A DNA stretch of 64,000 nucleotides from NCBI GenBank assembly GCA_963555985.3, contig OY820591.1, forward strand, positions 672,001 through 736,000. Direction: 5' to 3'. The notes under the pieces were generated by a model that searched no databases, was not told the origin of the DNA, and saw nothing but the letters and a program-made list of their open reading frames with translations. This DNA comes from Dehalococcoidia bacterium (GTDB lineage: Bacteria; Chloroflexota; Dehalococcoidia; Bin125). The position numbers were made by a program, and so were the translations under genes. This document shows positions 1-64,000 of the stretch, piece by piece (position 1 is the first letter of the stretch; each line of letters opens with the position of its first letter).

Positions 1-543
1 GACACCTCGCCGGTCGACTTCGCTATGCGGATGCTGCTGCTGGGCATCGGCACCTCAACCTTCAGTTCGCCGAACACATCGGTCATCATGTCTGCCGTGC
101 CGCCGCAGCGGCTGGGGACGGCCTCGGCTTCGCAAACGACGGCGCGCACCTTTGGCAACGCCTTCGGCACCTCGGTCGCGGTCGCGGTGATGGCCTCGGT
201 CGCGGCGAGCTTTGCGGCTGAGAACGGAGTCGCAGCAGACAGCGGCGAATCCGTCATCCAGGGATTCCGCACGGCGCTGCTCGTGGCTGCGCTCGTCGCC
301 TCGCCCGCGATCCTGTTGTCCTTACTGGGCGGCCAGCGCGGCGTCCGCGTGGCTGCCGAGCGAGCCGCCGACAAGGCTGCCGAAGGCGTGCAGGTCGTGC
401 GCGGGGCGATTGAGATCGAGGTCGCCCGAATGGTGCCGCTGTTCCGGGGTCAAAAGTCGGCGAACTACGGCAGGAACGGACGCAACGGTGTCGGCGCTCA
501 GCAGTCGGTGAGCTCCGCACGGGCAAGGAAAGAGTTGTCGTGA
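1..543 (+). CDS. MFS transporter (DHA2-like), C-terminal part; 5' end lies outside the window
   Basis: Frame is open from base 1; hydrophobic helices and the motif FSSPNTSVIMSAVPPQRLGTAS. Confidence 0.8.
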   Translation, partial: DTSPVDFAMRMLLLGIGTSTFSSPNTSVIMSAVPPQRLGTASASQTTARTFGNAFGTSVAVAVMASVAASFAAENGVAADSGESVIQGFRTALLVAALVASPAILLSLLGGQRGVRVAAERAADKAAEGVQVVRGAIEIEVARMVPLFRGQKSANYGRNGRNGVGAQQSVSSARARKELS

Positions 544-2009
544 CGCATGTGATCGTGGTCGGAGCGGGCAATGCGGCATTGTGCGCGGCGCTGTCGGCGC
601 GCGAGCATGGCGCTGATGTCACCGTGCTCGAAAAAGCGCCCGAAGCCGAGCGCGGTGGCAACACCTACTTCACCGGCGGCGGCTTCCGCTTTCCCTATTC
701 GGGCATCGGCGACATCCTCGAACTGATCCCGGACCTCAGCGACGCAGAACAGGCGCGTGTCGATGTCGGCGCCTACCCCGCCAGCCGGTTCCGCGACGAT
801 CTCGCCCGCGTCACCGACGGTCTGATCGACGACGGCATGGCCTCAACCCTCGTCCGCGAAGCTGCGCCCACCATCCGCTGGCTGCGAGAACGCGGCGTCC
901 GCTTCGCCTTAATGACCGGACGCCAAGCGAACGAAGTCGGCGGCAAGCTGGTCTTCTACGGTGGCCTCACTGTGGAGGCGGTCGGCGCTGGCAAGGGCCT
1001 CTCCGACCAGGAATTCGCCGCCGCCGAACGCGACGGCGTGCAGATCCGCTACGGAGCAAAGGTTGTGGACTTACTCCGCCAAGGGCGGCGCATCGCCGGC
1101 GTCAGCTTCTGGACCGACGACGAGGAAGAAGAACTGGAAGCGGACGCCGTCATCCTCGCTGCGGGCGGCTTCGAAGCCAACACCGAAATGCGCACCCGCT
1201 ACCTGGGCCCCGGCTGGGACATGGCCAAGGTGCGCGGTACCCGCTTCAACACCGGCGACGCCATTCGCGCCGCAATCGCTGCGGGCGCCCAGCCCTTCGG
1301 CAACTGGTCGGGCGCGCACGCCGTCGCCTGGGACTTGAACGCGCCCCCCACCGGAAATCGAGTCGTCGCCGACCTCTATCAGAAGCACTCATACCCCTAC
1401 GGCCTGATCGTCAATCTCAACGGCGAGCGCTTCGTGGACGAGGGCGCCGACCTGCGCAACTACACCTACGCCCGCTACGGACGCGCGATCCTCGAACAGC
1501 CCCAGCGCGTCGCCTTCCAACTGTTCGATCAGCGAACGGCGCATCTACTCCGCGACGAGTACCACGTTCGCCAGGTCACGATGGCGCAGGCCGATACGAT
1601 TGCCGACCTCGCCGAGGCGCTGGGCGTTGATGTGGTCGGGCTAAAGCAAACGATCGCCGAGTACAACGCAGCTTGCGTTGGAGGCGAGTTCAATCCATCG
1701 GCGCTCGACGGTGTGCGCACCGAGGGAATCACGCCGCCCAAGTCGAACTGGGCCTTGCCCGTTGATTCCCCACCGTATCTCGGTTTCGCCGTCACCTGCG
1801 GGATCACGTTCACCTTCGGCGGCCTCAAAATCACTCCGCGCAGCGGCCAAGTGCTCGACACCGAAGACCGTCCCATGCCCGGTCTCTACGCCGCCGGAGA
1901 ACTGGTCGGCGGACTGTTCTATAACAACTACGCGGGCGGTTCCGGATTGATGGCCGGCAGCGTCTTCGGCCGGATCGCGGGAAGGAGCGCAGCACGTGCA
2001 AATACCTGA
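540..2009 (+). CDS. tcuA: FAD-dependent tricarballylate dehydrogenase TcuA-like flavoprotein
   Basis: VIVVGAGNAALCAA FAD motif, RGGNTYFTGG, RGTRFNTGD, ITFTFGGL, GLYAAGELVGGLFYNNY. Confidence 0.8.
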   Translation: MTHVIVVGAGNAALCAALSAREHGADVTVLEKAPEAERGGNTYFTGGGFRFPYSGIGDILELIPDLSDAEQARVDVGAYPASRFRDDLARVTDGLIDDGMASTLVREAAPTIRWLRERGVRFALMTGRQANEVGGKLVFYGGLTVEAVGAGKGLSDQEFAAAERDGVQIRYGAKVVDLLRQGRRIAGVSFWTDDEEEELEADAVILAAGGFEANTEMRTRYLGPGWDMAKVRGTRFNTGDAIRAAIAAGAQPFGNWSGAHAVAWDLNAPPTGNRVVADLYQKHSYPYGLIVNLNGERFVDEGADLRNYTYARYGRAILEQPQRVAFQLFDQRTAHLLRDEYHVRQVTMAQADTIADLAEALGVDVVGLKQTIAEYNAACVGGEFNPSALDGVRTEGITPPKSNWALPVDSPPYLGFAVTCGITFTFGGLKITPRSGQVLDTEDRPMPGLYAAGELVGGLFYNNYAGGSGLMAGSVFGRIAGRSAARANT

Positions 2010-2736
2010 CCGAGCCCAAGCGCTGCTGCGAGAGATCATCGATTCGCCGGACGTGCTGATGACCCCGGCCCTGCGTCGCATCGCGCGGCGTGAGGCGCGC
2101 GCCTTGAAATCCGCGACCGGCGAAGAGGTGTTGGAGCTCTGCAATGAACTGATCGAGCACGGCGGCAGCGGCCGGGTGCGCCGAGCCGAACACGGCCCCG
2201 CCTACGAATCCAGAATGGTGGCGTTCGAACTGGGCGCAATGCACCGTGAGGCGTTCGCCCTCTTGAACTGGCGCGAACTGGAGCGCCTGGGCCGCACCCT
2301 AGACGGCTGGGCCTCTGTCGATCACTTCGCCCGCAAACTCAGCGGCCCCGCCTGGCAGCTCGGCCAGATCACCGACGCCCGCATCATGCGCTGGGCCACC
2401 TCCACCGACTTCTGGTGGAGACGGGCCGGGCTGGTCTCCACCATCGCTCTGAACGAGCGCCACTTAGGCCGCGGCGACGCCGCCCGCACCCTCACCATCT
2501 GCGAACTCTTCATCGACGACCGCGCCGATCTCCACGTCAAAGCCCTCAGCTGGGCGCTGCGCGAGCTCGCCTTGCGAGACCCCGAAGCAGTGATCGAGTT
2601 CCTCCTGCTCCGCGAAGACCGCCTGGCCCCGAGAGTCCGACGCGAGGTCCGAAACAAACTCACCACCGGTCACAAGCTGGCAAAGCCGTCCGAAGCAATG
2701 CAACGCCGGATGGCTGCGCGTCGATCTAGCGATTGA
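1996..2736 (+). CDS. DNA alkylation repair protein (AlkD-like HEAT-repeat glycosylase family)
   Basis: W..VD, W..S.D.WWRRA, KALSWALREL, REVRNKL motifs. Confidence 0.75.
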   Translation: MQIPDRAQALLREIIDSPDVLMTPALRRIARREARALKSATGEEVLELCNELIEHGGSGRVRRAEHGPAYESRMVAFELGAMHREAFALLNWRELERLGRTLDGWASVDHFARKLSGPAWQLGQITDARIMRWATSTDFWWRRAGLVSTIALNERHLGRGDAARTLTICELFIDDRADLHVKALSWALRELALRDPEAVIEFLLLREDRLAPRVRREVRNKLTTGHKLAKPSEAMQRRMAARRSSD

Positions 2737-3211
2737 GGATCAGGGAAACGCTCAGTGGATCGTATGAAAGGTTGAGCTCGAAGTGTTGCAACACGTCTCG
2801 TCCCAGCAGCGAGGGCATTTCCCAATACGACTGCCCTCGTCGGAGTCTTCTCACTGGTTCCGCGACCAGGATCGGTTGGGCAAAGTGATACGCTTCGCCG
2901 TCCGCGTCGGTGAACCCTAGACCGACGCGTTGGACGAGACATCGCAGGGTGGCGTTGCCGAGGCCGGTCACACTGACCGCATCGCGGCGCTGATTGATCT
3001 GAGGATCTTCGTCCCAAACGCCAAGCAACACGCGGCCTGCTTCCGATTGCAAGATGGTGTAGTCCGCGCCCGTATCGATCATGAAGGAGTGTTCGAGCCG
3101 CTGTCGGCCAAGCATCACACGGACGCGGATATACGGCGCGGATAGAGCAGACAGTGTGGGGTGTGGCGCGACACCGGTGGGGTGAAAGTACCCGGGTAGG
3201 CGGCGTCTCAC
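2726..3211 (-). CDS. Retropepsin-like (clan AA) aspartyl protease
   Basis: FMIDTGADYT catalytic motif and SLLGRDVL; the GTG start overlaps the upstream stop (GTGA). Confidence 0.75.
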   Translation of the reverse strand: MRRRLPGYFHPTGVAPHPTLSALSAPYIRVRVMLGRQRLEHSFMIDTGADYTILQSEAGRVLLGVWDEDPQINQRRDAVSVTGLGNATLRCLVQRVGLGFTDADGEAYHFAQPILVAEPVRRLRRGQSYWEMPSLLGRDVLQHFELNLSYDPLSVSLILNR

Positions 3212-3516
3212 AGCGCCCACGCAGTGCCGGGTTCTCGCTGACCATGAAAGAGCGCGGCAGCGCGTTGAATCTCAGGCAACGACATGAGCAACTGATGCAA
3301 CTCCTCAGGATCGGAACAGCCGCAGACTCTCTTGCCGCCGTCGTAGACGACGACCATTTGGCCGGGAAAACGCTCGAACAGCTCGAGTTCGTGCGCCAGG
3401 AAATACTCCAGATTGGCTTGACTCTCGCGCGTGATCGCGCGGCTGTCTTCGTAATCCGGATCAGACGGCTCCAGCTGGCGAATCTCGAATGGGATCGGTT
3501 CCACTGCTTCGGACAT
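3208..3516 (-). CDS. Small DUF5678-like protein coupled to the aspartyl protease
   Basis: ELFERFPGQMVVVYDGG..V..SDPEEL pattern; translationally coupled to the protease. Confidence 0.55.
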   Translation of the reverse strand: MSEAVEPIPFEIRQLEPSDPDYEDSRAITRESQANLEYFLAHELELFERFPGQMVVVYDGGKRVCGCSDPEELHQLLMSLPEIQRAAALFHGQREPGTAWAL

Positions 3517-3546
3517 GATCGACTCCGAGCTCTCAGCCTAGCGAGC

Positions 3547-5100
3547 TCAGATGCATGTCGGCCAACTGGCCAACTCCTTCGTTTCACCTCGTCTGGGAGG
3601 CGTCACCGGGAACCGCTGCACCGCCTCCAGCAACCAACTGCGCGTATCCGCCGGATCAATGATCTCATCCAGATTCATGATGCCGGCGGCGCCCCATGGC
3701 TCATGGCCCAAAGTCCATTCAGCGATCAGGCGCTGACGTTCGGCGTCGGGGTCGGCAGCGTTGGCAATGTCTCGCGCGTGCACGACGTTGACGCCGACGC
3801 CTGGGTCCATGAACGAGATCTCCGCCCCCGGCCAGGCGGTGACCAGGGAGTTATCCATGCTGTTGCCCGAGAGCGAGAAGTAGGCCAGCCCGAATGCTTT
3901 GCGCAGCACGACGGTCATGCGCGGGACGGTCATCAGCGCAAGCGCCTCCATGAACATGATCGCTTTATGCAGCAGCCGCGCATGTTCGGGCTGAGAGCCG
4001 ACGATGAAGCCGGGCACGTCCTGCAACCAGATCGTGGGGATGTTGAAGGCCTCGCACATGCAGACGAACTGCGTGCCCTTGTCGCAGGTGTTGGGGTCGA
4101 GCGCGCCGGCGTTGAACATCGGATTGCTGGCGAGAATGCCGACCGTCTGTCCGCCGATCCGCGCAAGCGCCGTGATCAAACTGCGACCGAAACGCGGCTT
4201 GAGTTCAAGCATCTCTCCGTCATCGACCAGCCGCGTGATCACGCGGTGCATGTCGTAGGCGCGCTGACGGCGAGTGGGTACGAGGTTGGCAATGGCCGGA
4301 TCGTGCTCGGCGTAGTCGTAGCCCGCGCGGATTGGAGGCGTTTCCCAACAGTTGGAGGGCATGTAGGAGAGGAACGACTTGATCTGCTCGATCGCTTCGT
4401 CTTCCGTGTCCGCCGATACGTCGATCTGGCCCGTGAGGTCCAGATGGATGTCGACGCCGCCGAGCTCCTGCAATGTGATCAGCTCGCCGGTGGCGATCTC
4501 GATCACACGCGGCGAAGAGACGTTGAGCGCCGAGCCTCGTACCTGGACGGTGAAGTCGGAATAGGCGCTGTGGAAGCTGGAACCGCCAAAGGACTCGCCC
4601 ACGATGGCGGTGGCCATCGGAATCCGCCGCCGCCGCCGGGCGGACTCGATGCCCGGCGGGATCTTGCTGAAACCTTCAGAGCCAAGAGCGTCGGGCAAGC
4701 GCGCGCCGCCGGTCTCGCCGAAGTAGACGTACGGCACGCCCTGCTTGAGCGCCTGCTCGTAGATCCGCTTCATCCGCTTGCCGCCCACGACCGAGGAGGA
4801 GCCATGCAGCACGGTCACGTCGTCGCCGCAGCCGGTGGCGGGCCGGCCGTCGATTTTGCCCCAACCGCCAATCTTGCCGTCGCCGGGCGTACGGTCGCGG
4901 ACATCGGGGACCTCGGAGAAGGCAAAGGTGCCGATCTCGCGGAAGCTGCCGGGGTCGAAGAGCTTGTCAAGCCGCTCGCGGATCGTCATCCGCCCCTTCG
5001 CGTGCTGGCGAGCGATCCGCTCGGGCGAACCCATCTCGGAGACGATCTTCTGCCGCCGCATGAGGAGGTCTTCACGGATCGCTTGGGGTGACAGTGGCAT
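3547..5100 (-). CDS. Acyl-CoA carboxylase carboxyltransferase (beta) subunit
   Basis: RQHAKGRMTIRERL, D.TVLHGS, ETGGARL, LQDVPGF, LRKAFG, DEIIDPADTR. Confidence 0.9.
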   Translation of the reverse strand: MPLSPQAIREDLLMRRQKIVSEMGSPERIARQHAKGRMTIRERLDKLFDPGSFREIGTFAFSEVPDVRDRTPGDGKIGGWGKIDGRPATGCGDDVTVLHGSSSVVGGKRMKRIYEQALKQGVPYVYFGETGGARLPDALGSEGFSKIPPGIESARRRRRIPMATAIVGESFGGSSFHSAYSDFTVQVRGSALNVSSPRVIEIATGELITLQELGGVDIHLDLTGQIDVSADTEDEAIEQIKSFLSYMPSNCWETPPIRAGYDYAEHDPAIANLVPTRRQRAYDMHRVITRLVDDGEMLELKPRFGRSLITALARIGGQTVGILASNPMFNAGALDPNTCDKGTQFVCMCEAFNIPTIWLQDVPGFIVGSQPEHARLLHKAIMFMEALALMTVPRMTVVLRKAFGLAYFSLSGNSMDNSLVTAWPGAEISFMDPGVGVNVVHARDIANAADPDAERQRLIAEWTLGHEPWGAAGIMNLDEIIDPADTRSWLLEAVQRFPVTPPRRGETKELASWPTCI

Positions 5101-5360
5101 CGAACGCTCCCTCTTGCAGATTGCAGGCCGAGTCTAGGGGCGGCTTTACCGCTTGGGACAGCGAGCAGCGATGGCCTGTTGGCGTGGGTTGGGCGAGCGC
5201 TGTTCGGGGGAGAGATTGTTCGGCGTGCGATGGGTGGATAGCGGAAATTTTTTCGGGCGAGTCTGGTGGAGGAAACCCAGTGTTTTACGGGAGATCGTGT
5301 GATCTGGGTGGTAGGCGGTGGTTAGTCCTGGAAAGCCTGGGTGTTTCGATTCCGATCGAA

Positions 5361-5408
5361 TTTGTTTCATTTTGTTTCATTTTGTTTCGCCTTGTTTCGC
5401 TTTGTTCG
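5361..5408. repeat. 10-bp tandem repeat (TTTGTTTCRY) x~5
   Basis: TTTGTTTCAT TTTGTTTCAT TTTGTTTCGC CTTGTTTCGC TTTGTTCG read directly. Confidence 0.9.
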
Positions 5409-5468
5409 GGTCTGGTCGGCGCCGTTCGGGTCTGGTTTGATGGTGTCGGGAGCGGGTTCCCGCGTTCG

Positions 5469-5632
5469 GAGGCCTTTGCGAAAGCCCAGCTTGTGCGGCT
5501 AATGCCTTGGAGGAGCGGATCGCGCGATGGGAGGTCGGTGGTACGACCAGATTGGGAGTGACTTCACACTTGGTTGCTTCGAGATTCCCGCCTGCGCGGG
5601 AATGACGGAAACGGGAGTTATGCATCGGTCTC
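5469..5632. mobile_element. MITE copy 1 (~164 bp) with IS5/IS1106-like terminal inverted repeats
   Basis: Ends GAGGCCTTTGCGAAA and TTATGCATCGGTCTC; the interior is largely shared with 30490-30652 and carries GATTCCCGCCTGCGCGGGAATGACG. Confidence 0.75.
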
Positions 5633-5833
5633 CGCGAGCGGAGCTTCGGGGAACTTGGTGGGGGGTTCGAGGCCGAGGACGTGGCGGATCTCTCTGCTCT
5701 TGGGGTTGGCGGGGGAGAGTTCTCGGAGCAGGGTGTTGAGCGCGTTGACGCGGGTGTAGGCGTGTTCGTTGGAGTTGGCGATCTGGGCGACTTCGGTCAT
5801 GACGTCGCGGTAGCTGTAGGGGAAGGGAGTCAT
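5618..5833 (-). CDS. Small hypothetical protein, paralogue of 52352-52708; C-terminus truncated by the MITE
   Basis: LLRELSPANPKSREIRHVLGLEP matches LLIRELSPSNSKSREIHHALDLEP; AAAGGAA RBS; the last codons and stop are the MITE TIR. Confidence 0.7.
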   Translation of the reverse strand: MTPFPYSYRDVMTEVAQIANSNEHAYTRVNALNTLLRELSPANPKSREIRHVLGLEPPTKFPEAPLAETDA

Positions 5834-5935
5834 TGGGGTAGTTCCTTTCCGTTGGAACTGGCGTTTGGCGTAGATGGCCGATTATATATGGATGGATGTT
5901 CGGGTAGGTAATTTTGGTGTGTGTTGTGGTTGGCA

Positions 5936-6145
5936 GAGGGTTGGGTGCTGGTCACGGCGAGATACCCGCGACGGGGCGCGGGTATGACGGAACTTGTTTG
6001 GGGCGGGTATGCCAGGGAGAGGCGGACCCCCCTCTCTGTCGCTGCGCGACATCTCCCCCCGCAGTGCGGGGGGAGAGAGGATCGGGACTTCTGCAAACGT
6101 CTCCCTGCGCGGGAATGACGGATATGGGGATTTTGCACAGGTCTT
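5936..6145. repeat. Cluster of palindromic repeats and MITE right ends
   Basis: GAGATACCCGCG-N4-GGCGCGGGTATGACGG (5959-5990); double hairpin CCCCCTCT..CTCCCCCC..GGGGGGAGA (6027-6078); TIR-like ends at 6089-6103 and 6131-6145. Confidence 0.8.
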
Positions 6146-6163
6146 CAATAGCGTGAGCAGACA

Positions 6164-9100
6164 CTACGGTAGCTGGATTTGGATCGTCTCGCTTGTGGCG
6201 GTTCGTAAGAGCCAGGCTTCCGAGACTGTGATTCCGACTGAATGCAGCATCTGTGCATAGGTTTGGAGTTGGGCTTCGTAGCCGCGCAGACGGTCTGCTC
6301 GAAGCTCATGATCCGACTTGTAATCGACCAGTACCCAGCGATCGGACTTGCGGAACAACAGATCGGCGATCCCTTCGGTGATGGTCGTAGTGTCCGTGTC
6401 GTCACTCTGAATTGTTGTCAGCGGCAGTTCTCGATGGACTTCGTCGGCGCTTCGGGCTCGTTCTATGAGTTCGCTCGCCAGCGCTCGTCGCACATGCGCC
6501 AGCACTTCGTGCGGGGGGATTCCATGCGCTGCGCAGATCCGCCGCGTTCGCTCTTCCGTGAGCGCGTGGTCGTCGAAATGGGCAAGCTCCATCGCGGCGT
6601 GGATTGCGGTACCAATGGCCAGCGGGTCAGAGCGCGGCGGCAGGCCGGCATCGCTTTCGTCTAGCTCTTCGCCGGGTGACTCTCTTGTCCACTTCGCAAG
6701 ATCGTCGGCGAGACCGGAGGGTGTTCGAGCCACCGTGCGCGGATCACCCTTGACGAGTGCATCTTCGCGGAGTCGGCGCCACTGCTGAGTCAACTCCGCA
6801 TGAGCAACCGGCGCCTCAGACTGCGGCGGGGCATGAATCGCGTCGAACTGTTCGGGTGCGAATACCTGAATCGCTGGATCCGCGCCTCGCAATTGCCAGC
6901 CGGGAGCGGCTTCATCGAGGAAACCGCGGAAGCTATCGCTGTTGCCCATCGTCTGCGCCTGGAAGGAGGTCAGGATCAGCCAATCCCGCGCCCGCGTGCA
7001 GGCGACGTAGAGCATCCGCCGCGCTTCCGCGTCGGCGTAGGCTTCATCTCGGCGTTCTGCTTCGCCGATGCCGGGCGTCGCAAACTGCGTGTCTCGTCCC
7101 AGCCGATAGGCGGCCCGCCCGTTGGGCCGATCGACGATGAAGCGAGTCCCGCCGAAGGGCCGATCGGACAGCTTGGGCAGGATCACGATCGGAAACTCCA
7201 GTCCCTTCGCCTGGTGGATCGTGAGGATGCGAACCGCGTCGTCGTCGGCCTCGCTGGTTGGCGACTCCGATTCGGGCAAGTTCCGGCCTTGGCGCTGCGA
7301 GAGCCAACGGACGAAGGGCCGGAGAGTGTCGGCCTCGCTGTTCGCAAAGTCACTGGCGCGCTGTACCAACATCCGTAGGTTTGCCTGTCGCTCGGCGCTG
7401 TCTGCGCCGCTCAGCATCTGCGCCTCCAGCAAGCCGGACCGCCGAATCACATGCTCGACGATCTGCGGCAGCGGCAGATCACGCACTGAGATGCGCAGAT
7501 GGGCAAGTTCCTCGATCCGGTCGCGGAGCCGGCCGTCGTACGCGGATGGGATCGTTACAGGATCCAGCAGCAACGCAGCGCGCGAACGCTGATCGGCATG
7601 AACGAATTCGAACAGTTCCTGATCGGAAGCCGCGACCAGCGGCGACTTGAGCACGGCGAGCGCCGCCACCTCGTCGGTGGGATCGTCAAGAGCCTGCAAA
7701 AGATGCGCCGCCGCCCGGATTTCGGGCCGCTGGTAGAACCCCTGGCCGCTATCGAAGTGGTAGGGAATCCCCGCGTTATTGAGAGCATCGGTGTAGTGCG
7801 AGATGCCGGTTCGGGTGCGGATCAGGATGGCGATCTCGCGCAGTGCGGGCGGCCGTGCCGCGTCATCGCTTGAGATCCGGCCCAACTCTGAACGTCCTTC
7901 GATGAGATGTGCGATCAAGCGAGCAGTCAGCTCGCCCTCGTCTTTTCGCGCCGCATCAACGCGCGGATATTCCGACCGAGAGACGATGCTCACCACGCCG
8001 CCGCCGCTGTCTTGGCGGTGTGGTTCGATTGGCTGGAACGACGCTTGCGCGCGTGGATACGCAGGGTCGCTGCTGAGCACTGCGCTCAGGCTGCGATTCT
8101 GCCAGTCGGCCAGATTTGGGCGTGCGCGGAAGTTGACGCGCAGCCGCTCGATCGCGGCGGTTCCGGGCGCTGTCTCACTCGCGCGACGGAAGAGCTCTCG
8201 AACCTCTTCGTAGGTGTCGATATCCGCGCGCCGGAATCGGTAGACGGACTGCTTGGGATCACCGACTAGCACGAGCCGTCCCGGTCCGGGCTCAGCCTCG
8301 CGCCAGTTCGCCGTGTCTTCACGTGCGGTGAGCAAGAGTACGATCTCCGCCTGGAGCGGGTCCGTGTCCTGAAACTCGTCCACAAGGATGCTGTCGAAGC
8401 GCTTCCGAAGCGCTCTGCGGGCTCCGGGATGTTGCACCAGTAGATCGCGAGCTTCGAGCAGGAGGTCGTCATAGCTCAGGACGCCTTGCTGCCGCCGTTG
8501 GGCAGCGTCTTCGATGACGAGCTCTCGCAGTGCAGCGGTGAGCTCGGCCAAGGTGTTGTCACGGATTCGGCTGAGCAGCCCGTCGCGCCAATCGCGCAGG
8601 GCAAACCAGCGCTCACGGATCGCTGCGCGATCCGGATTATGGGCCGCGGGCGCGCCGCGAACATCGAGCGCTGCCAATCGCGGCCCAAGTTCATTCGGCT
8701 CGGTCTCACGGCAACGCCGGAGATGGGCAAGGATTCGCTCGGCTGCACTGGAATTCGAGGGCGAGTGACGACGGCAGGCAGCGACGATCTTCTCAGCTTC
8801 CTGCTCAGCGCGTTCGAGTTCATCATCGAGATTCGTCGGTTCTTCGCTTGCCGGAACCGGATCGAGATCGCGGTTGCGGGTCATGTGCTCAGCGGCGGCC
8901 TGGAGGTCTTGCAACTCGAGACCGAGACTGAGCGCGCGCTGAATCGCCGTCTGCGCTGATGCGCCGGCGTCGGACCAGAGCCACGCTCGCCAGGACTGCC
9001 GGAAGCGCAAGTCGGTCTGAAGCTGATCGAGCACGCGAAAGTTCGGATCGAGGCGGGCGTCGAGCGCGCACTCGCGCAGGAGCATCGCGGCAAAGGCGTG

Positions 9101-9388
9101 CACGGTCGAGATCTGGGCCGCTTCCACCTCTCTCACGGCCTCGGCTAGACCGGCCCGTGCGAGTTCTCGTCGAATCCGCTCGCGCAACTCGCTCGCCGCC
9201 TTCTCGGTGAAGGTGATGGCCACGATCCGCTTGAGCGAGAGACCATGACGGGCCATTTCGACCACGCGCGACACCAGCACGCTGGTCTTGCCGGTTCCCG
9301 CTCCGGCTTCCAGGAAGAACGAGGTGTCCAACTCGTGAATTATGCGCTGGCGAACATCATCGTCAACAGGCGGGGCATCATCGCTCAT
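6164..9388 (-). CDS. addA: AddA-type UvrD helicase / RecB-like nuclease
   Basis: EAGAGTGKT Walker A, AITFTEKAA, VDEFQDT, VGDPKQS.YRFR, TIHQAKGLEF, YVACTRA, C-terminal G.ADL..VDYK. Confidence 0.9.
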   Translation of the reverse strand: MSDDAPPVDDDVRQRIIHELDTSFFLEAGAGTGKTSVLVSRVVEMARHGLSLKRIVAITFTEKAASELRERIRRELARAGLAEAVREVEAAQISTVHAFAAMLLRECALDARLDPNFRVLDQLQTDLRFRQSWRAWLWSDAGASAQTAIQRALSLGLELQDLQAAAEHMTRNRDLDPVPASEEPTNLDDELERAEQEAEKIVAACRRHSPSNSSAAERILAHLRRCRETEPNELGPRLAALDVRGAPAAHNPDRAAIRERWFALRDWRDGLLSRIRDNTLAELTAALRELVIEDAAQRRQQGVLSYDDLLLEARDLLVQHPGARRALRKRFDSILVDEFQDTDPLQAEIVLLLTAREDTANWREAEPGPGRLVLVGDPKQSVYRFRRADIDTYEEVRELFRRASETAPGTAAIERLRVNFRARPNLADWQNRSLSAVLSSDPAYPRAQASFQPIEPHRQDSGGGVVSIVSRSEYPRVDAARKDEGELTARLIAHLIEGRSELGRISSDDAARPPALREIAILIRTRTGISHYTDALNNAGIPYHFDSGQGFYQRPEIRAAAHLLQALDDPTDEVAALAVLKSPLVAASDQELFEFVHADQRSRAALLLDPVTIPSAYDGRLRDRIEELAHLRISVRDLPLPQIVEHVIRRSGLLEAQMLSGADSAERQANLRMLVQRASDFANSEADTLRPFVRWLSQRQGRNLPESESPTSEADDDAVRILTIHQAKGLEFPIVILPKLSDRPFGGTRFIVDRPNGRAAYRLGRDTQFATPGIGEAERRDEAYADAEARRMLYVACTRARDWLILTSFQAQTMGNSDSFRGFLDEAAPGWQLRGADPAIQVFAPEQFDAIHAPPQSEAPVAHAELTQQWRRLREDALVKGDPRTVARTPSGLADDLAKWTRESPGEELDESDAGLPPRSDPLAIGTAIHAAMELAHFDDHALTEERTRRICAAHGIPPHEVLAHVRRALASELIERARSADEVHRELPLTTIQSDDTDTTTITEGIADLLFRKSDRWVLVDYKSDHELRADRLRGYEAQLQTYAQMLHSVGITVSEAWLLRTATSETIQIQLP

Positions 9389-12300
9389 TGCAAGACTCGT
9401 TTACGCCGCAGGGCGGCGAGCGCCCGCACCCGCTCGGGCTCACGGTTTGCCTTGAACGCTGTTCGCCCGGCGATATCGGGCGTACACGCCGCCTCGTATG
9501 GACAGCGGCGGCAGTGCGGGCGGCGTTCGGTAGGTTCGCCAACGTTTGCTATGAAACTGCCTGCTTCGATGCCGTTTACGATCGTGCCGAACGTATCGAT
9601 CAAGTCGTCGGCGCTGGTCGGCGCAGAGTCGCCGCCCCTTCGCGCGAAGTCTGCGCCCCGCAGTGTTTGCGACGCGAACTCACCGCGCGCGCTGACCGAT
9701 CGCAGCATGGACTCCCCCGCCGCGATGCCTGTGTCACGCTCACGCAAGTGAGGCATGAGCGCGGCCAAGTCAGCGACTGGATTCAGGACAGAACCGTTGC
9801 GAAAGCCTTCAACCCCGGGATCCATCGCTCCCACCGTGTACCGCACCGCGCGCAGACGACCGTCTTTGTGTCGGTCGATTCGCTCGATCTGTCCGCTCAG
9901 TTGGACAGATCGTCCAGCCCCAATACTGAGCTTTGCGCCTTCGTAGGACGTTTGACTCTCGACCGGAGTCCAGCCGTCGCGGGCATCGGTGAGTTCGAGG
10001 CGCCGAATTCGGCTGAGATCGTTGCGGAGTGCTTCGGCGGTCTGCTCTGCCGTCGCCGGAGGTCCGAGCAAACCGCGGGCCGCCGCGTCTGGTAGAACCT
10101 CATCCGCGACGGCGTCCAACCGGCGCTCATCAGAGGTGAATTCCAGCCAGGGCGGACGAGTCTCGCCGGGGACCTCCTGGAGCCAGCGCGACAGCCAGCG
10201 TCTCAGAATGCGAACGACGAGTTGTCCGGCGACGATCGGACTGCTGGTCTCAGGCGGTTCGGCGACGCTTTTGAGCTCGATGATGTGCCGGAGAAAGAAG
10301 CGATAAGGACAGCGAACATACAGCTCGAGCGATCGAGGCGACCATTCGCGCGCAGTTGGATCCCAATCGGACGGCATCGTCAACCGGCCGTCGAATTCGG
10401 TGAAGCGTGGCGCGTTGCGCTCGTGAATCGCGCGCAGCGCCGGCTCAGCCTGCGGCCAGAATTCGGAGAGCAGCGCGGCGCGCCGCACGCCGGGCGCGGT
10501 CAGAAACGCTATCCGCAGATCGTCTGGATCAAGCGCACGCAATACCGACGACCAGTCGCTCCGTTCGACCTGTTCAGCCGTTGGAGACACTCCGGAGATG
10601 GCGGAGGGAATGCGAAGCAGGCGAGCTTGCTGAGCGAGGTCTTCTTCGCTCTCTAACACTGCCAAACGATCGGTGTCGCCGGGTGACACGGAGGCCGACT
10701 CAAGCAGGAGCGACGACGCCCGCGCCGGCCCGCCGATCGCGCTCGAGCGTCGCGCCCAGGAGACTGTGAACCGCGCGCGCGCGGCCTGACGCAGCAGCTG
10801 GAAGACCAGCCGATCGCTCACTGCTCGCTCGGACTGCAACGCAAGCGCACCGGGAACGCGCCTGTTGATCTGCGCTCGTACTTCGTCCGGCAGTAGCGGA
10901 TCCTGCCGGCCGGGCGCCGGGAACACGCGCTCGGCGCAGCCGGCGACAAACACCGCGTCGTAACGAATCCCGCGAGCCGGCCCATTGGCGGGTCCGACGT
11001 TTGCTCCGCCAATCAGCCGCTTGCGATCGCGGACAACGACGCCGTTGAGCGCCCGCAACGCAGCGCTCAGAGCTGCGCTTGGGACGTATGTGAGGCTGTG
11101 ATCGTCGAGCTGACGGAGCCGATCGACCGCCTCAATGGACAGTCGCCGACACGCCTGCTTCTCATCGTCTGCTTGCTCGCTCGCCGGCGCGAGATATGTG
11201 TCCAGCGCCTGCATCAACAGGTCTGCGGCCTCGCCCCAGGTGCGCGCCTGCTGCAACTGCTCGGAGCGCGCTGTGAGGTCATCAATGACCGTCAAGAGAC
11301 CTTGCCCCGTATCCGACTCCGTATCGTCGCTATCGAGCCAGTGCGCCAGACGCGCCCGCATTGATGGCCAGCCGCGTACCAGGGCGGCGGCGCTCGCTGC
11401 GCGTTCCCATTGCTGCGGTTGGCGTGTCATGTCATCCACTCCGAGCGGAAGCGGATTGGCCAAGCCTGGCTGCGCGAGCGCATCAATCAAGGCTGAGCGT
11501 TCGACTCGCTCGCCGTCCGTCAGGAGCAGCCGCAGCAGGTCTCGCGCCGCCCGCCCGGGCGCGCTTCGAGCAACGGACTCACCCGCAATTGGCCAGACGG
11601 GCACGCCAGCGCGTACCAGAGCAGCGCGGATTCGTTCATCCGCTGGCGCACCCTGCTGATGCAGTACCGCCACGCGGTGAAAGGGAATACCGCCTCGCGC
11701 CAGTTCGAGGATCCGTCGCGCAACCTCCTCCGCCTCCGCGATCGGATCGCCGGTGCTGAAGCACTCGGACTCGGTCAGCGGCGTTGCCGCGGTCGTATGC
11801 CGCACGAGCTCTGCATTCGACTCGCCTGTGAGCAGTTGTGTTGTCCGGATGGGAATTGAGGTGTCATTACCCGCGCGCGCTGGATCAACCATCAATATCC
11901 GCACAGCGGCGGCTTCCGCACAGCGGCGTATCAGTAGTCGTTGGATTCGTGTCAGATCGGTGATTCCGCTGACAATCAGCGGAGCGTTGCCAAGCGCCTC
12001 TCGATAGGCATCCACACTCGTCGCGTTCGAGACCGCGTCTTCGTAGATCGCTGTCCGGTCGCCCACATCGCTCACCCGCTCGCGCCACGCGGCGAACGCT
12101 TTACGGAGATCGCCCTCAGGCAAGTCTTCCGGTCTGAGCGCAGCTTCCCGCAGATCGGTCAGCGTGCGCAGGAGCGCCTGCGTCAATCCGGGCGCATCCG
12201 GATCGAATGCGCTGAGCCGCACATCCTCCAGCAGCTCTCGAACCGCCACGAGATCAGCGCCGCGCGGCCAACTCCGGCGCGGCGGCGCATTTCCGCGATC

Positions 12301-12519
12301 CACGATCGCTTGAGCAAGGTCTACCGGGGTAAACCCGTGGACGGCGGCCAAACCTCCGCCCGCCTCGGCGGCGAGCCTTCGTTGCGCGTCGATCCGCTGG
12401 AGCGAAGAGCCAAACAACAGGTTCAGCCGCGTCAGCGACGAGGCGCGTGCACTCACGATCTCGGAGAGCAGGCGCTCGGCGGCGGCAAGGTCGGGCAGGA
12501 CTTCGATCCGCAGGCTCAT
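9385..12519 (-). CDS. addB: AddB-type subunit (inactive helicase domain plus Fe-S nuclease domain)
   Basis: Coupled to addA; SPRSLELYVRCPYRFF and HCRRCPYEAAC Fe-S cysteines; F.AGCAERVFP. Confidence 0.8.
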   Translation of the reverse strand: MSLRIEVLPDLAAAERLLSEIVSARASSLTRLNLLFGSSLQRIDAQRRLAAEAGGGLAAVHGFTPVDLAQAIVDRGNAPPRRSWPRGADLVAVRELLEDVRLSAFDPDAPGLTQALLRTLTDLREAALRPEDLPEGDLRKAFAAWRERVSDVGDRTAIYEDAVSNATSVDAYREALGNAPLIVSGITDLTRIQRLLIRRCAEAAAVRILMVDPARAGNDTSIPIRTTQLLTGESNAELVRHTTAATPLTESECFSTGDPIAEAEEVARRILELARGGIPFHRVAVLHQQGAPADERIRAALVRAGVPVWPIAGESVARSAPGRAARDLLRLLLTDGERVERSALIDALAQPGLANPLPLGVDDMTRQPQQWERAASAAALVRGWPSMRARLAHWLDSDDTESDTGQGLLTVIDDLTARSEQLQQARTWGEAADLLMQALDTYLAPASEQADDEKQACRRLSIEAVDRLRQLDDHSLTYVPSAALSAALRALNGVVVRDRKRLIGGANVGPANGPARGIRYDAVFVAGCAERVFPAPGRQDPLLPDEVRAQINRRVPGALALQSERAVSDRLVFQLLRQAARARFTVSWARRSSAIGGPARASSLLLESASVSPGDTDRLAVLESEEDLAQQARLLRIPSAISGVSPTAEQVERSDWSSVLRALDPDDLRIAFLTAPGVRRAALLSEFWPQAEPALRAIHERNAPRFTEFDGRLTMPSDWDPTAREWSPRSLELYVRCPYRFFLRHIIELKSVAEPPETSSPIVAGQLVVRILRRWLSRWLQEVPGETRPPWLEFTSDERRLDAVADEVLPDAAARGLLGPPATAEQTAEALRNDLSRIRRLELTDARDGWTPVESQTSYEGAKLSIGAGRSVQLSGQIERIDRHKDGRLRAVRYTVGAMDPGVEGFRNGSVLNPVADLAALMPHLRERDTGIAAGESMLRSVSARGEFASQTLRGADFARRGGDSAPTSADDLIDTFGTIVNGIEAGSFIANVGEPTERRPHCRRCPYEAACTPDIAGRTAFKANREPERVRALAALRRKRVLQ

Positions 12520-12583
12520 GAGTCAAGCGTAGTGAGCTTGGAGAACGAGCCGATCGCTCACGGGAACCTACGCTATCGAGGGC

Positions 12584-12618
12584 AAACTGAAGCGGGGGCG
12601 GCCGAAGCCGCCCCCGCC
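12584..12618 (-). terminator. Intrinsic terminator after glnK
   Basis: Minus strand GCGGGGGCGGC-TTCG-GCCGCCCCCGC followed by TTCAGTTT. Confidence 0.7.
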
Positions 12619-12657
12619 CCAACCGGTCCCCGCGGAGGGGGGTCGGCCGTCGGTCCC

Positions 12658-12996
12658 CTAGACGGCGGCCGGCCCCCGTTCGCGAGTCCGCACGCGGACG
12701 GCGTCCTCGACTGACAGGACGAAGATCTTCCCGTCGCCGATCGAGCCGGAGCCCGCGTTGTCGAGGATCGCTTCAATCACGTCGTCCAGCGGCGTGGTGT
12801 TGATCACGATCTCGATCTTGATCTTGGGCAGGTAGTCCACCTGCACTTGCTGGCCGCGGAATTCCTGCACGATGCCCTTCTGGGCGCCGCGGCCGCGAAC
12901 CTCGGAAATCGTCATCGAGACGATGCCGATGTTTTCGAGCGCCGTGCGGACCACGGAGAGGCGCTCGGGGCGGATGATGGCGATCACCATCTTCAT
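12658..12996 (-). CDS. glnK: P-II nitrogen regulatory protein
   Basis: MKMVIAIIRPERL, EVRGRGAQKG, LPKIKIEI, GDGKIFV, VRVRTRERG; adjacent to amtB. Confidence 0.92.
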   Translation of the reverse strand: MKMVIAIIRPERLSVVRTALENIGIVSMTISEVRGRGAQKGIVQEFRGQQVQVDYLPKIKIEIVINTTPLDDVIEAILDNAGSGSIGDGKIFVLSVEDAVRVRTRERGPAAV

Positions 12997-13096
12997 GTCG
13001 ATTGTTCCTTCCTCTGCGGAGCGGTCATTGTGCGTGCCGGTCGCGGCGGTGAGGGAAGGCCGCCGCGACCGCACACGTCAATTCGCCGCAGGCTAA

Positions 13097-14563
13097 CTAG
13101 TCGCCGCCGCCGGCTGGTGAGGGTGCGGGCAGCTCTTCGCCCGCCGAGACCTCAACCGCCGTGCCAGGCGCGACCGTGGGGAATTCGGGGTAGGCGCCGA
13201 TGCCGTGCTCCTGCACATCGAGTCCGGCCAGCTCCTCGTTCTCGGAGACGCGGAGTCCGATGGTGTTCTTGATCACGAAGAACAAGATGCCAGCGGTCAC
13301 GACTGTCCAGGCGAAGACGGCCAAGACGCCGACGATCTGCCAACCCAGCGCGCTGAAACCGCCGCCCATGAAGAGACCGTGCGAAGACGCGCCCCAGGCT
13401 TCGGCGGCCCCGGCGGTGGCGAACAGGCCGACCGCAATCGTGCCCCAGGCGCCACAGACGCCGTGCACCGAAATCGCGCCAACCGGGTCGTCCACCTTGA
13501 TCTTGTCGAAGAAGGCGACCGAGTACACAACGAGGCCACCGCCGATCGCGCCGATGATGATCGCTGCCCACGGCTCCACGAAACCGCAACCAGCGGTAAT
13601 CGAAACGAGCCCCGCCAACGCGCCGTTCAGCGTGAGACCGAGGTCAGCCTTGCCGTAGCGCAGCTTCGCCACGCCCACGGCCACAATCGCGCCGGCGCCG
13701 GCCGAGAGCGTCGTGTTGATCGCGATCCAAGCCGCCTCTGTCGCCAGTCCGCCCGTCAAACCCAGCGTCGAGCCGGGGTTGAAGCCGTACCAACCGAACC
13801 AGAGGATGAACATCCCCAGCGCGGCTAGTGTCATGTTGTGACCAGGGATTGCGTTCACCCGGCCGTCCGACATGTACTTGCCAAGCCGCGGGCCAACCAG
13901 AATCGCGCCCATCAGACCCGCCCAAGCGCCGACGCCGTGCACCAGCGTCGAACCGGCGTAGTCCATGAAGCCCTCGCTGCCGAGCCAGCCGCCGCCCCAG
14001 CCCCAGTTGATCACGACCGGGTAGATCACTCCGGTGATGAACACGGTGTAGAAGAGATAGGCGCTGAACTTGGTGCGCTCGGCCAGCGCGCCGGAGACGA
14101 TTGTCGCCGCAGTCGCGGCGAAGGCCCACTGGAAGAAGAACACGGCCGCTTCGGAGACGCCGTCGGTCTCGGTCAGGCCGCCAAGTCCCGGGAAGAACGA
14201 GTGGCCGCCGATGAAGCCGCCCTGCGAGGCGCCGAAGGCAAAGCCGAACCCGACCGCCCACCAGACGACCGCGCCGAGCGAGGCGTCGAGCACGTTCTTC
14301 ATCAGGATGTTGGTGGTGTTCTTGACACGCACAAAGCCGGCTTCGAGCAACCCGAAGCCCGCCTGCATGAAGAACACCAAAATGCCGGCGAGCACGAACC
14401 AGATCGTGTCAACGGCGAGGATCAGATCCGCGACCTCCTCCGACACTTCTTGTCCGTGTGCAATCCCAAGCGTGGCCAAGAGGCCGGTGGTCAGGCCGAG
14501 GATAATCCCCAGGCCGGGTTTCCTGACTCCACCTCGGAGCCGGACCATTCGGGCAAGCTGCAT
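13097..14563 (-). CDS. amtB: Ammonium transporter
   Basis: VFFMQAGF.LLEAG.VR.KN, FAATAATIVSGALAER, DYAGSTLVH, LWFGWYGFN, DDPVGAISVHG. Confidence 0.95.
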   Translation of the reverse strand: MQLARMVRLRGGVRKPGLGIILGLTTGLLATLGIAHGQEVSEEVADLILAVDTIWFVLAGILVFFMQAGFGLLEAGFVRVKNTTNILMKNVLDASLGAVVWWAVGFGFAFGASQGGFIGGHSFFPGLGGLTETDGVSEAAVFFFQWAFAATAATIVSGALAERTKFSAYLFYTVFITGVIYPVVINWGWGGGWLGSEGFMDYAGSTLVHGVGAWAGLMGAILVGPRLGKYMSDGRVNAIPGHNMTLAALGMFILWFGWYGFNPGSTLGLTGGLATEAAWIAINTTLSAGAGAIVAVGVAKLRYGKADLGLTLNGALAGLVSITAGCGFVEPWAAIIIGAIGGGLVVYSVAFFDKIKVDDPVGAISVHGVCGAWGTIAVGLFATAGAAEAWGASSHGLFMGGGFSALGWQIVGVLAVFAWTVVTAGILFFVIKNTIGLRVSENEELAGLDVQEHGIGAYPEFPTVAPGTAVEVSAGEELPAPSPAGGGD

Positions 14564-14596
14564 GTGTACCTCCGTTCCCGAAACCGGTCTGGAGGC

Positions 14597-14682
14597 AAGC
14601 TATGGAGACAGTGGATTGCGTGGGTTTCACCCGATTTACGCACAGATTGCGCCAACGTGTCGCTGTGTTACGCGCAGATTGC
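14597..14682 (-). promoter_or_regulatory. amtB promoter with helically phased GlnR/OmpR-type boxes
   Basis: Minus-strand pentamers GCAAT, GTAAC, GACAC, GCAAT, GTAAA, GAAAC at 10-11 bp spacing; 15-bp direct repeat TTACGCRCAGATTGC (14636, 14668); candidate -10 TAGCTT. Confidence 0.55.
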
Positions 14683-14748
14683 AGCGTCAACTGGCTTACT
14701 CCGCTGACCCTCCCCACGAGCCGCTCTCAATTCACCTATCCTGCCGGC

Positions 14749-15168
14749 ATGGGACCACGACTCATCCGCGCGCTCACCGCGTTTCAACAGCCGCTCTTCT
14801 CGCTGATGCGAGGCCGATTCCAGGGACCACCCACCCTGCGCTTGATTACCACCGGACGGCGCTCGGGTAAGCCCCGCTCCGTACTCCTGCTCTATCTGGA
14901 CGAAATCGAGTCGCAGGGACGACTCGTGGTCGTCGCCTCCTATGGGGGACACCACGAAGATCCTTACTGGTGGAAGAACCTGCAAGCGCGGCCCCAAGCC
15001 GAGGTCTGGAGCGCCGCCCATGGCGCTCAGCAAGTCTCCGCCTCGGAAATCGAAGGCGAGGATCGCGAAGAAGTCTGGGAGCGGCTGATCTCGATGTATT
15101 CGCCCTACCAGGGCTACCAGGCAAAAACCTCGCGGCGGATTCCGTTGGTCGCACTGACGCCGCTCTAG
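14749..15168 (+). CDS. Deazaflavin (F420)-dependent nitroreductase, Ddn family
   Basis: LITTGRRSGKPR, VVASYGG...P.WWKNL, YQ.YQAKTSRRIPLV. Confidence 0.88.
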   Translation: MGPRLIRALTAFQQPLFSLMRGRFQGPPTLRLITTGRRSGKPRSVLLLYLDEIESQGRLVVVASYGGHHEDPYWWKNLQARPQAEVWSAAHGAQQVSASEIEGEDREEVWERLISMYSPYQGYQAKTSRRIPLVALTPL

Positions 15169-15231
15169 CCGGTTCCGCTGATACGATGATCCAGTGACCC
15201 AATCCCTCTACTGCCCGCCTGCGAGTCGGAC

Positions 15232-16743
15232 TTGAGCTTTCTCCACCGTCTTTTCCCCAAGCGCCCGCCCTCTGAGGCCGTTGCTCCTCCGTCAACTTCC
15301 TCTGCTCCCGCTGATCACCCTGTTCGCGCTCCAAGTGCAAACGGCGCTCCCTCCGCAGTCTCCCAGCCAAAGCGACGCAAGCGCCGTCGGCGCAAGCCGC
15401 GTCCCGACTCGAGCGCCCCGAGTCCGTCGCCGAACGGCACGGTCGCGCCGCCGGCCCCGGGACGTAGACAGAGCGGAAGAGGCTCACGTTCCCGCCGCCG
15501 CCGCCGTTCGCCGGGAAAGTCAACCGGCGCTCCGCTCAGCGCGACGCAGCAGGCGCTGCTCTCAGGCGGATACGACTTGCCCGCGCTGGACGAATTGGAT
15601 CGGATCGAGACGGACTCCTGGCCCGCCGCCTTCACCGAGCTCGGGCTCTCGCCGCGCATGTTGCAAGCGCTGACCGCGCTCAAGTTCTCCGAGCCAACGC
15701 CAATCCAGCAACAAACTGTCCCGCTCCTCCTGGACGGCCGCGATGTCGTCGGCCAGGCCCAGACCGGCACCGGCAAGACCATTGCCTTCGGCCTGCCTGT
15801 GGTCGAATCCTGCGATCCGCAGGAAGGCGCAGTGCAGGCGATCATCCTCACGCCCACCCGCGAATTGGCGCAGCAGATCGGAGCAGTGCTCGATTTCCTC
15901 GCCCGAGCGCGCGGACTTGAAACGACGGTGCTCATGGGCGGCCGCCGCCTCGCCGACGACTTCGCCAATCTGGAGCGCCGCCCGCAGATCGTGGTCGGCA
16001 CTCCGGGGCGCGTGATCGATCACCTCGAACGGCGCACGCTCCAGCTCAATCAGGTGCGCATCGCTGTTCTGGACGAAGCCGACCGAATGCTGGATATCGG
16101 CTTTGAGCCGGACATGCGCCGGATCCTGCGCCGCTGTCCCCAGGATCGCCAGACTGCACTCTTCTCCGCCACGATCCCCACGCCAATCAAGACCCTGATC
16201 CATCGCTACATGTATGAACCGGAGCACATCCAGATCGCGCCGGAAGTGGCCACCGCCGAAGGCATCAACCAGCGCTACTACGAAGTAGCCGATCGCGACA
16301 AGCTCCGTGCGATCGAAGAACTGCTGCCCGAGCTCTCAGGCCGCACGCTGGTCTTCTGCAACATGAAGGTGACCGTCGATCGGCTCGTGCGCCGGCTCGC
16401 CGATCAGGGACTGAACGCCGACGCCATTCACGGCGACCGCGATCAACGCAAGCGCGACCGCGTGATGGAGCGCTTCCGCGCCGGCAGCTTGCAGTTCCTG
16501 ATCGCGACCGATGTCGCCGCGCGCGGGCTGGACATTCCCGATGTCCAACACGTCGTCAACTACGACCTGCCCCAGACTGCCGAAGACTACATCCACCGCG
16601 TCGGTCGCACCGGCCGAGCCGGCCGCGAGGGCAGCGCGATCAGCTTCGTCAGCGAGTGGGACTTCGATCAGTTGGACAAGATCCTGAAACTGGTGGGCGA
16701 TGAGTTGCAGCGGGGCGAGTTGGGTCTATACGCAAGCGGCTAG
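15232..16743 (+). CDS. DEAD-box RNA helicase with a basic low-complexity N-terminal extension
   Basis: Q motif, AQTGTGKT, PTRELA, DEAD, SAT, TDVAARGLD, HRVGRTGRAG; start codon uncertain. Confidence 0.92.
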   Translation: MSFLHRLFPKRPPSEAVAPPSTSSAPADHPVRAPSANGAPSAVSQPKRRKRRRRKPRPDSSAPSPSPNGTVAPPAPGRRQSGRGSRSRRRRRSPGKSTGAPLSATQQALLSGGYDLPALDELDRIETDSWPAAFTELGLSPRMLQALTALKFSEPTPIQQQTVPLLLDGRDVVGQAQTGTGKTIAFGLPVVESCDPQEGAVQAIILTPTRELAQQIGAVLDFLARARGLETTVLMGGRRLADDFANLERRPQIVVGTPGRVIDHLERRTLQLNQVRIAVLDEADRMLDIGFEPDMRRILRRCPQDRQTALFSATIPTPIKTLIHRYMYEPEHIQIAPEVATAEGINQRYYEVADRDKLRAIEELLPELSGRTLVFCNMKVTVDRLVRRLADQGLNADAIHGDRDQRKRDRVMERFRAGSLQFLIATDVAARGLDIPDVQHVVNYDLPQTAEDYIHRVGRTGRAGREGSAISFVSEWDFDQLDKILKLVGDELQRGELGLYASG

Positions 16744-16807
16744 GTGCACGCCGAAACCGGTCCTCAGCTGCGCTGACATGGCCAGCTGAACGCTCGCAGG
16801 AGTCGCC

Positions 16808-17179
16808 ATGACCAGGCTGACAAGACGGCGCATCGGCTGGGCGATCTTCGTCCTCTCTGTCTGCGCCATGCTCGCCTTTCCCGCTTACCAAGCCATCACC
16901 CACGACAGCGACACCACCACTCCCGCCGCGCCGTCGGTCACCGTTGCCACCCCACAACCCCGATTCCTACCCCCTGCGACCGTGCCCGCATCCCGTACCT
17001 CCAGCTTCACCGCCATCAGCACATCCATTATCCGCGTCGTCCCCTCCCACGACGGCGACTGGTTGGGTCTCATCGTTCCCGAGACCATCGTCGCTGTAGT
17101 TGAGCATCCTCCCACGGTCCAGGTCGTTACCTTCAGTCCCCGGCCTGCCGTCCTGGTCCTCGAAGACGACGACGGCTGA
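16808..17179 (+). CDS. Hypothetical membrane-anchored protein
   Basis: GGAG RBS, N-terminal TM helix, Pro/Thr-rich linker. Confidence 0.5.
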   Translation: MTRLTRRRIGWAIFVLSVCAMLAFPAYQAITHDSDTTTPAAPSVTVATPQPRFLPPATVPASRTSSFTAISTSIIRVVPSHDGDWLGLIVPETIVAVVEHPPTVQVVTFSPRPAVLVLEDDDG

Positions 17180-17230
17180 CTCAGCCCGAGCGCGCCTACT
17201 ATCCTGCCTCCGAGTTGAACGGAGGCGGAG

Positions 17231-18010
17231 ATGGGACGACTTGACGACCGAGTGGCCGTCGTGACCGGTGGCGGCCGCGGCATTGGACGCGCGATCGCGC
17301 TCGAAATGGCCCGCGACGGCGCAAAGATCGTGGTGTCCTCGCGCACCCTCGAACAGCTGGAGTCCGTGGTGGCCGAGGTCGAGGAGATCGGCTCGCAGGG
17401 CTTGGCGGTGATCGCCGACGCGCTCGACCGCGACGCCTCAAAAGAACCGGTACGTCAGGCCGTGTCGCACTTCGGACGGATCGACATCCTCGTCAACAAT
17501 GTCGGCGGCGGCGCGCCGATGCGCGGCAGCCAGGACCCGTTCACGCACGACGACGATGTGTTCGAGGCCAACCTCGCGCTCAACCTCACCTCCGCCTACT
17601 GGACCACGCGCGAAGCGCTGCCGCATATGCGAGACGCCGGCTACGGCCGCATCCTCACCATCGGCTCGGGCTATGCCAAGCGCTCAGGAGGCGCACTCGC
17701 CTACAGCACCGCCAAGCACGGCTTGATCGGATTCACTCGCGCCCTCGCGCACGACACCGCCAAGCACGGGATCACGGTCAACTGCCTGTGCCCCGGCTGG
17801 ACCAATACGGCCCTGGTCGACTGGGACGCAATGGGCCGGGCGATGGGGATCAGCGCCGAGGAGGCGCATGCTCTGCGAGCTGCGGAAAATCTCCAGGATC
17901 GCGTGCTCGAACCGGAGGAACTCGGCCCTATGGCGGCCCTCCTCGCCGCGCCCGAATCAGCCGGCATCACCGGTCAGGTGATCAGCGTCGACGGCGGCTA
18001 CAAGGTCTGA
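17231..18010 (+). CDS. SDR-family oxidoreductase (3-hydroxybutyrate dehydrogenase/FabG-like)
   Basis: TGGGRGIG, NNVG, YSTAK, NCLCPGW. Confidence 0.92.
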   Translation: MGRLDDRVAVVTGGGRGIGRAIALEMARDGAKIVVSSRTLEQLESVVAEVEEIGSQGLAVIADALDRDASKEPVRQAVSHFGRIDILVNNVGGGAPMRGSQDPFTHDDDVFEANLALNLTSAYWTTREALPHMRDAGYGRILTIGSGYAKRSGGALAYSTAKHGLIGFTRALAHDTAKHGITVNCLCPGWTNTALVDWDAMGRAMGISAEEAHALRAAENLQDRVLEPEELGPMAALLAAPESAGITGQVISVDGGYKV

Positions 18011-18151
18011 CCAGCGCTCATCTGCTCGCGCAGTTCGGCACACGAATCCTCGAATCGCTCAGTTCCGTCATGGTCGCGCTCCGCCACGGCAATCTCGCGG
18101 TCCTGACGACCACGCGATAATCTGAGCCGGCAACGGAAGGCTTCCACGACC

Positions 18152-18964
18152 ATGACCTACGAAGACCTGACCCTGGACATTCAGAACGCTGTCGCCATCG
18201 TCACCCTGAACCGGCCTGAAAAGATGAACGCGATGGGCCCGCGTCTCGTCCACGAGCTGCTTGAGGTGCTCGAATCCACCCGCCACGACGACGGCGTCAA
18301 GGCGATGGTCCTGACCGGAGCCGGGCGCGGCTTCTGCGCCGGCGCAGACGTGACCGGCGGCGCGGAAGGACGCCGGCTCTCGGAAGAACTGGATGAGGCC
18401 GACAGCTTCCGCCGCCACCGGGAAGCGCCGATCGGCCACTACGGAGTGCTCTTCTCGACCCTCAACGATTACCCCAAGCCAATCGTCGCCGCGGTCAACG
18501 GCGCCGCCGCCGGCGCTGGCATGTCGCTCGCGCTCGCCTGCGACATTCGCCTCGCCTCAACCAACGCCCGCTTTGTCAGCGCGTTTGTCCACCGAGCGAT
18601 CGTGCCCGACACCGGCAGTACCTACTACCTGCCGCAGATGATCGGCAAGGGCCGCGCGCTCGAGCTGATGTACACCGGCGAGCCGCTGAGCGCCGCCGAC
18701 GCCGAGCGCTACGGTCTGACTAATCGCACCCTCGATCCTGAAACGTTGGTCGAGGAGGCGATCGCCCTGGCGGAGAAGATCGCCAGGGGTCCGTCGCTCG
18801 CGATCGAACTGACCAAACGCCTCATCAATAACCAGGCTGCCAGCTTCGATATGCAGGTCGAGCGTGAAGCCTGGGGTCTGAGCATCACCAGCAACAGCGA
18901 AGATCGTCAGGAAGGCATCGACAGCTTCGTGCAGAAGCGTCCGGCGCAATTCCGGGGTCGATAA
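18152..18964 (+). CDS. Enoyl-CoA hydratase/isomerase (PaaG-like)
   Basis: LNRPEKMNA, FCAGAD, AVNGAAAGAGMSLALACD, PDTG. Confidence 0.9.
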   Translation: MTYEDLTLDIQNAVAIVTLNRPEKMNAMGPRLVHELLEVLESTRHDDGVKAMVLTGAGRGFCAGADVTGGAEGRRLSEELDEADSFRRHREAPIGHYGVLFSTLNDYPKPIVAAVNGAAAGAGMSLALACDIRLASTNARFVSAFVHRAIVPDTGSTYYLPQMIGKGRALELMYTGEPLSAADAERYGLTNRTLDPETLVEEAIALAEKIARGPSLAIELTKRLINNQAASFDMQVEREAWGLSITSNSEDRQEGIDSFVQKRPAQFRGR

Positions 18965-19091
18965 GACCGGGCAAGCGCAGGCTAGCAACCCGTGCTATAG
19001 CGGCCATCGCGGCCACATCTCCCCCAACACGAAGGCCGCCTGCCCTGGTGCCATCCTAGCGGTTCAGCAGACCCGTAATGGAGGAATTCCG

Positions 19092-20183
19092 ATGGTCAAG
19101 ATCACCAACCTCAAGATCGACGTCTTCAACTGGGAAACGCCGAACTGGCGCGTCGGCACGGGGATGCGTTTCGGCGGGCCGAACCAGCTCTCCGTCGTCA
19201 GCGTCGAGACCGATGCCGGCATCACCGGCAACGCCTTCCTCTCGCGGCCCCAGCATCACGCCCAGGTGTTGATCGACGTGCTCAAGCCGCGCGTGATCGG
19301 CAAGAACCCGCAGGACATCGGTCGCATCTGGGCCGACTGCTACAAGCAGAATCGGGCCGTCTCGAACGCCGCGATCGGCGCGATCGACATCGCGCTTTGG
19401 GACATCAACGGCAAGCTCGCCGACCAGCCGATTCATCGGTTGTTGGGCACCTGCAAGGACGAAGTGCCGGTCTATTCCAGCACCGCCTGGTGGGAGACCG
19501 CCGAGGAGTATGTCGAAGAAGCGCTTCAGTTCAAGGAAGACGGATGGATCGCCCACAAGCTCCATCCACACGGCATCCCGAAGAACGACATTGAGATCTG
19601 CAAGGCCGTCCGCGAGGGCGTCGGCGACGAGATGATCCTGATGCTCGATTCGATGTGGTCCTACCAGTATGAGGACGCGGTCCGCGTCGGCCGCGCGATC
19701 GAGGACCTCAACTACTACTGGTACGAAGACCCGCTGGCCGAGGAAGACCTCTACTCATACGTGAAGCTGCACCAGAAGCTCGACATCCCGATCATGTCGA
19801 CCGAGTACGCGCCCGGCCGCTACTACGGGATGACTCAGTGGATCACCCAATACGCCACCGACATCCTGCGCGGCGATGTGGCGGTCACTGGCGGGATCAC
19901 GCCGCTGGTGCGGCTCTGCCACCTGGCCGAGGGCTTCCAGATGAAGTGCGAGATCCACCACGGCGGCAACAGCCTCAACAACGTCGCCAACCTGCACGTC
20001 ACGATGGCCGTGCCCAACTGCGAGTTCTTCGAGTACTTTCCCAGCACCGGCGGCTTCCTCTACGGCCTGGTCGAAGACATCGACATGTCGGGCGGCATGG
20101 TCTCAGCGCCGACCGGTGCGGGTCTCGGCTACGAAATCGACTGGGATCTGATCAAGAGCCAGCACCTGGCGACATTGGAGTAG
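19092..20183 (+). CDS. Mandelate racemase/muconate lactonizing (enolase superfamily) enzyme
   Basis: IDIALWDINGK..DQPIHRLLG, HKLH, MLD, WYEDP, TE, EIH. Confidence 0.88.
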   Translation: MVKITNLKIDVFNWETPNWRVGTGMRFGGPNQLSVVSVETDAGITGNAFLSRPQHHAQVLIDVLKPRVIGKNPQDIGRIWADCYKQNRAVSNAAIGAIDIALWDINGKLADQPIHRLLGTCKDEVPVYSSTAWWETAEEYVEEALQFKEDGWIAHKLHPHGIPKNDIEICKAVREGVGDEMILMLDSMWSYQYEDAVRVGRAIEDLNYYWYEDPLAEEDLYSYVKLHQKLDIPIMSTEYAPGRYYGMTQWITQYATDILRGDVAVTGGITPLVRLCHLAEGFQMKCEIHHGGNSLNNVANLHVTMAVPNCEFFEYFPSTGGFLYGLVEDIDMSGGMVSAPTGAGLGYEIDWDLIKSQHLATLE

Positions 20184-20196
20184 TGCGAGGTGCTCG

Positions 20197-21291
20197 TCAG
20201 TCGTAGACGATCACACCGCGGCCGTCCTCGCCGCGTGCCAGTGCGTCGAAGGCTTCGTTGATCTCATCCAGCGGGTAGCGGCGCTGCACGATGTGATCGA
20301 TCTCGATCCGGCCGTTGACGTAGGCGTCGACCAGGACCTCAAACGTCCGATGCGGCGAGGCCGAGCCGTAGTAGGAGCCGACCATGGTCTTCTGCTTGCG
20401 GACCATGTCGACGAGGTCGAAGGAGCCGACTGCCTCGGTTGGGGCGAGGCCGACGATGACGCCGGTGCCGCCCTTGCCCAGGGACTGGAAGACCTGGTTG
20501 GCGGTGACGTCGGAGCCGAAGGTGTCGAAGGCGAAATCGACGCCGCCGTTGGAGAGTTCGACAACGGCGGCGGCTGCGTTGACGTTGCGCGCGTTGACCG
20601 TGTCGGTCGCGCCGAACCGCCGGGCAAACTCCAGCTTGTGCTCGTGGATGTCGACCGCGATGATCTTGCTCGCGTTGAGCATTCGCGCGCCCTGGATCGC
20701 ATTCAGGCCAACGCCGCCGGCGCCGATCACTGCGACGGTCATGCCCGCGCGGGCGGTGGGCTGGTTGATGACAGCGCCGACGCCCGTGGTCACCGAGCAG
20801 CCGATCAGCGCCGCCACCTCCATTGGCACCTCGTCGGGAATCGGGAAACAGGCCTGCTGCGCCGTGACGACGTGCTCGCCGAAGACCCCGAGCTTGCCCA
20901 TCTGGTAGATCTCTCGTCCCGCGTCGTCGTGCAGACGAACCGTCCCGTCGAGCAGACGCGAACCGGTTGCCTGGTGCAGGTCGCAGAGCTGCGGCTGTCC
21001 GCGCCGGCAAGTCGGGCACTGCCCGCACGGTGTCACGAACGAGAGGATGCAGCGGTCGCCTGGCTTGAGTTCGGTCACGCCCGGCCCCACCTCTTCGATC
21101 GTGCCCGCGCCTTCGTGTCCTAGGACGGACGGCAATGGGAACGACGCCGTGCCTTCCATGATGTGATGGTCGGAGGCGCAGATGCCGGCCGCGTCCATTC
21201 GCACCCGGACCTCTCCGTATTGCGGATCGTCCTGTTGCAGGTCCTTGATCAGGAGCGGCGTGTTTGGAGATTCAAGTACGGCAGCGCGCAT
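20197..21291 (-). CDS. Zn-dependent alcohol dehydrogenase (class III-like)
   Basis: GICASD, GHEGAG, CGQCPTCRRGQPQLC, GCSVTTG, GAGGVG. Confidence 0.92.
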   Translation of the reverse strand: MRAAVLESPNTPLLIKDLQQDDPQYGEVRVRMDAAGICASDHHIMEGTASFPLPSVLGHEGAGTIEEVGPGVTELKPGDRCILSFVTPCGQCPTCRRGQPQLCDLHQATGSRLLDGTVRLHDDAGREIYQMGKLGVFGEHVVTAQQACFPIPDEVPMEVAALIGCSVTTGVGAVINQPTARAGMTVAVIGAGGVGLNAIQGARMLNASKIIAVDIHEHKLEFARRFGATDTVNARNVNAAAAVVELSNGGVDFAFDTFGSDVTANQVFQSLGKGGTGVIVGLAPTEAVGSFDLVDMVRKQKTMVGSYYGSASPHRTFEVLVDAYVNGRIEIDHIVQRRYPLDEINEAFDALARGEDGRGVIVYD

Positions 21292-21367
21292 GGCAGTCCC
21301 TCCCAGGAATCGCAGTTCGGCCAAAGAGTAACGCAGTCCTCTACCGCCCCGCGTCCGTGACGCCCGC

Positions 21368-22618
21368 CTAGACCACCCGAATCGGATGCGGCAGCGGCTG
21401 ATTGAAGAGGTAGCCCTTCCTGTTGAAAGGGACCGCGTCAGGCTGGATGTTGCCGGCGGCGTCCGTGGCACGGGTCATGATCGTGTGCTCGCCCGGAGTC
21501 GCTTGCCAGGCAAACGCGAACTCAGCCCAACCATCGTCTACCTGGCGGCCGACCAACGATGCCGGCGTCCAGGTCGCGCCGGCGTCATCGCTCCACTCAA
21601 CGGTCGAGATCGGGCCGTGCGGCGAGTGCGCATAGCCCCGCAGCTCCTGGCGAGCGGTGTTCATTCGCGCTGGCCAGGGCAGGGCGAGCGCGCTCTTGAT
21701 CGACTGCGCTGTCACGACGGGTCCCTCAGCCTCACCCTCCCGCTCATAGTCGTCGCCGATCAGCACGTAGGAGGTCGTGTTGTTGCGGGTCCATAACGGC
21801 CTGCTCGAGACGATGATCCGGCCCAGCCACTTGATCTGCGAAGCCCCAACCCAGCCCGGAACGATCGCCCTCAGTGGGTAGCCATGATCCCTCGGCAATC
21901 GCTCGCCGTTCATCCGATGGGCGAGCATCGTGTCGGGGTGAAGCGCCTTCTCAATCGGCATCACCCGCCGGAATCCGCCTTCGGGCGACTCCCGGTCCAG
22001 TCCGATCAGGAGGACGGCGATGGCTTGGTCAGAGACACCGGCCAGTGCCAGCACGTCGGCCAGCGAAACGCCGCCCCACTCCGCGTTGCCGATCGCGCCC
22101 CGGCCCCACTGCGTTCCCCCTGCCATCCGGCCCTGGAGCCGGTCGAACATCACCCGCTGATTGCCGGCGCATTCCAGGTACGAGGTCCGAGTCTGCTGCG
22201 GCAGCCGGAGGATGTCGTCGAAGCTCAACTCGATTGGGGTGTCGATCGCGTCGCCCTCGACTTGCAGCCGCCAGTGCTCCTGGTCGAGGTCGACGCTGCG
22301 CGAATTGTTGCGCACGAAGAACAGCTCGTTCGGCGTGATCGAGCCGGTCATCAGCTCCAACCGCGCTTCCAGTCCCGCGTTGCCGTGGTCAATGAAGGGA
22401 GTCGGGTCCTTGAACACCAACGGCGGCTCGGCAGTTTGCGACACACGCTCGGCTCCGTCTGTCCACCCGGGAATCTCGTCGCCGCAAGCCGCCAGTACCG
22501 CAGCCGCGCCACCCGCCAAGAGCAACGTCAAGAACCGGCGCCGACTCAGCCCGCGACCGCTCGCGAGCCGCCACAGTGCTTCTCCCTGCGCGCCCAAACC
22601 ACTGCGAGTCACCTTCAT
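21368..22618 (-). CDS. Sulfite-oxidase-family molybdoenzyme with a Tat/lipoprotein signal
   Basis: SRRRFL...LAAC signal, FFVRN, LECAGN Mo-Cys, HGYPLRAIVPGW.G..IKWL, RATD..GN.QP. Confidence 0.88.
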   Translation of the reverse strand: MKVTRSGLGAQGEALWRLASGRGLSRRRFLTLLLAGGAAAVLAACGDEIPGWTDGAERVSQTAEPPLVFKDPTPFIDHGNAGLEARLELMTGSITPNELFFVRNNSRSVDLDQEHWRLQVEGDAIDTPIELSFDDILRLPQQTRTSYLECAGNQRVMFDRLQGRMAGGTQWGRGAIGNAEWGGVSLADVLALAGVSDQAIAVLLIGLDRESPEGGFRRVMPIEKALHPDTMLAHRMNGERLPRDHGYPLRAIVPGWVGASQIKWLGRIIVSSRPLWTRNNTTSYVLIGDDYEREGEAEGPVVTAQSIKSALALPWPARMNTARQELRGYAHSPHGPISTVEWSDDAGATWTPASLVGRQVDDGWAEFAFAWQATPGEHTIMTRATDAAGNIQPDAVPFNRKGYLFNQPLPHPIRVV

Positions 22619-22725
22619 TGCCTCGTCCTGAACCCGATTACACGCAGCATATGAAAGGTCGATTCAGCGGACACCGATTGGCCGATCGTTAGCCTGCGCG
22701 ACGAACCCAGTGAAGGAGACTCAGC

Positions 22726-24120
22726 ATGAAGCGCGCCGACTTCGAATCGATCAGCCGTGCCGCGGGCGTCGAACCGGCGGCTGCCGAGATCTCCTTCGTC
22801 GGCGACGGCGATCCGCTCTACCCGTCGCCGCTCCGCCTCGCTGCCGGCATGGCCGCACTGCTCGGTAACGTCGCCGGCGCCGTTAGCGACATCTACGAAT
22901 CGCAGACCGGCAAACCGCAGAGCGCCGAAATCGATCTCGGTCAGGCTTGCGTCGCGATTTCGAGCATGTGGGTGCTCAAGGTCAACGGCCGCAACGCCTT
23001 CGAGTCGCTGCCGGATTCGATTGCGCCCGGTCAGGGCATCTATCCGACCCGCGACGGGCGCTACCTCTACCTGCTCAGCGGTTTTCCGCACATCGTCGAG
23101 CGCACGATGGAAGTCCTCGGCTGCACGGCTGACACCGTTGCCGAGCATGTCGCGGCTCATGATGCTTCGGAACTTGAGCGGAAGCTGGTCAACGCCCAAC
23201 TCACCGGCGTCACGATCCGCACGCCGGACGAATGGCTTGCACATCCGCAAGGCAAGCTCCTGGCCGATGCGCCCGCCGTCACGATCGAGAAGATCGGCGA
23301 TGCGCCGCCCCAGCCGATTCCCGGCGGTGAACTCCCCTTGAATGGCGTCCGCGTGATCGACAGCACCCGCGTACTCGCAGGGCCGACCATCTCGCGCACG
23401 CTCGCGGCGCTTGGCGCGGATGTCCTCCACATCGGTTCGCCCAACGTGCCGGACATGCAGGCCGCTCAAGCCGACACCGGACACGGCAAGCGCCGCGCCT
23501 TTGTCGATCTCGAAACCGCGGGCGGGCGCGGTGCCCTCTGGAACCTGATCGAGGGAACAGACGTCTTTAGCCAGTCCTACCGCGCCAAGTCGCTCGCCCG
23601 CCGAGGCCTCAGCCCTGAAGCGCTGGCCGAACGGCGGCCCGGCATCATCTACATCTCCGAGAACGCCTACGGGCAGTTCGGTCCCTGGCAGGAGAAGCGC
23701 GGCTTCGACGGCAATGTCCAGGCCGCCTCGGGCATTCACCACATCCAGCAGAAGGATCCGACCGAGCTGATCGGGTCAGGTCCGGCGATGGCGCTGAACG
23801 ACTACGGCACCGGCTACTGGGGCGCCTACGGAGCACTCGAGGCGCTGAAACGCCGCGCTGTCGAAGGCGGAAGCTGGCACGTCAAAGTCGCGCTGGGCCA
23901 GACCGCCGCCTGGTTCCTCAGATTGGGAACGCCGCACCGAATCGAGGACGCCGATCCCGAGGATGGTTACCGCCTCGCCGAGCGCTTCTCCGAAACCGTC
24001 GACTCCGACTACGGCAAACTCACGCGACTAAGCTTCCCGATCAGCTTTTCCCAGATCCAGCCCCGCTGGGGACGAACCGTGAAACCAGGCACGCACGAAC
24101 CAGTCTGGCTCGAGCGCTAA
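22726..24120 (+). CDS. Class III CoA-transferase (CaiB/BaiF, long form)
   Basis: PLNGVRVID.TRVLAGP..SR.LA.LGADV, GKR, DVF.QSYR, ALND. Confidence 0.85.
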   Translation: MKRADFESISRAAGVEPAAAEISFVGDGDPLYPSPLRLAAGMAALLGNVAGAVSDIYESQTGKPQSAEIDLGQACVAISSMWVLKVNGRNAFESLPDSIAPGQGIYPTRDGRYLYLLSGFPHIVERTMEVLGCTADTVAEHVAAHDASELERKLVNAQLTGVTIRTPDEWLAHPQGKLLADAPAVTIEKIGDAPPQPIPGGELPLNGVRVIDSTRVLAGPTISRTLAALGADVLHIGSPNVPDMQAAQADTGHGKRRAFVDLETAGGRGALWNLIEGTDVFSQSYRAKSLARRGLSPEALAERRPGIIYISENAYGQFGPWQEKRGFDGNVQAASGIHHIQQKDPTELIGSGPAMALNDYGTGYWGAYGALEALKRRAVEGGSWHVKVALGQTAAWFLRLGTPHRIEDADPEDGYRLAERFSETVDSDYGKLTRLSFPISFSQIQPRWGRTVKPGTHEPVWLER

Positions 24121-24122
24121 CG

Positions 24123-25010
24123 ATGGATCTGACGCAGAACCAGATCATCCTCGCCGACAATATGGACGTGCTGCCGCGCATCCCCGACGCGAGCATTCCC
24201 CTCGTCTACATCGATCCGCCCTTCAACACCGGCAAGCAACGATCCCTCAAGCGCATCCGCACCACCCGCGACGACGAATCCGGCGATCGCACCGGCTTCC
24301 AGGGCCGCCGCTACCGCACCGAGTTTGCCGGAGAGCTCGGCCGCTACGCGGACGCCTACGACGACTATCTCGCCTTCCTCGAACCGAGGCTGCGAGAGCT
24401 GCACCGGGTGCTGACTCCAATCGGCTCACTGTTCCTGCACATCGATCCGCGCGAGTCCCACTACTGCAAGGTGCTGCTAGATCAGATCTTCGGTCGCGAG
24501 TGCTTCATCAACGAGATCATCTGGGCCTATGACTTCGGGGGTCGCTCGAAGAAGAAGTGGCCAGCCAAGCACGACACCATCCTTTGGTACGCTAAGGATC
24601 CCAATCACTACATCTTTAACTACGACGAGATTGATCGGATTCCATATCTCGCGCCGGGTTTGGTCGGTGAGGAGAAGGCCAAGCGAGGTAAGACGCCGAC
24701 GGATGTCTGGTGGCAGACGATCGTTCCCACGAGCGGATCAGAGCGGACGGGGTATCCGACTCAGAAGCCGCTGGCGATTCTGGAGCGGATCGTGAGGGTG
24801 CATTCGAATCCGGGGGATGTCGTTCTGGACTGTTTCGCGGGGTCGGGGACGACTGGGGAGGCGGCGGTGCGTCATGGTCGGCAGTATGTGCTGGTGGATA
24901 GCAACCCCGATGCAATCGCGACGATGTCGGAGCGTCTGGCCGATTCTGCGCCCACTTGTGTGGATATCAGCTCTCCGGATCATCGGAGACAAGTGTCCAA
25001 ATCTGTTTAA
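24123..25010 (+). CDS. Site-specific DNA methyltransferase (N6A/N4C, beta class)
   Basis: YIDPPF catalytic motif precedes DCFAGSGTT SAM motif; YPTQKP. Confidence 0.92.
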   Translation: MDLTQNQIILADNMDVLPRIPDASIPLVYIDPPFNTGKQRSLKRIRTTRDDESGDRTGFQGRRYRTEFAGELGRYADAYDDYLAFLEPRLRELHRVLTPIGSLFLHIDPRESHYCKVLLDQIFGRECFINEIIWAYDFGGRSKKKWPAKHDTILWYAKDPNHYIFNYDEIDRIPYLAPGLVGEEKAKRGKTPTDVWWQTIVPTSGSERTGYPTQKPLAILERIVRVHSNPGDVVLDCFAGSGTTGEAAVRHGRQYVLVDSNPDAIATMSERLADSAPTCVDISSPDHRRQVSKSV

Positions 25011-25995
25011 GCGGAAGCTCAGCGCGAATCTCCAGCGAGAGCTGGTCATACAGTCGAAAGATCTCATTCAATAGATCACGGCCACTCCATAGCCGCAGCC
25101 GAAAGTACATGCGCTTGCCTTCATCCAGCGCAGGTTTCGTGAAACCACTCCAACTCACGAACAATCCCAGATCGGCGCCATGTTTCTCCATTGCTCCGCA
25201 TAGGCGGTCCAGATCTGGCGTTCCGATCGGTTTCTCGGTCGCTTTCACCTGCACACAGAGATGAGGTGCGTCAAAGCCTAGCCGACCGCGGCCGGCGAGG
25301 ATATCCACGCCACCGTCGGGTCCGGGCGGCGAAAACAGCGTCGCATACCCATCGGCTAGGAGTACCGCCTCAACCAGTTCTGCAAACCGGTGTTCGCGAA
25401 ACTGATCGCGGATGTAGTCGAGAATTCGTTCCTCGGGATCGATCGCAAGATACGATTCTTCCTCCACGTCCGTTTCGATCGCCTCTTCCGCAGTCTCAGG
25501 ACGCCCGTCAATCACTGCTTGAAATCGCTCTGCAGCGTCTGGCACGTGAATCTGCACGATCGTGCTTGGTAAGCCCAATCGGCGTACAATATCCTCTCGA
25601 AAGTCACTCTTCGTAATCGTGTCGCCAAACCAGTCCACTGAGCGGCAGTGAAAATGCTGCTCACCGAGCCTTTTGTACTCATAGGGGCCTGCAATTTTGC
25701 CACATGCAACCTGTCCGGGATTACCCTTCAGCGGCATTGCGACATAGTCGCCGCGCTGCATACGTAATCGAAACGAGGTCAGCTGGCCCGTGAGCGATCT
25801 CACTCTTCCCTTCTTCATGCCGGGCTGACTGCTCGTGATTACCTCACGAATGGCCGCTCGGTCTTTTGCCTCACTCAAGTCGGAGACCCCGAAGTGGACC
25901 ATCGTCAGATCATGCGAGCTTGCCGTCTCTTCAAACTCTCCGGCGCTGCCGCCGCGTACCATCCAGACTGCCGGCGTGTCTTCTTGGTCAGTCAT
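24967..25995 (-). CDS. Mrr-family restriction endonuclease
   Basis: WMVRGG N-terminus, FAELV..VL.A.GY, PDGGVDI, VQVK, GLFVSWSGFT, LPLKQIW. Confidence 0.85.
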   Translation of the reverse strand: MTDQEDTPAVWMVRGGSAGEFEETASSHDLTMVHFGVSDLSEAKDRAAIREVITSSQPGMKKGRVRSLTGQLTSFRLRMQRGDYVAMPLKGNPGQVACGKIAGPYEYKRLGEQHFHCRSVDWFGDTITKSDFREDIVRRLGLPSTIVQIHVPDAAERFQAVIDGRPETAEEAIETDVEEESYLAIDPEERILDYIRDQFREHRFAELVEAVLLADGYATLFSPPGPDGGVDILAGRGRLGFDAPHLCVQVKATEKPIGTPDLDRLCGAMEKHGADLGLFVSWSGFTKPALDEGKRMYFRLRLWSGRDLLNEIFRLYDQLSLEIRAELPLKQIWTLVSDDPES

Positions 25996-26005
25996 CTCGC
26001 AACTC

Positions 26006-27007
26006 CTATCGTAGCGCCACCTCAGGATCGCTTGGACGTGGGATCTCGTACCAGGGTTGATCGCAGAACTCCAGATCTTCTGGCGTCAACTCAAGTTCTG
26101 CGTAGCTCAGCGAATCGACGATTTGCTCGGCCCGGCTCGCGCCGACGATTGCGCTTGTGATCCCATCCTGCGCCAGTACCCAGGCGATTGCGGCGTGGGT
26201 GATGCTGACCTCTCGCTCGGCGAAGTATTTCTGTAGGCGGGCAACCTGTGCGAACTGGGCTTCGTCCCAGTAGCGGCGGCGGTAGCGCGGGCCGGCGCTG
26301 CCCAGGGTGAAGCGGGTGTTCTCGCGCAGGTCTTCGGTGTTGGCGTACTTGCCGGTCAGGAAGCCGCCCGCGAGGGGGTTGTAGGCGATGATCCCGACGC
26401 CCTGATCGCGGCAGAGCGGCAGCAGATCCGCCTCGATGTCGCGCCAGAGAATGTTGTAGCGCGGCTGGTCGCAGTCGAAGCGCGTGATCCCGGCCTTGTC
26501 CGACGCGCCCAGCGCCAGCGCCAACTGCCAGGCGCGGTAGTTCGACGCTCCCACGTAGCGCACCTTGCCCCAGCGCACGAGGTCGTCGAGCGCCTGCATC
26601 GTCTCCTCAATTGGCACCGACCAGTCGGGCGAGTGGAGTTGGTAGAGATCGATGTAGTCCGTCTTCAGTCGCCGCAGCGACTCGTCCACTGCCGCGAGAA
26701 TGTGCTGCCGCGACGCTCCGCGCTGATTCGGCGACGGCCCCATCGCGCCCACGCACTTGGTCGCCAGCACGATCTGGTCGCGCGGCTTGCCGGCCAGCCA
26801 ATCGCCGACGATCTCTTCCGTCGTCCCGACGACATTGGCGCCAATCGGGTACACGTCGGCGGTGTCGAAGAAGTTCAGGCCGCCGTCGAAGGCGGTGTCC
26901 ATGATCCGGTCGGCTTCAGCCTGTTCGGTCTGGAAACCGAAGGTCATCGTGCCCAGGCAGATTTCGGAGACGCGCAGTCCGGTGCGTCCCATGTTGCGGA
27001 ATTTCAT
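26006..27007 (-). CDS. Aldo/keto reductase
   Basis: GLRVSEICLGTMTFG, FFDTADVY, SLRRLKTDYIDLYQLH, YNPLAGGFLTGKY. Confidence 0.93.
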   Translation of the reverse strand: MKFRNMGRTGLRVSEICLGTMTFGFQTEQAEADRIMDTAFDGGLNFFDTADVYPIGANVVGTTEEIVGDWLAGKPRDQIVLATKCVGAMGPSPNQRGASRQHILAAVDESLRRLKTDYIDLYQLHSPDWSVPIEETMQALDDLVRWGKVRYVGASNYRAWQLALALGASDKAGITRFDCDQPRYNILWRDIEADLLPLCRDQGVGIIAYNPLAGGFLTGKYANTEDLRENTRFTLGSAGPRYRRRYWDEAQFAQVARLQKYFAEREVSITHAAIAWVLAQDGITSAIVGASRAEQIVDSLSYAELELTPEDLEFCDQPWYEIPRPSDPEVALR

Positions 27008-27069
27008 TCAGTCACCTCCCTGTTCGAGAGCGTAGTCCGGTTCGATCTTGGCTCGCCGTACCGAGCGCC

Positions 27070-27993
27070 TTAGACAAACTGGCTCAGCACTTCGTTGTCC
27101 AGACGCTGGAAATACTCCGGATCATTGTCGCCCCGCCGACCGAACATGATCTCGTCGATGCCGAAGTCGATGAACTCGCCGATTCGCTGCACGATCTTAT
27201 CGGCTGTCCCGTTGAGCGTGCCGGGACCGATCCGCTCCTCCCATTCCCGCGCGGCAGCTTCGTCATCGGTCAGCAGGCAGGGCATCAGCGCCGTGATCTT
27301 GATCTCCGCGGGGTCGCGCCCCACTGTCTCGCAGTGCTTGTGCAGGATGTCGACCTTCTCCTTGAGCAGCTCCACCGACATTCCCCTTCCCGCCCAGCCG
27401 TCGAGATTGAAGATGTCGCCGTACATGGCCAAGGTCTTGAGCGTCCGCTTGGGGCCGGTGCCGCCGACCAGGATCGGGATCGGTTCGCTATAACTGCCGG
27501 GCGAGAGCGGCGCGTCGTCGAGCGAATAGTATTGGCCGTCAAATGTGACTCGTTCGTTGTTCGCGTGCAAGATCGTTCGCAGCATTCGACAGGCTTCTTC
27601 GAAGCGATCCTGGCGCTCTTTCATGCCGGGGAAGTCCCAGCCGTAGGCCGCGTGCTCGCGGCGGAACCAGGAGGCGCCGATGCCGAGGGTGAAGCGTCCG
27701 TGCGAGATGTGATCGATGCTGCCCGCGATCTTCGCCACGAGGCCGGGATTGCGGTAGGTATTGCCGAGCACGAGATGACCAATCCGCAGCGTCTCGGTGC
27801 AGACCGCGACTGCGGCTGCGAGCGAAAACGCTTCGTAGGCCTCGCGGCCCTCTACCTCGACGCCTCGATTCGGCGGGACGAAATGATCCGCGAACCAGAT
27901 CGAGCTGTAGCGACCGGTGTCCATCGTCTGCGCGACCGTGCGGATGTCGTCCCAGGAGGTGAGGTAGGCGGAGACTTGAGCGCCGAACTGCAT
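27070..27993 (-). CDS. LLM-class (probably F420-dependent) oxidoreductase
   Basis: WFADHF, LVLGNTYRNPGLVAK...IDHISHGRF.LGIGA.W...EH.AYG, PILVGG.G.KRTL. Confidence 0.88.
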   Translation of the reverse strand: MQFGAQVSAYLTSWDDIRTVAQTMDTGRYSSIWFADHFVPPNRGVEVEGREAYEAFSLAAAVAVCTETLRIGHLVLGNTYRNPGLVAKIAGSIDHISHGRFTLGIGASWFRREHAAYGWDFPGMKERQDRFEEACRMLRTILHANNERVTFDGQYYSLDDAPLSPGSYSEPIPILVGGTGPKRTLKTLAMYGDIFNLDGWAGRGMSVELLKEKVDILHKHCETVGRDPAEIKITALMPCLLTDDEAAAREWEERIGPGTLNGTADKIVQRIGEFIDFGIDEIMFGRRGDNDPEYFQRLDNEVLSQFV

Positions 27994-28073
27994 GGCGATC
28001 CTTTCGCTGGCGCGGACAGTCTAGGCGGCGGCGCGGTTAGGCTAGGGCGAACTGCGACGACTGGAGGCGTGTG

Positions 28074-29042
28074 ATGCGTGTGCTCGTGATGCCCGGACTG
28101 ACCCTGCCCGAAGTGACCGACGCCCAACTCGACTTGATCCGCAACGCCGCCGGCGACGAGGCCGAAGTGGTCGTCGCCAACAACCGCGAAGACGCGCTCG
28201 AACTGATCCCCGACGCCGAAGTCCTGCTCGGCTACCTCACGCCCGACCTCTTCGCCGAGGCGAACCAACTCAAGTGGGTCCACGCGACCGCTTCCGGCGT
28301 GGACGGCTACCTCTTCGACGCCTTTAAAGAGTCCGACATCCCCCTCACCGGCGAGAAGGGACTGGTCGGGCCGCATCTCGCCGACCATGCCTTTGCGTTG
28401 CTGCTGGCGTTGGCGCGCTCGCTCAAACCCGCGCTCACGCTGAAAGGCGAGGCTTGGGGATCGCGCGTACCGATGCGGCGGGCTGCGTTCGAGCTCTCCG
28501 GGCTGACCATGGGCATCGTCGGCTACGGCGGGACCGGCAAGGCGATCGGACAGCGGGCCAAGGGGTTTGGCATGAACGTGCGCGCGATTGACGCGCTGCC
28601 CGTGCCCGGAACGCCCGAAGTGCCCGTCGTGCTGGGCATGAAATCGCTGCCCGACCTGCTGGCCAAATCCGATGTGGTCGCAGTCTGCACCCCGCTCACC
28701 GCCGAGACGCGCCACCTCTTTAATGGTGAGACCTTCGCCCAGATGAAACCCGGTTCGGTGATCGTCAACGTGACTCGGGGTGAAATCATCGAACTCGAAG
28801 CGTTGATCGACGCCGTCGAATCCGGACACCTGCGCGGCGCAGCCCTCGATGTGGTCGAGGGCGAGCCGCTGCCGCCTGACCATCGCGTCTTCGCGATCGA
28901 CCAGATCGTGATGACCCCCCACACCGCCGGGGCGAGCCAACTCCGAGCCGGACGCAACCTCGAACGTTTCTGCGAGAATCTGCGCCGCTACCGGCGCGGG
29001 CATGAACTGGTCGGTCAAGTCGACAAGCAGGCCGGGTTCTGA
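28074..29042 (+). CDS. D-2-hydroxyacid dehydrogenase
   Basis: GIVGYGGTG, PLT.ETRHL, NVTRG, LDVVEGEPL, MTPHTAG. Confidence 0.9.
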   Translation: MRVLVMPGLTLPEVTDAQLDLIRNAAGDEAEVVVANNREDALELIPDAEVLLGYLTPDLFAEANQLKWVHATASGVDGYLFDAFKESDIPLTGEKGLVGPHLADHAFALLLALARSLKPALTLKGEAWGSRVPMRRAAFELSGLTMGIVGYGGTGKAIGQRAKGFGMNVRAIDALPVPGTPEVPVVLGMKSLPDLLAKSDVVAVCTPLTAETRHLFNGETFAQMKPGSVIVNVTRGEIIELEALIDAVESGHLRGAALDVVEGEPLPPDHRVFAIDQIVMTPHTAGASQLRAGRNLERFCENLRRYRRGHELVGQVDKQAGF

Positions 29043-29049
29043 GCCGTCT

Positions 29050-29862
29050 GTGGACTACCGCCCCGAACTCCAGACCGCCCAGGAAGCCGCGCGCCGCGCC
29101 GGACAGATCCTCCTCCGCTACCGCGAGCGGGGCGCTCGCTACGGCTGGAAGCAGTCCAACCGCGACGGCTTCCTCAACTACGAGGTCGTCTCCGAGGCCG
29201 ATGTCGAGGTCGACGCCGCCCTGCGCGAGACCTTGCTGGGCGCGTTCCCGGAGGACGGCTGGCTCTCGGAGGAGCAGCACGACGATCCCCATGCTCCCGG
29301 CGGACGCCTCAAGCGCGAGCGCGTCTGGATCGTCGATCCGCTCGACGGTACGCGCGAGTTCCTCCAGGGCATTCCCGAATACGCCGTCTCGATTGCGCTG
29401 ACCGTGCGGGGCGAGCCGGTGCTGGGCGTCGTCTACAACCCCGCCGCCGACGAGATCTACGCCGCCGCGACCCCGAGCGCCGACGACCGCTTCGCGCTTG
29501 ACCCCGCCCAGACCTTGCGCGACAGTTTCATGCTCGCCGGACGGGGCGAGTGGCGCTTCGGCGACCTTCCGCCCGTACCCGACGGCACCAAACTGATGCC
29601 GGTCGGCTCGATCGCCTACCGCATGGCCCTGCTCGCGACCGGTACCGGCTGTCTGATCTTCACCGTCGGCCGCCGCCGCGAGTGGGACGTCGCCGCCGGC
29701 GCCGCCCTGCTCAGCGCAGCAGGCGCGACGGTGACGGACGTACACGGGCGTCCGCTGCGCTTCAATCAGCCCGAGACGGAAGTAGACGGCCTGATCGCGG
29801 CGCGGGCCCAGATCCACGCAGCGGCGCGCTCGATGTGGATGGGTTCGGGCTGGCGGATTTGA
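29050..29862 (+). CDS. Inositol monophosphatase / CysQ-family phosphatase
   Basis: LSEE, WIVDPLDGTREF, EWDVAAG; GTG start inferred. Confidence 0.88.
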   Translation: MDYRPELQTAQEAARRAGQILLRYRERGARYGWKQSNRDGFLNYEVVSEADVEVDAALRETLLGAFPEDGWLSEEQHDDPHAPGGRLKRERVWIVDPLDGTREFLQGIPEYAVSIALTVRGEPVLGVVYNPAADEIYAAATPSADDRFALDPAQTLRDSFMLAGRGEWRFGDLPPVPDGTKLMPVGSIAYRMALLATGTGCLIFTVGRRREWDVAAGAALLSAAGATVTDVHGRPLRFNQPETEVDGLIAARAQIHAAARSMWMGSGWRI

Positions 29863-29953
29863 GCGCTCCGTGATTGCCGCGCTCAGCGGCGTCGCGGGAA
29901 GAGCGGAGAATGAGGCGCGCCCGCGACTTATACTCGCTGCGAGGCGGGAACGC

Positions 29954-30367
29954 ATGATGACTGACTCTCACGCGCTGATTGACGCGATTGCCGAGCGAAT
30001 CGGTGAATCAGATCAGCGCCGCGCGGAGCAGTTCCTGGACGATCTGCGTCAGGAGGGCCGCCTGCCCGGTCGGCGCGGACGTTTGGCATATCGTCTGCGC
30101 CGCGCCCGGCGGACCCTGCGCGGCTGGTTCGGACCTGTGTTTGAGGCGGTCAAGATCCTGTTCACCGGTCGGCGTCCTGCTTCGTACTGGGTGGATTTGA
30201 TGGATCAGCTGACCGCCGACGGGTGGTCGGAGGAACGCGCGGGCCAAGAGGTCGCCTGGAAGATGCGTAGGGAGGGCACTGACCAGTTGCTCCGATGGGT
30301 CCTCTGGCTTGGAGTCATTTGCATCGTCTTGACCATCGTCATGTTGGTGCGCGTCATCATGGCCTAA
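29954..30367 (+). CDS. Hypothetical protein with a C-terminal TM helix
   Basis: TATACT upstream, GAGG RBS, C-terminal hydrophobic helix. Confidence 0.5.
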   Translation: MMTDSHALIDAIAERIGESDQRRAEQFLDDLRQEGRLPGRRGRLAYRLRRARRTLRGWFGPVFEAVKILFTGRRPASYWVDLMDQLTADGWSEERAGQEVAWKMRREGTDQLLRWVLWLGVICIVLTIVMLVRVIMA

Positions 30368-30392
30368 TTCCTTTCCGTCATTGCCGCACAGG

Positions 30393-30694
30393 GAGACGTT
30401 TGCTCAATCCTCGATCTGCGCGTTTCGTCATTCCCGCGAACGCGGGAATCCACGTCCCACTCGAGACGACGCATGGATTCCCGCCTGCGGAGACGTTTGC
30501 GAAATCCACCCCAGTACGTTGGGGCTTCGGAGGAGCGGATCGTGCAATGTGAGGTCGGTGGTACGACCAGATTAGGAGTGATTTCACACTTGGTTGCTTC
30601 GAGATTCCCGCCTGCGCGGGAATGACGGAAATGGGGATTCTGCACAGGCCTCCCCGCGCGGGAATGACGGAAATGGGGATTACGCGCAGGTCTC
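30393..30694. mobile_element. Outer MITE containing a nested MITE
   Basis: Ends GAGACGTTTGCTCAA and TTACGCGCAGGTCTC; contains palindrome CGTCATTCCCGCGAACGCGGGAATC and a split palindrome. Confidence 0.65.
30490..30652. mobile_element. MITE copy 2 (~163 bp) nested in a palindrome spacer
   Basis: Ends GAGACGTTTGCGAAA and TTCTGCACAGGCCTC; flanked by CCTGCG / CCCGCG (apparent 6-bp target duplication); homologous to 5469-5632. Confidence 0.78.
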
Positions 30695-30707
30695 TATACT
30701 GACCCGC

Positions 30708-31052
30708 ATGACCACCGAGACCGCACCCGACCCCACGATCGCAGCCTGGTCCGACCGACTCGAGGAGGACCTGCTCGACGCCGGCATGGACAAACCTCAG
30801 GCACGCGCCTACCGACTCGCCTTCGAACTCGGACTCACCCGCGTGATCTCCCAGACCGCAACCCGGCAGGAGCTCCAAGACGGCCTCACCGCGTTGCGCC
30901 GGGAACTCAACGATCTACGCCAGGAATTCAAGGCTGATCTCGCCGACCTCCGCGCCGACCTTCGCCGTGAGTTGGACATCCGCTTCGCCCTGCTGATCGC
31001 CATGCAGGCCGGCCTCTTCGCGGTCCTCGGCGTCATCCTTTCCAAAATCTGA
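30708..31052 (+). CDS. Coiled-coil membrane-anchored protein (DUF1640/CCDC90-like)
   Basis: LLDAGMDKPQA, ATRQEL, heptad repeats, C-terminal TM; leaderless TATACT-N7-ATG. Confidence 0.65.
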   Translation: MTTETAPDPTIAAWSDRLEEDLLDAGMDKPQARAYRLAFELGLTRVISQTATRQELQDGLTALRRELNDLRQEFKADLADLRADLRRELDIRFALLIAMQAGLFAVLGVILSKI

Positions 31053-31057
31053 CCTCA

Positions 31058-31109
31058 TATACTCACCCGCATGACGACTGAGGCCGCCCTGATCGCGCTC
31101 GTCGCCTAG
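31058..31109 (+). pseudogene. Internally deleted tandem relic of the 30708 gene (MTTEAALIALVA)
   Basis: TATACTCACCCGCATGACGACTGAGGCCGC vs TATACTGACCCGCATGACCACCGAGACCGC. Confidence 0.5.
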
Positions 31110-31126
31110 ACACACACCCACTCAAC

Positions 31127-31199
31127 GTAACCCCAATGTAATTCCCATTAACGCTGACCCGCTTCCCGCGTTGACCGCTCTCGCCGCAGACGCCAAGAT
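31127..31199 (+). promoter_or_regulatory. Probable promoter of the surface-protein cluster
   Basis: GTAAC/GTAAT/TTAAC at 11 and 10 bp spacing, then TTGACC-N17-CAAGAT; ~140-nt leader to a strong RBS. Confidence 0.4.
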
Positions 31200-31346
31200 G
31201 CACCTATCAGTGTCGACAGCCGCGCCCTCAGTGCGCGCGGCCCCAGCGAAGGAGTGAGGCCCGCGAACCTCCGCTCGAATTTCGAGAAGGCCGCGCCCAA
31301 GTGGGAAACAGGATCCCGCAGGGCGCGACACAGGAAGGAAACAGAG

Positions 31347-33449
31347 ATGACGCAAGCGCTCACGCGCAAGCGCATGCACCTGGTGGCGTTGGCGGCCCTG
31401 CTCGCCCTCGTCGCCGCCATGTTCGTCTCGCTGCAGTCCGCCAGCGCAGCCGCGTTGGGCAGCTGTGTAGGCAACCCGGACATCTCGGTCGGCATCGGCG
31501 ACAACTGCAACATCAAGGTTGACGGTGCCACATCTAACACGGACTCTGACTCGAGCAGTGACTCCATCGCCACTGTCGCCCGGGCGCAAGACAGCCAAAA
31601 CAATGATCTTCCGGACACATTCCGCGTCAACGGTGTAGCCGCTGGCGAAGCGAAGATCTACATCGGCGACTTGGGCAATGACGACCAACTTGGTGGCACC
31701 GGCGACGCTGCTGACGGTGTCTACTCCACGTTCAACGTCACGGTTGTCGGCTTCGCGATCACCAAGCTCGAGGTCGTCGACGACGCGGACAACACCGTTA
31801 AGGCCGGTCCGCAGATCACCGTGAAGGCGACCGTTCGCGCCGCCACCTCGAATGCGGTGGTGAACCTCACCGTGCCGACCACCGGTCTGTCGATCCAGAA
31901 CAACAACACCACTACCAACGGGCTGACCTCGGCGGCGCTCGCTGGCGCTACAGCCACGAAGACCACCACGTTCACGGTGAATACGGCCGGCGCCCCGGCG
32001 GGCGACTACCTGCTGACCTTCGTTGCTGACAACGACGGCAACCTCACCACCAAGGACGGAACGACCGAGGCGCGCAAGCAGGCGAGCGATACGCTCACCG
32101 TCACGATCGGCGACCCGGGCATGGGCATTGCCAGCGCTACGATCTCGCTCGGCAACGCCACGAACGACAATCCGTCCACGCCTGACGACGAGACTGCTCC
32201 CGAAACCGGGACGGAGGCGGCCAACGGCGGCGACATCAACCTCGTGATCGAAGTCTTCAACTCGCTGGGTGGCAAGTCCAACTCATCCGCGGTCAACCAG
32301 ATCATCGTGATCGCGCCGGGCGGGACGATTGCGAGCACGCATTTGACCGGCGACGGCACGAACACCGCCAGCGGCGACAACAGCGCAACGCTGTCCGAAG
32401 TCGACGCGAACACGGAGGGCGATGTTGAACCTGGCGATGTCGGACAGCGGACCGTGATCACGATCACCAAGACCGACAAGAAGCCGGGCACGGTGACCGC
32501 CTACGCGATCGTCAGCGGCTCTGGTGGCGCAGAGCGAACCAGCAACATCGATCTGACCTTCACCGGCTCGGCCGGCGCGCTCCAGGTCGACAACGCGACC
32601 GATTCGCTGATGGCTCACGCCGACGACAGCGTCACGCTTGAGGTGAGGACGCAAGACGCCAGCGGCAACGCGGCCGCCGTGCCGACTGCCGGCGTCTCAG
32701 TCAAGATCACCGATCCGGATGGTAAGCGGGTCAACTCGCCCGCGATCAGCTGGACCCAGCCAACCGCAGGCGCGGACAGGAAGCACCGCATCACGTTGAC
32801 CGGCACTGGCTCGGCGACCGCGCCGCTCGTGACCGGTACTTACACCGCCGCCGTCACGAGCGGTAGTCTTTCGGACTCGGCGAGCTTCGTCGTGGCCGGT
32901 CCCGCCGCCAGCATCGTCCTTGCGGTCGATAACAACGCCCCCGGCGACGACGACGCCTTCGTGACCGCCACGGCCACCGTGACGGACGCGGGCGGCAACA
33001 CCGTGTCCGACGACACCACGGTCAACTTCAGCGCCAGCGGCAACAACGCGGTGCTTGACCTCGTTGAGATCACTAGTGGTCACAAGACCAAGGGCGGCGT
33101 CTCTGAAGCCTCGTTCGTGGTGATCGGCCCAGGACGCTCCGTGGTCGCGGCTGTTTCCTCCAGCGGCAAGGCCGCCGTGACGGTCAACAGCACCGCCGGC
33201 GCCCCGGCCCCGGCCGAGCCCGCACCTGCTCCGGCTGAGCCGACTGGCGTGGACTGCCTGAGCAACCTGAGCGGCTTCTCGACCTGGACCTGCGAGGGCA
33301 GCACGTCCGCGATGGCGCTGTTCAACGAGATTGGCGTCGCTTCGGCGGTGTCGGTCTGGAACGGCAGCGGCTGGGACAGCTACACCGGCGGCTTCGGCTC
33401 CGTCAACGCCCCGGTCACGCAGTACGCCACGCTGTACATCACGCGTTAG
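31347..33449 (+). CDS. Secreted S-layer-like protein with Ig-like domains and a Trp-rich C-terminal domain
   Basis: Signal peptide, Thr/Gly/Asp/Asn-rich beta composition, VAGPAASI..VTATATVTDAGGN Big-like module, PAPAEP linker. Confidence 0.7.
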   Translation: MTQALTRKRMHLVALAALLALVAAMFVSLQSASAAALGSCVGNPDISVGIGDNCNIKVDGATSNTDSDSSSDSIATVARAQDSQNNDLPDTFRVNGVAAGEAKIYIGDLGNDDQLGGTGDAADGVYSTFNVTVVGFAITKLEVVDDADNTVKAGPQITVKATVRAATSNAVVNLTVPTTGLSIQNNNTTTNGLTSAALAGATATKTTTFTVNTAGAPAGDYLLTFVADNDGNLTTKDGTTEARKQASDTLTVTIGDPGMGIASATISLGNATNDNPSTPDDETAPETGTEAANGGDINLVIEVFNSLGGKSNSSAVNQIIVIAPGGTIASTHLTGDGTNTASGDNSATLSEVDANTEGDVEPGDVGQRTVITITKTDKKPGTVTAYAIVSGSGGAERTSNIDLTFTGSAGALQVDNATDSLMAHADDSVTLEVRTQDASGNAAAVPTAGVSVKITDPDGKRVNSPAISWTQPTAGADRKHRITLTGTGSATAPLVTGTYTAAVTSGSLSDSASFVVAGPAASIVLAVDNNAPGDDDAFVTATATVTDAGGNTVSDDTTVNFSASGNNAVLDLVEITSGHKTKGGVSEASFVVIGPGRSVVAAVSSSGKAAVTVNSTAGAPAPAEPAPAPAEPTGVDCLSNLSGFSTWTCEGSTSAMALFNEIGVASAVSVWNGSGWDSYTGGFGSVNAPVTQYATLYITR

Positions 33450-33475
33450 GAGAGGATTCATGGATCAGAGAGGCG

Positions 33476-33497
33476 GGCGCCCGGCAACGGGCGCCCG
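33476..33497 (+). other. Intergenic GC hairpin (mRNA stabiliser or attenuator)
   Basis: GGGCGCCCG-GCAA-CGGGCGCCC, no U tract. Confidence 0.5.
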
Positions 33498-33529
33498 GCT
33501 GAAGACGAGCGACCAGAAAGGACGCTGAA

Positions 33530-36370
33530 ATGGGACGATTCAATCTCCTGCCGCGGTTGGCGGCCGTCGCCCTGGCGACGGTACTGGCTGTGGTGGTGGG
33601 GGCGACGGCGCTCTCACAGCAGGCCCCCGGTTTCGTCGACGTGACCGTCGACGGGGCGATGGCGGGCGACACGATTGCGGTGCCGGGCATGGGCACGTTC
33701 GGCACGGCCGACGCCGATGGCAGCGTGACCGTGACCGTGCCTGAGGCTACGGCCGACAGCCTCAAGGCGATGGCCAACCCGTTCACCGTGAATGGCGAAA
33801 CCGCCGACGGTTCGTGGGACGGCAACACCTACAGCATCGCGCAAGAGGCCGAGGAACCGGCGGAAGAGCCGGCCGAAGAGCCGGCCCCAAGCGGCGCGAT
33901 GACCGACCCCAACCCGCCTGCGGTGAGCGTCGGTCTGAGCCTCAGCTTCCCGCACGACGCGGACGCGACCATCCCCTCGGGCACCAGCACCAAGTTGCAG
34001 CTCGCGCTGAGCGCCAGCTCCTCGCTGAGCAACGCCAGCTACAGCTTCACCTACGACAACGACGCGCTGGGCAACCTCAGCGTGACCACCGGCTTCCTGC
34101 TGCAGGTCGGCGGCGACACCGCTGACAGCGCCGCCCCGGCGCTGGTTCCTGGTCCGTCGGCCGGCGTGATCAGCGTGGACGGCCTGCACGTCGTCGTGCC
34201 CGCCGGCACTGCCGACGGCGCCGTCGCCAACATCGCCGCTGCGGTTGAGGTCGGCGTGACGGTCAACTACACCGACGCCAGCGGTCAAGAGTGGACGTTC
34301 ACTCAGGCCGCCGCCACCGTCACCGGCAGCGCGGCCCTCACGGTCGGCACGGTGCTTCCGGACGCCAATTCGATTGGCTTCGGCTTCAGCGCTGGCATGT
34401 CGGACCACATCCTGCAGATGGCTGGCTCGACCGGCTTCACGCTGAACATCCACAACGCCAACGGTCACCCGTCGCAGATCTCCTCGATCAGCTCGATCAT
34501 TGTCAGCACCGACAACGGTGTGGTCAGCTACACCGGCACGGCCCACGACGACATCATGGGCGGCGTCGACACCGACTGCGGTGGCAACAGCCCGACCTGT
34601 GAGTTGGAACCGGTCAAGGGTTCGCCCTGGCCGCTCAAGGACGGTCAGCTGACCTTCGGCCTGACCGGCGCGACGATGGGCACGTCCAACGTGACGGTCG
34701 CCGTGATCACGCGAGCCGGCGCGGCGATGAATGGTTCGGCATCGGTGGTCGTCTACGGCCCGGCATCCACGCTCATGGTCCAGTTGAACGACCGTGAAGG
34801 CAACCTCCACTACCGCCCGACCGCGGGCGACGACCGCGACATGATCGCATTCACCGTCCGGGCGCATGACGCCAACGGCGTTGCGGTAGGCGTGCCGGCG
34901 CTGTCCGGCAGCGGCACGGGACTGTCCGTGAGCGCTGACAACAGCAGGGCGCTCAACCAGTTGACGCGCTCGCCAATGAGCCGCGGCATCACCGTGATGA
35001 CCGCTGGGATGTTGACCCCGGGCGACGCCTTGGTGAACGTCAGAGGCGGCGCGGCCAGCGGCAGCGGCAGCTTCATTGTTGCCGGTCCGGCGGCCACGAT
35101 TGACGTGTCTGTGGACAACGAGAACCCGACGAAGCTGAGCGACATCGTGCGCGCTGGGGCCAACGTGACCGACGCCAACGGCAATGCCGTGGCCAAGGGC
35201 ACGGTGCTCGAGATTCGCGCGCCCGACCTCGACGGCGACGGCGACAACATCTTGGCGCGTGCGCTGAACCAGCTTCAGCACACGGACCACATGGGCGACT
35301 CGACCGAGCAGGCGTTCGTGACGATCGGCGCCGGCGATGCGGTCGTGACCGCGTGGATCATTGACGCACACGGCGACGCGAACGGCGTCGTGGGCACCAA
35401 GGTTGTCAACAGCACAGCTCTGAGCACCGCCGAGGAAGCTGCAGCGGCGAAGGCCGCGGCTGAGGCTGCGCAGGCTGCAGCTGACGCTGAAGCAGCGGCG
35501 CAGGCCGAGGCTGAAGCAGCGGCGCGGGCCGAGGCTGAAGCAGCGGCAGCAGCGCAGGCCGAGGCTGAAGCAGCGGCGCAGGCCGAGGCCGAGGCTGAAG
35601 CAGCGGCGCAGGCCGAGGCTGAGGCCAAGGCAGCCGAAGAGGCTGAGGCCGCCCGGATCGCCGCCTTCGTGGAGGCGGTCAAGGCCGCGCTCGAGGCTGA
35701 CGCAGCGGCGGAAGCCGCCGCCGAGGCAGCAGCCGCTCAGGCTGCCGAGGAAGCTCGCGCCGCCGAGGAAGCCGCCGCAGCGGCCGAGGCTGAGGCCGAG
35801 GCCCAGCGCCAGGCCGAATTCGACGCAGCGGTCGAGGCCGAAATCGAGCGCCGCGCTCAGGCAGCCGCCGAGGCCGAGCGCCAGGTCGCTGAGGCAGCCG
35901 CCGCCGCTGAAGCCGAAGCTGCCGCGAAGGCCGCTGAGGCAGCCGCCGCCGAGGCCGCCGAGGCCGCCCGCGTGGCGGAAATCGAGGCAGCCGTCCAGGC
36001 CGCGCTCGACGCCGAGGCCGCCGCTGAGGAAGCTGTGCGCCAGGCCGCTGAAGAGGCAGCAGCCGCCGCCGCCGCCGAAGCTGCCGCCGCGGCCGCTGAA
36101 GCCGCCGCCGCCGCCGCGGCCGCCGCTGAAGCCGCCGCCGCTGAAGTCGCCGCCGAAACCGCGCGACTGTCCGGCGTGAGCGGCTTCGCCAGCTGGCTCT
36201 CCAGCACCCCGACCAGCGCCAGCGCGCTCTTCGCCGAGCTCGACCCCGCTGCCATCCACCTCTGGAACGGCTCCACCTGGGTCCGCTACTCGGTCGTGGA
36301 CGGGGCGATGGTACCCGGCTCGGTCGACTTCGAGATCATGCGCGGCGACGTGCTCTACATCGGCAGCTAA
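33530..36370 (+). CDS. Secreted S-layer-like protein with an Ala/Glu helical stalk and the Trp-rich C-terminal domain
   Basis: Signal peptide, Ig-like modules paralogous to 31347, ~240-aa (A/E)n tract, C-terminal GFASW..WNG..W..PGSVDF..GDVLYI. Confidence 0.72.
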   Translation: MGRFNLLPRLAAVALATVLAVVVGATALSQQAPGFVDVTVDGAMAGDTIAVPGMGTFGTADADGSVTVTVPEATADSLKAMANPFTVNGETADGSWDGNTYSIAQEAEEPAEEPAEEPAPSGAMTDPNPPAVSVGLSLSFPHDADATIPSGTSTKLQLALSASSSLSNASYSFTYDNDALGNLSVTTGFLLQVGGDTADSAAPALVPGPSAGVISVDGLHVVVPAGTADGAVANIAAAVEVGVTVNYTDASGQEWTFTQAAATVTGSAALTVGTVLPDANSIGFGFSAGMSDHILQMAGSTGFTLNIHNANGHPSQISSISSIIVSTDNGVVSYTGTAHDDIMGGVDTDCGGNSPTCELEPVKGSPWPLKDGQLTFGLTGATMGTSNVTVAVITRAGAAMNGSASVVVYGPASTLMVQLNDREGNLHYRPTAGDDRDMIAFTVRAHDANGVAVGVPALSGSGTGLSVSADNSRALNQLTRSPMSRGITVMTAGMLTPGDALVNVRGGAASGSGSFIVAGPAATIDVSVDNENPTKLSDIVRAGANVTDANGNAVAKGTVLEIRAPDLDGDGDNILARALNQLQHTDHMGDSTEQAFVTIGAGDAVVTAWIIDAHGDANGVVGTKVVNSTALSTAEEAAAAKAAAEAAQAAADAEAAAQAEAEAAARAEAEAAAAAQAEAEAAAQAEAEAEAAAQAEAEAKAAEEAEAARIAAFVEAVKAALEADAAAEAAAEAAAAQAAEEARAAEEAAAAAEAEAEAQRQAEFDAAVEAEIERRAQAAAEAERQVAEAAAAAEAEAAAKAAEAAAAEAAEAARVAEIEAAVQAALDAEAAAEEAVRQAAEEAAAAAAAEAAAAAAEAAAAAAAAAEAAAAEVAAETARLSGVSGFASWLSSTPTSASALFAELDPAAIHLWNGSTWVRYSVVDGAMVPGSVDFEIMRGDVLYIGS
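35431..36160 (+). repeat. Low-complexity coding repeat (GCGCAGGCCGAGGCTGAAGCAGCG-like units)
   Basis: Repeated AQAEAEAA units read directly. Confidence 0.85.
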
Positions 36371-36463
36371 GCGAAAGGTTCATCGTCCCGGGGCGTCCGC
36401 TGGGCGCTCCGGGGCGGGTTCCCCCGCTCGGCTACGAAGTAGTAGCGGAGTAAGGAGAGAGAA

Positions 36464-37168
36464 ATGGCACGCAGCACACTCACTCGCCTGCTCGCCGTCG
36501 CCGCGGCCCTGGTCGCACTCACTGCGCTGACCGCGTCCGCGCTGGCGCAGCCCGGCCCCCAGCACCGCTTCTACGGCAGCGGCGTGATGGTGGACGGCGA
36601 AGCGGCTCCGGCCGGGACGATGATTTCGGCCTGGGTCGACGGCGCGGTCGTTGGTTCGACCACGACCGACGCCGACGGCGTCTGGTACATCGACGTCGAC
36701 GGCGGTCAGAGCGTCGTCTTCTCAGTCGGCGAACTGGTCGCGGAGGGCAGCTACGACAGCATCACGGGCGGCCAGACCAACGTCAGCCTCTCGGTGATGA
36801 CGCCGCCGCCTCCTGAGCCGGAGCCGGACCCCTGTCCTGAGGACGGGATGATGGAAGACGGCATGATGGAGGACGACGACGCCATGATGTCGGAAGATGA
36901 CGACGCCATGATGTCGGAAGACGGCGACTCCATGATGGACGGCGACGCCATGCTCGACTGCCCCGAACCGGGCGACGAGATGGACGGCATGGAAGAGGAC
37001 GACATGGACGAGCAGCCGCTGGAGCCTCAGTATCCAGCCGGCGGCAGCGGCGGACTGGCCACTGAGGGTGGCCTCTCCACCGGCCTGATCGGCCTCCTGG
37101 CCGCTCTGGCTCTGGTCGCAGTGAGCGGAGCCGGCTTCGCCGCGCGCCGCTTGCGCCACCGCGCCTAA
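36464..37168 (+). CDS. Secreted RFYG-domain protein with a Met/Asp-rich loop and sortase-like tail
   Basis: Signal peptide, QPGPQHRFYG..DGEAAP.GT, YPAGGSGGL + TM + RRLRHR. Confidence 0.7.
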   Translation: MARSTLTRLLAVAAALVALTALTASALAQPGPQHRFYGSGVMVDGEAAPAGTMISAWVDGAVVGSTTTDADGVWYIDVDGGQSVVFSVGELVAEGSYDSITGGQTNVSLSVMTPPPPEPEPDPCPEDGMMEDGMMEDDDAMMSEDDDAMMSEDGDSMMDGDAMLDCPEPGDEMDGMEEDDMDEQPLEPQYPAGGSGGLATEGGLSTGLIGLLAALALVAVSGAGFAARRLRHRA

Positions 37169-37199
37169 CGCGTCCAAGTCTCCCTGCAAGGGAGTCCCA

Positions 37200-37235
37200 G
37201 CGAGGGCGGGGCCGCAAGGTCCCGCCCTCGTTGCG
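37200..37235 (+). terminator. Probable terminator hairpin after the surface-protein cluster
   Basis: GCGAGGGCGGGGCC-GCAA-GGTCCCGCCCTCGT; weak U tract. Confidence 0.5.
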
Positions 37236-37248
37236 TCTGCGCAGAATG

Positions 37249-37270
37249 CTCCCCCCCTTGCGGGGGGAGA
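37249..37270. repeat. CTCCCCC..GGGGGAG palindromic repeat
   Basis: Same family as 6027, 39032, 52827, 52994 and 59140. Confidence 0.55.
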
Positions 37271-37358
37271 AGGGCAGAGAGACGAAGCCAACGGCGCACA
37301 AGCCAACGATCGGCTAGCCTGAAATTCCTCACCCCCACACCTAGAGGAGCACATCCCA

Positions 37359-39023
37359 ATGGCTGAATTGACTGGCGCGCAGATTGTCGCCAAGTCCCTC
37401 AAGACTCAGGGCGTCCAGGAAATGTTTGGACTCGTCGGCGTGCCCGTCGTGCCGATCTCGATTGCCTGGATGCAGGAAGGCATGCCCTTCGTCGGCGTCC
37501 GCCACGAGCAGGCCGCCGGCTACGCGGCTCAGGCTGCGTCGTACATGCGCACCCACCTCTCCGCTGCGCTCGTCGTCTCCGGGCCGGGCATGACCAACGC
37601 GATCTCCGCGCTCGGCAACGCGCAGGCCAACTGCTGGCCGATGATCCTGATCGGCGGCGCCGCCAACGTCACGCTCTCGCAGATGGGCGACTTCCAGGAC
37701 GCGCCCCAGGTTGAGGCCGCCCGCCCCTTCGTCAAGTGGTCCGACCAGGCCCGCGACGTGCGTCTGATTCCGCGCCTGATCGCCCAGGCCACCCGCGCCG
37801 CCATTAATGGCCGCCCCGGTCCCGTCTACCTCGATCTGCCCGGCGACATCATCGACGCCAAGGTTGACGAAGACGAGGTTCGCTGGGCCCCCGCCGTCGA
37901 GGAACCAAGCCGCCCGATGGTCTCGAGCGAGTCCGTCGAGGCTGCAATCGAGGCGCTCAAGACCGCTTCCAACCCGCTCGTGATCGTAGGCAAGGGCATG
38001 GCTTGGTCTAAGGCCGAGCAGGAAGTCCAGGAGTTCGTCGACAAGACCGGTATCCCCTGGCTCGCCACGCCGATGGGCGCCGGCGTCGTCCCCGCCGACG
38101 CGCCCAACAACGCCGCCGCCGCCCGCACCCACGTGCTCCGCAACGCCGACCTGGTCGTGCTGTTGGGCGCGCGTTTCAACTGGATCCTCCACTTCGGCCG
38201 CCCGCCCCGCTTCCGCGAAGATGTGCGCGTGATCCAGCTCGACATCGAACCGGAGGAGATCGGCACCAACGTCCCCACCGAGGTCGCCCTCGTCGGCGAC
38301 GGCAAGGCCGTCATGGGCCAGCTCAACGAGTACCTGGACGAGAACCCCTGGCAGTTCGAGGACAACTCCGAGTGGATCGCTTCGATTAATGCCGAACTCG
38401 AGCGCAAGGCGGTCGACCAGGCCCAGTGGATGGCCTCCGACGAAGCGCCGATGAACTACTACCGCCCGCTCAAAGAAATCCAGGACCGGATGCCGCGCGA
38501 CGCCGTCTTCGTCACCGAAGGCGAGAACACGATGGCGATCGCCCGCCAGGTGATCCAGTCCTACGAGCCGCGCAAGCGCCTCGATGCCGGTACCTGGGGC
38601 ACGATGGGCGTCGGCCCCGGCTTTGCCCTCGCCGCTCAGGTCGTCAACCCCGGCAAGCGCGTGATCGCGCTCGAAGGCGACGCCGCCTTCGGCTTTGGCC
38701 CCTCCGAGGTCGAGACCGCCGTCCGCCACAAGCTGCCGATCACCTGGATCATTTTCAACAACAACGGCATCGGCGGCGGCGCGCCGGAACTGCCGGACGA
38801 GTACGGTCCGGGCGAGTTGTCACCGGGTCAGCTCACGCCCATGGCGCACTACGAGATGATCATGGAGGCCTTCGGCGGCAAGGGCTACTACTGCAGCAGC
38901 CCCGAAGAGCTCGAGGCCGCGCTCGACGACTCCTTCCAGCAAGAAGGCTCAACCCTGATCAACGTCGAGATCTCGCCGGGCGCCCAGCGCCGCCAGCAGC
39001 AGTTCGGCTGGCTCCAGCGCTAA
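37359..39023 (+). CDS. ThDP-dependent oxalyl-CoA decarboxylase / 2-hydroxyacyl-CoA lyase
   Basis: FGLVGVPV, RHEQAAGYAA, GDFQD, RLDAGTWGTMGVG, EGDAAFGF..E, NNNGI. Confidence 0.85.
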   Translation: MAELTGAQIVAKSLKTQGVQEMFGLVGVPVVPISIAWMQEGMPFVGVRHEQAAGYAAQAASYMRTHLSAALVVSGPGMTNAISALGNAQANCWPMILIGGAANVTLSQMGDFQDAPQVEAARPFVKWSDQARDVRLIPRLIAQATRAAINGRPGPVYLDLPGDIIDAKVDEDEVRWAPAVEEPSRPMVSSESVEAAIEALKTASNPLVIVGKGMAWSKAEQEVQEFVDKTGIPWLATPMGAGVVPADAPNNAAAARTHVLRNADLVVLLGARFNWILHFGRPPRFREDVRVIQLDIEPEEIGTNVPTEVALVGDGKAVMGQLNEYLDENPWQFEDNSEWIASINAELERKAVDQAQWMASDEAPMNYYRPLKEIQDRMPRDAVFVTEGENTMAIARQVIQSYEPRKRLDAGTWGTMGVGPGFALAAQVVNPGKRVIALEGDAAFGFGPSEVETAVRHKLPITWIIFNNNGIGGGAPELPDEYGPGELSPGQLTPMAHYEMIMEAFGGKGYYCSSPEELEAALDDSFQQEGSTLINVEISPGAQRRQQQFGWLQR

Positions 39024-39031
39024 AGGAACAA

Positions 39032-39065
39032 CCTCTCCCCCCGCATTGCGAGGGGAGAATGTCCC
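39032..39065. repeat. CTCCCCC..GGGGAG palindromic repeat between convergent genes
   Basis: CCTCTCCCCCCGCATTGCGAGGGGAGAATGTCCC. Confidence 0.55.
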
Positions 39066-39078
39066 GCCGAGACTCTCG

Positions 39079-40260
39079 CTAACTCTGAATCCAAACCCCC
39101 GGCACGTCCACTACGACCCAAACCGCATCCCCCGGCTCCAGCGTCCCCAGAGAATCCAGCGGCGCACCCGGGACCCAGATCAGCCATGTCTCCGTGACCG
39201 CATCCCAGCGGTACGCATGAGACAGCCCGGCGATCGATCCCAACGCCTCCGCTGCCGAGGCTGTCCTCCGCTGCCACGAAACCAGATTGCGCCCAGGCGC
39301 CAACGCGATCTCTACGCGCGCGCCGGGAGTCGCAAGCGGCGGCAGCCAGGCTCCGTCCTCCGCCAGCTCAGCCCAGACTGCCGATCCGGCGGGCAACCAC
39401 CGCTGTCCAACGAAGGCTGCGCTCGAAGCGGCGGGGTGATAGCGCTCGAAGTGCTGAATGTCGGCGTGCCAGAGATAGAACGCCACAATCGGCGCATTGA
39501 GCGACTGGAAGTGCGCCGCCACTGTCGTCTCGCTGGGCACGCCAACCATCCGCCAACCCCCAACCGGCGCTTCAATCGCGGGAGTCTCCTCCTCCGGCGG
39601 CGGCGAGGTCTCGGCAGGGGGTGGGTCCGGCGCCGAATTTGAATCCGGAGGCGCAGTCCATCCGGGAGCGTTAGTCGAGACGAACTCGCGCCCGTAGTGG
39701 AGGTTGTATTCGTCCGTCCAGGGCAGATCGTGTCCCTCAAGCGCATAGTTGTTGGTGAAGGGAATAGACGGCCCAAGAATTCCTCCACCGCGCGAATGAT
39801 GGATCGCGTAGTGGATGTGAGCCAAACCGTAGTTGTTGCACTCGAACTCTGGGCAGACCACAGCCACCTGCTCACCGACCGAGACCGCTGAGCCGCGCTG
39901 AAGCTGGCCAAGTGGGGAGACATGGCAAAGCAGATGCTCGAATCCCGCGGCGTCTGTGATCATCAGGCAGTCCCAAGCCCGCCACCGTACCGTGCCATCG
40001 ATTGGTGAGAGCACCGGTGTGTATGACGTGGTTTCGCGCGGTACTCGCACGAGGTCGATGGCGTGGGGATCGTTGTCGTCGTGGACGGAGTGCGAATCAG
40101 TGTTGTATCCGGCGACGACGCTCCAGGTGGTGCCCGCCGGAGCGGGAATGGGCACGCCTCCATCGGCGCGAACCGGCGCGGCGCACAGGACCCAGGCGAC
40201 GGCGACCAGCAGCGCGGCCAGAGCGACAGCGCGTAATGCGCGGTGTAGATGCCGGATCAT
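39079..40260 (-). CDS. Secreted M23-family metallopeptidase with two Trp-rich C-terminal domains
   Basis: Signal peptide, HAIDL, PVLSPIDGTV, CHV, AHIHY; PGRNLVSW..YRWD..W..PG..EPGDAVWV. Confidence 0.72.
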   Translation of the reverse strand: MIRHLHRALRAVALAALLVAVAWVLCAAPVRADGGVPIPAPAGTTWSVVAGYNTDSHSVHDDNDPHAIDLVRVPRETTSYTPVLSPIDGTVRWRAWDCLMITDAAGFEHLLCHVSPLGQLQRGSAVSVGEQVAVVCPEFECNNYGLAHIHYAIHHSRGGGILGPSIPFTNNYALEGHDLPWTDEYNLHYGREFVSTNAPGWTAPPDSNSAPDPPPAETSPPPEEETPAIEAPVGGWRMVGVPSETTVAAHFQSLNAPIVAFYLWHADIQHFERYHPAASSAAFVGQRWLPAGSAVWAELAEDGAWLPPLATPGARVEIALAPGRNLVSWQRRTASAAEALGSIAGLSHAYRWDAVTETWLIWVPGAPLDSLGTLEPGDAVWVVVDVPGVWIQS

Positions 40261-40424
40261 CTCGCGCCCTCTCCCATCGTCCCGAAGCACCGAGCGGATG
40301 CACGTTGTTCCTATCTGGAACGGAATGCTCTTCCATTCTGCCAAGTTTCCGCGATCAGGTCGTAAGATCAAAGCGTGGATCATTAGCAGGGACAGCTCCG
40401 ATGGCGGATCGAAAGGATGGGGGC

Positions 40425-41375
40425 ATGAAGTACCGGCGCTTGGGTAATTCCGGCTTGCAGGTCTCGCTCGCAGGACTGGGAACGAACAACTTCGGCATGA
40501 GGCTCGATTACGAACGGTCGAAGTCGGTGGTGGATGCAGCGCTGGATGCCGGGATCAATTTCTTCGACACGGCCGACATCTACGGTGGCGGTCTGTCGGA
40601 GGAGTACTTGGGCCGCGCGCTGGGTTCGCGCCGAGAGGACGTGCTGATCGCGACCAAGTTTGCGATGCCGGTCGGCGAGGGCCCATTCACGCGCGGCGGT
40701 TCGCGCCACTACATCGAGAAGGCGGTCGCGCGCTCGCTGAAGCGCCTGGGCACCGACTACATCGACGTGTACCAAATGCATCAACCGGACTCGGAGACGC
40801 CGATCGCAGAGACGCTGGAGGCGCTGACCGACCTCGTACATCGAGGCGTCGTGCGCTACATCGGCCACTCCAACTTCACGGGCTGGCAGATCGCCGATGC
40901 GGATTGGACGGCGCGCAGCCGCGGACTCGAGCGGTTCGTTTCGGCGCAGAATGAATGGAGCCTGCTGGAGCGCAAGATCGAGCCGGAGATCATGCCTGCC
41001 TGCCGTGAGTTCGGCTTGGGCCAGCTCCCGTTCTTCCCGCTCGCCTCGGGCTTTCTAACCGGTAAGTACCGGCGCGGTGAGGCTTTGCCGGAGGGAACGA
41101 GACTCGCTGCTTGGGCGAAAGCGATGCCGGCGCGGATCGACACACTGACCGCCGATGCAAACTTCGACAAACTCGACGCGCTCACCTCGTTCGCGGAGGA
41201 GCGTGGGCATACGATTCTTGATCTGGCATTGAGCTGGCTGGCGAGTGATCCGGCGGTCTCGTCGGTGATTGCCGGAGCTACGCGGCCAGAGCAGATCGAG
41301 GCGAACGTGACCGCCACGCTCTCTTGGGAACTGAGCGCGGAGGACTACGCCGGCGTGGATGCGATCCTGAGCTAG
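40425..41375 (+). CDS. Aldo/keto reductase
   Basis: GLGTNNFG, FFDTADIYG, SLKRLGTDYID.YQ.H, FPLASGFLTGKY. Confidence 0.93.
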   Translation: MKYRRLGNSGLQVSLAGLGTNNFGMRLDYERSKSVVDAALDAGINFFDTADIYGGGLSEEYLGRALGSRREDVLIATKFAMPVGEGPFTRGGSRHYIEKAVARSLKRLGTDYIDVYQMHQPDSETPIAETLEALTDLVHRGVVRYIGHSNFTGWQIADADWTARSRGLERFVSAQNEWSLLERKIEPEIMPACREFGLGQLPFFPLASGFLTGKYRRGEALPEGTRLAAWAKAMPARIDTLTADANFDKLDALTSFAEERGHTILDLALSWLASDPAVSSVIAGATRPEQIEANVTATLSWELSAEDYAGVDAILS

Positions 41376-41403
41376 CGCACGTTTTTCGTTCAAGACACGG
41401 TTG

Positions 41404-42333
41404 ATGATGTTCACACGAGCCAATCTGGCAGCGTTTGCTGCGCTCGGCGCGGGTTCTGCGCTCTATGCGTGGTGGGAGTCGACTGCGGTCGAGATCACAC
41501 GTCGGCCGCTTTACGTGCCCGACTTGCCGCCCGGCCTGGACGGACTGCGGGTGCTGCACATCAGCGACACGCATTTCCCGGAATCGGCGGACTCCGTGGG
41601 GCGGTTTCTCGAATTGATCTGGCCGCTCGAATACGACCTGATCGTGTGCACCGGCGACTATGTGGAAACGGCGGCCGGCTGGAACGCTGCGGGGGACGCG
41701 CTGACGCAGTTACGCGCGCCGTTCGGCGTCTACGCGAGCTTGGGGGCGCACGACTATTGCGCTCCAGTGCGTACGCTGGGATCGTGGTTGCAGTTCAACT
41801 CCGATCGCTTGCGGCATCGGCGCAGACGCATGGTTAATCCGGCTCCGTTTGTCGAGCGGCTCGAGGCGGCGGGAATCGTCGTGCTGCGCAATGAGTGGAG
41901 ATCAGCCGAGATCGGCGGAGAGCTCGTTCGGATCGCCGGAGCGGGAGACGCATCAGTGGGCATGGCGCACTTGGAGCGGGCGCTGCCTCCTGCGGATTTG
42001 ACCCCGGCGTCTTTCCAGATGTTGCTGACCCATAGCCCGGATGCCGTTTTTCGCCTGAGTCCAAGCAGCCGAGAGCCTCGCTTGGTGTTCTGCGGACACA
42101 CGCACGGGGGCCAGATTCGCGTGCCTGGATGGGGCGCGCCCGTCCGTCACTCCAATCTGGTCACGAGAGAGCGGGCGGCGGGTGTGTTTCACCCGTACGG
42201 GCCTGAAGGGCCGCAAGTGATTGTCAGCCGCGGCTTCGGTACGGCGTTCGTGCCTTTTCGATTTGCTTGCCGGCCGGAACTTGGCCTGTACGAATTGCGC
42301 CGCGCGGAGTCTGCCGGACACGCGGGTTTGTAA
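41404..42333 (+). CDS. Calcineurin-like metallophosphoesterase (YkuE-like)
   Basis: HISDTH, TGDY, LGAHD, LLTHSPD, GHTHGGQI, VSRGFG, RPE. Confidence 0.88.
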   Translation: MMFTRANLAAFAALGAGSALYAWWESTAVEITRRPLYVPDLPPGLDGLRVLHISDTHFPESADSVGRFLELIWPLEYDLIVCTGDYVETAAGWNAAGDALTQLRAPFGVYASLGAHDYCAPVRTLGSWLQFNSDRLRHRRRRMVNPAPFVERLEAAGIVVLRNEWRSAEIGGELVRIAGAGDASVGMAHLERALPPADLTPASFQMLLTHSPDAVFRLSPSSREPRLVFCGHTHGGQIRVPGWGAPVRHSNLVTRERAAGVFHPYGPEGPQVIVSRGFGTAFVPFRFACRPELGLYELRRAESAGHAGL

Positions 42334-42383
42334 CCGATCGGCAACGAAAGTCGGCGATTTTTCCTGCTAGACTCGGGATGCAC

Positions 42384-42553
42384 GCAGCCGAACTTAGCGC
42401 TGACTCGAGTGAGAACGACAGTTGGCGCCGAGGCGGGGAACCCACCATACGAGGGGTGAAGCGGGCGGACGAGCGAGCCGTCACGGCTTGATCGCACGCC
42501 GGCCGATGACCTGAACATCGAACCCGACAGCTGACCCCGCAGGCATGTTCAGG
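42384..42553 (+). ncRNA. c-di-AMP riboswitch (ydaO/yuaA class)
   Basis: GCCGAA..stem..GCGGGGAACC, GGGGTGAA, CGAACCCGACAGCTGACCCCGCAGGC; GCGGGG/CCCCGC and CCTGAACAT/ATGTTCAGG pairings; sits in the 5' leader of the next gene. Confidence 0.85.
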
Positions 42554-42672
42554 GCGGACGCAGGACCAACGCGGGCGTGATCGAGCCTGGCTCGCCACGA
42601 TCGCCCTTCCTCCGCCGAGCGGCCGCGGGCTGCGCAGACAGCCGCCAATTCTCGCCTGAGGAGGAGTGATCG

Positions 42673-44097
42673 ATGACCACAGAAACCTATAACCCCGCTG
42701 CACTCGGAGCCGACGACTTCGCCTCGGAGCACTACCAGGCGATCAATCTGCACAATTTCGAGAAGCTCCCGCAGATCCAGGAGCTGCCGGACGAGATCAT
42801 TCACGACATTCATGTCGTGGGCCGGGTGCTCCCGTTCAAGTCAAATCGTTACGTCGTTGACCACCTGATCGACTGGGATGATCCGCTCAACGACGGCATG
42901 TTCAAGCTGACCTTCCCGCAGCGCGACATGCTCTCGCCGACGCACTTCAGCACGATGTCGGCGGCGATTGACAGCGGCAAGAACGCGCGCGAGCTGAAGG
43001 TCGTCGCGGATGAGATGCGGATGACGCTGAACCCGCATCCCGCTGGCCAGATGGAGCACAACATGCCCCAGCTGGACGGGATGCCGCTGGAAGGGATGCA
43101 GCACAAGTACCGCGAGACGGTGCTGTTCTTCCCGTCGCAGGGGCAGACCTGTCACGCCTACTGCACCTTCTGCTTCCGCTGGCCGCAGTTCGTGGGGCTG
43201 GAGGGCAAGAAGTTCGCAATGCGCGAGGGTGAGCGACTGCGCGGCTACCTGGCCCAGCATCACGAGGTTTCCGACGTGCTCTTCACCGGCGGAGACCCGC
43301 TGATCATGAAGACGAAGACGCTCCGCGACTACATCGAGCCTCTGACCAAGCCCGACGCGGGTCACAACCTGCGTACGGTGCGGATCGGCTCGAAGGCGAT
43401 CGCCTACTGGCCGCACCGCTTCGTCTACGACGACGACGCTGAGGACTTGCTCAACCTGTTCCGCGAAGTGACCGGCGCGGGAATGCAGCTCGCGCTGATG
43501 GCGCACTTCAACCATCCCGCAGAGCTGCGGACTTCCGTTGCACTGGAGGCGGTCCGCCGGATTCGTGAGACTGGCGCGCAGATCCGCACGCAGACGCCGC
43601 TGCTGAAGCACATCAATGCCGACTCCCAGCTGTTGGCCGACATGTGGGCCGAGCAGACTCAGGCCGGCTGCGTGCCGTACTACCTGTTCGTCGCGCGCGA
43701 CACCGGCGCGAAGCGCTACTTCGAGCTTCCGCTGGTCGATTGCCAGGAGATCTTCCGCGGCGCCTACCAGCGCGTATCCGGCGTAGCCAGGACAGTGCGT
43801 GGCCCGTCCATGTCTGCCGGTCCCGGCAAAGTCCAGATTCTCGGTGTCTCCGAGCATCGCGGCGAGAAACTCATTATCCTTCGCTTCCTCCAGGGCCGCG
43901 ACCCGGATTGGGTCGGCAAGCCGTTCTTCGCCAAGTACAGCGACACGGCAAGCTGGCTCGACGAGCTTGAGCCGGCCGAGGGCGACGAGTTCTTCTTCGA
44001 GGAACGCCTGCGCGAGCTGCTGGCGGAAGAGGGTTCGCCCTGGGCTCGCCCTGAAATCGCGATCCAGCTCCTCGATACAGCCGCCGCGGGCGGATAG
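42673..44097 (+). CDS. KamA-family radical SAM/PLP 2,3-aminomutase
   Basis: HKYRETVL, CHAYCTFCFR (CxxxCxxC), DVLFTGGDPL, AHFNHP.EL, PYYLF, GPGKV (PLP Lys). Confidence 0.88.
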   Translation: MTTETYNPAALGADDFASEHYQAINLHNFEKLPQIQELPDEIIHDIHVVGRVLPFKSNRYVVDHLIDWDDPLNDGMFKLTFPQRDMLSPTHFSTMSAAIDSGKNARELKVVADEMRMTLNPHPAGQMEHNMPQLDGMPLEGMQHKYRETVLFFPSQGQTCHAYCTFCFRWPQFVGLEGKKFAMREGERLRGYLAQHHEVSDVLFTGGDPLIMKTKTLRDYIEPLTKPDAGHNLRTVRIGSKAIAYWPHRFVYDDDAEDLLNLFREVTGAGMQLALMAHFNHPAELRTSVALEAVRRIRETGAQIRTQTPLLKHINADSQLLADMWAEQTQAGCVPYYLFVARDTGAKRYFELPLVDCQEIFRGAYQRVSGVARTVRGPSMSAGPGKVQILGVSEHRGEKLIILRFLQGRDPDWVGKPFFAKYSDTASWLDELEPAEGDEFFFEERLRELLAEEGSPWARPEIAIQLLDTAAAGG

Positions 44098-44107
44098 ACG
44101 GTTCGGC

Positions 44108-44539
44108 GTGACTGGCGCCGCTGCGGAGGTTGTCGATCCGGTCGTGCGACCGGGCACGCCTGCGTTTCGTTGCCTGGCGGACGAGTGCGGCGCGATGTGC
44201 TGTCGCAACCCGTACCGTGTGGACTTGGGAGAGGACGAGGTCGCTCGCCTGGCTCGTGAGGTCGACGTGTCGACCGTGCTAGACGAGCGAGCGTCGATGG
44301 TTCTGATGCGCCAGGTCGGCGACGCGTGCGTGCTGCTGACTGAGGATCGGCGCTGCGCGGGCTACGCTGTGCGGCCGAACGGCTGCCGTGATTACCCATT
44401 CCGCGTCGTCAGCGAACCGGGCGGAGATCCGACGCTCGTGCGCGATCTCGCCTGTCCCGGATTCGTTGGGCCGCCTCTGAGCGAGTCTGAGTACGAAGAA
44501 CTGCTCCGGCTGCTGCTGCCGATGTCAAAGCAGCCCTGA
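44108..44539 (+). CDS. YkgJ-family cysteine-cluster (Fe-S/Zn) protein
   Basis: FRC...CG.MCC, C.LL....C.GY..RP.GCRDYPF. Confidence 0.78.
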   Translation: MTGAAAEVVDPVVRPGTPAFRCLADECGAMCCRNPYRVDLGEDEVARLAREVDVSTVLDERASMVLMRQVGDACVLLTEDRRCAGYAVRPNGCRDYPFRVVSEPGGDPTLVRDLACPGFVGPPLSESEYEELLRLLLPMSKQP

Positions 44540-44875
44540 GACCTTCTCGACGAATCGACTGACGGCAACGAGAGCCCGCCTGACATTCTCAGGGCTATCC
44601 CAATTCTCGTAGAAATTGACATGAAGCTGGTTCGCCACCTGGAACAACAGATAGATATCGTCGTCGTCCGCCTCAGTCGATAGCCGGTCAACGGCTCGGT
44701 AGAGCGCTGCATGGTCACGGTGAGGCAAACCCCGCTGTTCCGCAGCGGCTTTGACGATCTGCGCGGCGGCGCTCCAACCCTTCTCCGAAGCCTGGCGCAC
44801 GTCGTCAGCGGCGAGTTCCGCCTCGGCTTGCGCCAACAGCGTCATGCTGGCTTCGTGATATGCCCGTGTCGTCAT
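44525..44875 (-). CDS. PaREP1-family (HEPN-like) protein
   Basis: QASEKGW.AAAQ.VKA, H..L, LHVNFYE. Confidence 0.78.
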
Positions 44876-44970
44876 GCGGCCTCGCCTTCCGTCGGTACAG
44901 CCTAGCCGCCTGTCGGCGTTCGTCGATGTCTCCGTATACTCGACCTGCACAGGAAGAGTGGAGGCGTCTG

Positions 44971-46647
44971 ATGCTCGATTCGGCCACGATTGCGGCTCTG
45001 CGCAAGTCTCGCGCGGCTTGGGACCAGCGCGTTGAGGATGAGGGACGCGAGCGCCCCGGACCCTTCATGACGGTCTCTTCCCGTCCAGTTGAGCGCTTGT
45101 ACGACGCATCGACGCTGGCCGATTCCGGCTGGGATGTCGAACGCGATCTCGGTCTCCCGGGTGAGTATCCCTTCACACGCGGGGTGCATCCCACCGGCTA
45201 TCGCGGCCGGCCGTGGACGATCCGGATGTTCGCCGGCTTCGGTTCGGCCGAAGAGACGAACGCCCGCTTCCGGCGGCTGCTGGACGACGGCCAGACGGGG
45301 CTGTCGATCGCCTTCGATATGCCGACGCTGATGGGCTACGACCACGATGATGAGCTCGCGGCGGGGGAGTTCGGCAAGTGCGGCGTGGCGGTGTCCTCGC
45401 TGGCGGACATGGAGCTCCTGCTCGACGAGTTGCCGCTCGACAAGATCACGACCTCGATGACGATCAACTCGCCGGCGGCGCCGATTTGGGCGATGTACAT
45501 CGCGGCGGCGGAGAAGCGCGGGATTGATCGTTCGCTGCTGGGCGGAACGCTCCAGAACGACATCCTGAAGGAGTACATCGCGCAGAACGAGTTCGTGTTT
45601 CCTCCGCGGCCGTCGATGCGGCTGGTGACGGACACCGTCGAATTCGCATCGGAGTACATGCCGCGCTGGAATTCGATCTCGGTCTCCGGCTACCACATCC
45701 GCGAGGCCGGTTCGACGGCGGCCCAAGAACTCGCCTTCACGCTCGCCGACGGCATGGAGTACGTGCGCTGGGCGCTGGAGCGCGGCTTGCACGTGGACGA
45801 GTTCGCGCCGCGGCTCTCGTTCTTCTTCAACAGCCATAACGACTTCTTCGAGGAGATCGCGAAGTTCCGCGCCGCGCGCCGAATCTGGGCGCGCGAGATG
45901 CGCGAGACGTTTGGGGCGGAGAATCCGCGCTCGTGGTGGATGCGCTTCCACACGCAGACGGCGGGCGTCTCGTTGACGGACGTTCAGCCCGAAGTGAACT
46001 TGCTGCGCGTGACCATTCAGGCGCTGGCGGCGGTGCTCGGCGGTACGCAATCGCTGCACACCGACGCGATGGACGAGGCGCTGGCCTTGCCTTCGGAGAA
46101 GGCAGCGCGGCTGGCCGTTCGGACGCAGCAGGTGATCATGCATGAATCCGGGGCGATCAACACGGTCGATCCGCTTGGCGGCTCCTACTTTGTAGAACAG
46201 CTGACCAACGAGATCGAGCGCGAGACGTATGAGTACTTCGAGAAGATCGAGGCGCTCGGTGGTGTGATCGCATCGATCGAGACCGGCTACTTCCAGAAGG
46301 AAATCGCGGACGCTTCGGCTCGCTTCCAGCGCGAGATCGAGCGGGACGAGCGGACGATTGTCGGAGTCAACGACTTCGAGCTTGAGGAGCCGCTGGAGAT
46401 TCCGATCCTGAAGATGGATCCGCAGGGTGAAGCTCGTCACCTGGAGCGGCTGCGCCGAACCCGTGCGGAACGCGATCCGGACGCGGCTGCGTCGGCGTTG
46501 GTTGAGTTGGCGAACGTGTGCCGCGATCCGCGCGCGAATTCGATGCCGCAGATGCTCGATGCTGTGAACAGCTATTGCACGCTGGGGGAGATCATGAACA
46601 CGATGCGCGATGTGTTCGGGGAGCATCGCGAGCACGTGGTGCTGTGA
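44971..46647 (+). CDS. B12-dependent acyl-CoA mutase large subunit (isobutyryl-CoA mutase-type specificity residues)
   Basis: [51 protein letters not shown]; no B12-binding domain. Confidence 0.9.
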
Positions 46648-46689
46648 TTGCTTGCGTCACAGACTGCGATTCCGTGAAGGGAGCACATC

Positions 46690-47934
46690 ATGTCTGGTCC
46701 GTTGGACGGGATTCGCGTCTTGGAATGTTCGACCTGGGGCTTCGGCCCGATCGGCGGCATGATGCTGGGCGATCTGGGGGCCGATGTGATCAAGATTGAG
46801 TCGCCGACTCGGCCCGATGCGGCGCGCTTTGTGGAGTCTGTCGCCGGCATTCCGAACCGGATGCCCGATGGACGCTCGGCGCTGTTTGAGGCAGTGAACC
46901 GGAACAAGCGCTCGCTCGCGCTCGATCTCAAGCACCCTCGTGGTTGCGAGCTCTTTCGCGATCTGATCCGCGACACCGATGTGTTCATCGAGAACTACCG
47001 CCCCGGCACGTTCGAGAAGCTGGGGCTGACGACCGAGTCGCTCCTGGAGCTCAATCCGCGCCTGATTCATGCCGCAACTGCCGGCTACGGCTTCAAGGGT
47101 GAAGAAGCGCACTTGCCAGCGCTCGATGCGGTGGGTCAGGCACGAGGCGGATTCATGTACGCCGGTGGTTCGCCGGGCGATCCGCCCAACTGGAACACCA
47201 TGGGCATCGCCGACGTGATGGGCGCGACCTGTCTGGCCTACGGCGTATTGGCCGCGATTGCGGGACGTGAACTCAATGGCGGCCGGGGACAGCGGATTGA
47301 GATCTCCCACATCATGGCGACGATGTGGCTGTCGTTCTGGGGCGTGAGCGTGGGGATGTTGCAGGGTCTCGATTCGTGGCCGCGCTTCGACCGCACTCGT
47401 GCAGCGAATCCGCTCTGGAATCTGTACCAGTGCGGCGACGGCGAATGGCTGATGCTGGGCATTCTCGAAGCGGAGCGGGATTGGGCATCGTTCTGCCGTG
47501 CGATGCAGTTGGAGGACCTGACTGAGGACGCTCGCTTCACCACTATCGCGGCGCTCGGCGAACATTGCACTGAGTTGATCGCGATCCTGGACGAGCGCTT
47601 CGCGAGCGCGCCGAGATCGGAGTGGGAGGAGCGGCTGCGCAGCGAGCCGAACCTCATCTTCACGCGAGTCCAGCAGTTGGGTGATCTCCCCACCGACCCG
47701 GCGGTGGTGGCGAACGACTATCTGATTAACTACGACCATCGCCACTACGGCCCGGTGCCGACACTGACGCATCCGGTGCTCTTGCATGGGCAACCGGCCA
47801 GCATTCGGCGGGATGCGCCGGACCTTGGCGAGCATTCGGTCGAGGTGCTGAGCGAGCGACTGGGGCTGTCTCAGGCTGAGACGGACGTACTGATCGCCGA
47901 GGGCGTAATCGACTGCTCGGCGGCGTCAGCTTGA
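46690..47934 (+). CDS. Class III CoA-transferase (CaiB/BaiF)
   Basis: PLDGIRVLE, LGDLGADVIKIE, NRNKRSLALDLK, ENYRPG, GIAD, APDLGEH. Confidence 0.92.
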   Translation: MSGPLDGIRVLECSTWGFGPIGGMMLGDLGADVIKIESPTRPDAARFVESVAGIPNRMPDGRSALFEAVNRNKRSLALDLKHPRGCELFRDLIRDTDVFIENYRPGTFEKLGLTTESLLELNPRLIHAATAGYGFKGEEAHLPALDAVGQARGGFMYAGGSPGDPPNWNTMGIADVMGATCLAYGVLAAIAGRELNGGRGQRIEISHIMATMWLSFWGVSVGMLQGLDSWPRFDRTRAANPLWNLYQCGDGEWLMLGILEAERDWASFCRAMQLEDLTEDARFTTIAALGEHCTELIAILDERFASAPRSEWEERLRSEPNLIFTRVQQLGDLPTDPAVVANDYLINYDHRHYGPVPTLTHPVLLHGQPASIRRDAPDLGEHSVEVLSERLGLSQAETDVLIAEGVIDCSAASA

Positions 47935-47945
47935 GGGTTGCGGAA

Positions 47946-50288
47946 TCAGGGGATGGGATAGAGCGTGTCCCCGCTCTGGAGCGTGAAGTCCTTCGAGCCT
48001 GGTGCAGCCTCGCCGTCGTGATCGATCGCATAGCCGGTCCAGGTGTTATCGGTCCTGGTCCAAACTCCGATAATGCCGGCAGCGCGCAGGCGCGGGACAA
48101 GCAGTGAAGCGAAGCCCTTCGCACCCAACCAGACGGCTCGACCGTCGGGCACCCGATCTGAGATTAGAGGACTGCCGCCGTCGCGCCGGGGCGCGTGACT
48201 GCGCAAGATCTCGGCCTCGATCACCTCGCCGTTGTTGGTTGAGGCCACCAGTACTGCCTCGCCGCCTTGATTGACGCCAAACCAGCGGGTGGCGAGTCCC
48301 TGATCGGTGACGATGTTCGGCTCATCGACGCCGACGAGGACATGCGCATTCAGGGATTCGATGCGAACGGGTAGACCATTGGCGACCAGTTGAGACTGGG
48401 CGTCGGCAATGCGGGCGCTGACGGTGATGATCTGACCGATGCGGGAGCCGCTTGCGGGGTTGGTGTTCATGGTGATCTGAGTGGGTGGTCCGCTGACGGT
48501 CAAGGCGCGCTGAGCGCTGAGGTTGCCGCTGCGCGCTTGCAAGATGTAGGTGCCGGGCTCGAGGCTGTTGTCTTCGCCTGCGCGGGTGATGAGGATGAGG
48601 GCGTCGCCTCGCTGTTGGGCTTGGATCTGCGCGGCGCCGATCGTCTCCTGGTTTGGCCCGACGATGCTGAATCGCAAATTGGTCGGCGCGGTGGCAACGC
48701 CTCTGAGATCGTGGGCGGAGAGCTTGATCGTGACCGGGTCTGCACCGCGGATGTAGTGCAGGCTCCCGTCGGGCTGGCCGAGGCTGAGTGCAACGGCAAC
48801 GCCGCTGAAGTCGATCCGCAGAGGCGTGGTACCCAAGTTGTCGCCTCCGTCAAGCACACCGACCAGGGCTCGGACTTCGGCCGAGCCTTCTGAGTCGGCG
48901 GTGAGGACAAGGTCGATTGAGCCGGTTTGCTCCGGGTCGAGGCGGCTGAGGCGCTGGCCGCTGAGATTGCAACTGGATTCGCAGGCGCCGCCCTTGACGA
49001 AGTGGAGCGAACCCCTGGACGTGGTGATGATGATGGCGTTGATCTGTCTGGGGTTGCTGGGGTCGCCGTTGGCGTTGTGGATGCTCAGGCGGATGCGCGT
49101 TTGCCCGCCTTGAGCGGGGATGATCGAGGGTTGGTTCTCGATCAGTTCCAAGGTGACGGTGGCCACTTCTCGCTGCTCGGAGACGTGCAGTGTGCGCGAG
49201 CCGGGAGCGGTGTCGAACTCCTCCCAGTGCACGGTTTCGGTGTAGTTGGCTCCTGCTTCGCTGACGCTGTAGCTCAAGCTCAGGCCGAGCAAGCGGGCGT
49301 TGCCGGAGACGCGGTATGCGCCCAGGGGGAGTTCGTAGGGCACGAGGGCGCGGGCTTGATAGCCGCTCAGCTCGCAGCGCCAGCGGTTGGAACGGGCTGA
49401 GGCGCGCCGGCAGGAGCCGGTTGACAGGCCGCCGAGGCCTGACTTTTCGATTTCCAGACCGTCCGATCCCAAAAGCCGGGGCACTTCAACTCGCCCGTAG
49501 GCGTCGAGCCGCAGTTTCAGATTCGAGATGGTCTCTCCGGCGCGGGCGGCGAAGGTGAACTCCAGGCTCAGCCCGATCCGGGCACCGCCGATGCCGTCGG
49601 AGCCGAAGCCGGGGGCGACGTGTCCGTCGGAGTCATCGGGGAAGCTGAGATAGAGGCGCAGGTCGCTGATCCGCTCGGTTTCGCCGACGGTGAGAGTGAC
49701 GGCGGCGGTGAAGCTGAGCCGTTCGAGCTCCTGCGCGAGGATGGGGATGTTGGGCTGGTTGGCTCGATAGAGGCCGAAGCTGTCGAGCGTGGCTCGCACC
49801 GTGATCTGGCCGCTGGCATCGGCCGCGAGTTTCAGGGGCGGTACGGAGAGATGGTCACGTTTGATTTTGATAGTGCAAGACCAGCCGTTGCCTGACTGAC
49901 AAGAGCGCTCGGCGCTGGAGAGGGAGAGCGGGACGCTGCGCCGGGTTTCTCCGCCGAGGTGGTCGTCAAAGGTAGCTCCGTCGCCTTCGATTTCGAGCTG
50001 GAGGGTGGGGACGCGCATGGCTGCGCCGCTGCCGGAGAGACGTTGCTCGACAGTGAGATCGGCATCGAGCTCGAGCTGGATTCCGCTGACGCCGGGTGGG
50101 AAGTGGCCGTCGGACTGGTTGGCGAATGCGAGCGTGATCTCGCCGGAAGTGGAGAGGCTGGTCGGGGTGGGAGCCGTTTGCGCACTGCTTTGCGGCCAGA
50201 GCGGTGAGACGCCCGCTCCAAGTGCGGCGACGAGGGCGCAGAGCACTGCCATGAGGCCGATGGCGGCAGTGCGGAAGGGATGCGACAT
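47946..50288 (-). CDS. Secreted Ig-like surface protein with the Trp-rich C-terminal domain
   Basis: Signal peptide; LSFPDDSDG, LSIHNANG.PS and VSGPPTQI modules paralogous to 33530; C-terminal W..W..PGSKDFTLQSGDTLY. Confidence 0.68.
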   Translation of the reverse strand: MSHPFRTAAIGLMAVLCALVAALGAGVSPLWPQSSAQTAPTPTSLSTSGEITLAFANQSDGHFPPGVSGIQLELDADLTVEQRLSGSGAAMRVPTLQLEIEGDGATFDDHLGGETRRSVPLSLSSAERSCQSGNGWSCTIKIKRDHLSVPPLKLAADASGQITVRATLDSFGLYRANQPNIPILAQELERLSFTAAVTLTVGETERISDLRLYLSFPDDSDGHVAPGFGSDGIGGARIGLSLEFTFAARAGETISNLKLRLDAYGRVEVPRLLGSDGLEIEKSGLGGLSTGSCRRASARSNRWRCELSGYQARALVPYELPLGAYRVSGNARLLGLSLSYSVSEAGANYTETVHWEEFDTAPGSRTLHVSEQREVATVTLELIENQPSIIPAQGGQTRIRLSIHNANGDPSNPRQINAIIITTSRGSLHFVKGGACESSCNLSGQRLSRLDPEQTGSIDLVLTADSEGSAEVRALVGVLDGGDNLGTTPLRIDFSGVAVALSLGQPDGSLHYIRGADPVTIKLSAHDLRGVATAPTNLRFSIVGPNQETIGAAQIQAQQRGDALILITRAGEDNSLEPGTYILQARSGNLSAQRALTVSGPPTQITMNTNPASGSRIGQIITVSARIADAQSQLVANGLPVRIESLNAHVLVGVDEPNIVTDQGLATRWFGVNQGGEAVLVASTNNGEVIEAEILRSHAPRRDGGSPLISDRVPDGRAVWLGAKGFASLLVPRLRAAGIIGVWTRTDNTWTGYAIDHDGEAAPGSKDFTLQSGDTLYPIP

Positions 50289-50524
50289 ACGGCGTCTCGG
50301 TCGGTTCGAGCCCGGGAGTGCTGCGTGTCATAACGCATGGTGCGGCTTGCTCTCACTGTGGCGGAAACACCGCCGCCGCGCTACTCGCTGCGAGTGCGGG
50401 AGTGGCGCGGCGGTGGATTGATGTGTTGGTTTGCTCTGTGAAAGGTCTGTTGGATCTCCTCTGTCGATGCAAGCTCTCTCGCCCAAGGCTTGAGCCAGCA
50501 GCCGGCCTCAGTGCTGCTCGCATC

Positions 50525-50554
50525 GAGATACCCGCGACAAGCGCGGGTATGACG
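50525..50554. repeat. CGTC-type palindromic repeat (GAGATACCCGCG..CGCGGGTATGACG)
   Basis: Same family as 5959, 52907 and 53075. Confidence 0.8.
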
Positions 50555-50575
50555 AAGTGGGAAACGCGAACGTCT

Positions 50576-51802
50576 CTAGCGGCCGATGACGAGGGAGACG
50601 GAGGTGGTACCGCTGCCGCCGATGTTGAGAGTGGCGGCGCGACTTGCGTCTTGGACCTGGTAGTCGCCGGCATTGTTCGTGACCTGCTTCCAGGCGTCGA
50701 GCGCCTGGCGGACGCCGGTCGCGCCGACCGGGTGGCCGCCGCCGATCAGACCGCCGGAGGGGTTCATCGGGATGTCGCCGTCGAAGTCGATGCGGCCGTC
50801 CTCGATGGCCTCGAAGCTGCGGCCCGGCTCGGTCAGGCCGAAGTGGTCGATGGCCATGTAGTGCGAGGTGGTGAAGCAGTCGTGGGTCTCGATCACGTCG
50901 AGTTGTTCGGGGCCGTCAATGCCGGCGCGATCGTACGCATCGGTGATGGCGCGGCGGGTGTGCGGGAGCACGTAGGAGTCGCCGGCGGCCTGAGCGATCT
51001 TCTCGTCGAAGGTGAGAGCGGCGGTGCGGTGTCCCCAACCCTGGATTGTGGGTACATCGGCGAGGTCGATGCCGCGACGCTCGGCCCACTCTGCTGCGCG
51101 CTCCTCGTTGGCGAGCACGAGCGCGGCCGCGCCGTCGGTGATCTGCGAGCAGTCGCGGAGCAGCAGACGCCCCGTGATCGGCATCGTGTACTTGCCCTCG
51201 TTGAGGTCGGCGCGGGCGTCTCCGAGCCAACTGCGGGTCTGGGCGGCGGGGTTGCGCTGGGCGTTCTCGTAGTTGAGTTCGGCTAGTCGCTGGAGGTGGG
51301 CGGGGTCGAGTCCGTAGCGGTCGTCGTAGACGTCGCCGAGGCGGCCGAAGAGCTTGGGGAAGGGGAGTTCGACGCCCTGGGCTTCCAGCTCGTACCAGCC
51401 GGCGGTACCGAGGAAGTCGCCGCCCTCGACCGGAGAGACGGTCTTCATCTGTTCGACGCCGAGGATGAGGGCGGTGCCGTAGCGCTCGGCTTCGAGTTCG
51501 GCCGAGGCCATGAGGATGGAGATCGAGCCGGAGGCGCAGGCGGCCTCGTGGCGGGAGGTGGGCAGACCGCCGAAGTCGGGGTTGATTTCGGCGAAGAAGC
51601 CGCCGAGTTGTCCCTGTTTGGCGTAGAGCTCGCCGGCGAAGTTGCCGACATGGGCGGTGTCGATGTCGCCTGGTTCCATTTCGCAGACATCGAGCGCGCC
51701 GTGCACGGCCTCGGCCATGACATCGCGCAGGTTGTGTTCTTCCTTGCGCCAGTTGCGGGCGAAGTCGGTCTGGTATCCGCCGAGGATGTAGGTCTTAGAC
51801 AT
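50576..51802 (-). CDS. Acetyl-CoA acetyltransferase (SCP2/thiolase family)
   Basis: EAACASG, DCSQITDGAA, ETHDCF, NPSGGLIGGGHPVGATG, LNIGGS. Confidence 0.9.
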   Translation of the reverse strand: MSKTYILGGYQTDFARNWRKEEHNLRDVMAEAVHGALDVCEMEPGDIDTAHVGNFAGELYAKQGQLGGFFAEINPDFGGLPTSRHEAACASGSISILMASAELEAERYGTALILGVEQMKTVSPVEGGDFLGTAGWYELEAQGVELPFPKLFGRLGDVYDDRYGLDPAHLQRLAELNYENAQRNPAAQTRSWLGDARADLNEGKYTMPITGRLLLRDCSQITDGAAALVLANEERAAEWAERRGIDLADVPTIQGWGHRTAALTFDEKIAQAAGDSYVLPHTRRAITDAYDRAGIDGPEQLDVIETHDCFTTSHYMAIDHFGLTEPGRSFEAIEDGRIDFDGDIPMNPSGGLIGGGHPVGATGVRQALDAWKQVTNNAGDYQVQDASRAATLNIGGSGTTSVSLVIGR

Positions 51803-51838
51803 GGTGACTCCTAGGTCGTTGCGGTTGTTGGCAGAGTA

Positions 51839-52189
51839 TCAGGGCAGCGCCTCGAGTTTGTTGATGAAGCGACGCACATCGCCGAGGCCGCGCGAAACTA
51901 CGTCGGGGTTGTCCCAGTCTTCGTAGAAGTTGACGTGGAGCAGATTTGCACTGCGGAACAGGAGGCGAATTTCGTCGTCGCTCGTTTCGTCGACCAGCCG
52001 CGTGACGGCCCGATACAGAGCTGCGTGTGTTCGATGCGGCCAGTCTCGTTGTTCGCAGACGGCTTTGACCGCCTGCGCGGCCGCTCCCCAGCCCTTCTCC
52101 GAAGCCTGGCGCGTATCGCCCTCGGCGAGTTCGGACTCAGCCTGGGCGAGTAGGTGGAGGCTGGCCTCTTGGTAGGTCTGGGTAGTCAT
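51839..52189 (-). CDS. PaREP1-family (HEPN-like) protein, paralogue of 44525-44875
   Basis: [31 protein letters not shown]. Confidence 0.8.
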   Translation of the reverse strand: MTTQTYQEASLHLLAQAESELAEGDTRQASEKGWGAAAQAVKAVCEQRDWPHRTHAALYRAVTRLVDETSDDEIRLLFRSANLLHVNFYEDWDNPDVVSRGLGDVRRFINKLEALP

Positions 52190-52351
52190 GGGTGATGCTC
52201 CTGGGCCTCAGTGTAGGCGGGTGGGCTTGTCGCACAGGCGGGGTGCATTGTCCGAATTGCGGGCACGGTAGGGACTGGGCGGTCGCGATTCGCGGCCTCG
52301 CGGGGCTGTGAGAAAAAAACGAGGTGGGGTTTGCCGCTTGCGGTCGGGGGA

Positions 52352-52708
52352 TTACGGCGGCTCTTCCTCTTCCTCGAGGCTGTCGTCGTCGTCCGGCAGG
52401 GGCACGTCTTCGCCGCGCATCAGGGCCACGGCGATGGCGTGGGGATGGAGGTGGAGTTCCTTCTTCTGCTCGGGCGTAAGGGGTGCTTCGGGCAGGCGGG
52501 GGGAGTGGTTGGCTCGGGGTTTGGGCGCGGGTTCGGGATGGGGTTCGAGGTCGAGGGCGTGGTGGATCTCGCGGCTCTTGGAGTTGGAGGGGGAGAGTTC
52601 GCGGATGAGGAGGGCGAGCGCTTTGATGCGGACGTGGCCGGCTTCGTCGGAGTGGGCGAGTTGGCCGACGCCGGTCATGCTGGACTGGTAGGTGTAATCG
52701 AAGGGCAT
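52352..52708 (-). CDS. Small hypothetical protein with an acidic tail, paralogue of 5618-5833
   Basis: MPFDYTY..VRIKALALLIRELSPSNSKSREI; AAAGGAA RBS; conserved upstream region. Confidence 0.7.
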   Translation of the reverse strand: MPFDYTYQSSMTGVGQLAHSDEAGHVRIKALALLIRELSPSNSKSREIHHALDLEPHPEPAPKPRANHSPRLPEAPLTPEQKKELHLHPHAIAVALMRGEDVPLPDDDDSLEEEEEPP

Positions 52709-52826
52709 GGCGGGGTGTTCCTTTCTTGGGAACCTACGTTTTGGATAGGTGAGTTTATATGTTCTGATGTTCGGGTTGCAAACTGGTTGGGTGTGTTGTG
52801 GTTGTCGTTGGGGTGGTTTGGGGAGT

Positions 52827-53151
52827 CCCCCCCTCTGCCTACGGCATCTCCCCCCGCAAGGGGGGAGAGGGGATAAGGGAGGGGGAAGGTTGGTAGTGCT
52901 CACATCGAGATACCCGCGACGGAGCGCGGGTATGACGGAGTTTTTGGCAGGTATAGCGGTGTTGCGGGCGTTTGTGCTGGGTGTGGTGCTTCACCCCCTC
53001 TGTCACTTCGTGACATCTCCCCCCAAGGGGGAGATTTTGGGGAGGTGGGGTGAGGGTTGGGTACTGGTCACGGCGAGATACCCGCGACGGGGCGCGGGTA
53101 TGACGGAGCTCTGGGCGCGGGTATGACGGTCTTGATTTACGCAAAGGTCTC
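52827..53151. repeat. Cluster of palindromic repeats ending in a MITE-type TIR
   Basis: Double hairpins at 52827-52868 and 52994-53034; GAGATACCCGCG palindromes at 52907 and 53075; TTACGCAAAGGTCTC at 53137-53151; 53052-53107 differs from 5936-5991 by one base. Confidence 0.8.
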
Positions 53152-53218
53152 CGGTGGGGAGAGATCGATTGAGCGTTACGCTCCGGTGTTGGTCTGGCGT
53201 GGGTGGATGGGGATGGGT

Positions 53219-54034
53219 CTAGTAGCCGCGGAACTGAGGCGCCCGCTTCTCGCGCCAGCTGAGGCGGCCTTCGTTTGCGTCTTCGGTCTGGCGGTAGCGG
53301 TCGGAGACTTCGACTTCTCTGGCCAGCGTGTCGCGGAGGGAGTGCTCGGAGGCGTAGTCGATCATCTCTTTGAAGGCGGAGGCGTTGAGGGTTGGGAGGC
53401 CGGCGAGGTTGGAGATGTACTTGTCCGCTTCGGCGTCGAAGTCTTCGAGCGGCCAGACGCGGTTGGCCCAACCGGATTGGAGCGCTTCTTCGGCGAACAT
53501 GTGGCGGCCGGTGATGAGCAGTTCGAGCGCGCGGCCGCGGCCCATGATGCGGGGCGCGAACCAGGTGGTGCCGCCGTTCATGCCGATCGCGCGCTGGACG
53601 CGGTGGTCGCCGACCTCGATGTTGTCGGCGCAGAGGCGGATATCGCAGGCGCAGGCGAGCTCCCAGCCGTGTCCTAGGGCCCAGCCGTTGACCAGCGCGA
53701 TCACCGGCTTCTTGAGCGCGCGGAGCGAGAGCAGGAAGGGATGGTGGACGGTGATCGAGGAGTCAATGCCGCTGGGTTCCATTCCGTAGAGGTCGTCGCC
53801 TGAGCAGAAGGCCAGTTGACCGGCTCCGCGCAGAGTGACGACGCGGACGTCGGGGCGGGCGGCGGCGAAGTCGATTAGCGCTTGGAGTTCGTGCAGCAGG
53901 CGGAAGGAGAGCGCATTGAGGCGTTCGGGACGATTGAGCGTGATCGCGAGCACGCCTTCGGCGGTGATGTCCCAGATGGTGACGGCCCATTCACCGTCGG
54001 CGAGTGGGGTAGGCGCGTCGGGGATGCTGGACAT
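53219..54034 (-). CDS. Enoyl-CoA hydratase/isomerase family
   Basis: LNRPERLNAL, FCSGDD, NGWALG.GWELACACD, REKRAPQF. Confidence 0.88.
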   Translation of the reverse strand: MSSIPDAPTPLADGEWAVTIWDITAEGVLAITLNRPERLNALSFRLLHELQALIDFAAARPDVRVVTLRGAGQLAFCSGDDLYGMEPSGIDSSITVHHPFLLSLRALKKPVIALVNGWALGHGWELACACDIRLCADNIEVGDHRVQRAIGMNGGTTWFAPRIMGRGRALELLITGRHMFAEEALQSGWANRVWPLEDFDAEADKYISNLAGLPTLNASAFKEMIDYASEHSLRDTLAREVEVSDRYRQTEDANEGRLSWREKRAPQFRGY

Positions 54035-54214
54035 AATTGTTCCTCTCGGCGTTGCTATCTGGTGACGGACAGTATCGCGGAAACAGCGGGTGAACTGGAT
54101 GTTACCGCGCTCGTACTCTCAAGACGGAGCGGTGCAATACGCAATGGCTCGGGGTTCACCGGTACCGACGGAGCTAGACCGCCGAGAAGTTGCCGCCGCC
54201 AGAGAGAGCATTCC

Positions 54215-54886
54215 ATGATTCTGACGCAGGCATTGTCGAGGCGGCGGGGAGTGGCGCTTGCCGCGTTGACGCTGATCGCGACGGCGATGCTGCTGGCCCT
54301 GCCGAGCCTGAGTTTGGCCCAGTCGGCAGAGGAAGAGGAGCCGCAGCCGCAGCCGGCCTACCGCTTCTATGGATTCGCGGGCAGCGTGACGATCGACGGG
54401 GAGGCGGCGCCGGACGGGACGGTGATTGAGGCGTGGACGAACGGCGAGATTGTCGGCACAGGCACGGTGCGTGAGGGCGCTTGGAACGTCGATGTGGATT
54501 ACCTGCTGGGCGGGATCCGGTTCACCGTCAACGGCTTGCCGGATACGGGCGGTCCGCATGATGCGCTGATGCGGGGCGGACAGGCGATGATCGAGCTTGC
54601 GGCGGTGACGCCGGAGCCTGAACCGACGTGTCCCGAGGCGGACACGATGGAATCCGGCGAAGAGCCGGCAGCGAACGATGAGCTGATGTCGGAGGACTGT
54701 CCTGAGGAAACGGCCGCTGATCTGGAGGAAGAGACGACGCTCGGGTTCCCGAACAGCGGCAATGCCGGCCTGAGCGGCGGCGCAGTGAGCACGACGCTCG
54801 TGGTTGGGATTGTGCTGGGCGTTGCCGCGCTCGGCGCCGCGGCCGGCGTCGCGTGGCGGCGGACGAAGACCGCCGTTCGCGTATGA
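54215..54886 (+). CDS. Secreted RFYG-domain protein with a sortase-like tail
   Basis: Signal peptide, QPAYRFYG..IDGEAAPDGT, FPNSGNAGL + TM + RRTK. Confidence 0.72.
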   Translation: MILTQALSRRRGVALAALTLIATAMLLALPSLSLAQSAEEEEPQPQPAYRFYGFAGSVTIDGEAAPDGTVIEAWTNGEIVGTGTVREGAWNVDVDYLLGGIRFTVNGLPDTGGPHDALMRGGQAMIELAAVTPEPEPTCPEADTMESGEEPAANDELMSEDCPEETAADLEEETTLGFPNSGNAGLSGGAVSTTLVVGIVLGVAALGAAAGVAWRRTKTAVRV

Positions 54887-54991
54887 CGCGACCGTAAATC
54901 TTCAGTCTCCGGTCGCACGGCGGCGCCGATCGCAGCGTGGCGGCTACGGTCAGTGCATACACTCGTATATGTGAGCACCATGATCTGGGCG

Positions 54992-56638
54992 ATGTCGGTG
55001 ATCGGCGTCCTCTTCCCGCTCCGACGCCGGACATGCGCGCCGATATGCGCGGTGTTGGTCGCAGTGGCCGGGGCGACGCTGGCGACGGCTGTTGCGTTCC
55101 AGGGCGCGATTCGGGTCAGCGCGGATCCAGCGCAGCTCTCCGCGCAGGGCGGGCGGTCGCAGATCGTGGTGCAACTCCCCGCCACCGCTGCAAACGGCGA
55201 GACCCACGTCACGCTGACGACGGACCTGGGAGCGTTCACGGCCGACAGCGGTCCCCAGCGGCTGGATGCGCAGCTTTCGCCCGCAGGCACGACTGGTCTT
55301 CTGCGCGCGTCGGCCGTCTTGGTTGGCGACGGCCGGGCCGGCCTCTCGGTGGTCACGGCGCGTGTCGGCGATCTGTTCGATACCGTCACCGTGCGGTTCA
55401 TTGGCCCTGCGGCCGACCTGATACAGCGCACGCCGACAGTCGAGCATCCACTCGACGCGCTGCGGACGCACCAGATCAGCGTCGAGGTTCATGATACGAA
55501 CGACTACGCGGTCTCGGGCGCGGACATCGTTTTCCGGATCGTAGAGGCTGGGGCGGGGGCGGAATTGCGGAGCGGAGCGCGAGCCGAGTCTGAGCAGATG
55601 ACGGTAGTGAGCAATGCGCTCGGGATCGCGTCTGTGCGCTTATCGGGCGCGCCGGGCACCGTGCGGCTGCAAGCCTCCAGCGGCTCCGCGAGGCTTGAGA
55701 TCCGCCTGGAGCTACATGGTGAGCCTGCCAGCCTGCGCCTGATTGGTCTAGATGGGGAAACAATTGGGAGCGGCACAGAGGGCGCGGTCGGCTCTTTGCA
55801 AGCGTTGTTGGTGGACCGCAGCGGTCGGAGCGCTCCGAATCAACGAATCAGTTTTGAGACGACCAGCGGCGGCCCGTCGGTCGTCGCCGACGGGGAGGGT
55901 GAATCGTTCGTGACGGACGGCGGCGGTCGGGCGCGATTCCATCTTGATGCGACCGATGCGCAGTTGGGCAAGCACACGATCACGGGGCGCTGGTCGCGCG
56001 GCGGCAGGACCCTGAGCGACAGCATTGAGATCGTCGTCTCCGGGCGGCCGGCGGCGCTCTACCTGACTGCGCAGGCGGTGGTGAGCGAGATCGCGGATCC
56101 GATCACGGGTCTGCTCTCGAACGTGAGCCGCTATCAGGTGTACGCGCAGGTGGTCGATTCAAGCGGGCAGCCTGTCGCGGGGAGTTGGGAAGTGCGCTGG
56201 CGGCCGCTGGTGTCGGGCGCGCGGGTCTCGGCTACGCCCGAGGTGAGTTCGACGCGGAACGGTACTGCTTCCTCGACGTTCACATTGCATCACGACGGGA
56301 GCGGGCCTGATCTGAGCAGCGTGCAGGCGCAGGCGTGGCTGATCGAAGCGGCTCAAGTGAACAGCCGAGGCGCGATTGCGGACCTGGTGAGCTCCGGTCT
56401 GCCGCTGCGAACTGGCTGGAATGTCGTGACCTGGCGGGGCGAAACAGTTGCGGTCAGCGAAGCGTTGGCGCCGATCGCACATGCGACGCGGGCGGTCTGG
56501 CGGCAGTCTGCCGAGGGCGATTGGGAGGTCTGGTTCACGGAATCGGTGCCGGGGAAGACGGATTTCATGCTGGGGAATGGAGATCGGATCTTCATTGTGC
56601 TGCACAGTGCAGCTCGCTTGCAGCACGTTGAGCGGTAG
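54992..56638 (+). CDS. Secreted invasin/Big-like Ig-domain protein with the Trp-rich C-terminal domain
   Basis: Signal peptide, repeated G.PA.L..V.D..G..V modules, LRTGWNVVTW..VWR..W..PGKTDF.LGNGD; start uncertain. Confidence 0.68.
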   Translation: MSVIGVLFPLRRRTCAPICAVLVAVAGATLATAVAFQGAIRVSADPAQLSAQGGRSQIVVQLPATAANGETHVTLTTDLGAFTADSGPQRLDAQLSPAGTTGLLRASAVLVGDGRAGLSVVTARVGDLFDTVTVRFIGPAADLIQRTPTVEHPLDALRTHQISVEVHDTNDYAVSGADIVFRIVEAGAGAELRSGARAESEQMTVVSNALGIASVRLSGAPGTVRLQASSGSARLEIRLELHGEPASLRLIGLDGETIGSGTEGAVGSLQALLVDRSGRSAPNQRISFETTSGGPSVVADGEGESFVTDGGGRARFHLDATDAQLGKHTITGRWSRGGRTLSDSIEIVVSGRPAALYLTAQAVVSEIADPITGLLSNVSRYQVYAQVVDSSGQPVAGSWEVRWRPLVSGARVSATPEVSSTRNGTASSTFTLHHDGSGPDLSSVQAQAWLIEAAQVNSRGAIADLVSSGLPLRTGWNVVTWRGETVAVSEALAPIAHATRAVWRQSAEGDWEVWFTESVPGKTDFMLGNGDRIFIVLHSAARLQHVER

Positions 56639-56665
56639 TTTTCGGGCGGGGCGTAGAGTGCGGGC

Positions 56666-59125
56666 GTGATGGCTCGTTGCTTGCTGACGGCAGTACTGGC
56701 GCTGGGAGCGTGGTGTGTGCTGAGCGTGGTCTCGGCGTCGGCGCAGGGGACGCACGAGTGGCTGGTGAACAGCGACGGGGACGATTCGGGGGGATGTCCG
56801 CAGCAGTGCACCCTGCGGGCGGCGATCGAGGCGGCCAATGCGTCTGAGGGGGGTGATCGGATTCGCTTCGCGCGAGGGATGACGATTCGCCCTCAGTCTT
56901 GGCTGCCGGCGTTGGCGACTGCCGATATCGCGATCGATGCGTCCGACTTGGGCGGCGGGGTCGATCAGGTTCCACAGGTGTGGCTCCAGGGCGCCGAGGC
57001 GGGTGATGCAGCGGGGATTGAGATCACGGCGGCTCGGGCGCAGGTGCGCGGGTTGGGGATTTCGGGTTTTCAGCGTTACGGCGTCGGGGTGGTGGGCGCG
57101 GGTGCGGTTGATGCGTTGATTGAGGGGAACTGGATTGGGCTGTCCAGCGACGGACGAAGGGCGGAGCCGAATCGTCTGAGCGGGGTGGCGGTGGTGGGTG
57201 GGGCTGCGGGAGCGCGGATCGTCGGGAACCGGATTGGGGGCAACAGCGTCACGGCTCGAACGGGACACGGCATCGTGGTCGGGGGCGGCGGATCGATCAA
57301 CGCGGAGTTGATTGAGAACGTGATTGGGATTGGCATCGATGGGTCTGCGCTGCCCAACGATGACGGAATTTTGATCGTCGATTCGGGACACGCGACGGTG
57401 CGGGGCAACGTGATCGGCTTCAGTGCGGTAGCCGGGATCGAGGTGCGAGAGACGCGCATTCCGATCGACATCAGCAGCAATTGGGTGGGTGTTCAGCGCA
57501 GCGGAGAGACAGCCGCGAACGATGTGGGGATCTTCTTGGGGCCGGGTTCGGCGGCTGTCCGCGTGGGCGCGAGCGCGGCGAATGTAATCGCGGGGAATCG
57601 TGTGGGGATCGCGGTCGAACAGGGCGCCCGCGACGCAGAGCTGTGGAACAACTGGATCGGGCTCGTGCCCCGAGGCGGAAGCATGAGTTCGACCGATCTG
57701 CCGCGCGCGCGCGTTCTCCCGAATGCTGAACGCGGTATTTCGATCATCGCCGACGCAGCCAACACGCTCGTGGTCAATAACCTCGTAGCGGCCGGCAACT
57801 ACGGAATTGTGGTGGCCAATGCGCATACGGTGAGTCTGATCCGCAATGTCGTGGCCGGCGCGCGCAACGGACGGACTCAAGTCGGGATCGACGTGCGCGC
57901 GGGGACCGGGGTTGAGATCGGAGGTAAGAGAGGATTGGGCAATGACATCTGCCGCAATGACGTCTGCGGCAATGACATCTGCGGCGCTGAGGTGGCGGTG
58001 AGACTAGCGATGATCGAGGAAGCCCAAGTGCTGCGGAACCGGATTGGCCCCGATGTCGCCGAACGAGTCAGATTTGACAGCGACGACCGTATGGACACCG
58101 GAATCGAGCTGGGGGCGGGCGTGGTACGGACGAAGGTGCAACAAAACCAGATCGCCGGCGCAGCGGGGGCCGGGATCGCAGTCACGGGCCGCAACGCTCG
58201 CGACAACGAGCTCACGCAGAACGCATACACCGGCAATGGCATCGACATCGATCTGGGTGGAGATGGACCGACGCGCAACGATCCGGGCGATGTTGATTCC
58301 GGCCCTCATGGGCTGCTGAACTATCCCATCCTTGAGAGTCACACGGTGATCCAGAAGGGCAACCAACTCCACTCGACCTTCTCGGGTACCGCGCAGCCGG
58401 GGGCGCACGTTCAGCTGTATGTATTGGACGGAAGCCGCATGAACCCGTTCGCGCAGACAATCAGGCCCGCAGACCTGAATGGTCGCTGGGAGGCGGTCTC
58501 GCTTGAGTTGCCGACGGGATCCATTCGAGCGCTCGCGATTTCGAGGACGCGAGCGACATCCGAATTCTCGCCGCCGTGGGAGCCTACACGCCGGGTCAAA
58601 GTGCGCAGCGGTGTTTCATACCTTGTCTGGCGCGGCGCGGACACGTCAATCGAGCAGGCTTTTGCCGGTCGCTTCGCCGAGGCCCTGGAGACGGTCTGGC
58701 GCTGGGACGCGGCCTCGCAAGATTGGCAGGGATGGGCGCCGAATGTGCCTGGCGCGGAACTGACGCGCGTGCGACACGGCGATGTCCTCACCGTCGAGTT
58801 TCGGCAGGGCGTACCCGAGAACTTCTTCATGCCGCCGCGTGGTGCAGCCGGCGAACGCGGCGCGGCCGTGTGGTTGTACGAGGGTCTCAACGAGGTGAGC
58901 TGGCTGGCTGGGCCGGTGGACGGGGTTGAGGCGCTGACTGCGCTGGATCGGGCGCAGCCGCGACTGTTGAGCGTGGTCTGGCAGTGGGACGATCGACAGG
59001 GGCGGTGGCGTGTGGTCTGGCCGCGTCTGAGCGCGTCTTGGACGCCTCCGCGCTGGACTGCGGATGGGAGCGTGCGGCTGTGGATTCGCGCGTCGCGGTC
59101 CGAGCTGTGGTTGCAGTGGCCTTGA
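56666..59125 (+). CDS. Secreted CSLREA-like / right-handed beta-helix protein with two Trp-rich C-terminal domains
   Basis: VNSDGDD..C...CTLRAAIEAAN, repeated GN.IG, IDLGGDG.T.ND.GD.D.GP, TSEFS. Confidence 0.75.
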   Translation: MMARCLLTAVLALGAWCVLSVVSASAQGTHEWLVNSDGDDSGGCPQQCTLRAAIEAANASEGGDRIRFARGMTIRPQSWLPALATADIAIDASDLGGGVDQVPQVWLQGAEAGDAAGIEITAARAQVRGLGISGFQRYGVGVVGAGAVDALIEGNWIGLSSDGRRAEPNRLSGVAVVGGAAGARIVGNRIGGNSVTARTGHGIVVGGGGSINAELIENVIGIGIDGSALPNDDGILIVDSGHATVRGNVIGFSAVAGIEVRETRIPIDISSNWVGVQRSGETAANDVGIFLGPGSAAVRVGASAANVIAGNRVGIAVEQGARDAELWNNWIGLVPRGGSMSSTDLPRARVLPNAERGISIIADAANTLVVNNLVAAGNYGIVVANAHTVSLIRNVVAGARNGRTQVGIDVRAGTGVEIGGKRGLGNDICRNDVCGNDICGAEVAVRLAMIEEAQVLRNRIGPDVAERVRFDSDDRMDTGIELGAGVVRTKVQQNQIAGAAGAGIAVTGRNARDNELTQNAYTGNGIDIDLGGDGPTRNDPGDVDSGPHGLLNYPILESHTVIQKGNQLHSTFSGTAQPGAHVQLYVLDGSRMNPFAQTIRPADLNGRWEAVSLELPTGSIRALAISRTRATSEFSPPWEPTRRVKVRSGVSYLVWRGADTSIEQAFAGRFAEALETVWRWDAASQDWQGWAPNVPGAELTRVRHGDVLTVEFRQGVPENFFMPPRGAAGERGAAVWLYEGLNEVSWLAGPVDGVEALTALDRAQPRLLSVVWQWDDRQGRWRVVWPRLSASWTPPRWTADGSVRLWIRASRSELWLQWP
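57941..57985 (+). repeat. 15-bp coding tandem repeat x3 (NDICR-NDVCG-NDICG)
   Basis: AATGACATCTGCCGC AATGACGTCTGCGGC AATGACATCTGCGGC. Confidence 0.85.
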
Positions 59126-59139
59126 TCGGTGGTCGGACT

Positions 59140-59188
59140 CCCCTCTGTCACTTCGTGACATCTCCCCCCGCGATGCGGGGGGGAGAGA
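59140..59188. repeat. Double-hairpin palindromic repeat between convergent genes
   Basis: CCCCTCTGTCACTTCGTGACATCTCCCCCC..GGGGGGAGA, matching 52994. Confidence 0.8.
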
Positions 59189-59194
59189 TTGGGA

Positions 59195-59722
59195 TTAGGC
59201 TCCGTCGCTGCGTTCGATGATCTCCGTGGCGATGAGGACGACGATGGCTCGGTCGCCCTCTTGCGCGATTCGGAGTTCGCCGCGGAAGCCGGGGTTGTCG
59301 TCGTCGCGGAAGCTGATGAAGTCGACATTGGCGCGGCGCGGATCGGCAGTCACCTCCCAGGGTTCGTTGTCGAGTTGGGAGCGATACCAGCTGTAGAGGT
59401 TGTCGGCGTGTTCTTCGGTGGTTTGCCAGCCGACGATGAGTTCACGGCGCTGGTCGGTGTCGGTGAAGGCGGAACCGAGCAACTCCAGTGTGTCGCGGAC
59501 CGGGAAGCTGGGCGGCAGGTCGTCGACCATGCCCTGCACGCGTACATCGGCGATCGCGGTGCGGTCGGAGATGATCAGGTAGTTGCGGAAGAGGCGCTGG
59601 GCGGCGAGGCGTTCCTCGTCGTCGGAGTTGTCACAGGCGGCGAAGAGGCCCGCCGCGAGCAGGGGAGCGGCTAGCAACAGGAGCCAGCGAAGGCGAAGCA
59701 TCAAGCTCATACGCTCTGTCAT
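59195..59722 (-). CDS. Hypothetical lipoprotein
   Basis: Hydrophobic signal ending in the LFAAC lipobox; start uncertain. Confidence 0.6.
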   Translation of the reverse strand: MTERMSLMLRLRWLLLLAAPLLAAGLFAACDNSDDEERLAAQRLFRNYLIISDRTAIADVRVQGMVDDLPPSFPVRDTLELLGSAFTDTDQRRELIVGWQTTEEHADNLYSWYRSQLDNEPWEVTADPRRANVDFISFRDDDNPGFRGELRIAQEGDRAIVVLIATEIIERSDGA

Positions 59723-59739
59723 TGCTGCGGGGGTATGGA

Positions 59740-59817
59740 TGGGGTGGACGGTGGGATTCGAACCCACGAATACCAGGGCCACAACCTGGCGCCTTAGGCC
59801 TCTAGGCGACGCCCACC
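59740..59817 (-). tRNA. tRNA-His (GTG)
   Basis: G-1 plus GTGGGCG/CGTCCAC acceptor stem, anticodon loop TTGTGGC, GTTCGAATC T-arm, encoded CCA. Confidence 0.93.
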
Positions 59818-59862
59818 ATGCGGCGGTGGGGCTAGCGTATCACTGTCTTGGAGAGGCGCAGG

Positions 59863-61254
59863 TCAGGCGATCCGCTCGATCAGCAGCGCGGCGATGCCAA
59901 GGAAGAACAGAAAGCCGAGCACATCCGTCGCGGTCGTGACGAAGATGCTGGCGGCGAGCGCCGGGTCGGCTCCGAGCCGGCGCAGAGCGATCGGAATCAG
60001 CAGCCCGCTGAGGCCGGCCACGACCATCGTCGCAAGCATGGCTGCGCCGACCGCGACGCCAAGATAGGGATTGTCCTGCCAGACCCAGCCGACTACGCCG
60101 ACCAGCAAGCCCAGGGCAATTCCGGTGGCGATGCCGATCGCGACCTCACGCGGGAGAACCGTGCGAGTGAAATGACGGTCGAATTCGCCCAGCGCCATCG
60201 CGCGCACAGCGAGCGTCGTCACCTGCATCCCCGCGTTGCCCCCCTGTCCCGCGATGATGGGCAGGAAGATCGCTAGCGCGGCGACCCGTGCAAGGGTGTC
60301 TTCGAAGGCCGCGATCACCGCTCCGGCGGCAAACGCCGTGGCCAGATTCAGGGTGAGCCAGGGCAGGCGGCGGCGAACGGCGGTGTGAACCGGAGCGGTC
60401 AGGGCTTCGTCGTCGACCAGTCCGACCAGGCGGTACATGTCTTCGGTCGCCTCTTGCTGGGCGATGTCGAGCAGGTCGTCGGCGGTGGCGACGCCCACGA
60501 GGCGATCCTGTTCGTCCAGCACGGGCAGGGCGTGCAGTCCGTAGTGCTGGAGCGTCTGCAACGCTTCCTCCTGGTCGACGTCGGTGCGAACAGTGGGGCC
60601 GGGCGGTTCCATCAGATCGCGGAGGGCGGTCATGGGCGAGGCGAAGACGACATCGAGCAGATGCACGGAACCGAGCAGCACGCCTTCGGCGTCGACGATG
60701 TAGACCGTGTCGCGCACGGTCGGGGCGGGAGCGGCGACGCGCAGGAGCGCGAGCGCGCGCTCGGCGGCGAGATGAGGGCCCAAGACCATCAACTCCGGGG
60801 CCATGATGCCGCCCGCTGATTCGTCGTCATGGGCCAGCAGCGGAGCGACGATCTCGGCGGCCGGCAGTCTGCCCAGCACGAGTTCGGCGTCCGGCTCGGG
60901 CAGTGCGTGGAGCACGTCCGCGCCAACTTGGGCGGTGGTCTGGTCGAGGGCGGCGGTGAGCTGGGGCAGAGCTACATCCGGGGCGACGTGTTCCAGTTCC
61001 TCGTGGGTGAGGAAGGGCAGCAGCTGGGCGAGCGTGTGGGAGTCGATCCGGTCGAGCACGCGCCGGCGCTCGTCGGTGGAGAGCGCGGCGAGAGCGTCGG
61101 CCTGGTCGGCCGGGTGGAGCGTGTGCAGCAATTGCGCCGCGCCGCCGGGGTCGCCGGCGTCAATGCGGGCGACGACATCCCAGACCGCCGCCGAGGATTC
61201 AACGGGGCTATCGCCGCGGCTCTGCGCTTGCGGCTGTCCGGTCGCTTGCGACAT
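59863..61254 (-). CDS. mgtE: Magnesium transporter MgtE
   Basis: LHPADQAD, ESAGGIM, CBS pair, QEATED, RRLPWL, GQGGNAG.Q, DPALA...VTT.TD. Confidence 0.93.
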   Translation of the reverse strand: MSQATGQPQAQSRGDSPVESSAAVWDVVARIDAGDPGGAAQLLHTLHPADQADALAALSTDERRRVLDRIDSHTLAQLLPFLTHEELEHVAPDVALPQLTAALDQTTAQVGADVLHALPEPDAELVLGRLPAAEIVAPLLAHDDESAGGIMAPELMVLGPHLAAERALALLRVAAPAPTVRDTVYIVDAEGVLLGSVHLLDVVFASPMTALRDLMEPPGPTVRTDVDQEEALQTLQHYGLHALPVLDEQDRLVGVATADDLLDIAQQEATEDMYRLVGLVDDEALTAPVHTAVRRRLPWLTLNLATAFAAGAVIAAFEDTLARVAALAIFLPIIAGQGGNAGMQVTTLAVRAMALGEFDRHFTRTVLPREVAIGIATGIALGLLVGVVGWVWQDNPYLGVAVGAAMLATMVVAGLSGLLIPIALRRLGADPALAASIFVTTATDVLGFLFFLGIAALLIERIA

Positions 61255-61319
61255 GGAGTGCTCCCGCTCGCGCCCGGCGCCCAACCACGGAACGGGTCAG
61301 CGCGATAGGCTGAGCGTGT

Positions 61320-61396
61320 GCGCCCGTAGCTCAGTGGAGTAGAGCACCAGGCTTCGGACCTGGGGGTCGGGGGTTCGAGTCCCTCCGGGCGTGCCA
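61320..61396 (+). tRNA. tRNA-Arg (TCG)
   Basis: GCGCCCG/CGGGCGT acceptor, CCAGG-CTTCGGA-CCTGG anticodon arm, GTTCGAGTC, encoded CCA. Confidence 0.92.
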
Positions 61397-61444
61397 TTGC
61401 CCCTTGTAGCCTAGCGAGAGAGGCCAGGATGTCAGGAAGACACC

Positions 61445-61702
61445 ATGAGTGAGGTGTTCCACTTTTGTGGTCGGCGGATCCCCAAAGAAGTGGTCGAGCG
61501 TGCTCTGGAGTTGTTCGACGAGCAGGTCGGACTCGACCAAGCTATTGCTGAAGCCGAGGCGAACCGGCCGCGCCTCAGTCCCGAGGAACTGGACCAAGCG
61601 ATCGAGCGGATTCAGCGGCTGGTGGCCAAGTATGTCCCCGACGATGTTTCGCTGGTAGATGAACTGATTGCCGGACGGCGGGCGGAAGCCGCTCGTGAGT
61701 GA
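61445..61702 (+). CDS. Putative antitoxin (VapB-like)
   Basis: Overlaps the PIN gene start; C-terminal SLVDELIAGRRAEA typical of partners of this VapC type. Confidence 0.65.
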   Translation: MSEVFHFCGRRIPKEVVERALELFDEQVGLDQAIAEAEANRPRLSPEELDQAIERIQRLVAKYVPDDVSLVDELIAGRRAEAARE

Positions 61703-62086
61703 GTGGGTGCTCGACGCGTCTGCGCTCTTGGCAATCGTGAAGAACGAAGAGGGCTCTGGTCGCGTCCGCTCGGCTCTTGATGCCGGCGCAGCCATCAGCA
61801 CCGTGAACCTCTCTGAAGTAGTGGCAACCCTGACCGGTCATGGAGTGCCGGCGAATGAGATCCGGTTTGAGCTTGGAAGCCTCAACTTCGAGATCGAGGA
61901 CTTCATCGAAGACGATGCCTACACCGCGGGTCTGCTCAAGCCCTTGACCGATGCGTACGACTGTCGTTTGCCGATCGTGCGTGCATCGCACTAGCGCGGA
62001 GACTGGGATTGCCGGTGTTGACCGCTGATCGACCTTGGGCCAACGTACCGCTCGGCGGCAAGCCGGAAGTAGTCCTCATCCGTTGA
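61695..62086 (+). pseudogene. vapC: VapC PIN-domain toxin, frameshifted near 61959
   Basis: VLDASALLA..E..STVNLSEV; the rest (LSFADRACIALARRLGLPVLTADRPW) continues in another frame. Confidence 0.8.
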
Positions 62087-62147
62087 CTCGAACCCGTGCA
62101 GTACCTTGCAGTGAACCTGAGTCGCTGACCAGCGTTGGGAGCGGACG

Positions 62148-63488
62148 ATGTTCATTGCCTGGTTCACGGAGCGGCCCTATCAGGATCCGCAAGCCTCCTG
62201 GTGGGGGCGCACGGGGCGGCGGCTGACCGACCTCGACAGTTCCAATGACGAGTACGACCCCAAGCTGGGCGCAGACCTCTATCACCGCTACCTCGACGAG
62301 GCCGTCGCCGCTGAGAACGCGGGCTTCGACGGGATCGTGCTCAACGAGCACCACTCGACCCCGTTCTGCATGGGATCGGTGATCAACGTGGAAGCGGCGA
62401 TCCTGGCGCGAATCACCGAGCGGGCGAAGATTTGCCTGCTGGGGAATATCCTGCCGATCTGGGAAGACCCGCTCTGGTTGGCGGAGACTTTGGCCGAGAT
62501 CGACATGATCTCCGGCGGCCGTCTGATCACGGGTTGGGTGCGGGGGACGGGGCGTGAGTCGTTAGCGCACAACTCGCAGTCGCCCTACAACTGGGAGCGC
62601 TATCAGGAGGCGCACGACCTGGTGGTCAAAGCGTGGACGGATCCGGGACCCTTCCGCTGGGAGGGCGAGCACTACGATTACCGCTACGTGAATCCGTGGT
62701 CGAAGCCGTTGCAGCGCCCGCATCCGCCGATCTGGATTCCGGGCGCGGTCTCGCAGCGCACGGTCGCCTGGGCGGCTGAGCGGCGCTACCCCTACGTGAT
62801 GCTGGCCACGCGGCTCGCGCCGACGCGCGACTCGTTCGCCTACTACGACAAGGTTGCTGCCGAGTTCGGCTATGAGGCCGGCCCGCAGCATCGCGGCTAC
62901 CTCTGGAAGGTCCACGTCGACGAAACCGAGGAGTTGGCAGAGGAGGTGGGGCGCAAGTATCTGACCGGTCCGGGCAACATCTTCCTCGAAGGGTCGCGCG
63001 GCGATGTGAAGCGCCATATCCAGAACCTGCCGGGGATGATTGACCGCCGGCGATTGTTGCCGACGGCGGGCGTGCGGCATGTCGAGGAGTCGCGGGGAAC
63101 GGTGAATCCGAACGAGTATCGGCGCTTGACGCTGGATGCGGCTGAAGGGTTCGTCGACACGGAAGACACCTACCAGGGTCTGACCGAGTCCTACTCGATT
63201 ATTTCCGGCACGCCGAAGACCGTGATCCCCAAAATTCGCCACGTGCTCGAATATCTGCGTCCCGGCTCGATCTGCTTCTGGGACGGGGACGGCTCGATGT
63301 CGCATGAGGACTCGATGCGTTCGCTGCGCTTGATGGGTGAAGAAGTGCTCCCAGCCGTGCGCGAGATGGCGCAGGAGTTGGACCTGCCCGGGCCCTTTGA
63401 TCTGCCCGCAGACGCGGAGCCGGCGGGAGTATCGCCGGCGGCGATGGCGAGCATGGAACGGGTCGCCGCAGCGGGCGTCGGGACGTAG
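62148..63488 (+). CDS. LLM-class flavin-dependent oxidoreductase
   Basis: GFDGIVLNEHH, LAE.LAEIDMISGGRL..GWVRG.G.E, PLQRPHPPIW, GTP..V, EVLP. Confidence 0.88.
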   Translation: MFIAWFTERPYQDPQASWWGRTGRRLTDLDSSNDEYDPKLGADLYHRYLDEAVAAENAGFDGIVLNEHHSTPFCMGSVINVEAAILARITERAKICLLGNILPIWEDPLWLAETLAEIDMISGGRLITGWVRGTGRESLAHNSQSPYNWERYQEAHDLVVKAWTDPGPFRWEGEHYDYRYVNPWSKPLQRPHPPIWIPGAVSQRTVAWAAERRYPYVMLATRLAPTRDSFAYYDKVAAEFGYEAGPQHRGYLWKVHVDETEELAEEVGRKYLTGPGNIFLEGSRGDVKRHIQNLPGMIDRRRLLPTAGVRHVEESRGTVNPNEYRRLTLDAAEGFVDTEDTYQGLTESYSIISGTPKTVIPKIRHVLEYLRPGSICFWDGDGSMSHEDSMRSLRLMGEEVLPAVREMAQELDLPGPFDLPADAEPAGVSPAAMASMERVAAAGVGT

Positions 63489-63712
63489 CCGGACAAACGG
63501 GGACGAACGTGCGTGGATGGATTGTGGGCAAGCGGTGAGCAGCCTGTGCTTGCCGCTTCACCGTAAGCGGGCTCTGCGATCGTTATCGGGTTTCTTTGAG
63601 GGCGTCTGTTGATGCTGCGTTAAGCGCCGTGCCGCTGCGCCATCGGCGGCGTTGACCTCCTCTCCGTGCGGATAAGACAGTGGCGCCAGGCACTGTGGGA
63701 GAGGAGACCTCC

Positions 63713-64000
63713 ATGACATTCCGAGGCATTCGCGCACGTTGGTTTGCGCTCGTCGGAGCGGCGCTCGCCGTGGTTGCGGTGACGACTGCGGTTCTGGCTC
63801 AGCCGCAGCCCCAATACCGCTTCTACGGACTGCCCGGCGATAGCACGATCAATGGTGAGATCGCGCCGGTCGGCTCAATTGTGGCGGCGAGTTCGGGTGG
63901 CGAAGTATTGGGCAGCGTCGAGATCGGCGAGGCCGGCACCTGGTACATCGATGTCGAGCCGGATTCGGCGAACATCACCTTCAGCCTCAACGGCATCAAC
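63713..64000 (+). CDS. Secreted RFYG-domain protein (third paralogue), 3' end outside the window
   Basis: GAGGAG RBS; MTFRGIRARWFALVGAALAVVAVTTAVLAQPQPQYRFYGLPGDSTINGEIAPVG..WYIDV. Confidence 0.72.
   Translation, partial: MTFRGIRARWFALVGAALAVVAVTTAVLAQPQPQYRFYGLPGDSTINGEIAPVGSIVAASSGGEVLGSVEIGEAGTWYIDVEPDSANITFSLNGIN

Follow-up and report, generated by a model that had tools for sequence, protein, structure and literature searches.

A family of small non-coding elements (MITEs), bounded by terminal inverted repeats and carrying palindromic REP hairpins, occurs in many copies in the genome of this Dehalococcoidia bacterium, and its members repeatedly lie nested in the centre of a palindrome, the centre being duplicated on both sides of the insert. 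The elements themselves carry such palindromes, and hence each insertion adds a target. The preliminary description of the locus had made both claims, and the genome-wide flank counts and shuffles given below agree with them. We consider that the arrangement probably arose by transposon-type insertion into palindrome centres.

The analysed window is a stretch of 64,000 nt, C1:672001-736000, of a 3.33-Mb bin (65% G+C, 11 contigs). The bin is 96% complete with 7.5% contamination, and its small contigs are strain variants of parts of C1, to which they are 95-99% identical.

The nested locus and the carried hairpin

The nested locus (30361-30694) is intergenic; it is situated between two co-directional ORFs without a Pfam match, downstream of an inositol monophosphatase gene. 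Its parts, together with the sister copy and another element end in the window, are as follows.

30361..30392, + strand: solo element end, truncated; inner part of the end repeat, CGTC tag, half palindrome ATTGCCG, 6 nt CACAGG
30393..30489, + strand: outer (host) MITE, left part; 133-nt size class; first letters GAGACGTTTGCT; end repeat 30393-30407, left arm ATTCCCG 30477-30483, centre CCTGCG 30484-30489
30426-30452, + strand: CGTC-1 REP in the left part of the outer MITE; CGTC + ATTCCCGCGAACGCGGGAAT + CCA
30490..30652, + strand: inner (guest) MITE; 163-nt class; ends GAGACGTTTGCGAAA / TTCTGCACAGGCCTC; intact CGTC-1 REP 30604-30627
30653..30694, + strand: outer MITE, right part; repeated centre CCCGCG 30653-30658, end repeat 30680-30694; last letters CGCGCAGGTCTC
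30659-30669, + strand: right arm CGGGAAT and GACG tag of the outer MITE; string CGGGAATGACG
5469..5632, + strand: sister of the 163-nt class, 164 nt; intact CGTC-1 REP 5584-5603
53120..53151, - strand: another superfamily element end, GAGACCTTTGCGTAAATCAAGACCGTCATACCC..., adjoining CTCTCCCC+ACCG

Without the guest, the host element (30393-30694) is 139 nt long, and its palindrome ATTCCCG-CCTGCG-CGGGAAT is split by the 163-nt guest. The 6-nt centre of the palindrome is present on both sides of the guest, with one mismatch (CCTGCG vs. CCCGCG). Immediately 5' of the outer element there is a half-palindrome, CGTCATTGCCG-CACAGG (30376-30392). The truncated solo end at 30361..30392 resembles GCCTAATCCCAAATTCCGTCATTCCCGCGCAGG of other copies and overlaps the stop codon of ORF 29870-30367. 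The right flank of the outer element, TATACT, contains neither a matching half-palindrome nor a repeat, and hence the insertion footprint of the outer element itself is incomplete.

On re-reading the sequence, we found all strings and positions given for 30376-30694 in the preliminary description. The intact palindrome that it noted inside the inner element at 30603-30627 is present, but its limits are 30604-30623, with GACG at 30624-27. The sister at 5469-5632, described as being of the same length, is also present, although it has 164 rather than 163 nt and is well shared over the 3' 124 nt only. The mean column identity between the sister and the inner element is 91%, nearly all of it coming from these 3' 124 nt, while the first 39 nt have little in common beyond the end repeat. 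The 6-mers flanking the sister are not conserved (CGTTCG / CGCGAG, 3/6 positions differ). Folded as a single strand, the inner element shows nothing exceptional (z -1.14), and an Rfam search of the element gave one sub-threshold chance match only.

One could suppose that the nesting is an artefact of assembling a repeat-rich metagenome bin, as the bin has 7.5% contamination and includes strain-variant contigs. Short-read contigs break in repeats, and among those listed none bridges the joint 30652/30653 without differences. However, the joints 30392/30393, 30489/30490 and 30694/30695 are bridged by error-free short-read contigs from three runs (all of one study, which is possibly the source of the assembly), and nesting of the same geometry was observed at no fewer than 17 further loci as well as in other assemblies. 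An artefact is thus hardly credible. As for other short-read observations, the listed read joints that skip ~150 nt are cross-matches between REP copies and were not used as evidence, and the very high word depth over REPs in the short-read runs shows only that the motif is common in the community.

The palindrome carried by the elements is not their private invention but is the known CGTC-1 REP / dRS3 / NTS-SRM hairpin. It has the form CGTC-ATTCCCGC-N4-GCGGGAAT-CCA, with an 8-bp stem starting with AT and a 4-nt loop. The CGTC tag is found on 81/82 intact copies; the tail is CCA in 47/81 and CTC in 32/81, and the loop is GCAG in 40 copies and GAAC in 22. The window copy coincides with the NTS consensus at 27/28 positions. 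An 8-bp stem starting with AT, a 4-nt loop and a CCA tail are the features by which Di Nocera et al. (2013, PMC3733652) describe the CGTC-1 family, which includes Neisseria repeats; in their account CGTC-1 REPs seem to have no transposase of their own, and Chloroflexi are not among the phyla given there. When the locus was compared with PLSDB by BLAST, matches were obtained in Neisseria gonorrhoeae chromosomes as well as in Photobacterium, Cupriavidus, Azospirillum and others, all of them confined to the palindrome and the sequence flanking it; the matched gonococcal locus is a typical NIME array.

Chenal et al. (2025, PMC11893778) describe the 28-nt NTS (CGTCATTCCCGCGMAVGCGGGAATCYRG), and with it the wider class SRM, as hairpins that small GIY-YIG single-strand nucleases (Ssn) recognise. 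According to the same source, Ssn genes are typically flanked by hairpins, the gene and hairpins together are said to look like an insertion sequence, and the cut that SsnA makes in single-stranded DNA is upstream of the hairpin and does not fall within the hairpin centre. Thus, SsnA would not explain the insertion point observed here. Two small GIY-YIG ORFs, predicted to be Ssn-like, are present in the genome, each with CGTC REPs on both sides; one of them shares 51% identity with the only gonococcal homologue, a gene that adjoins NTS copies, and GIY-YIG homologues were found in 5/5 other carrier genomes searched. The tag, stem, loop and tail, as well as the hairpin-flanked GIY-YIG genes, are hence common to our system and to CGTC-1/NTS. 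The difference is that here the hairpins ride in end-repeat-bounded elements with target duplications and also act as landing sites.

Copies, flanking repeats and landing sites

BLAST of the inner element against the 3.33-Mb genome produced 31 matches of at least 100 nt, itself included, and its last 50 nt match many more. The genome contains 91 exact ATTCCC-N8-GGGAAT palindromes. A 34-position pattern comprising the end repeat and the neighbouring CGTCATTCC occurs 63 times in the genome vs. 0 times when read backwards (an example is the end at C1:702661-702694). As naive bracket pairing mispaired many of the ends, full-length copies (n = 46) were defined instead by BLAST searches from six reference copies (122, 133, 141, 144, 163 and 166 nt). 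All 46 are bounded on both sides by terminal inverted repeats GAGRCCTNYGCNNAA. The elements are small (122-166 nt), non-coding and located between ORFs; they consist of 15-nt ends of the GAGRCCTNYGCNNAA type, a CGTC-tagged REP beside one or both of these ends, and a variable core. On C1 there are 115 REP-linked ends.

The preliminary description expected a consistent target duplication at all copies, and this expectation holds for a part of them. The 6-nt flanking repeat is perfect in 11/46 full copies and has at most one mismatch in 19/46, the inner element (C1:702490-702652) being among those with one mismatch. When the right flanks were shuffled among the 46 copies, the mean counts were 1.75 (perfect) and 6.04 (at most one mismatch), and the observed counts were reached in 0/5000 shuffles; the other 27/46 copies are without a good 6-nt repeat, and several are flanked by two different palindrome types. 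Beyond the repeats, the 5 nt on one side are complementary to the 5 nt on the other in 30/46 full copies, and hence the two flanks together make up one palindrome.

As many as 17/46 full copies are inside a CGTC-1 REP of another copy, and three-deep stacks are present (left flank of the copy at C1:3015318). Thus, nesting is a regular outcome genome-wide and not a single-locus event. A 141-nt copy that carries an IS30 element is situated inside ATTCCCG-CGCAGG-CGGGAAT, with a perfect CGCAGG repeat on its two flanks. In the 141-nt class, 8/12 copies are at least 95% identical to the reference copy, and hence the amplification is not ancient. In the compared strain-variant contigs we saw no whole-MITE presence/absence polymorphism; only a 41-nt half-unit differs. 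Tandem 42-nt half-units were observed in one locus (L002).

To describe the landing sites, we considered the sequence directly abutted by the ends. YCCCS followed by 6 nt is abutted by 70/115 REP-linked ends on C1; before random positions, its frequency is 0.5%. This background value is all that was retained from a looser way of defining "family-supported ends", in which GC-rich coding sequence predominated. The palindromes concerned are the following.

CGTC-1 REP (carried by the elements): 32 abutting ends, 82 intact sites
TCCCCG-N6-CGGGGA palindrome: 15 abutting ends, 43 intact sites
CTCCCC-N6-GGGGAG palindrome: 19 abutting ends, 46 intact sites

The number of ends per intact site is similar for the CGTC-1, TCCCCG- and CTCCCC-type palindromes, and copies in Proteobacteria are situated at non-palindromic AT-rich sites. 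This contradicts the initial suggestion that the elements specifically target the palindrome that they carry themselves. By type of end, GAGG-type ends abut YCCCG+6 in 42/51 cases, and GAGA-type ends abut YCCCC+6 in 20/64 and YCCCG+6 in only 8.

The length of the flanking repeat tracks the spacer between the palindrome arms: C1:147626 and C1:3035437 have a repeat of 5 nt, C1:1570743 has one of 7 nt, one further locus (L027) has one of 9 nt, and the repeats elsewhere are of 6 nt. A repeat length that follows the spacer is unusual for one transposase. The 6-mers run C...G in 64/70 cases, and as their outer bases could belong to the ends, duplications of 4, 5 and 6 nt are indistinguishable.

The end-plus-REP pattern is absent from 30 relatives, 18 of them from the same family. 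Elsewhere, 25 loci were found in 8 MAGs: 13 in Dehalococcoidia (three assemblies), 1 in another Chloroflexi bin, 7 in a Betaproteobacteria bin and 4 in three Deltaproteobacteria/Desulfobacteraceae bins. A metagenome scan yielded 13 loci, with only MITE-sized elements. In the low-GC carriers, the elements are ~133 nt long, contain CGTC REPs with other stems, and are located at AT-rich non-palindromic sites. Among 11 copies at non-palindromic sites in other genomes, nine have a 5-nt duplication, one has a 6-nt duplication and one has none. Perfect 6-nt repeats in CCCCG-N6-CGGGG were observed at 4/10 loci of the Dehalococcoidia chromosome OZ242948.1, and 2 more have one mismatch. Thus, palindrome targeting seems to become visible in genomes in which palindromes of this kind are numerous.

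These observations could be accommodated in the following scheme. The elements would be moved by a transposase-type cut-and-join reaction, via a short staggered cut. At ordinary sites, the cut would give a 5-nt duplication and, rarely, a 6-nt one. In a GC-rich genome, the reaction would be drawn to short palindromes with C-rich arms, CCCS-N5-7-SGGG; the cut would be made just inside each arm, hence leaving the whole centre, usually 6 nt, on both sides of the insert. As the carried REP fits this target, copies land in copies, producing the nesting at 30490 and the stacked half-units elsewhere. Recombination among the many copies would account for the mosaics, the unmatched flanks and the tandem half-units. 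A transposase may recognise the hairpin, as was initially suggested.

The main rival, as the sole mechanism, is formation of the arrays without transposition: recombination or template switching at REP hairpins, perhaps aided by Ssn, would shuffle the modules, and the repeated centres would be crossover scars. A mosaic structure is indeed seen, the inner element and its sister being common over the 3' 124 nt and not over the first 39 nt, and the 27/46 copies without a matched 6-nt repeat, some of which join two palindrome types, are consistent with this possibility. The same is true for the 41-nt half-unit that differs between strain variants, the tandem 42-nt half-units in L002, and the two Ssn-like GIY-YIG genes with flanking CGTC REPs; moreover, dRS3-directed recombination has been proposed in the NIME literature. 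Yet the inverted ends are conserved, 5-nt duplications occur at unique non-palindromic sites elsewhere (9/11 copies), the agreement of the left and right 6-mers exceeds that in all 5000 shuffles, and SsnA is described as cutting upstream of the hairpin and not in the centre (PMC11893778). Recombination as the only mechanism is hence unlikely, and we prefer transposon-type insertion into palindrome centres.

Element ends and the candidate enzyme

The preliminary description had likened the ends to those of IS1106-type elements, and the likeness holds: GAGACCTTTGCAAAA / GAGGCCTTTGCAAAA ends, together with 5-bp duplications, are found in gonococci on an element of ~660 bp that contains the remnant of a DUF772 transposase. 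The pattern GAGRCCTNTGCAAAA occurs in the gonococcal record 14 times vs. 0 times reversed, and forms five inverted pairs ~660 bp apart. One of these pairs encloses a 149-aa ORF with DUF772 (E 3.5e-12), the N-terminal domain of IS5-type transposases, and 5-bp repeats (ATGCC, GGCAT) are present in 2/3 gonococcal copies read. The MITE end and that of the gonococcal element are identical at 15/15 nt at the right end and at 14/15 nt at the left end. Gonococci have a duplication of 5 nt (2/3 copies), as do the proteobacterial MITEs; the copies of the present genome mostly have 6 nt, a value that is ambiguous as the 6-mers run C...G. The ends thus connect the MITEs with the gonococcal element, and the duplication length may do so as well. 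We take the ~660-bp gonococcal copies to be probably IS1106, a name assigned from the matching copy number and not from annotation. In gonococci, 5-7 copies of IS1106 have been reported (PMC3454330). IS1106 is classed in the IS5 family (PMC1525189; PMC3898611), and a preference of this element for intergenic spaces with REPs has been reported (Tobes & Pareja 2006, PMC1525189).

Searches for the enzyme itself gave the following results. Profiles PF01609 (IS4/IS5 DDE), PF05598 (DUF772) and PF13340 (DUF4096), the three of the DDE_Tnp_1 type that the search covered, have 0 matches in this 96%-complete genome. The gonococcal DUF772 N-terminal query has 0 matches in 6/6 carrier genomes, and the 12 DDE_Tnp_1 loci of four other carriers include none bounded by MITE ends (the scan required GAG). 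In two complete Dehalococcoidia chromosomes, all paired ends are 170-200 nt apart, that is, MITE-sized. According to the preliminary description, a transposase with the same ends was to be sought in the genome or its relatives, and its absence was to count against the proposal; none was found among the six carriers, which counts in part against the proposal. The best candidate is an IS1106-like transposase of the IS5 family that acted in trans and is now absent; we advance it tentatively, as a reading that may well be right but falls somewhat short of being probable.

Other candidates were considered and rejected. The only long pair of ends (AAGACC-ended, 1754 bp, G031:C124) turned out to be a MITE with an unrelated IS inside it; this IS has GCATAAGCGCTAACC ends and is situated in the REP centre with an 8-nt repeat GCGCAGGC. 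For a RAYT/REPIN system, PF01797 (Y1) has 0 matches in the genome. For IS110-type (PivNM / bridge-RNA) integration into dRS3, PF01548, the one profile of this type that was searched, has 0 matches in the genome.

The only recently active transposase that we found belongs to a resident IS30-family element (10 copies, 99.4-100% identical), and one may ask whether it mobilises the MITEs. Indeed, 9/10 IS30 copies are inside REPs of these elements, one insertion is polymorphic between strain variants, and an IS30-like end occurs at the same REP position in a Betaproteobacteria MAG. However, the IS30 element has CCTAGTCTCACAG / GGTGGGTTCACAT ends, which do not resemble those of the MITEs, it duplicates 3 nt (TTC, AAG), and three MITE-bearing genomes have no homologue to this query, making mobilisation by this enzyme very improbable.

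The insertion could also have proceeded in the reverse direction, the long inverted repeat (GAGGCC...TTTC / GAAA...GGCCTC) being a resident palindrome, and the CGTC REP dimer, the mobile insert. This is how Di Nocera et al. (PMC3733652) interpreted the CGTC-1 dimers that are situated within 41-bp palindromes in Halothiobacillus, as a REP inserted into a palindrome. However, the duplications are found outside the shell and not where the shell borders on the REP. Further, one shell contains different cores, the six size classes have different REP types, and the shell coincides with the ends of a transposase-bearing Neisseria element. Compatible with the reverse order are the CGTC REP dimers in unrelated shells, such as a Cupriavidus copy with GGTAATGCCGTTCAGT ends and the Halothiobacillus 41-bp shell (PMC3733652), and a 40-nt end-to-end pair without a REP (G033:C378). 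On balance, we consider the reverse direction improbable and retain the insertion of whole end-bounded elements into palindrome centres.

Known systems and significance

Among known systems, the closest in its ends is IS1106 of Neisseria: the 15-nt ends are identical, GAGRCCTTTGCAAAA being followed by (A)TCCCCA, the gonococcal duplication is 5 bp, and both occur with dRS3-type REPs. Unlike IS1106, the elements described here are of 122-166 nt and non-coding, have REP hairpins beside their ends, and are inserted at the palindrome centre.

REPs are known hot spots for IS1397 and ISKpn1 (IS3), ISPpu9 and ISPpu10 (IS110), and ISRm22 (IS4), each hitting one fixed REP position (PMC1525189). As described in the same source, these ISs are autonomous and lack the REP that they target, whereas here the guest MITE brings a new copy of the target. 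Attraction to a short palindromic site is also seen outside REPs. The IS1202 family makes small duplications of 5-6 nt. Its members such as ISAjo2 are drawn to dif/pdif sites, which likewise have a 6-nt centre, but they are autonomous elements of another family, and they insert beside the site, 5 bp from the XerC arm, and not in its centre (PMC10132070).

The NIMEs of Neisseria (Bentley et al. 2007, PMC1797815) have the same 20-nt consensus ATTCCC-N8-GGGAAT and are likewise intergenic mosaics of numerous repeat families. Their RS units have a complete dRS3 on either side; here, by contrast, the palindrome is interrupted, and an inverted end repeat adjoins each of its halves. NIME arrays were stated in that paper as not seen outside Neisseria. 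Each ingredient of the present system (an IS5-type MITE, a CGTC/SRM REP, REP-targeted insertion) is of a kind already known.

The CGTC/dRS3/NTS REP hairpins are among the most widespread bacterial repeats, and their mode of multiplication is unsettled. Here one concrete route is seen: pairs of hairpins enclosed by IS1106-type ends would move, duplicating their target, with a preference for other hairpins as landing places, and the same package of terminal inverted repeats and REPs is present in at least three distant lineages. The precise target rule for an IS5-type end, CCCS-N5-7-SGGG with the cut just inside each arm, would help to understand insertion into safe sites. As REP hot spots and the REP preference of IS1106 are already in print, the advance is incremental unless the enzyme and a structure-guided cut are demonstrated; the points of real interest are the moving enzyme and the spacer-dependent duplication.

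In the broadest reading, CGTC hairpins would spread within and between phyla as the cargo of IS1106-type MITE shells that home into hairpin centres. The cut would be fixed relative to the arms, and not by a fixed stagger, which would suggest capture of an extruded hairpin or cruciform, and the outcome would be a self-reinforcing loop building NIME-like mosaic arrays. We offer this reading as a possibility that is still doubtful; if true, such a loop of cargo and shell could explain the first origin of NIME-like arrays in Neisseria.

Insertion sequences within CGTC REP hairpins

The palindromic CGTC REP hairpins, which are carried by the MITEs and also serve as their landing sites, are occupied by two further insertion sequences:

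G000:C1:128526-129565 (locus L001), IS30-family insertion sequence, ~1040 bp, one of 10 copies
L035 (G031:C124) 1160-2913, insertion sequence with a DDE_Tnp_1 transposase, inside a MITE of a Betaproteobacteria MAG

The IS30-family element encodes a 338-aa transposase (NF033563, 217 bits), and its copies in this genome (n = 10) are 99.4-100% identical, none of them being located in the window. For 9/10 copies the insertion point is identical, in the left arm of a CGTC REP (GGA-TTC-CCGC), with a 3-nt duplication. One of the insertions is absent from the strain-variant contig C8, and a Betaproteobacteria MAG (L018) has an IS30-like end at this same point of the REP. IS30 is not one of the five REP-targeting families given in PMC1525189.

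The L035 element, unrelated to its host MITE, encodes a 428-aa DDE_Tnp_1 transposase and has perfect 17-nt ends. It is inserted in the exact center of a CGTC-1 REP of this MITE, the eight central REP bases (GCGCAGGC) being duplicated. It is a third kind of element with the CGTC REP hairpin as a landing site.

In the N. gonorrhoeae record, the duplications at the IS1106-like copies examined (L056, L059) are ATGCC/GGCAT; DNA uptake sequences (ATGCCGTCTGAA) directly adjoin these copies.

Genes and dispersed units, in part associated with REPs or MITEs

G000:C1:84724-85011 (L075), small GIY-YIG (Ssn-like) gene
G000:C1:2090400-2090615 (L076), small GIY-YIG (Ssn-like) gene
L002 1655-2506 (G000:C1:261154-262005), gene for a 283-aa protein of a multi-copy family, with about 4 relatives
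G000:C1:216313-217739, 755615-756275 and 1968211-1969623, possible Uma2-family (DUF820) genes
G000:C1:106883-109038 (L004), dispersed ~2.2-kb unit, also at four other loci
window 52261-52947, one copy of the short form of this unit

CGTC REPs whose stems are of different types lie on both sides of each GIY-YIG gene, and the REP downstream of the L075 gene is split by a MITE of the 141-nt class. The 283-aa protein has an N-terminal helix-turn-helix and internal repeats in the C-terminus; the sequence found upstream in its gene family is also that of the central portion of the 163-nt MITE class. The product of a six-copy gene, with two copies in tandem, looked, as judged from its translation, like an Uma2-family (DUF820) endonuclease.

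The ~2.2-kb unit, surrounded by REP arrays, codes for two proteins, one acidic (118 aa) and the other similar to the terminase large subunit (473 aa; Terminase_6N, E 5e-8). Its five copies are 88-96% identical, each in a different unique context, and the 118-aa part occurs about 22 times without the rest of the unit.

Half-unit turnover and REP abundance in communities

A 41-nt unit made up of an end repeat, half of a REP and the center, present in C1 at 1364375, is missing from the strain-variant contig C5:9013, and close strains differ by gain or loss of tandem half-units. In the sequencing runs X1-X4, the summed word depth was 10^4-10^5 for the REP hairpins (window 30410-30471 and 30596-30657) compared with 3-16 over the flanking genes, and hence the motif is common to many members of the sampled communities.

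Follow-up and report, generated by a model that had tools for sequence, protein, structure and literature searches.

A c-di-AMP riboswitch precedes a KamA-like aminomutase gene of a widespread, unnamed clade in a Dehalococcoidia genome: a candidate beta-glutamate osmolyte locus

The window, a 64,000-nucleotide stretch of a Dehalococcoidia contig, carries on its forward strand a complete c-di-AMP (ydaO-yuaA) riboswitch aptamer (42385..42553), a leader with the expression platform (42554..42672), a gene for a KamA-like radical-SAM/PLP aminomutase of 474 aa (42673..44097) and a gene with a GTG start for a YkgJ-type CxxCxxCC protein of 143 aa (44108..44539). This arrangement is best explained as a two-gene unit with the c-di-AMP riboswitch as its 5' leader. 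The YkgJ-type ORF follows the stop codon of the aminomutase gene by 10 nt, and the two genes are probably co-transcribed. Its assignment by Pfam (PF03692, 34.4 bits, cut-off 23) bore out the Fe-S gene that the initial annotation had placed next to the radical-SAM gene. Upstream, the metallophosphoesterase gene (41401-42333, Pfam scan) is ended by a terminator-like hairpin and T-run (42338..42364, + strand), which suggests that a new transcription unit begins at the riboswitch; the consensus scan behind this feature was weak, one site being found where 1.6 were expected from shuffles.

The aptamer was matched by RF00379 at 42416-42561 (+ strand; 41.0 bits, E 4.1e-06), 3 bits above the gathering score of 38, and the same match was recovered when the whole genome to which the window belongs was scanned. 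In the RF00379 alignment 12 model positions, those of the P2 hairpin, were deleted from the window copy, and the modest score is explained by an unusually long P2 insertion. Once re-aligned with the orthologous leaders, the aptamer starts at about 42385, the position from which the initial annotation had drawn a ydaO aptamer directly before the radical-SAM gene. The alignment places the invariant GCCGAA at 42387-42392, P1 between GCC (42387-89) and GGC (42542-44), an extended P2 hairpin at 42393-42432, seen in the minimum-free-energy fold too, and P3 between GCGGGG (42433-38) and CCCCGC (42535-40). A loop-to-tail pseudoknot of 8 bp joins CCUGAACA (42510-42517) to UGUUCAGG (42546-42553), and the core motifs GCCGAA, GGGGUGAA and CGAACCCGNCAGCUNACCCCGCAGGC were all found in the alignments. 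The family helices were recovered by RNAalifold with compensatory changes in 12 of 30 pairs (n = 7 sequences). The pseudoknot covaries, with at least six different helix sequences among 15 riboswitches, and the window loop was matched better by its own tail than by any of 14 non-cognate tails. An nhmmer profile, in which the window sequence was itself included, scored 76.9 bits over 42386-42545. By Rfam, leader alignments, consensus fold and pseudoknot covariation, the c-di-AMP aptamer was confirmed as genuine. The initial annotation had also proposed that the genome be searched for a DAC cyclase; a single DAC-domain gene was found (114.5 bits). The genome holds a second riboswitch as well, but the 430-aa ORF after it looks spurious, without a Pfam match, and was discarded.

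RF00379 was detected directly upstream of the aminomutase ortholog, on the same strand, in 13 of 22 other Chloroflexota loci (48.9-96.8 bits). No riboswitch was found at the three closest orthologs that were fetched (L004-L006; 86-88% identity, tblastn), the L004 leader returning nothing in a permissive Rfam scan, and no Rfam family was found in 11 ortholog loci outside the Chloroflexota. Much of the apparent conservation of the L004-L006 leaders reflects coding sequence, namely the tail of the gene upstream. The absence from these closest orthologs counts against the main reading below; together with a score so near the cut-off, it is what would be expected of a chance or decayed match with no regulatory role. 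Such a match is nevertheless very improbable, given that the long P2 insertion accounts for the low score, that the core motifs and the pseudoknot are all intact, and that equivalent positions before orthologs score as high as 96.8 bits.

Between aptamer and gene, a long leader hairpin was predicted in which CCCUUCCUCC (42604-42612) pairs with the Shine-Dalgarno sequence GAGGAGGAG (42658-42666) that precedes the aminomutase ORF. No intrinsic terminator was found by the terminator scan of the leader at 42554-42672, and the fold energy of the leader was no better than that of shuffles (z +0.61). Thermodynamic folding predicted the Shine-Dalgarno sequence to be paired whether the pseudoknot tail was free or locked, which counts against regulation of the gene by the riboswitch as proposed below. 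A simple model in which the tail and the anti-Shine-Dalgarno strand switch was likewise unsupported, as the state of the tail left the Shine-Dalgarno pairing unchanged at equilibrium.

The aminomutase, the only KamA-family gene in its genome, retains the cluster motif C160-x3-C164-x2-C167 and the carboxylate-binding Arg169. By HMMER it aligned with lysine 2,3-aminomutase, PDB 2A5H (E 1.5e-17, 22% identity), the only PDB sequence match; PYYLFVAR fell opposite PYYIYQCD and GPSMSAGPGK opposite VVDAPGGGGK, so that Arg342 corresponds to KamA Asp293, Ser379 to Asp330 and Lys386 to the PLP-binding Lys337. Profile-profile alignment (probability 99.7, E 5.1e-27) repeated the register of Arg342 with three canonical Chloroflexota KamAs, which have Asp at both lysine-binding positions. 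These alignments confirmed the replacement of the two lysine-binding Asp by Arg and Ser that had been read by eye in the initial annotation. The AlphaFold2 model (pLDDT 86.5) gave 2A5H as the top Foldseek match (E 1.1e-16, TM 0.56-0.65), the next entry standing at 4.4e-05. No cysteines were found in the C-terminal domain.

The KamA-family features of CxxxCxxC motif, PLP Lys and KamA-like fold are all present, and the protein nonetheless scored below all six NCBIfam KamA-family cut-offs. TIGR00238 (KamA family radical SAM) gave 115.1 bits against a cut-off of 199.2, TIGR03820 (AblA/KamA) 85.8 against 525.4 and TIGR03821 (EpmB) 94.7 against 369.3; canonical Chloroflexota KamAs passed the first with 327-378 bits and the second with 612 and 739 bits. 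The lowest score of the models was that of TIGR04368 (Clostridium-type glutamate 2,3-aminomutase), 78.3 bits where the cut-off is 650, which counts against glutamate as the substrate; no member over the TIGR04368 cut-off was found in 301 Chloroflexota genomes (one flagged as unpublished). Among 35 aligned clade members, Cys160/164/167, Arg169, Lys386 and Arg342 were invariant and Ser379 was kept in 34. The N-terminal domain, conserved within the clade, differs from that of KamA. The invariance of Arg342 favours an anionic distal group on the substrate. The clade spans Bacteroidota, Ignavibacteria, Proteobacteria and Nitrosopumilales at 54-60% identity. Its members include genomes under the labels Paludibacter, Alistipes, Parabacteroides, Chitinophaga and Ignavibacterium; a saline setting is not obvious for these, and they count against an osmolyte role. 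Judged from its sequences this is a distinct, unnamed, uncharacterised and very widespread KamA clade, in agreement with the uncharacterised clade of the initial annotation. Searches of the ESM Atlas returned generic 'KamA family' clusters only. Sequencing runs holding small shares carried sponge, coral-reef and marine metagenome labels, and these labels were discounted as an indication of habitat.

Relatives of the protein are labelled 'lysine 2,3-aminomutase' in public records. That name, and the fact that KamA is the best structural match, would fit an ordinary lysine 2,3-aminomutase (KamA, AblA or EpmB) making beta-lysine. Such an enzyme is hardly to be expected here, since both lysine-binding Asp are replaced and the protein lies far under the AblA and EpmB cut-offs, whereas genuine Chloroflexota KamAs do pass. 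Nor are its usual companions nearby: Pfam scans of the large ORFs at 31-57 kb of the window found no acetyltransferase (AblB), EpmA, EF-P or lysine-fermentation genes, as the initial annotation had held.

Flanking the unit are the metallophosphoesterase gene, a PaREP1-family ORF, a methylmalonyl-CoA mutase gene and one for a family III CoA-transferase; downstream in the window, thiolase and enoyl-CoA hydratase genes accompany the last two. These acyl-CoA genes raise the case of a catabolic or secondary-metabolite aminomutase with no osmolyte as its product, comparable to the Clostridium enzyme or to IdnL4 of incednine biosynthesis, a radical-SAM enzyme whose proposed product, beta-glutamate, would enter a polyketide starter unit (PMC11284099). 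This is rather improbable: the acyl-CoA genes are conserved beside orthologs only among the closest relatives, the PaREP1-family ORF stands on the opposite strand between the unit and the acyl-CoA genes, the adjacent genes include no decarboxylase, PKS or NRPS gene, and the c-di-AMP control and the neighbours described below favour osmotic homeostasis instead. The YkgJ-type gene was found downstream of the ortholog in only 5 of 81 loci, the window and L004-L007, and is a lineage-specific partner of the aminomutase, not a general one.

In seven of eight Nitrosopumilales loci an MscS-family gene, assigned by Pfam on the L044 representative only, is divergently adjacent to the ortholog, with a distance of 0.9 kb in the remaining one; a Na+/H+ exchanger-like gene (Pfam on L069 only) lies within 3.6 kb of the ortholog in five loci. 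Taken with c-di-AMP control, these neighbours point to osmotic homeostasis. The clade provided the best KamA-family match in all five Nitrosopumilales genomes searched, none of which had a match exceeding the TIGR00238 cut-off, and 146 of the 201 genomes sampled from the Nitrosopumilales family contained an ortholog (three genomes with a match flagged as unpublished). [quoted passage not shown] The literature searched for an aminomutase, beta-glutamate or radical SAM in Nitrosopumilus, Thaumarchaeota and Nitrososphaeria assigned no gene. The link to N. maritimus runs through orthologs in related genomes, among which strain SCM1 is not singled out, and this counts against the reading that follows.

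At roughly even odds (a probability of about 0.5), the aminomutase stands for a third glutamate 2,3-aminomutase lineage that makes beta-glutamate as an osmolyte and is switched off by c-di-AMP. The initial annotation had proposed a single-step, c-di-AMP-repressed synthase of beta-glutamate or another acidic beta-amino acid, and each part of that proposal open to computational testing held up. That the substrate is glutamate, that the product is an osmolyte, that c-di-AMP turns the switch off, and how the aptamer communicates with the Shine-Dalgarno hairpin are inferred. The protein would act as a radical-SAM, PLP-dependent amino-acid 2,3-aminomutase, with Arg342 and Ser379 taking the place of the two Asp in the distal pocket, and would turn L-glutamate into beta-glutamate, a compatible solute that, being anionic, serves as counter-ion to K+. 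At high c-di-AMP, with enough turgor and K+, the bound aptamer would lock the pseudoknot tail and expression would be off; once it falls, under hyperosmotic or K+-limited conditions, the aminomutase would be expressed.

On the sequence, an Arg in the pocket would accommodate any substrate whose distal group is anionic or polar, which counts against specificity for glutamate. The substrate may instead be glutamine (giving beta-glutamine), 2-aminoadipate or an intermediate made by an aminotransferase, the product serving osmoadaptation or the cell envelope. A class I/II aminotransferase lies directly downstream of the ortholog in nine loci, and in two Dehalococcoidia loci it is adjoined by a divergent HemL-like aminotransferase that carries a separate c-di-AMP riboswitch; these could belong to a longer pathway or indicate another substrate. 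Among 22 relatives at greater distance, the Asp293-equivalent varies in 12 (Q, S, F, A, G, E, D), suggesting a superclade diversified in specificity, and the poor TIGR04368 score leans the same way. Another substrate is still regarded as unlikely, because the invariance of Arg342 favours an anionic distal group and beta-glutamate is the beta-amino acid reported as very abundant in a group whose top KamA-family match falls in this clade; as to aspartate, a 2,3-shift would by chemical reasoning merely give aspartate back.

For the beta-glutamate reading a wider form is put forward more tentatively, at somewhat less than even odds: the beta-glutamate synthase still missing from marine ammonia-oxidising archaea, and that of many bacteria, may be this clade, an independently specialised lineage with an Arg/Ser pocket and no Zn-site cysteines that works in aerobes. 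In Chloroflexota the riboswitch would wire it to K+ and turgor homeostasis, an anionic, non-metabolised counter-ion being made as K+ is taken up. One testable candidate gene, common to Nitrosopumilales, Chloroflexota, Bacteroidota and Proteobacteria, can thereby be named. For the marine ammonia-oxidising archaea it is the sole candidate maker of beta-glutamate. The Chloroflexota riboswitch adds an independent regulatory clue tying the gene to osmotic and K+ homeostasis. If true, aerobes would supply enzymology with a naturally occurring KamA variant that binds an acidic substrate in a new way.

Compared with KamA of Clostridium subterminale (2A5H) and with AblA (TIGR03820), the window enzyme shares the fold, the CxxxCxxC motif, the PLP Lys and the Arg two residues past the third Cys. 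It differs in having Arg and Ser for Asp293 and Asp330, in its N-terminal domain, and in a C-terminal domain without cysteines, where KamA has a Zn site. Among glutamate 2,3-aminomutases, the Clostridium difficile type was reportedly described by Ruzicka and Frey in 2007, and the methanogen enzyme, said to have been described by Tunckanat et al. in 2022 (Biochemistry 61:1077), reportedly has an N-terminal extension of ~160 aa. Both the window enzyme and the glutamate enzymes have one basic and one small polar residue in place of the two Asp, and the proposed product, the osmolyte beta-glutamate, would be common to both. The pair itself differs, being Arg/Ser in the window and reportedly Lys/Asn in the Clostridium enzyme, and this counts against the main reading; the 474-aa window protein would also be without the methanogen extension.

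For the regulation a precedent has already been published, that of a c-di-AMP riboswitch on ablA, a KamA-family osmolyte gene (PMC9337991). According to that report, c-di-AMP riboswitches shut off expression by termination when the ligand is bound, and one of them governs ablA for the osmolyte beta-lysine (White et al. 2022, PMC9337991). The window riboswitch is single, whereas that of ablA is described as in tandem with a Na+ riboswitch (PMC9337991); the window copy further has a long P2 and a Shine-Dalgarno hairpin in place of a terminator, and its enzyme is not AblA. The two have in common the aptamer family and its position in the 5' leader of a KamA-family gene tied to osmoprotection, and the same logic would be expected of both, with the gene off when the ligand is bound.

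The aminomutase ORF (474 aa; 42673-44097, + strand; preceded by the Shine-Dalgarno sequence GAGGAGGAG) was compared with Clostridium KamA by sequence and by predicted fold. The lysine 2,3-aminomutase 2A5H was the sole PDB sequence match (E = 1.5e-17) and the top fold match (E = 1.1e-16, TM 0.56-0.65; next entry 4.4e-05) of an AlphaFold2 model made from an alignment of 35 relatives (pLDDT 86.5, pTM 0.86). The motif C160-x3-C164-x2-C167 was invariant in all 35 aligned clade members, as were Lys386, which aligns with the PLP lysine, and Arg169, at the position of the KamA Arg that binds the substrate carboxylate. No cysteine was present in the C-terminal 90 residues of the window protein. The initial annotation had read, by eye, an Arg and a Ser at the two Asp positions that hold the lysine epsilon-amine, and alignment to 2A5H gave both: KamA PYYIYQCD and VVDAPGGGGK correspond to PYYLFVAR and GPSMSAGPGK, with Asp293 replaced by Arg342 and Asp330 by Ser379. 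As an independent check of the register, the clade was aligned profile to profile with three canonical Chloroflexota KamAs, which carry PYY[IL]YQCD and V[VI]DAPGGGGK; Arg342 again fell on the Asp (probability 99.7, E = 5.1e-27). Arg342 was found in 35/35 clade members and Ser379 in 34/35 (Cys in the remaining one). Among 22 more distant relatives, the Arg342 equivalent was kept in 10 (those of ≥37% identity and three others, two of them forms >500 aa) and replaced by Q, S, F, A, G, E or D in 12; as the position varies outside the clade, it behaves like a specificity determinant.

Assignment to an uncharacterised KamA clade, as proposed initially, was borne out by NCBIfam scores below every relevant cut-off: TIGR00238 (115.1 vs. 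199.2), AblA-like-2 (102.6 vs. 396), EpmB (94.7 vs. 369), arginine 2,3-aminomutase (90.8 vs. 600), AblA (85.8 vs. 525) and glutamate 2,3-aminomutase (78.3 vs. 650). Two canonical Chloroflexota KamAs, run as controls, exceeded the cut-offs of both AblA (612 and 739 bits) and TIGR00238 (378 and 327 bits). The clade is large: a word-indexed search gave at least 8000 matches, and among 50%-identity representatives, searched exhaustively, E ≤ 0.001 was reached by 3495 proteins and E ≤ 1e-30 by 295; a relative was encoded in 574 of 582 candidate stretches from a species-level genome collection. Clade members were 54-60% identical to the window protein, from genomes labelled Bacteroidota, Ignavibacteria, Balneolales, Beta- and Gammaproteobacteria, Phycisphaerales, Thermoplasmata and Nitrosopumilales. 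Within the window's class the gene was patchy (23/201 genomes, the window's own counted), and it was present in 9/9 genomes of the window's own family. Fused or extended KamA-family forms also occurred: N-terminal extensions of 100-450 aa were seen on relatives of the new clade (P0126, 882 aa; P0219, 608 aa), and some Dehalococcoidia carried canonical KamA cores with ~300 extra C-terminal residues (L087, L088 and L089; ORFs of 741-753 aa).

To our knowledge, a KamA-family glutamate 2,3-aminomutase is the only route to beta-glutamate. The enzyme has been characterised in Clostridium and, as reported by Tunckanat et al. in 2022, in methanogens. The cut-off of the Clostridium-type family (TIGR04368) was passed in none of 14 control genomes, M. 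jannaschii included, and in none of 301 Chloroflexota genomes (one flagged unpublished). An enzyme of the same class acting on a substrate other than glutamate is a reading that we consider unlikely. The best KamA-family match in all five Nitrosopumilales genomes searched belonged to the new clade (121-139 bits). No match in these genomes exceeded the TIGR00238 cut-off. Four further matches scored 18-69 bits, and the strongest of them is a partial second copy of the same gene. Of 201 genomes sampled from that archaeal family, 146 held an ortholog; three of the matching genomes are flagged unpublished. The beta-glutamate link draws on Heal et al. and Bayer et al.: beta-glutamic acid is reported to reach 730 mM in N. 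maritimus SCM1, more than any other identified metabolite (PMC8269262), and a 2024 paper states that ammonia-oxidising archaea have no identified alternative osmolyte route (PMC11428151). The literature searched on Nitrosopumilus/Thaumarchaeota/Nitrososphaeria aminomutases, beta-glutamate and radical SAM assigned no gene for beta-glutamate. As a source of beta-glutamate in marine ammonia oxidisers and in many bacteria, the new clade is the strongest candidate available.

Ortholog neighbourhoods were mostly unconserved, with three exceptions. In 7/8 Nitrosopumilales loci (L028, L044, L046, L059, L061, L064 and L076) an MscS-family mechanosensitive channel gene (~577 aa; identity from Pfam PF00924 and PF21082 on L044 only) was adjacent and divergent on the 5' side, 161-225 nt off, and in the eighth (L019) it lay 0.9 kb downstream (4535-5377). 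The arrangement resembles that of the ectoine cluster of N. maritimus. A class I/II aminotransferase was found within 5 kb of the ortholog in 13 loci; in nine, from Ignavibacteria, Phaeodactylibacter and an unclassified bacterium (L017, L022, L025, L042, L045, L049, L052, L063 and L067), a ~432-aa gene of this kind lay directly 3' on the same strand, aspartate-aminotransferase-like and under all equivalog cut-offs. A Na+/H+ exchanger-like gene (identity from Pfam on L069 only) occurred within 3.6 kb in five loci. In two Dehalococcoidia loci a HemL-like class III aminotransferase gene (L018 3874-5166 and L050 3126-4403, both - strand; NF000818 330-350 bits, under the cut-off of 398), preceded by its own c-di-AMP riboswitch (L018 5217-5349, 56.9 bits; L050 4465-4599, 60.9 bits; both - strand), stood divergent and back to back with the riboswitch-bearing aminomutase; the pair may form a c-di-AMP regulon of two genes that serves beta-amino-acid metabolism.

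In the window, a YkgJ-like ORF (143 aa, GTG start; 44108-44539, + strand; PF03692 CxxCxxCC, 34.4 bits vs. a cut-off of 23) starts 10 nt past the aminomutase stop codon. It was found 3' of the aminomutase only here and in L004-L007 (5/81 loci), and is a lineage-specific addition. Upstream of the unit, Pfam identified a TPP enzyme, an aldo/keto reductase and a metallophosphoesterase among large ORFs; downstream, a convergent PaREP1-family ORF is followed by methylmalonyl-CoA mutase, family III CoA-transferase, thiolase and enoyl-CoA hydratase. In agreement with the initial annotation, Pfam scans of the surrounding large ORFs gave no acetyltransferase, EpmA, EF-P or lysine-fermentation gene. The PaREP1/PaREP8 ORF (44525-44950, - strand; PF05942, 70.5 bits) overlaps the final 15 nt of the YkgJ-like gene; the family is described by Pfam as archaeal and is unusual in a Chloroflexota genome.

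The c-di-AMP (ydaO-yuaA) aptamer matched RF00379 at 42416-42561 (+ strand) with 41.0 bits, above the gathering score of 38; the score is low because the alignment deletes 12 P2 model positions and begins too late. The proposed start at 42384 proved right: aligned orthologous leaders placed the invariant GCCGAA at 42387-42392 and a long P2 hairpin (CUU.GCGCUGACU...AGUUGGCGC.GAG) at 42393-42432 (both + strand), the hairpin also forming in the minimum-free-energy fold. A consensus fold of seven Chloroflexota riboswitches recovered the helices of the family, with both-sided changes preserving 12 of 30 pairs. The last-hairpin loop CCUGAACA (42510-42517) and the 3' tail UGUUCAGG (42546-42553; + strand) are complementary. 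Relatives pair CCCGAG/CUUGGG, CCCUGU/ACAGGG, CCGAC/GUCGG, UCUCCU/AGGAGA, UCUCCGA/UCGGAGG and CUCUCUCG/CGAGGGAG, and 0/14 non-cognate tails matched the window loop as well as its own tail; the predicted loop-tail pairing is the family's pseudoknot and covaries.

RF00379 was detected on the same strand just 5' of the ortholog in 13 of 22 other Chloroflexota loci, scanned in two batches of 11: five in the first (L007, L009, L010, L011 and L013; 48.9-84.4 bits) and eight in the second (L018, L020, L021, L024, L026, L027, L050 and L068; 68.8-96.8 bits), one of the nine loci lacking a match (L014) having hardly any upstream sequence. An nhmmer profile, made from seven of the same riboswitch sequences it was run against, and a core-motif pattern placed the element 5' of the gene only in those 13 loci and the window, among 83 loci plus the window. 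An Rfam scan of 11 non-Chloroflexota loci gave no match to any family. Of the orthologs fetched, the three closest (L004-L006; proteins 86-88% identical by tblastn) retain the upstream metallophosphoesterase and the downstream YkgJ-like gene, and Rfam matched nothing in them at a threshold as loose as E ≤ 5; their spacer is only 145 nt (5856-6000 of each), which points to a recent loss or gain of the switch.

Ligand binding would turn expression off, the direction being that of the family. A strong GC hairpin and then a U-rich stretch, which looks like a terminator, directly follows the aptamer in six relatives (L018, L021, L024, L026, L027 and L050), and a terminator scan found none in the window leader. 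There, predicted folds placed the Shine-Dalgarno (42658-42666) in a long hairpin opposite CCCUUCCUCC (42604-42612). The energy of this hairpin was no better than that of shuffled sequence (z = +0.61), and the pairing was predicted with the pseudoknot tail available or unavailable; both results weaken any simple switching model for this copy. Metatranscriptome contigs (two libraries, one study) covered the leader (42399-42644 and 42453-42647) and ORF pieces within 42709-44091. With a likeness of roughly 83-95%, they stem from relatives, and are only a weak hint of transcription, which contigs of RNA libraries do not by themselves establish. The start of one contig lies only a few bases from the 5' end predicted for the aptamer.

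A check of the genome for a DAC cyclase, as suggested initially, returned one DAC-domain gene (114.5 bits). A second c-di-AMP riboswitch (G000:C1:2213426-2213583; L001 1501-1658; - strand; 88.9 bits) had no evident gene behind it: ~220 nt separate it from a hairpin (CCCCGGGG...CCCCGGGG) that ends in a T-run, and beyond this lies an enoyl-CoA hydratase gene in convergent orientation. The element may be an orphan riboswitch, or the site may hold a small ORF or a small RNA. A 430-aa ORF after it had no Pfam match and was rejected as looking spurious.

The riboswitch, KamA-like gene, YkgJ protein and substituted residues of the initial annotation are confirmed, and its interpretation is supported within the reach of sequence analysis. 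The full reading, a putative glutamate 2,3-aminomutase that would make an osmolyte under repression by c-di-AMP, is given about even odds (~0.5). In White et al. 2022 (PMC9337991), a tandem Na+/c-di-AMP riboswitch is described on ablA of Dehalobacter, where the c-di-AMP aptamer triggers termination and the osmotic-stress gene is off when c-di-AMP is present; Na+ riboswitches on eam are noted too. The proposed regulatory logic therefore has direct precedent. The window riboswitch is a fresh member of an already known class, and the combination with a KamA-family osmolyte gene is likewise a known theme; the real point of interest is the uncharacterised enzyme clade.
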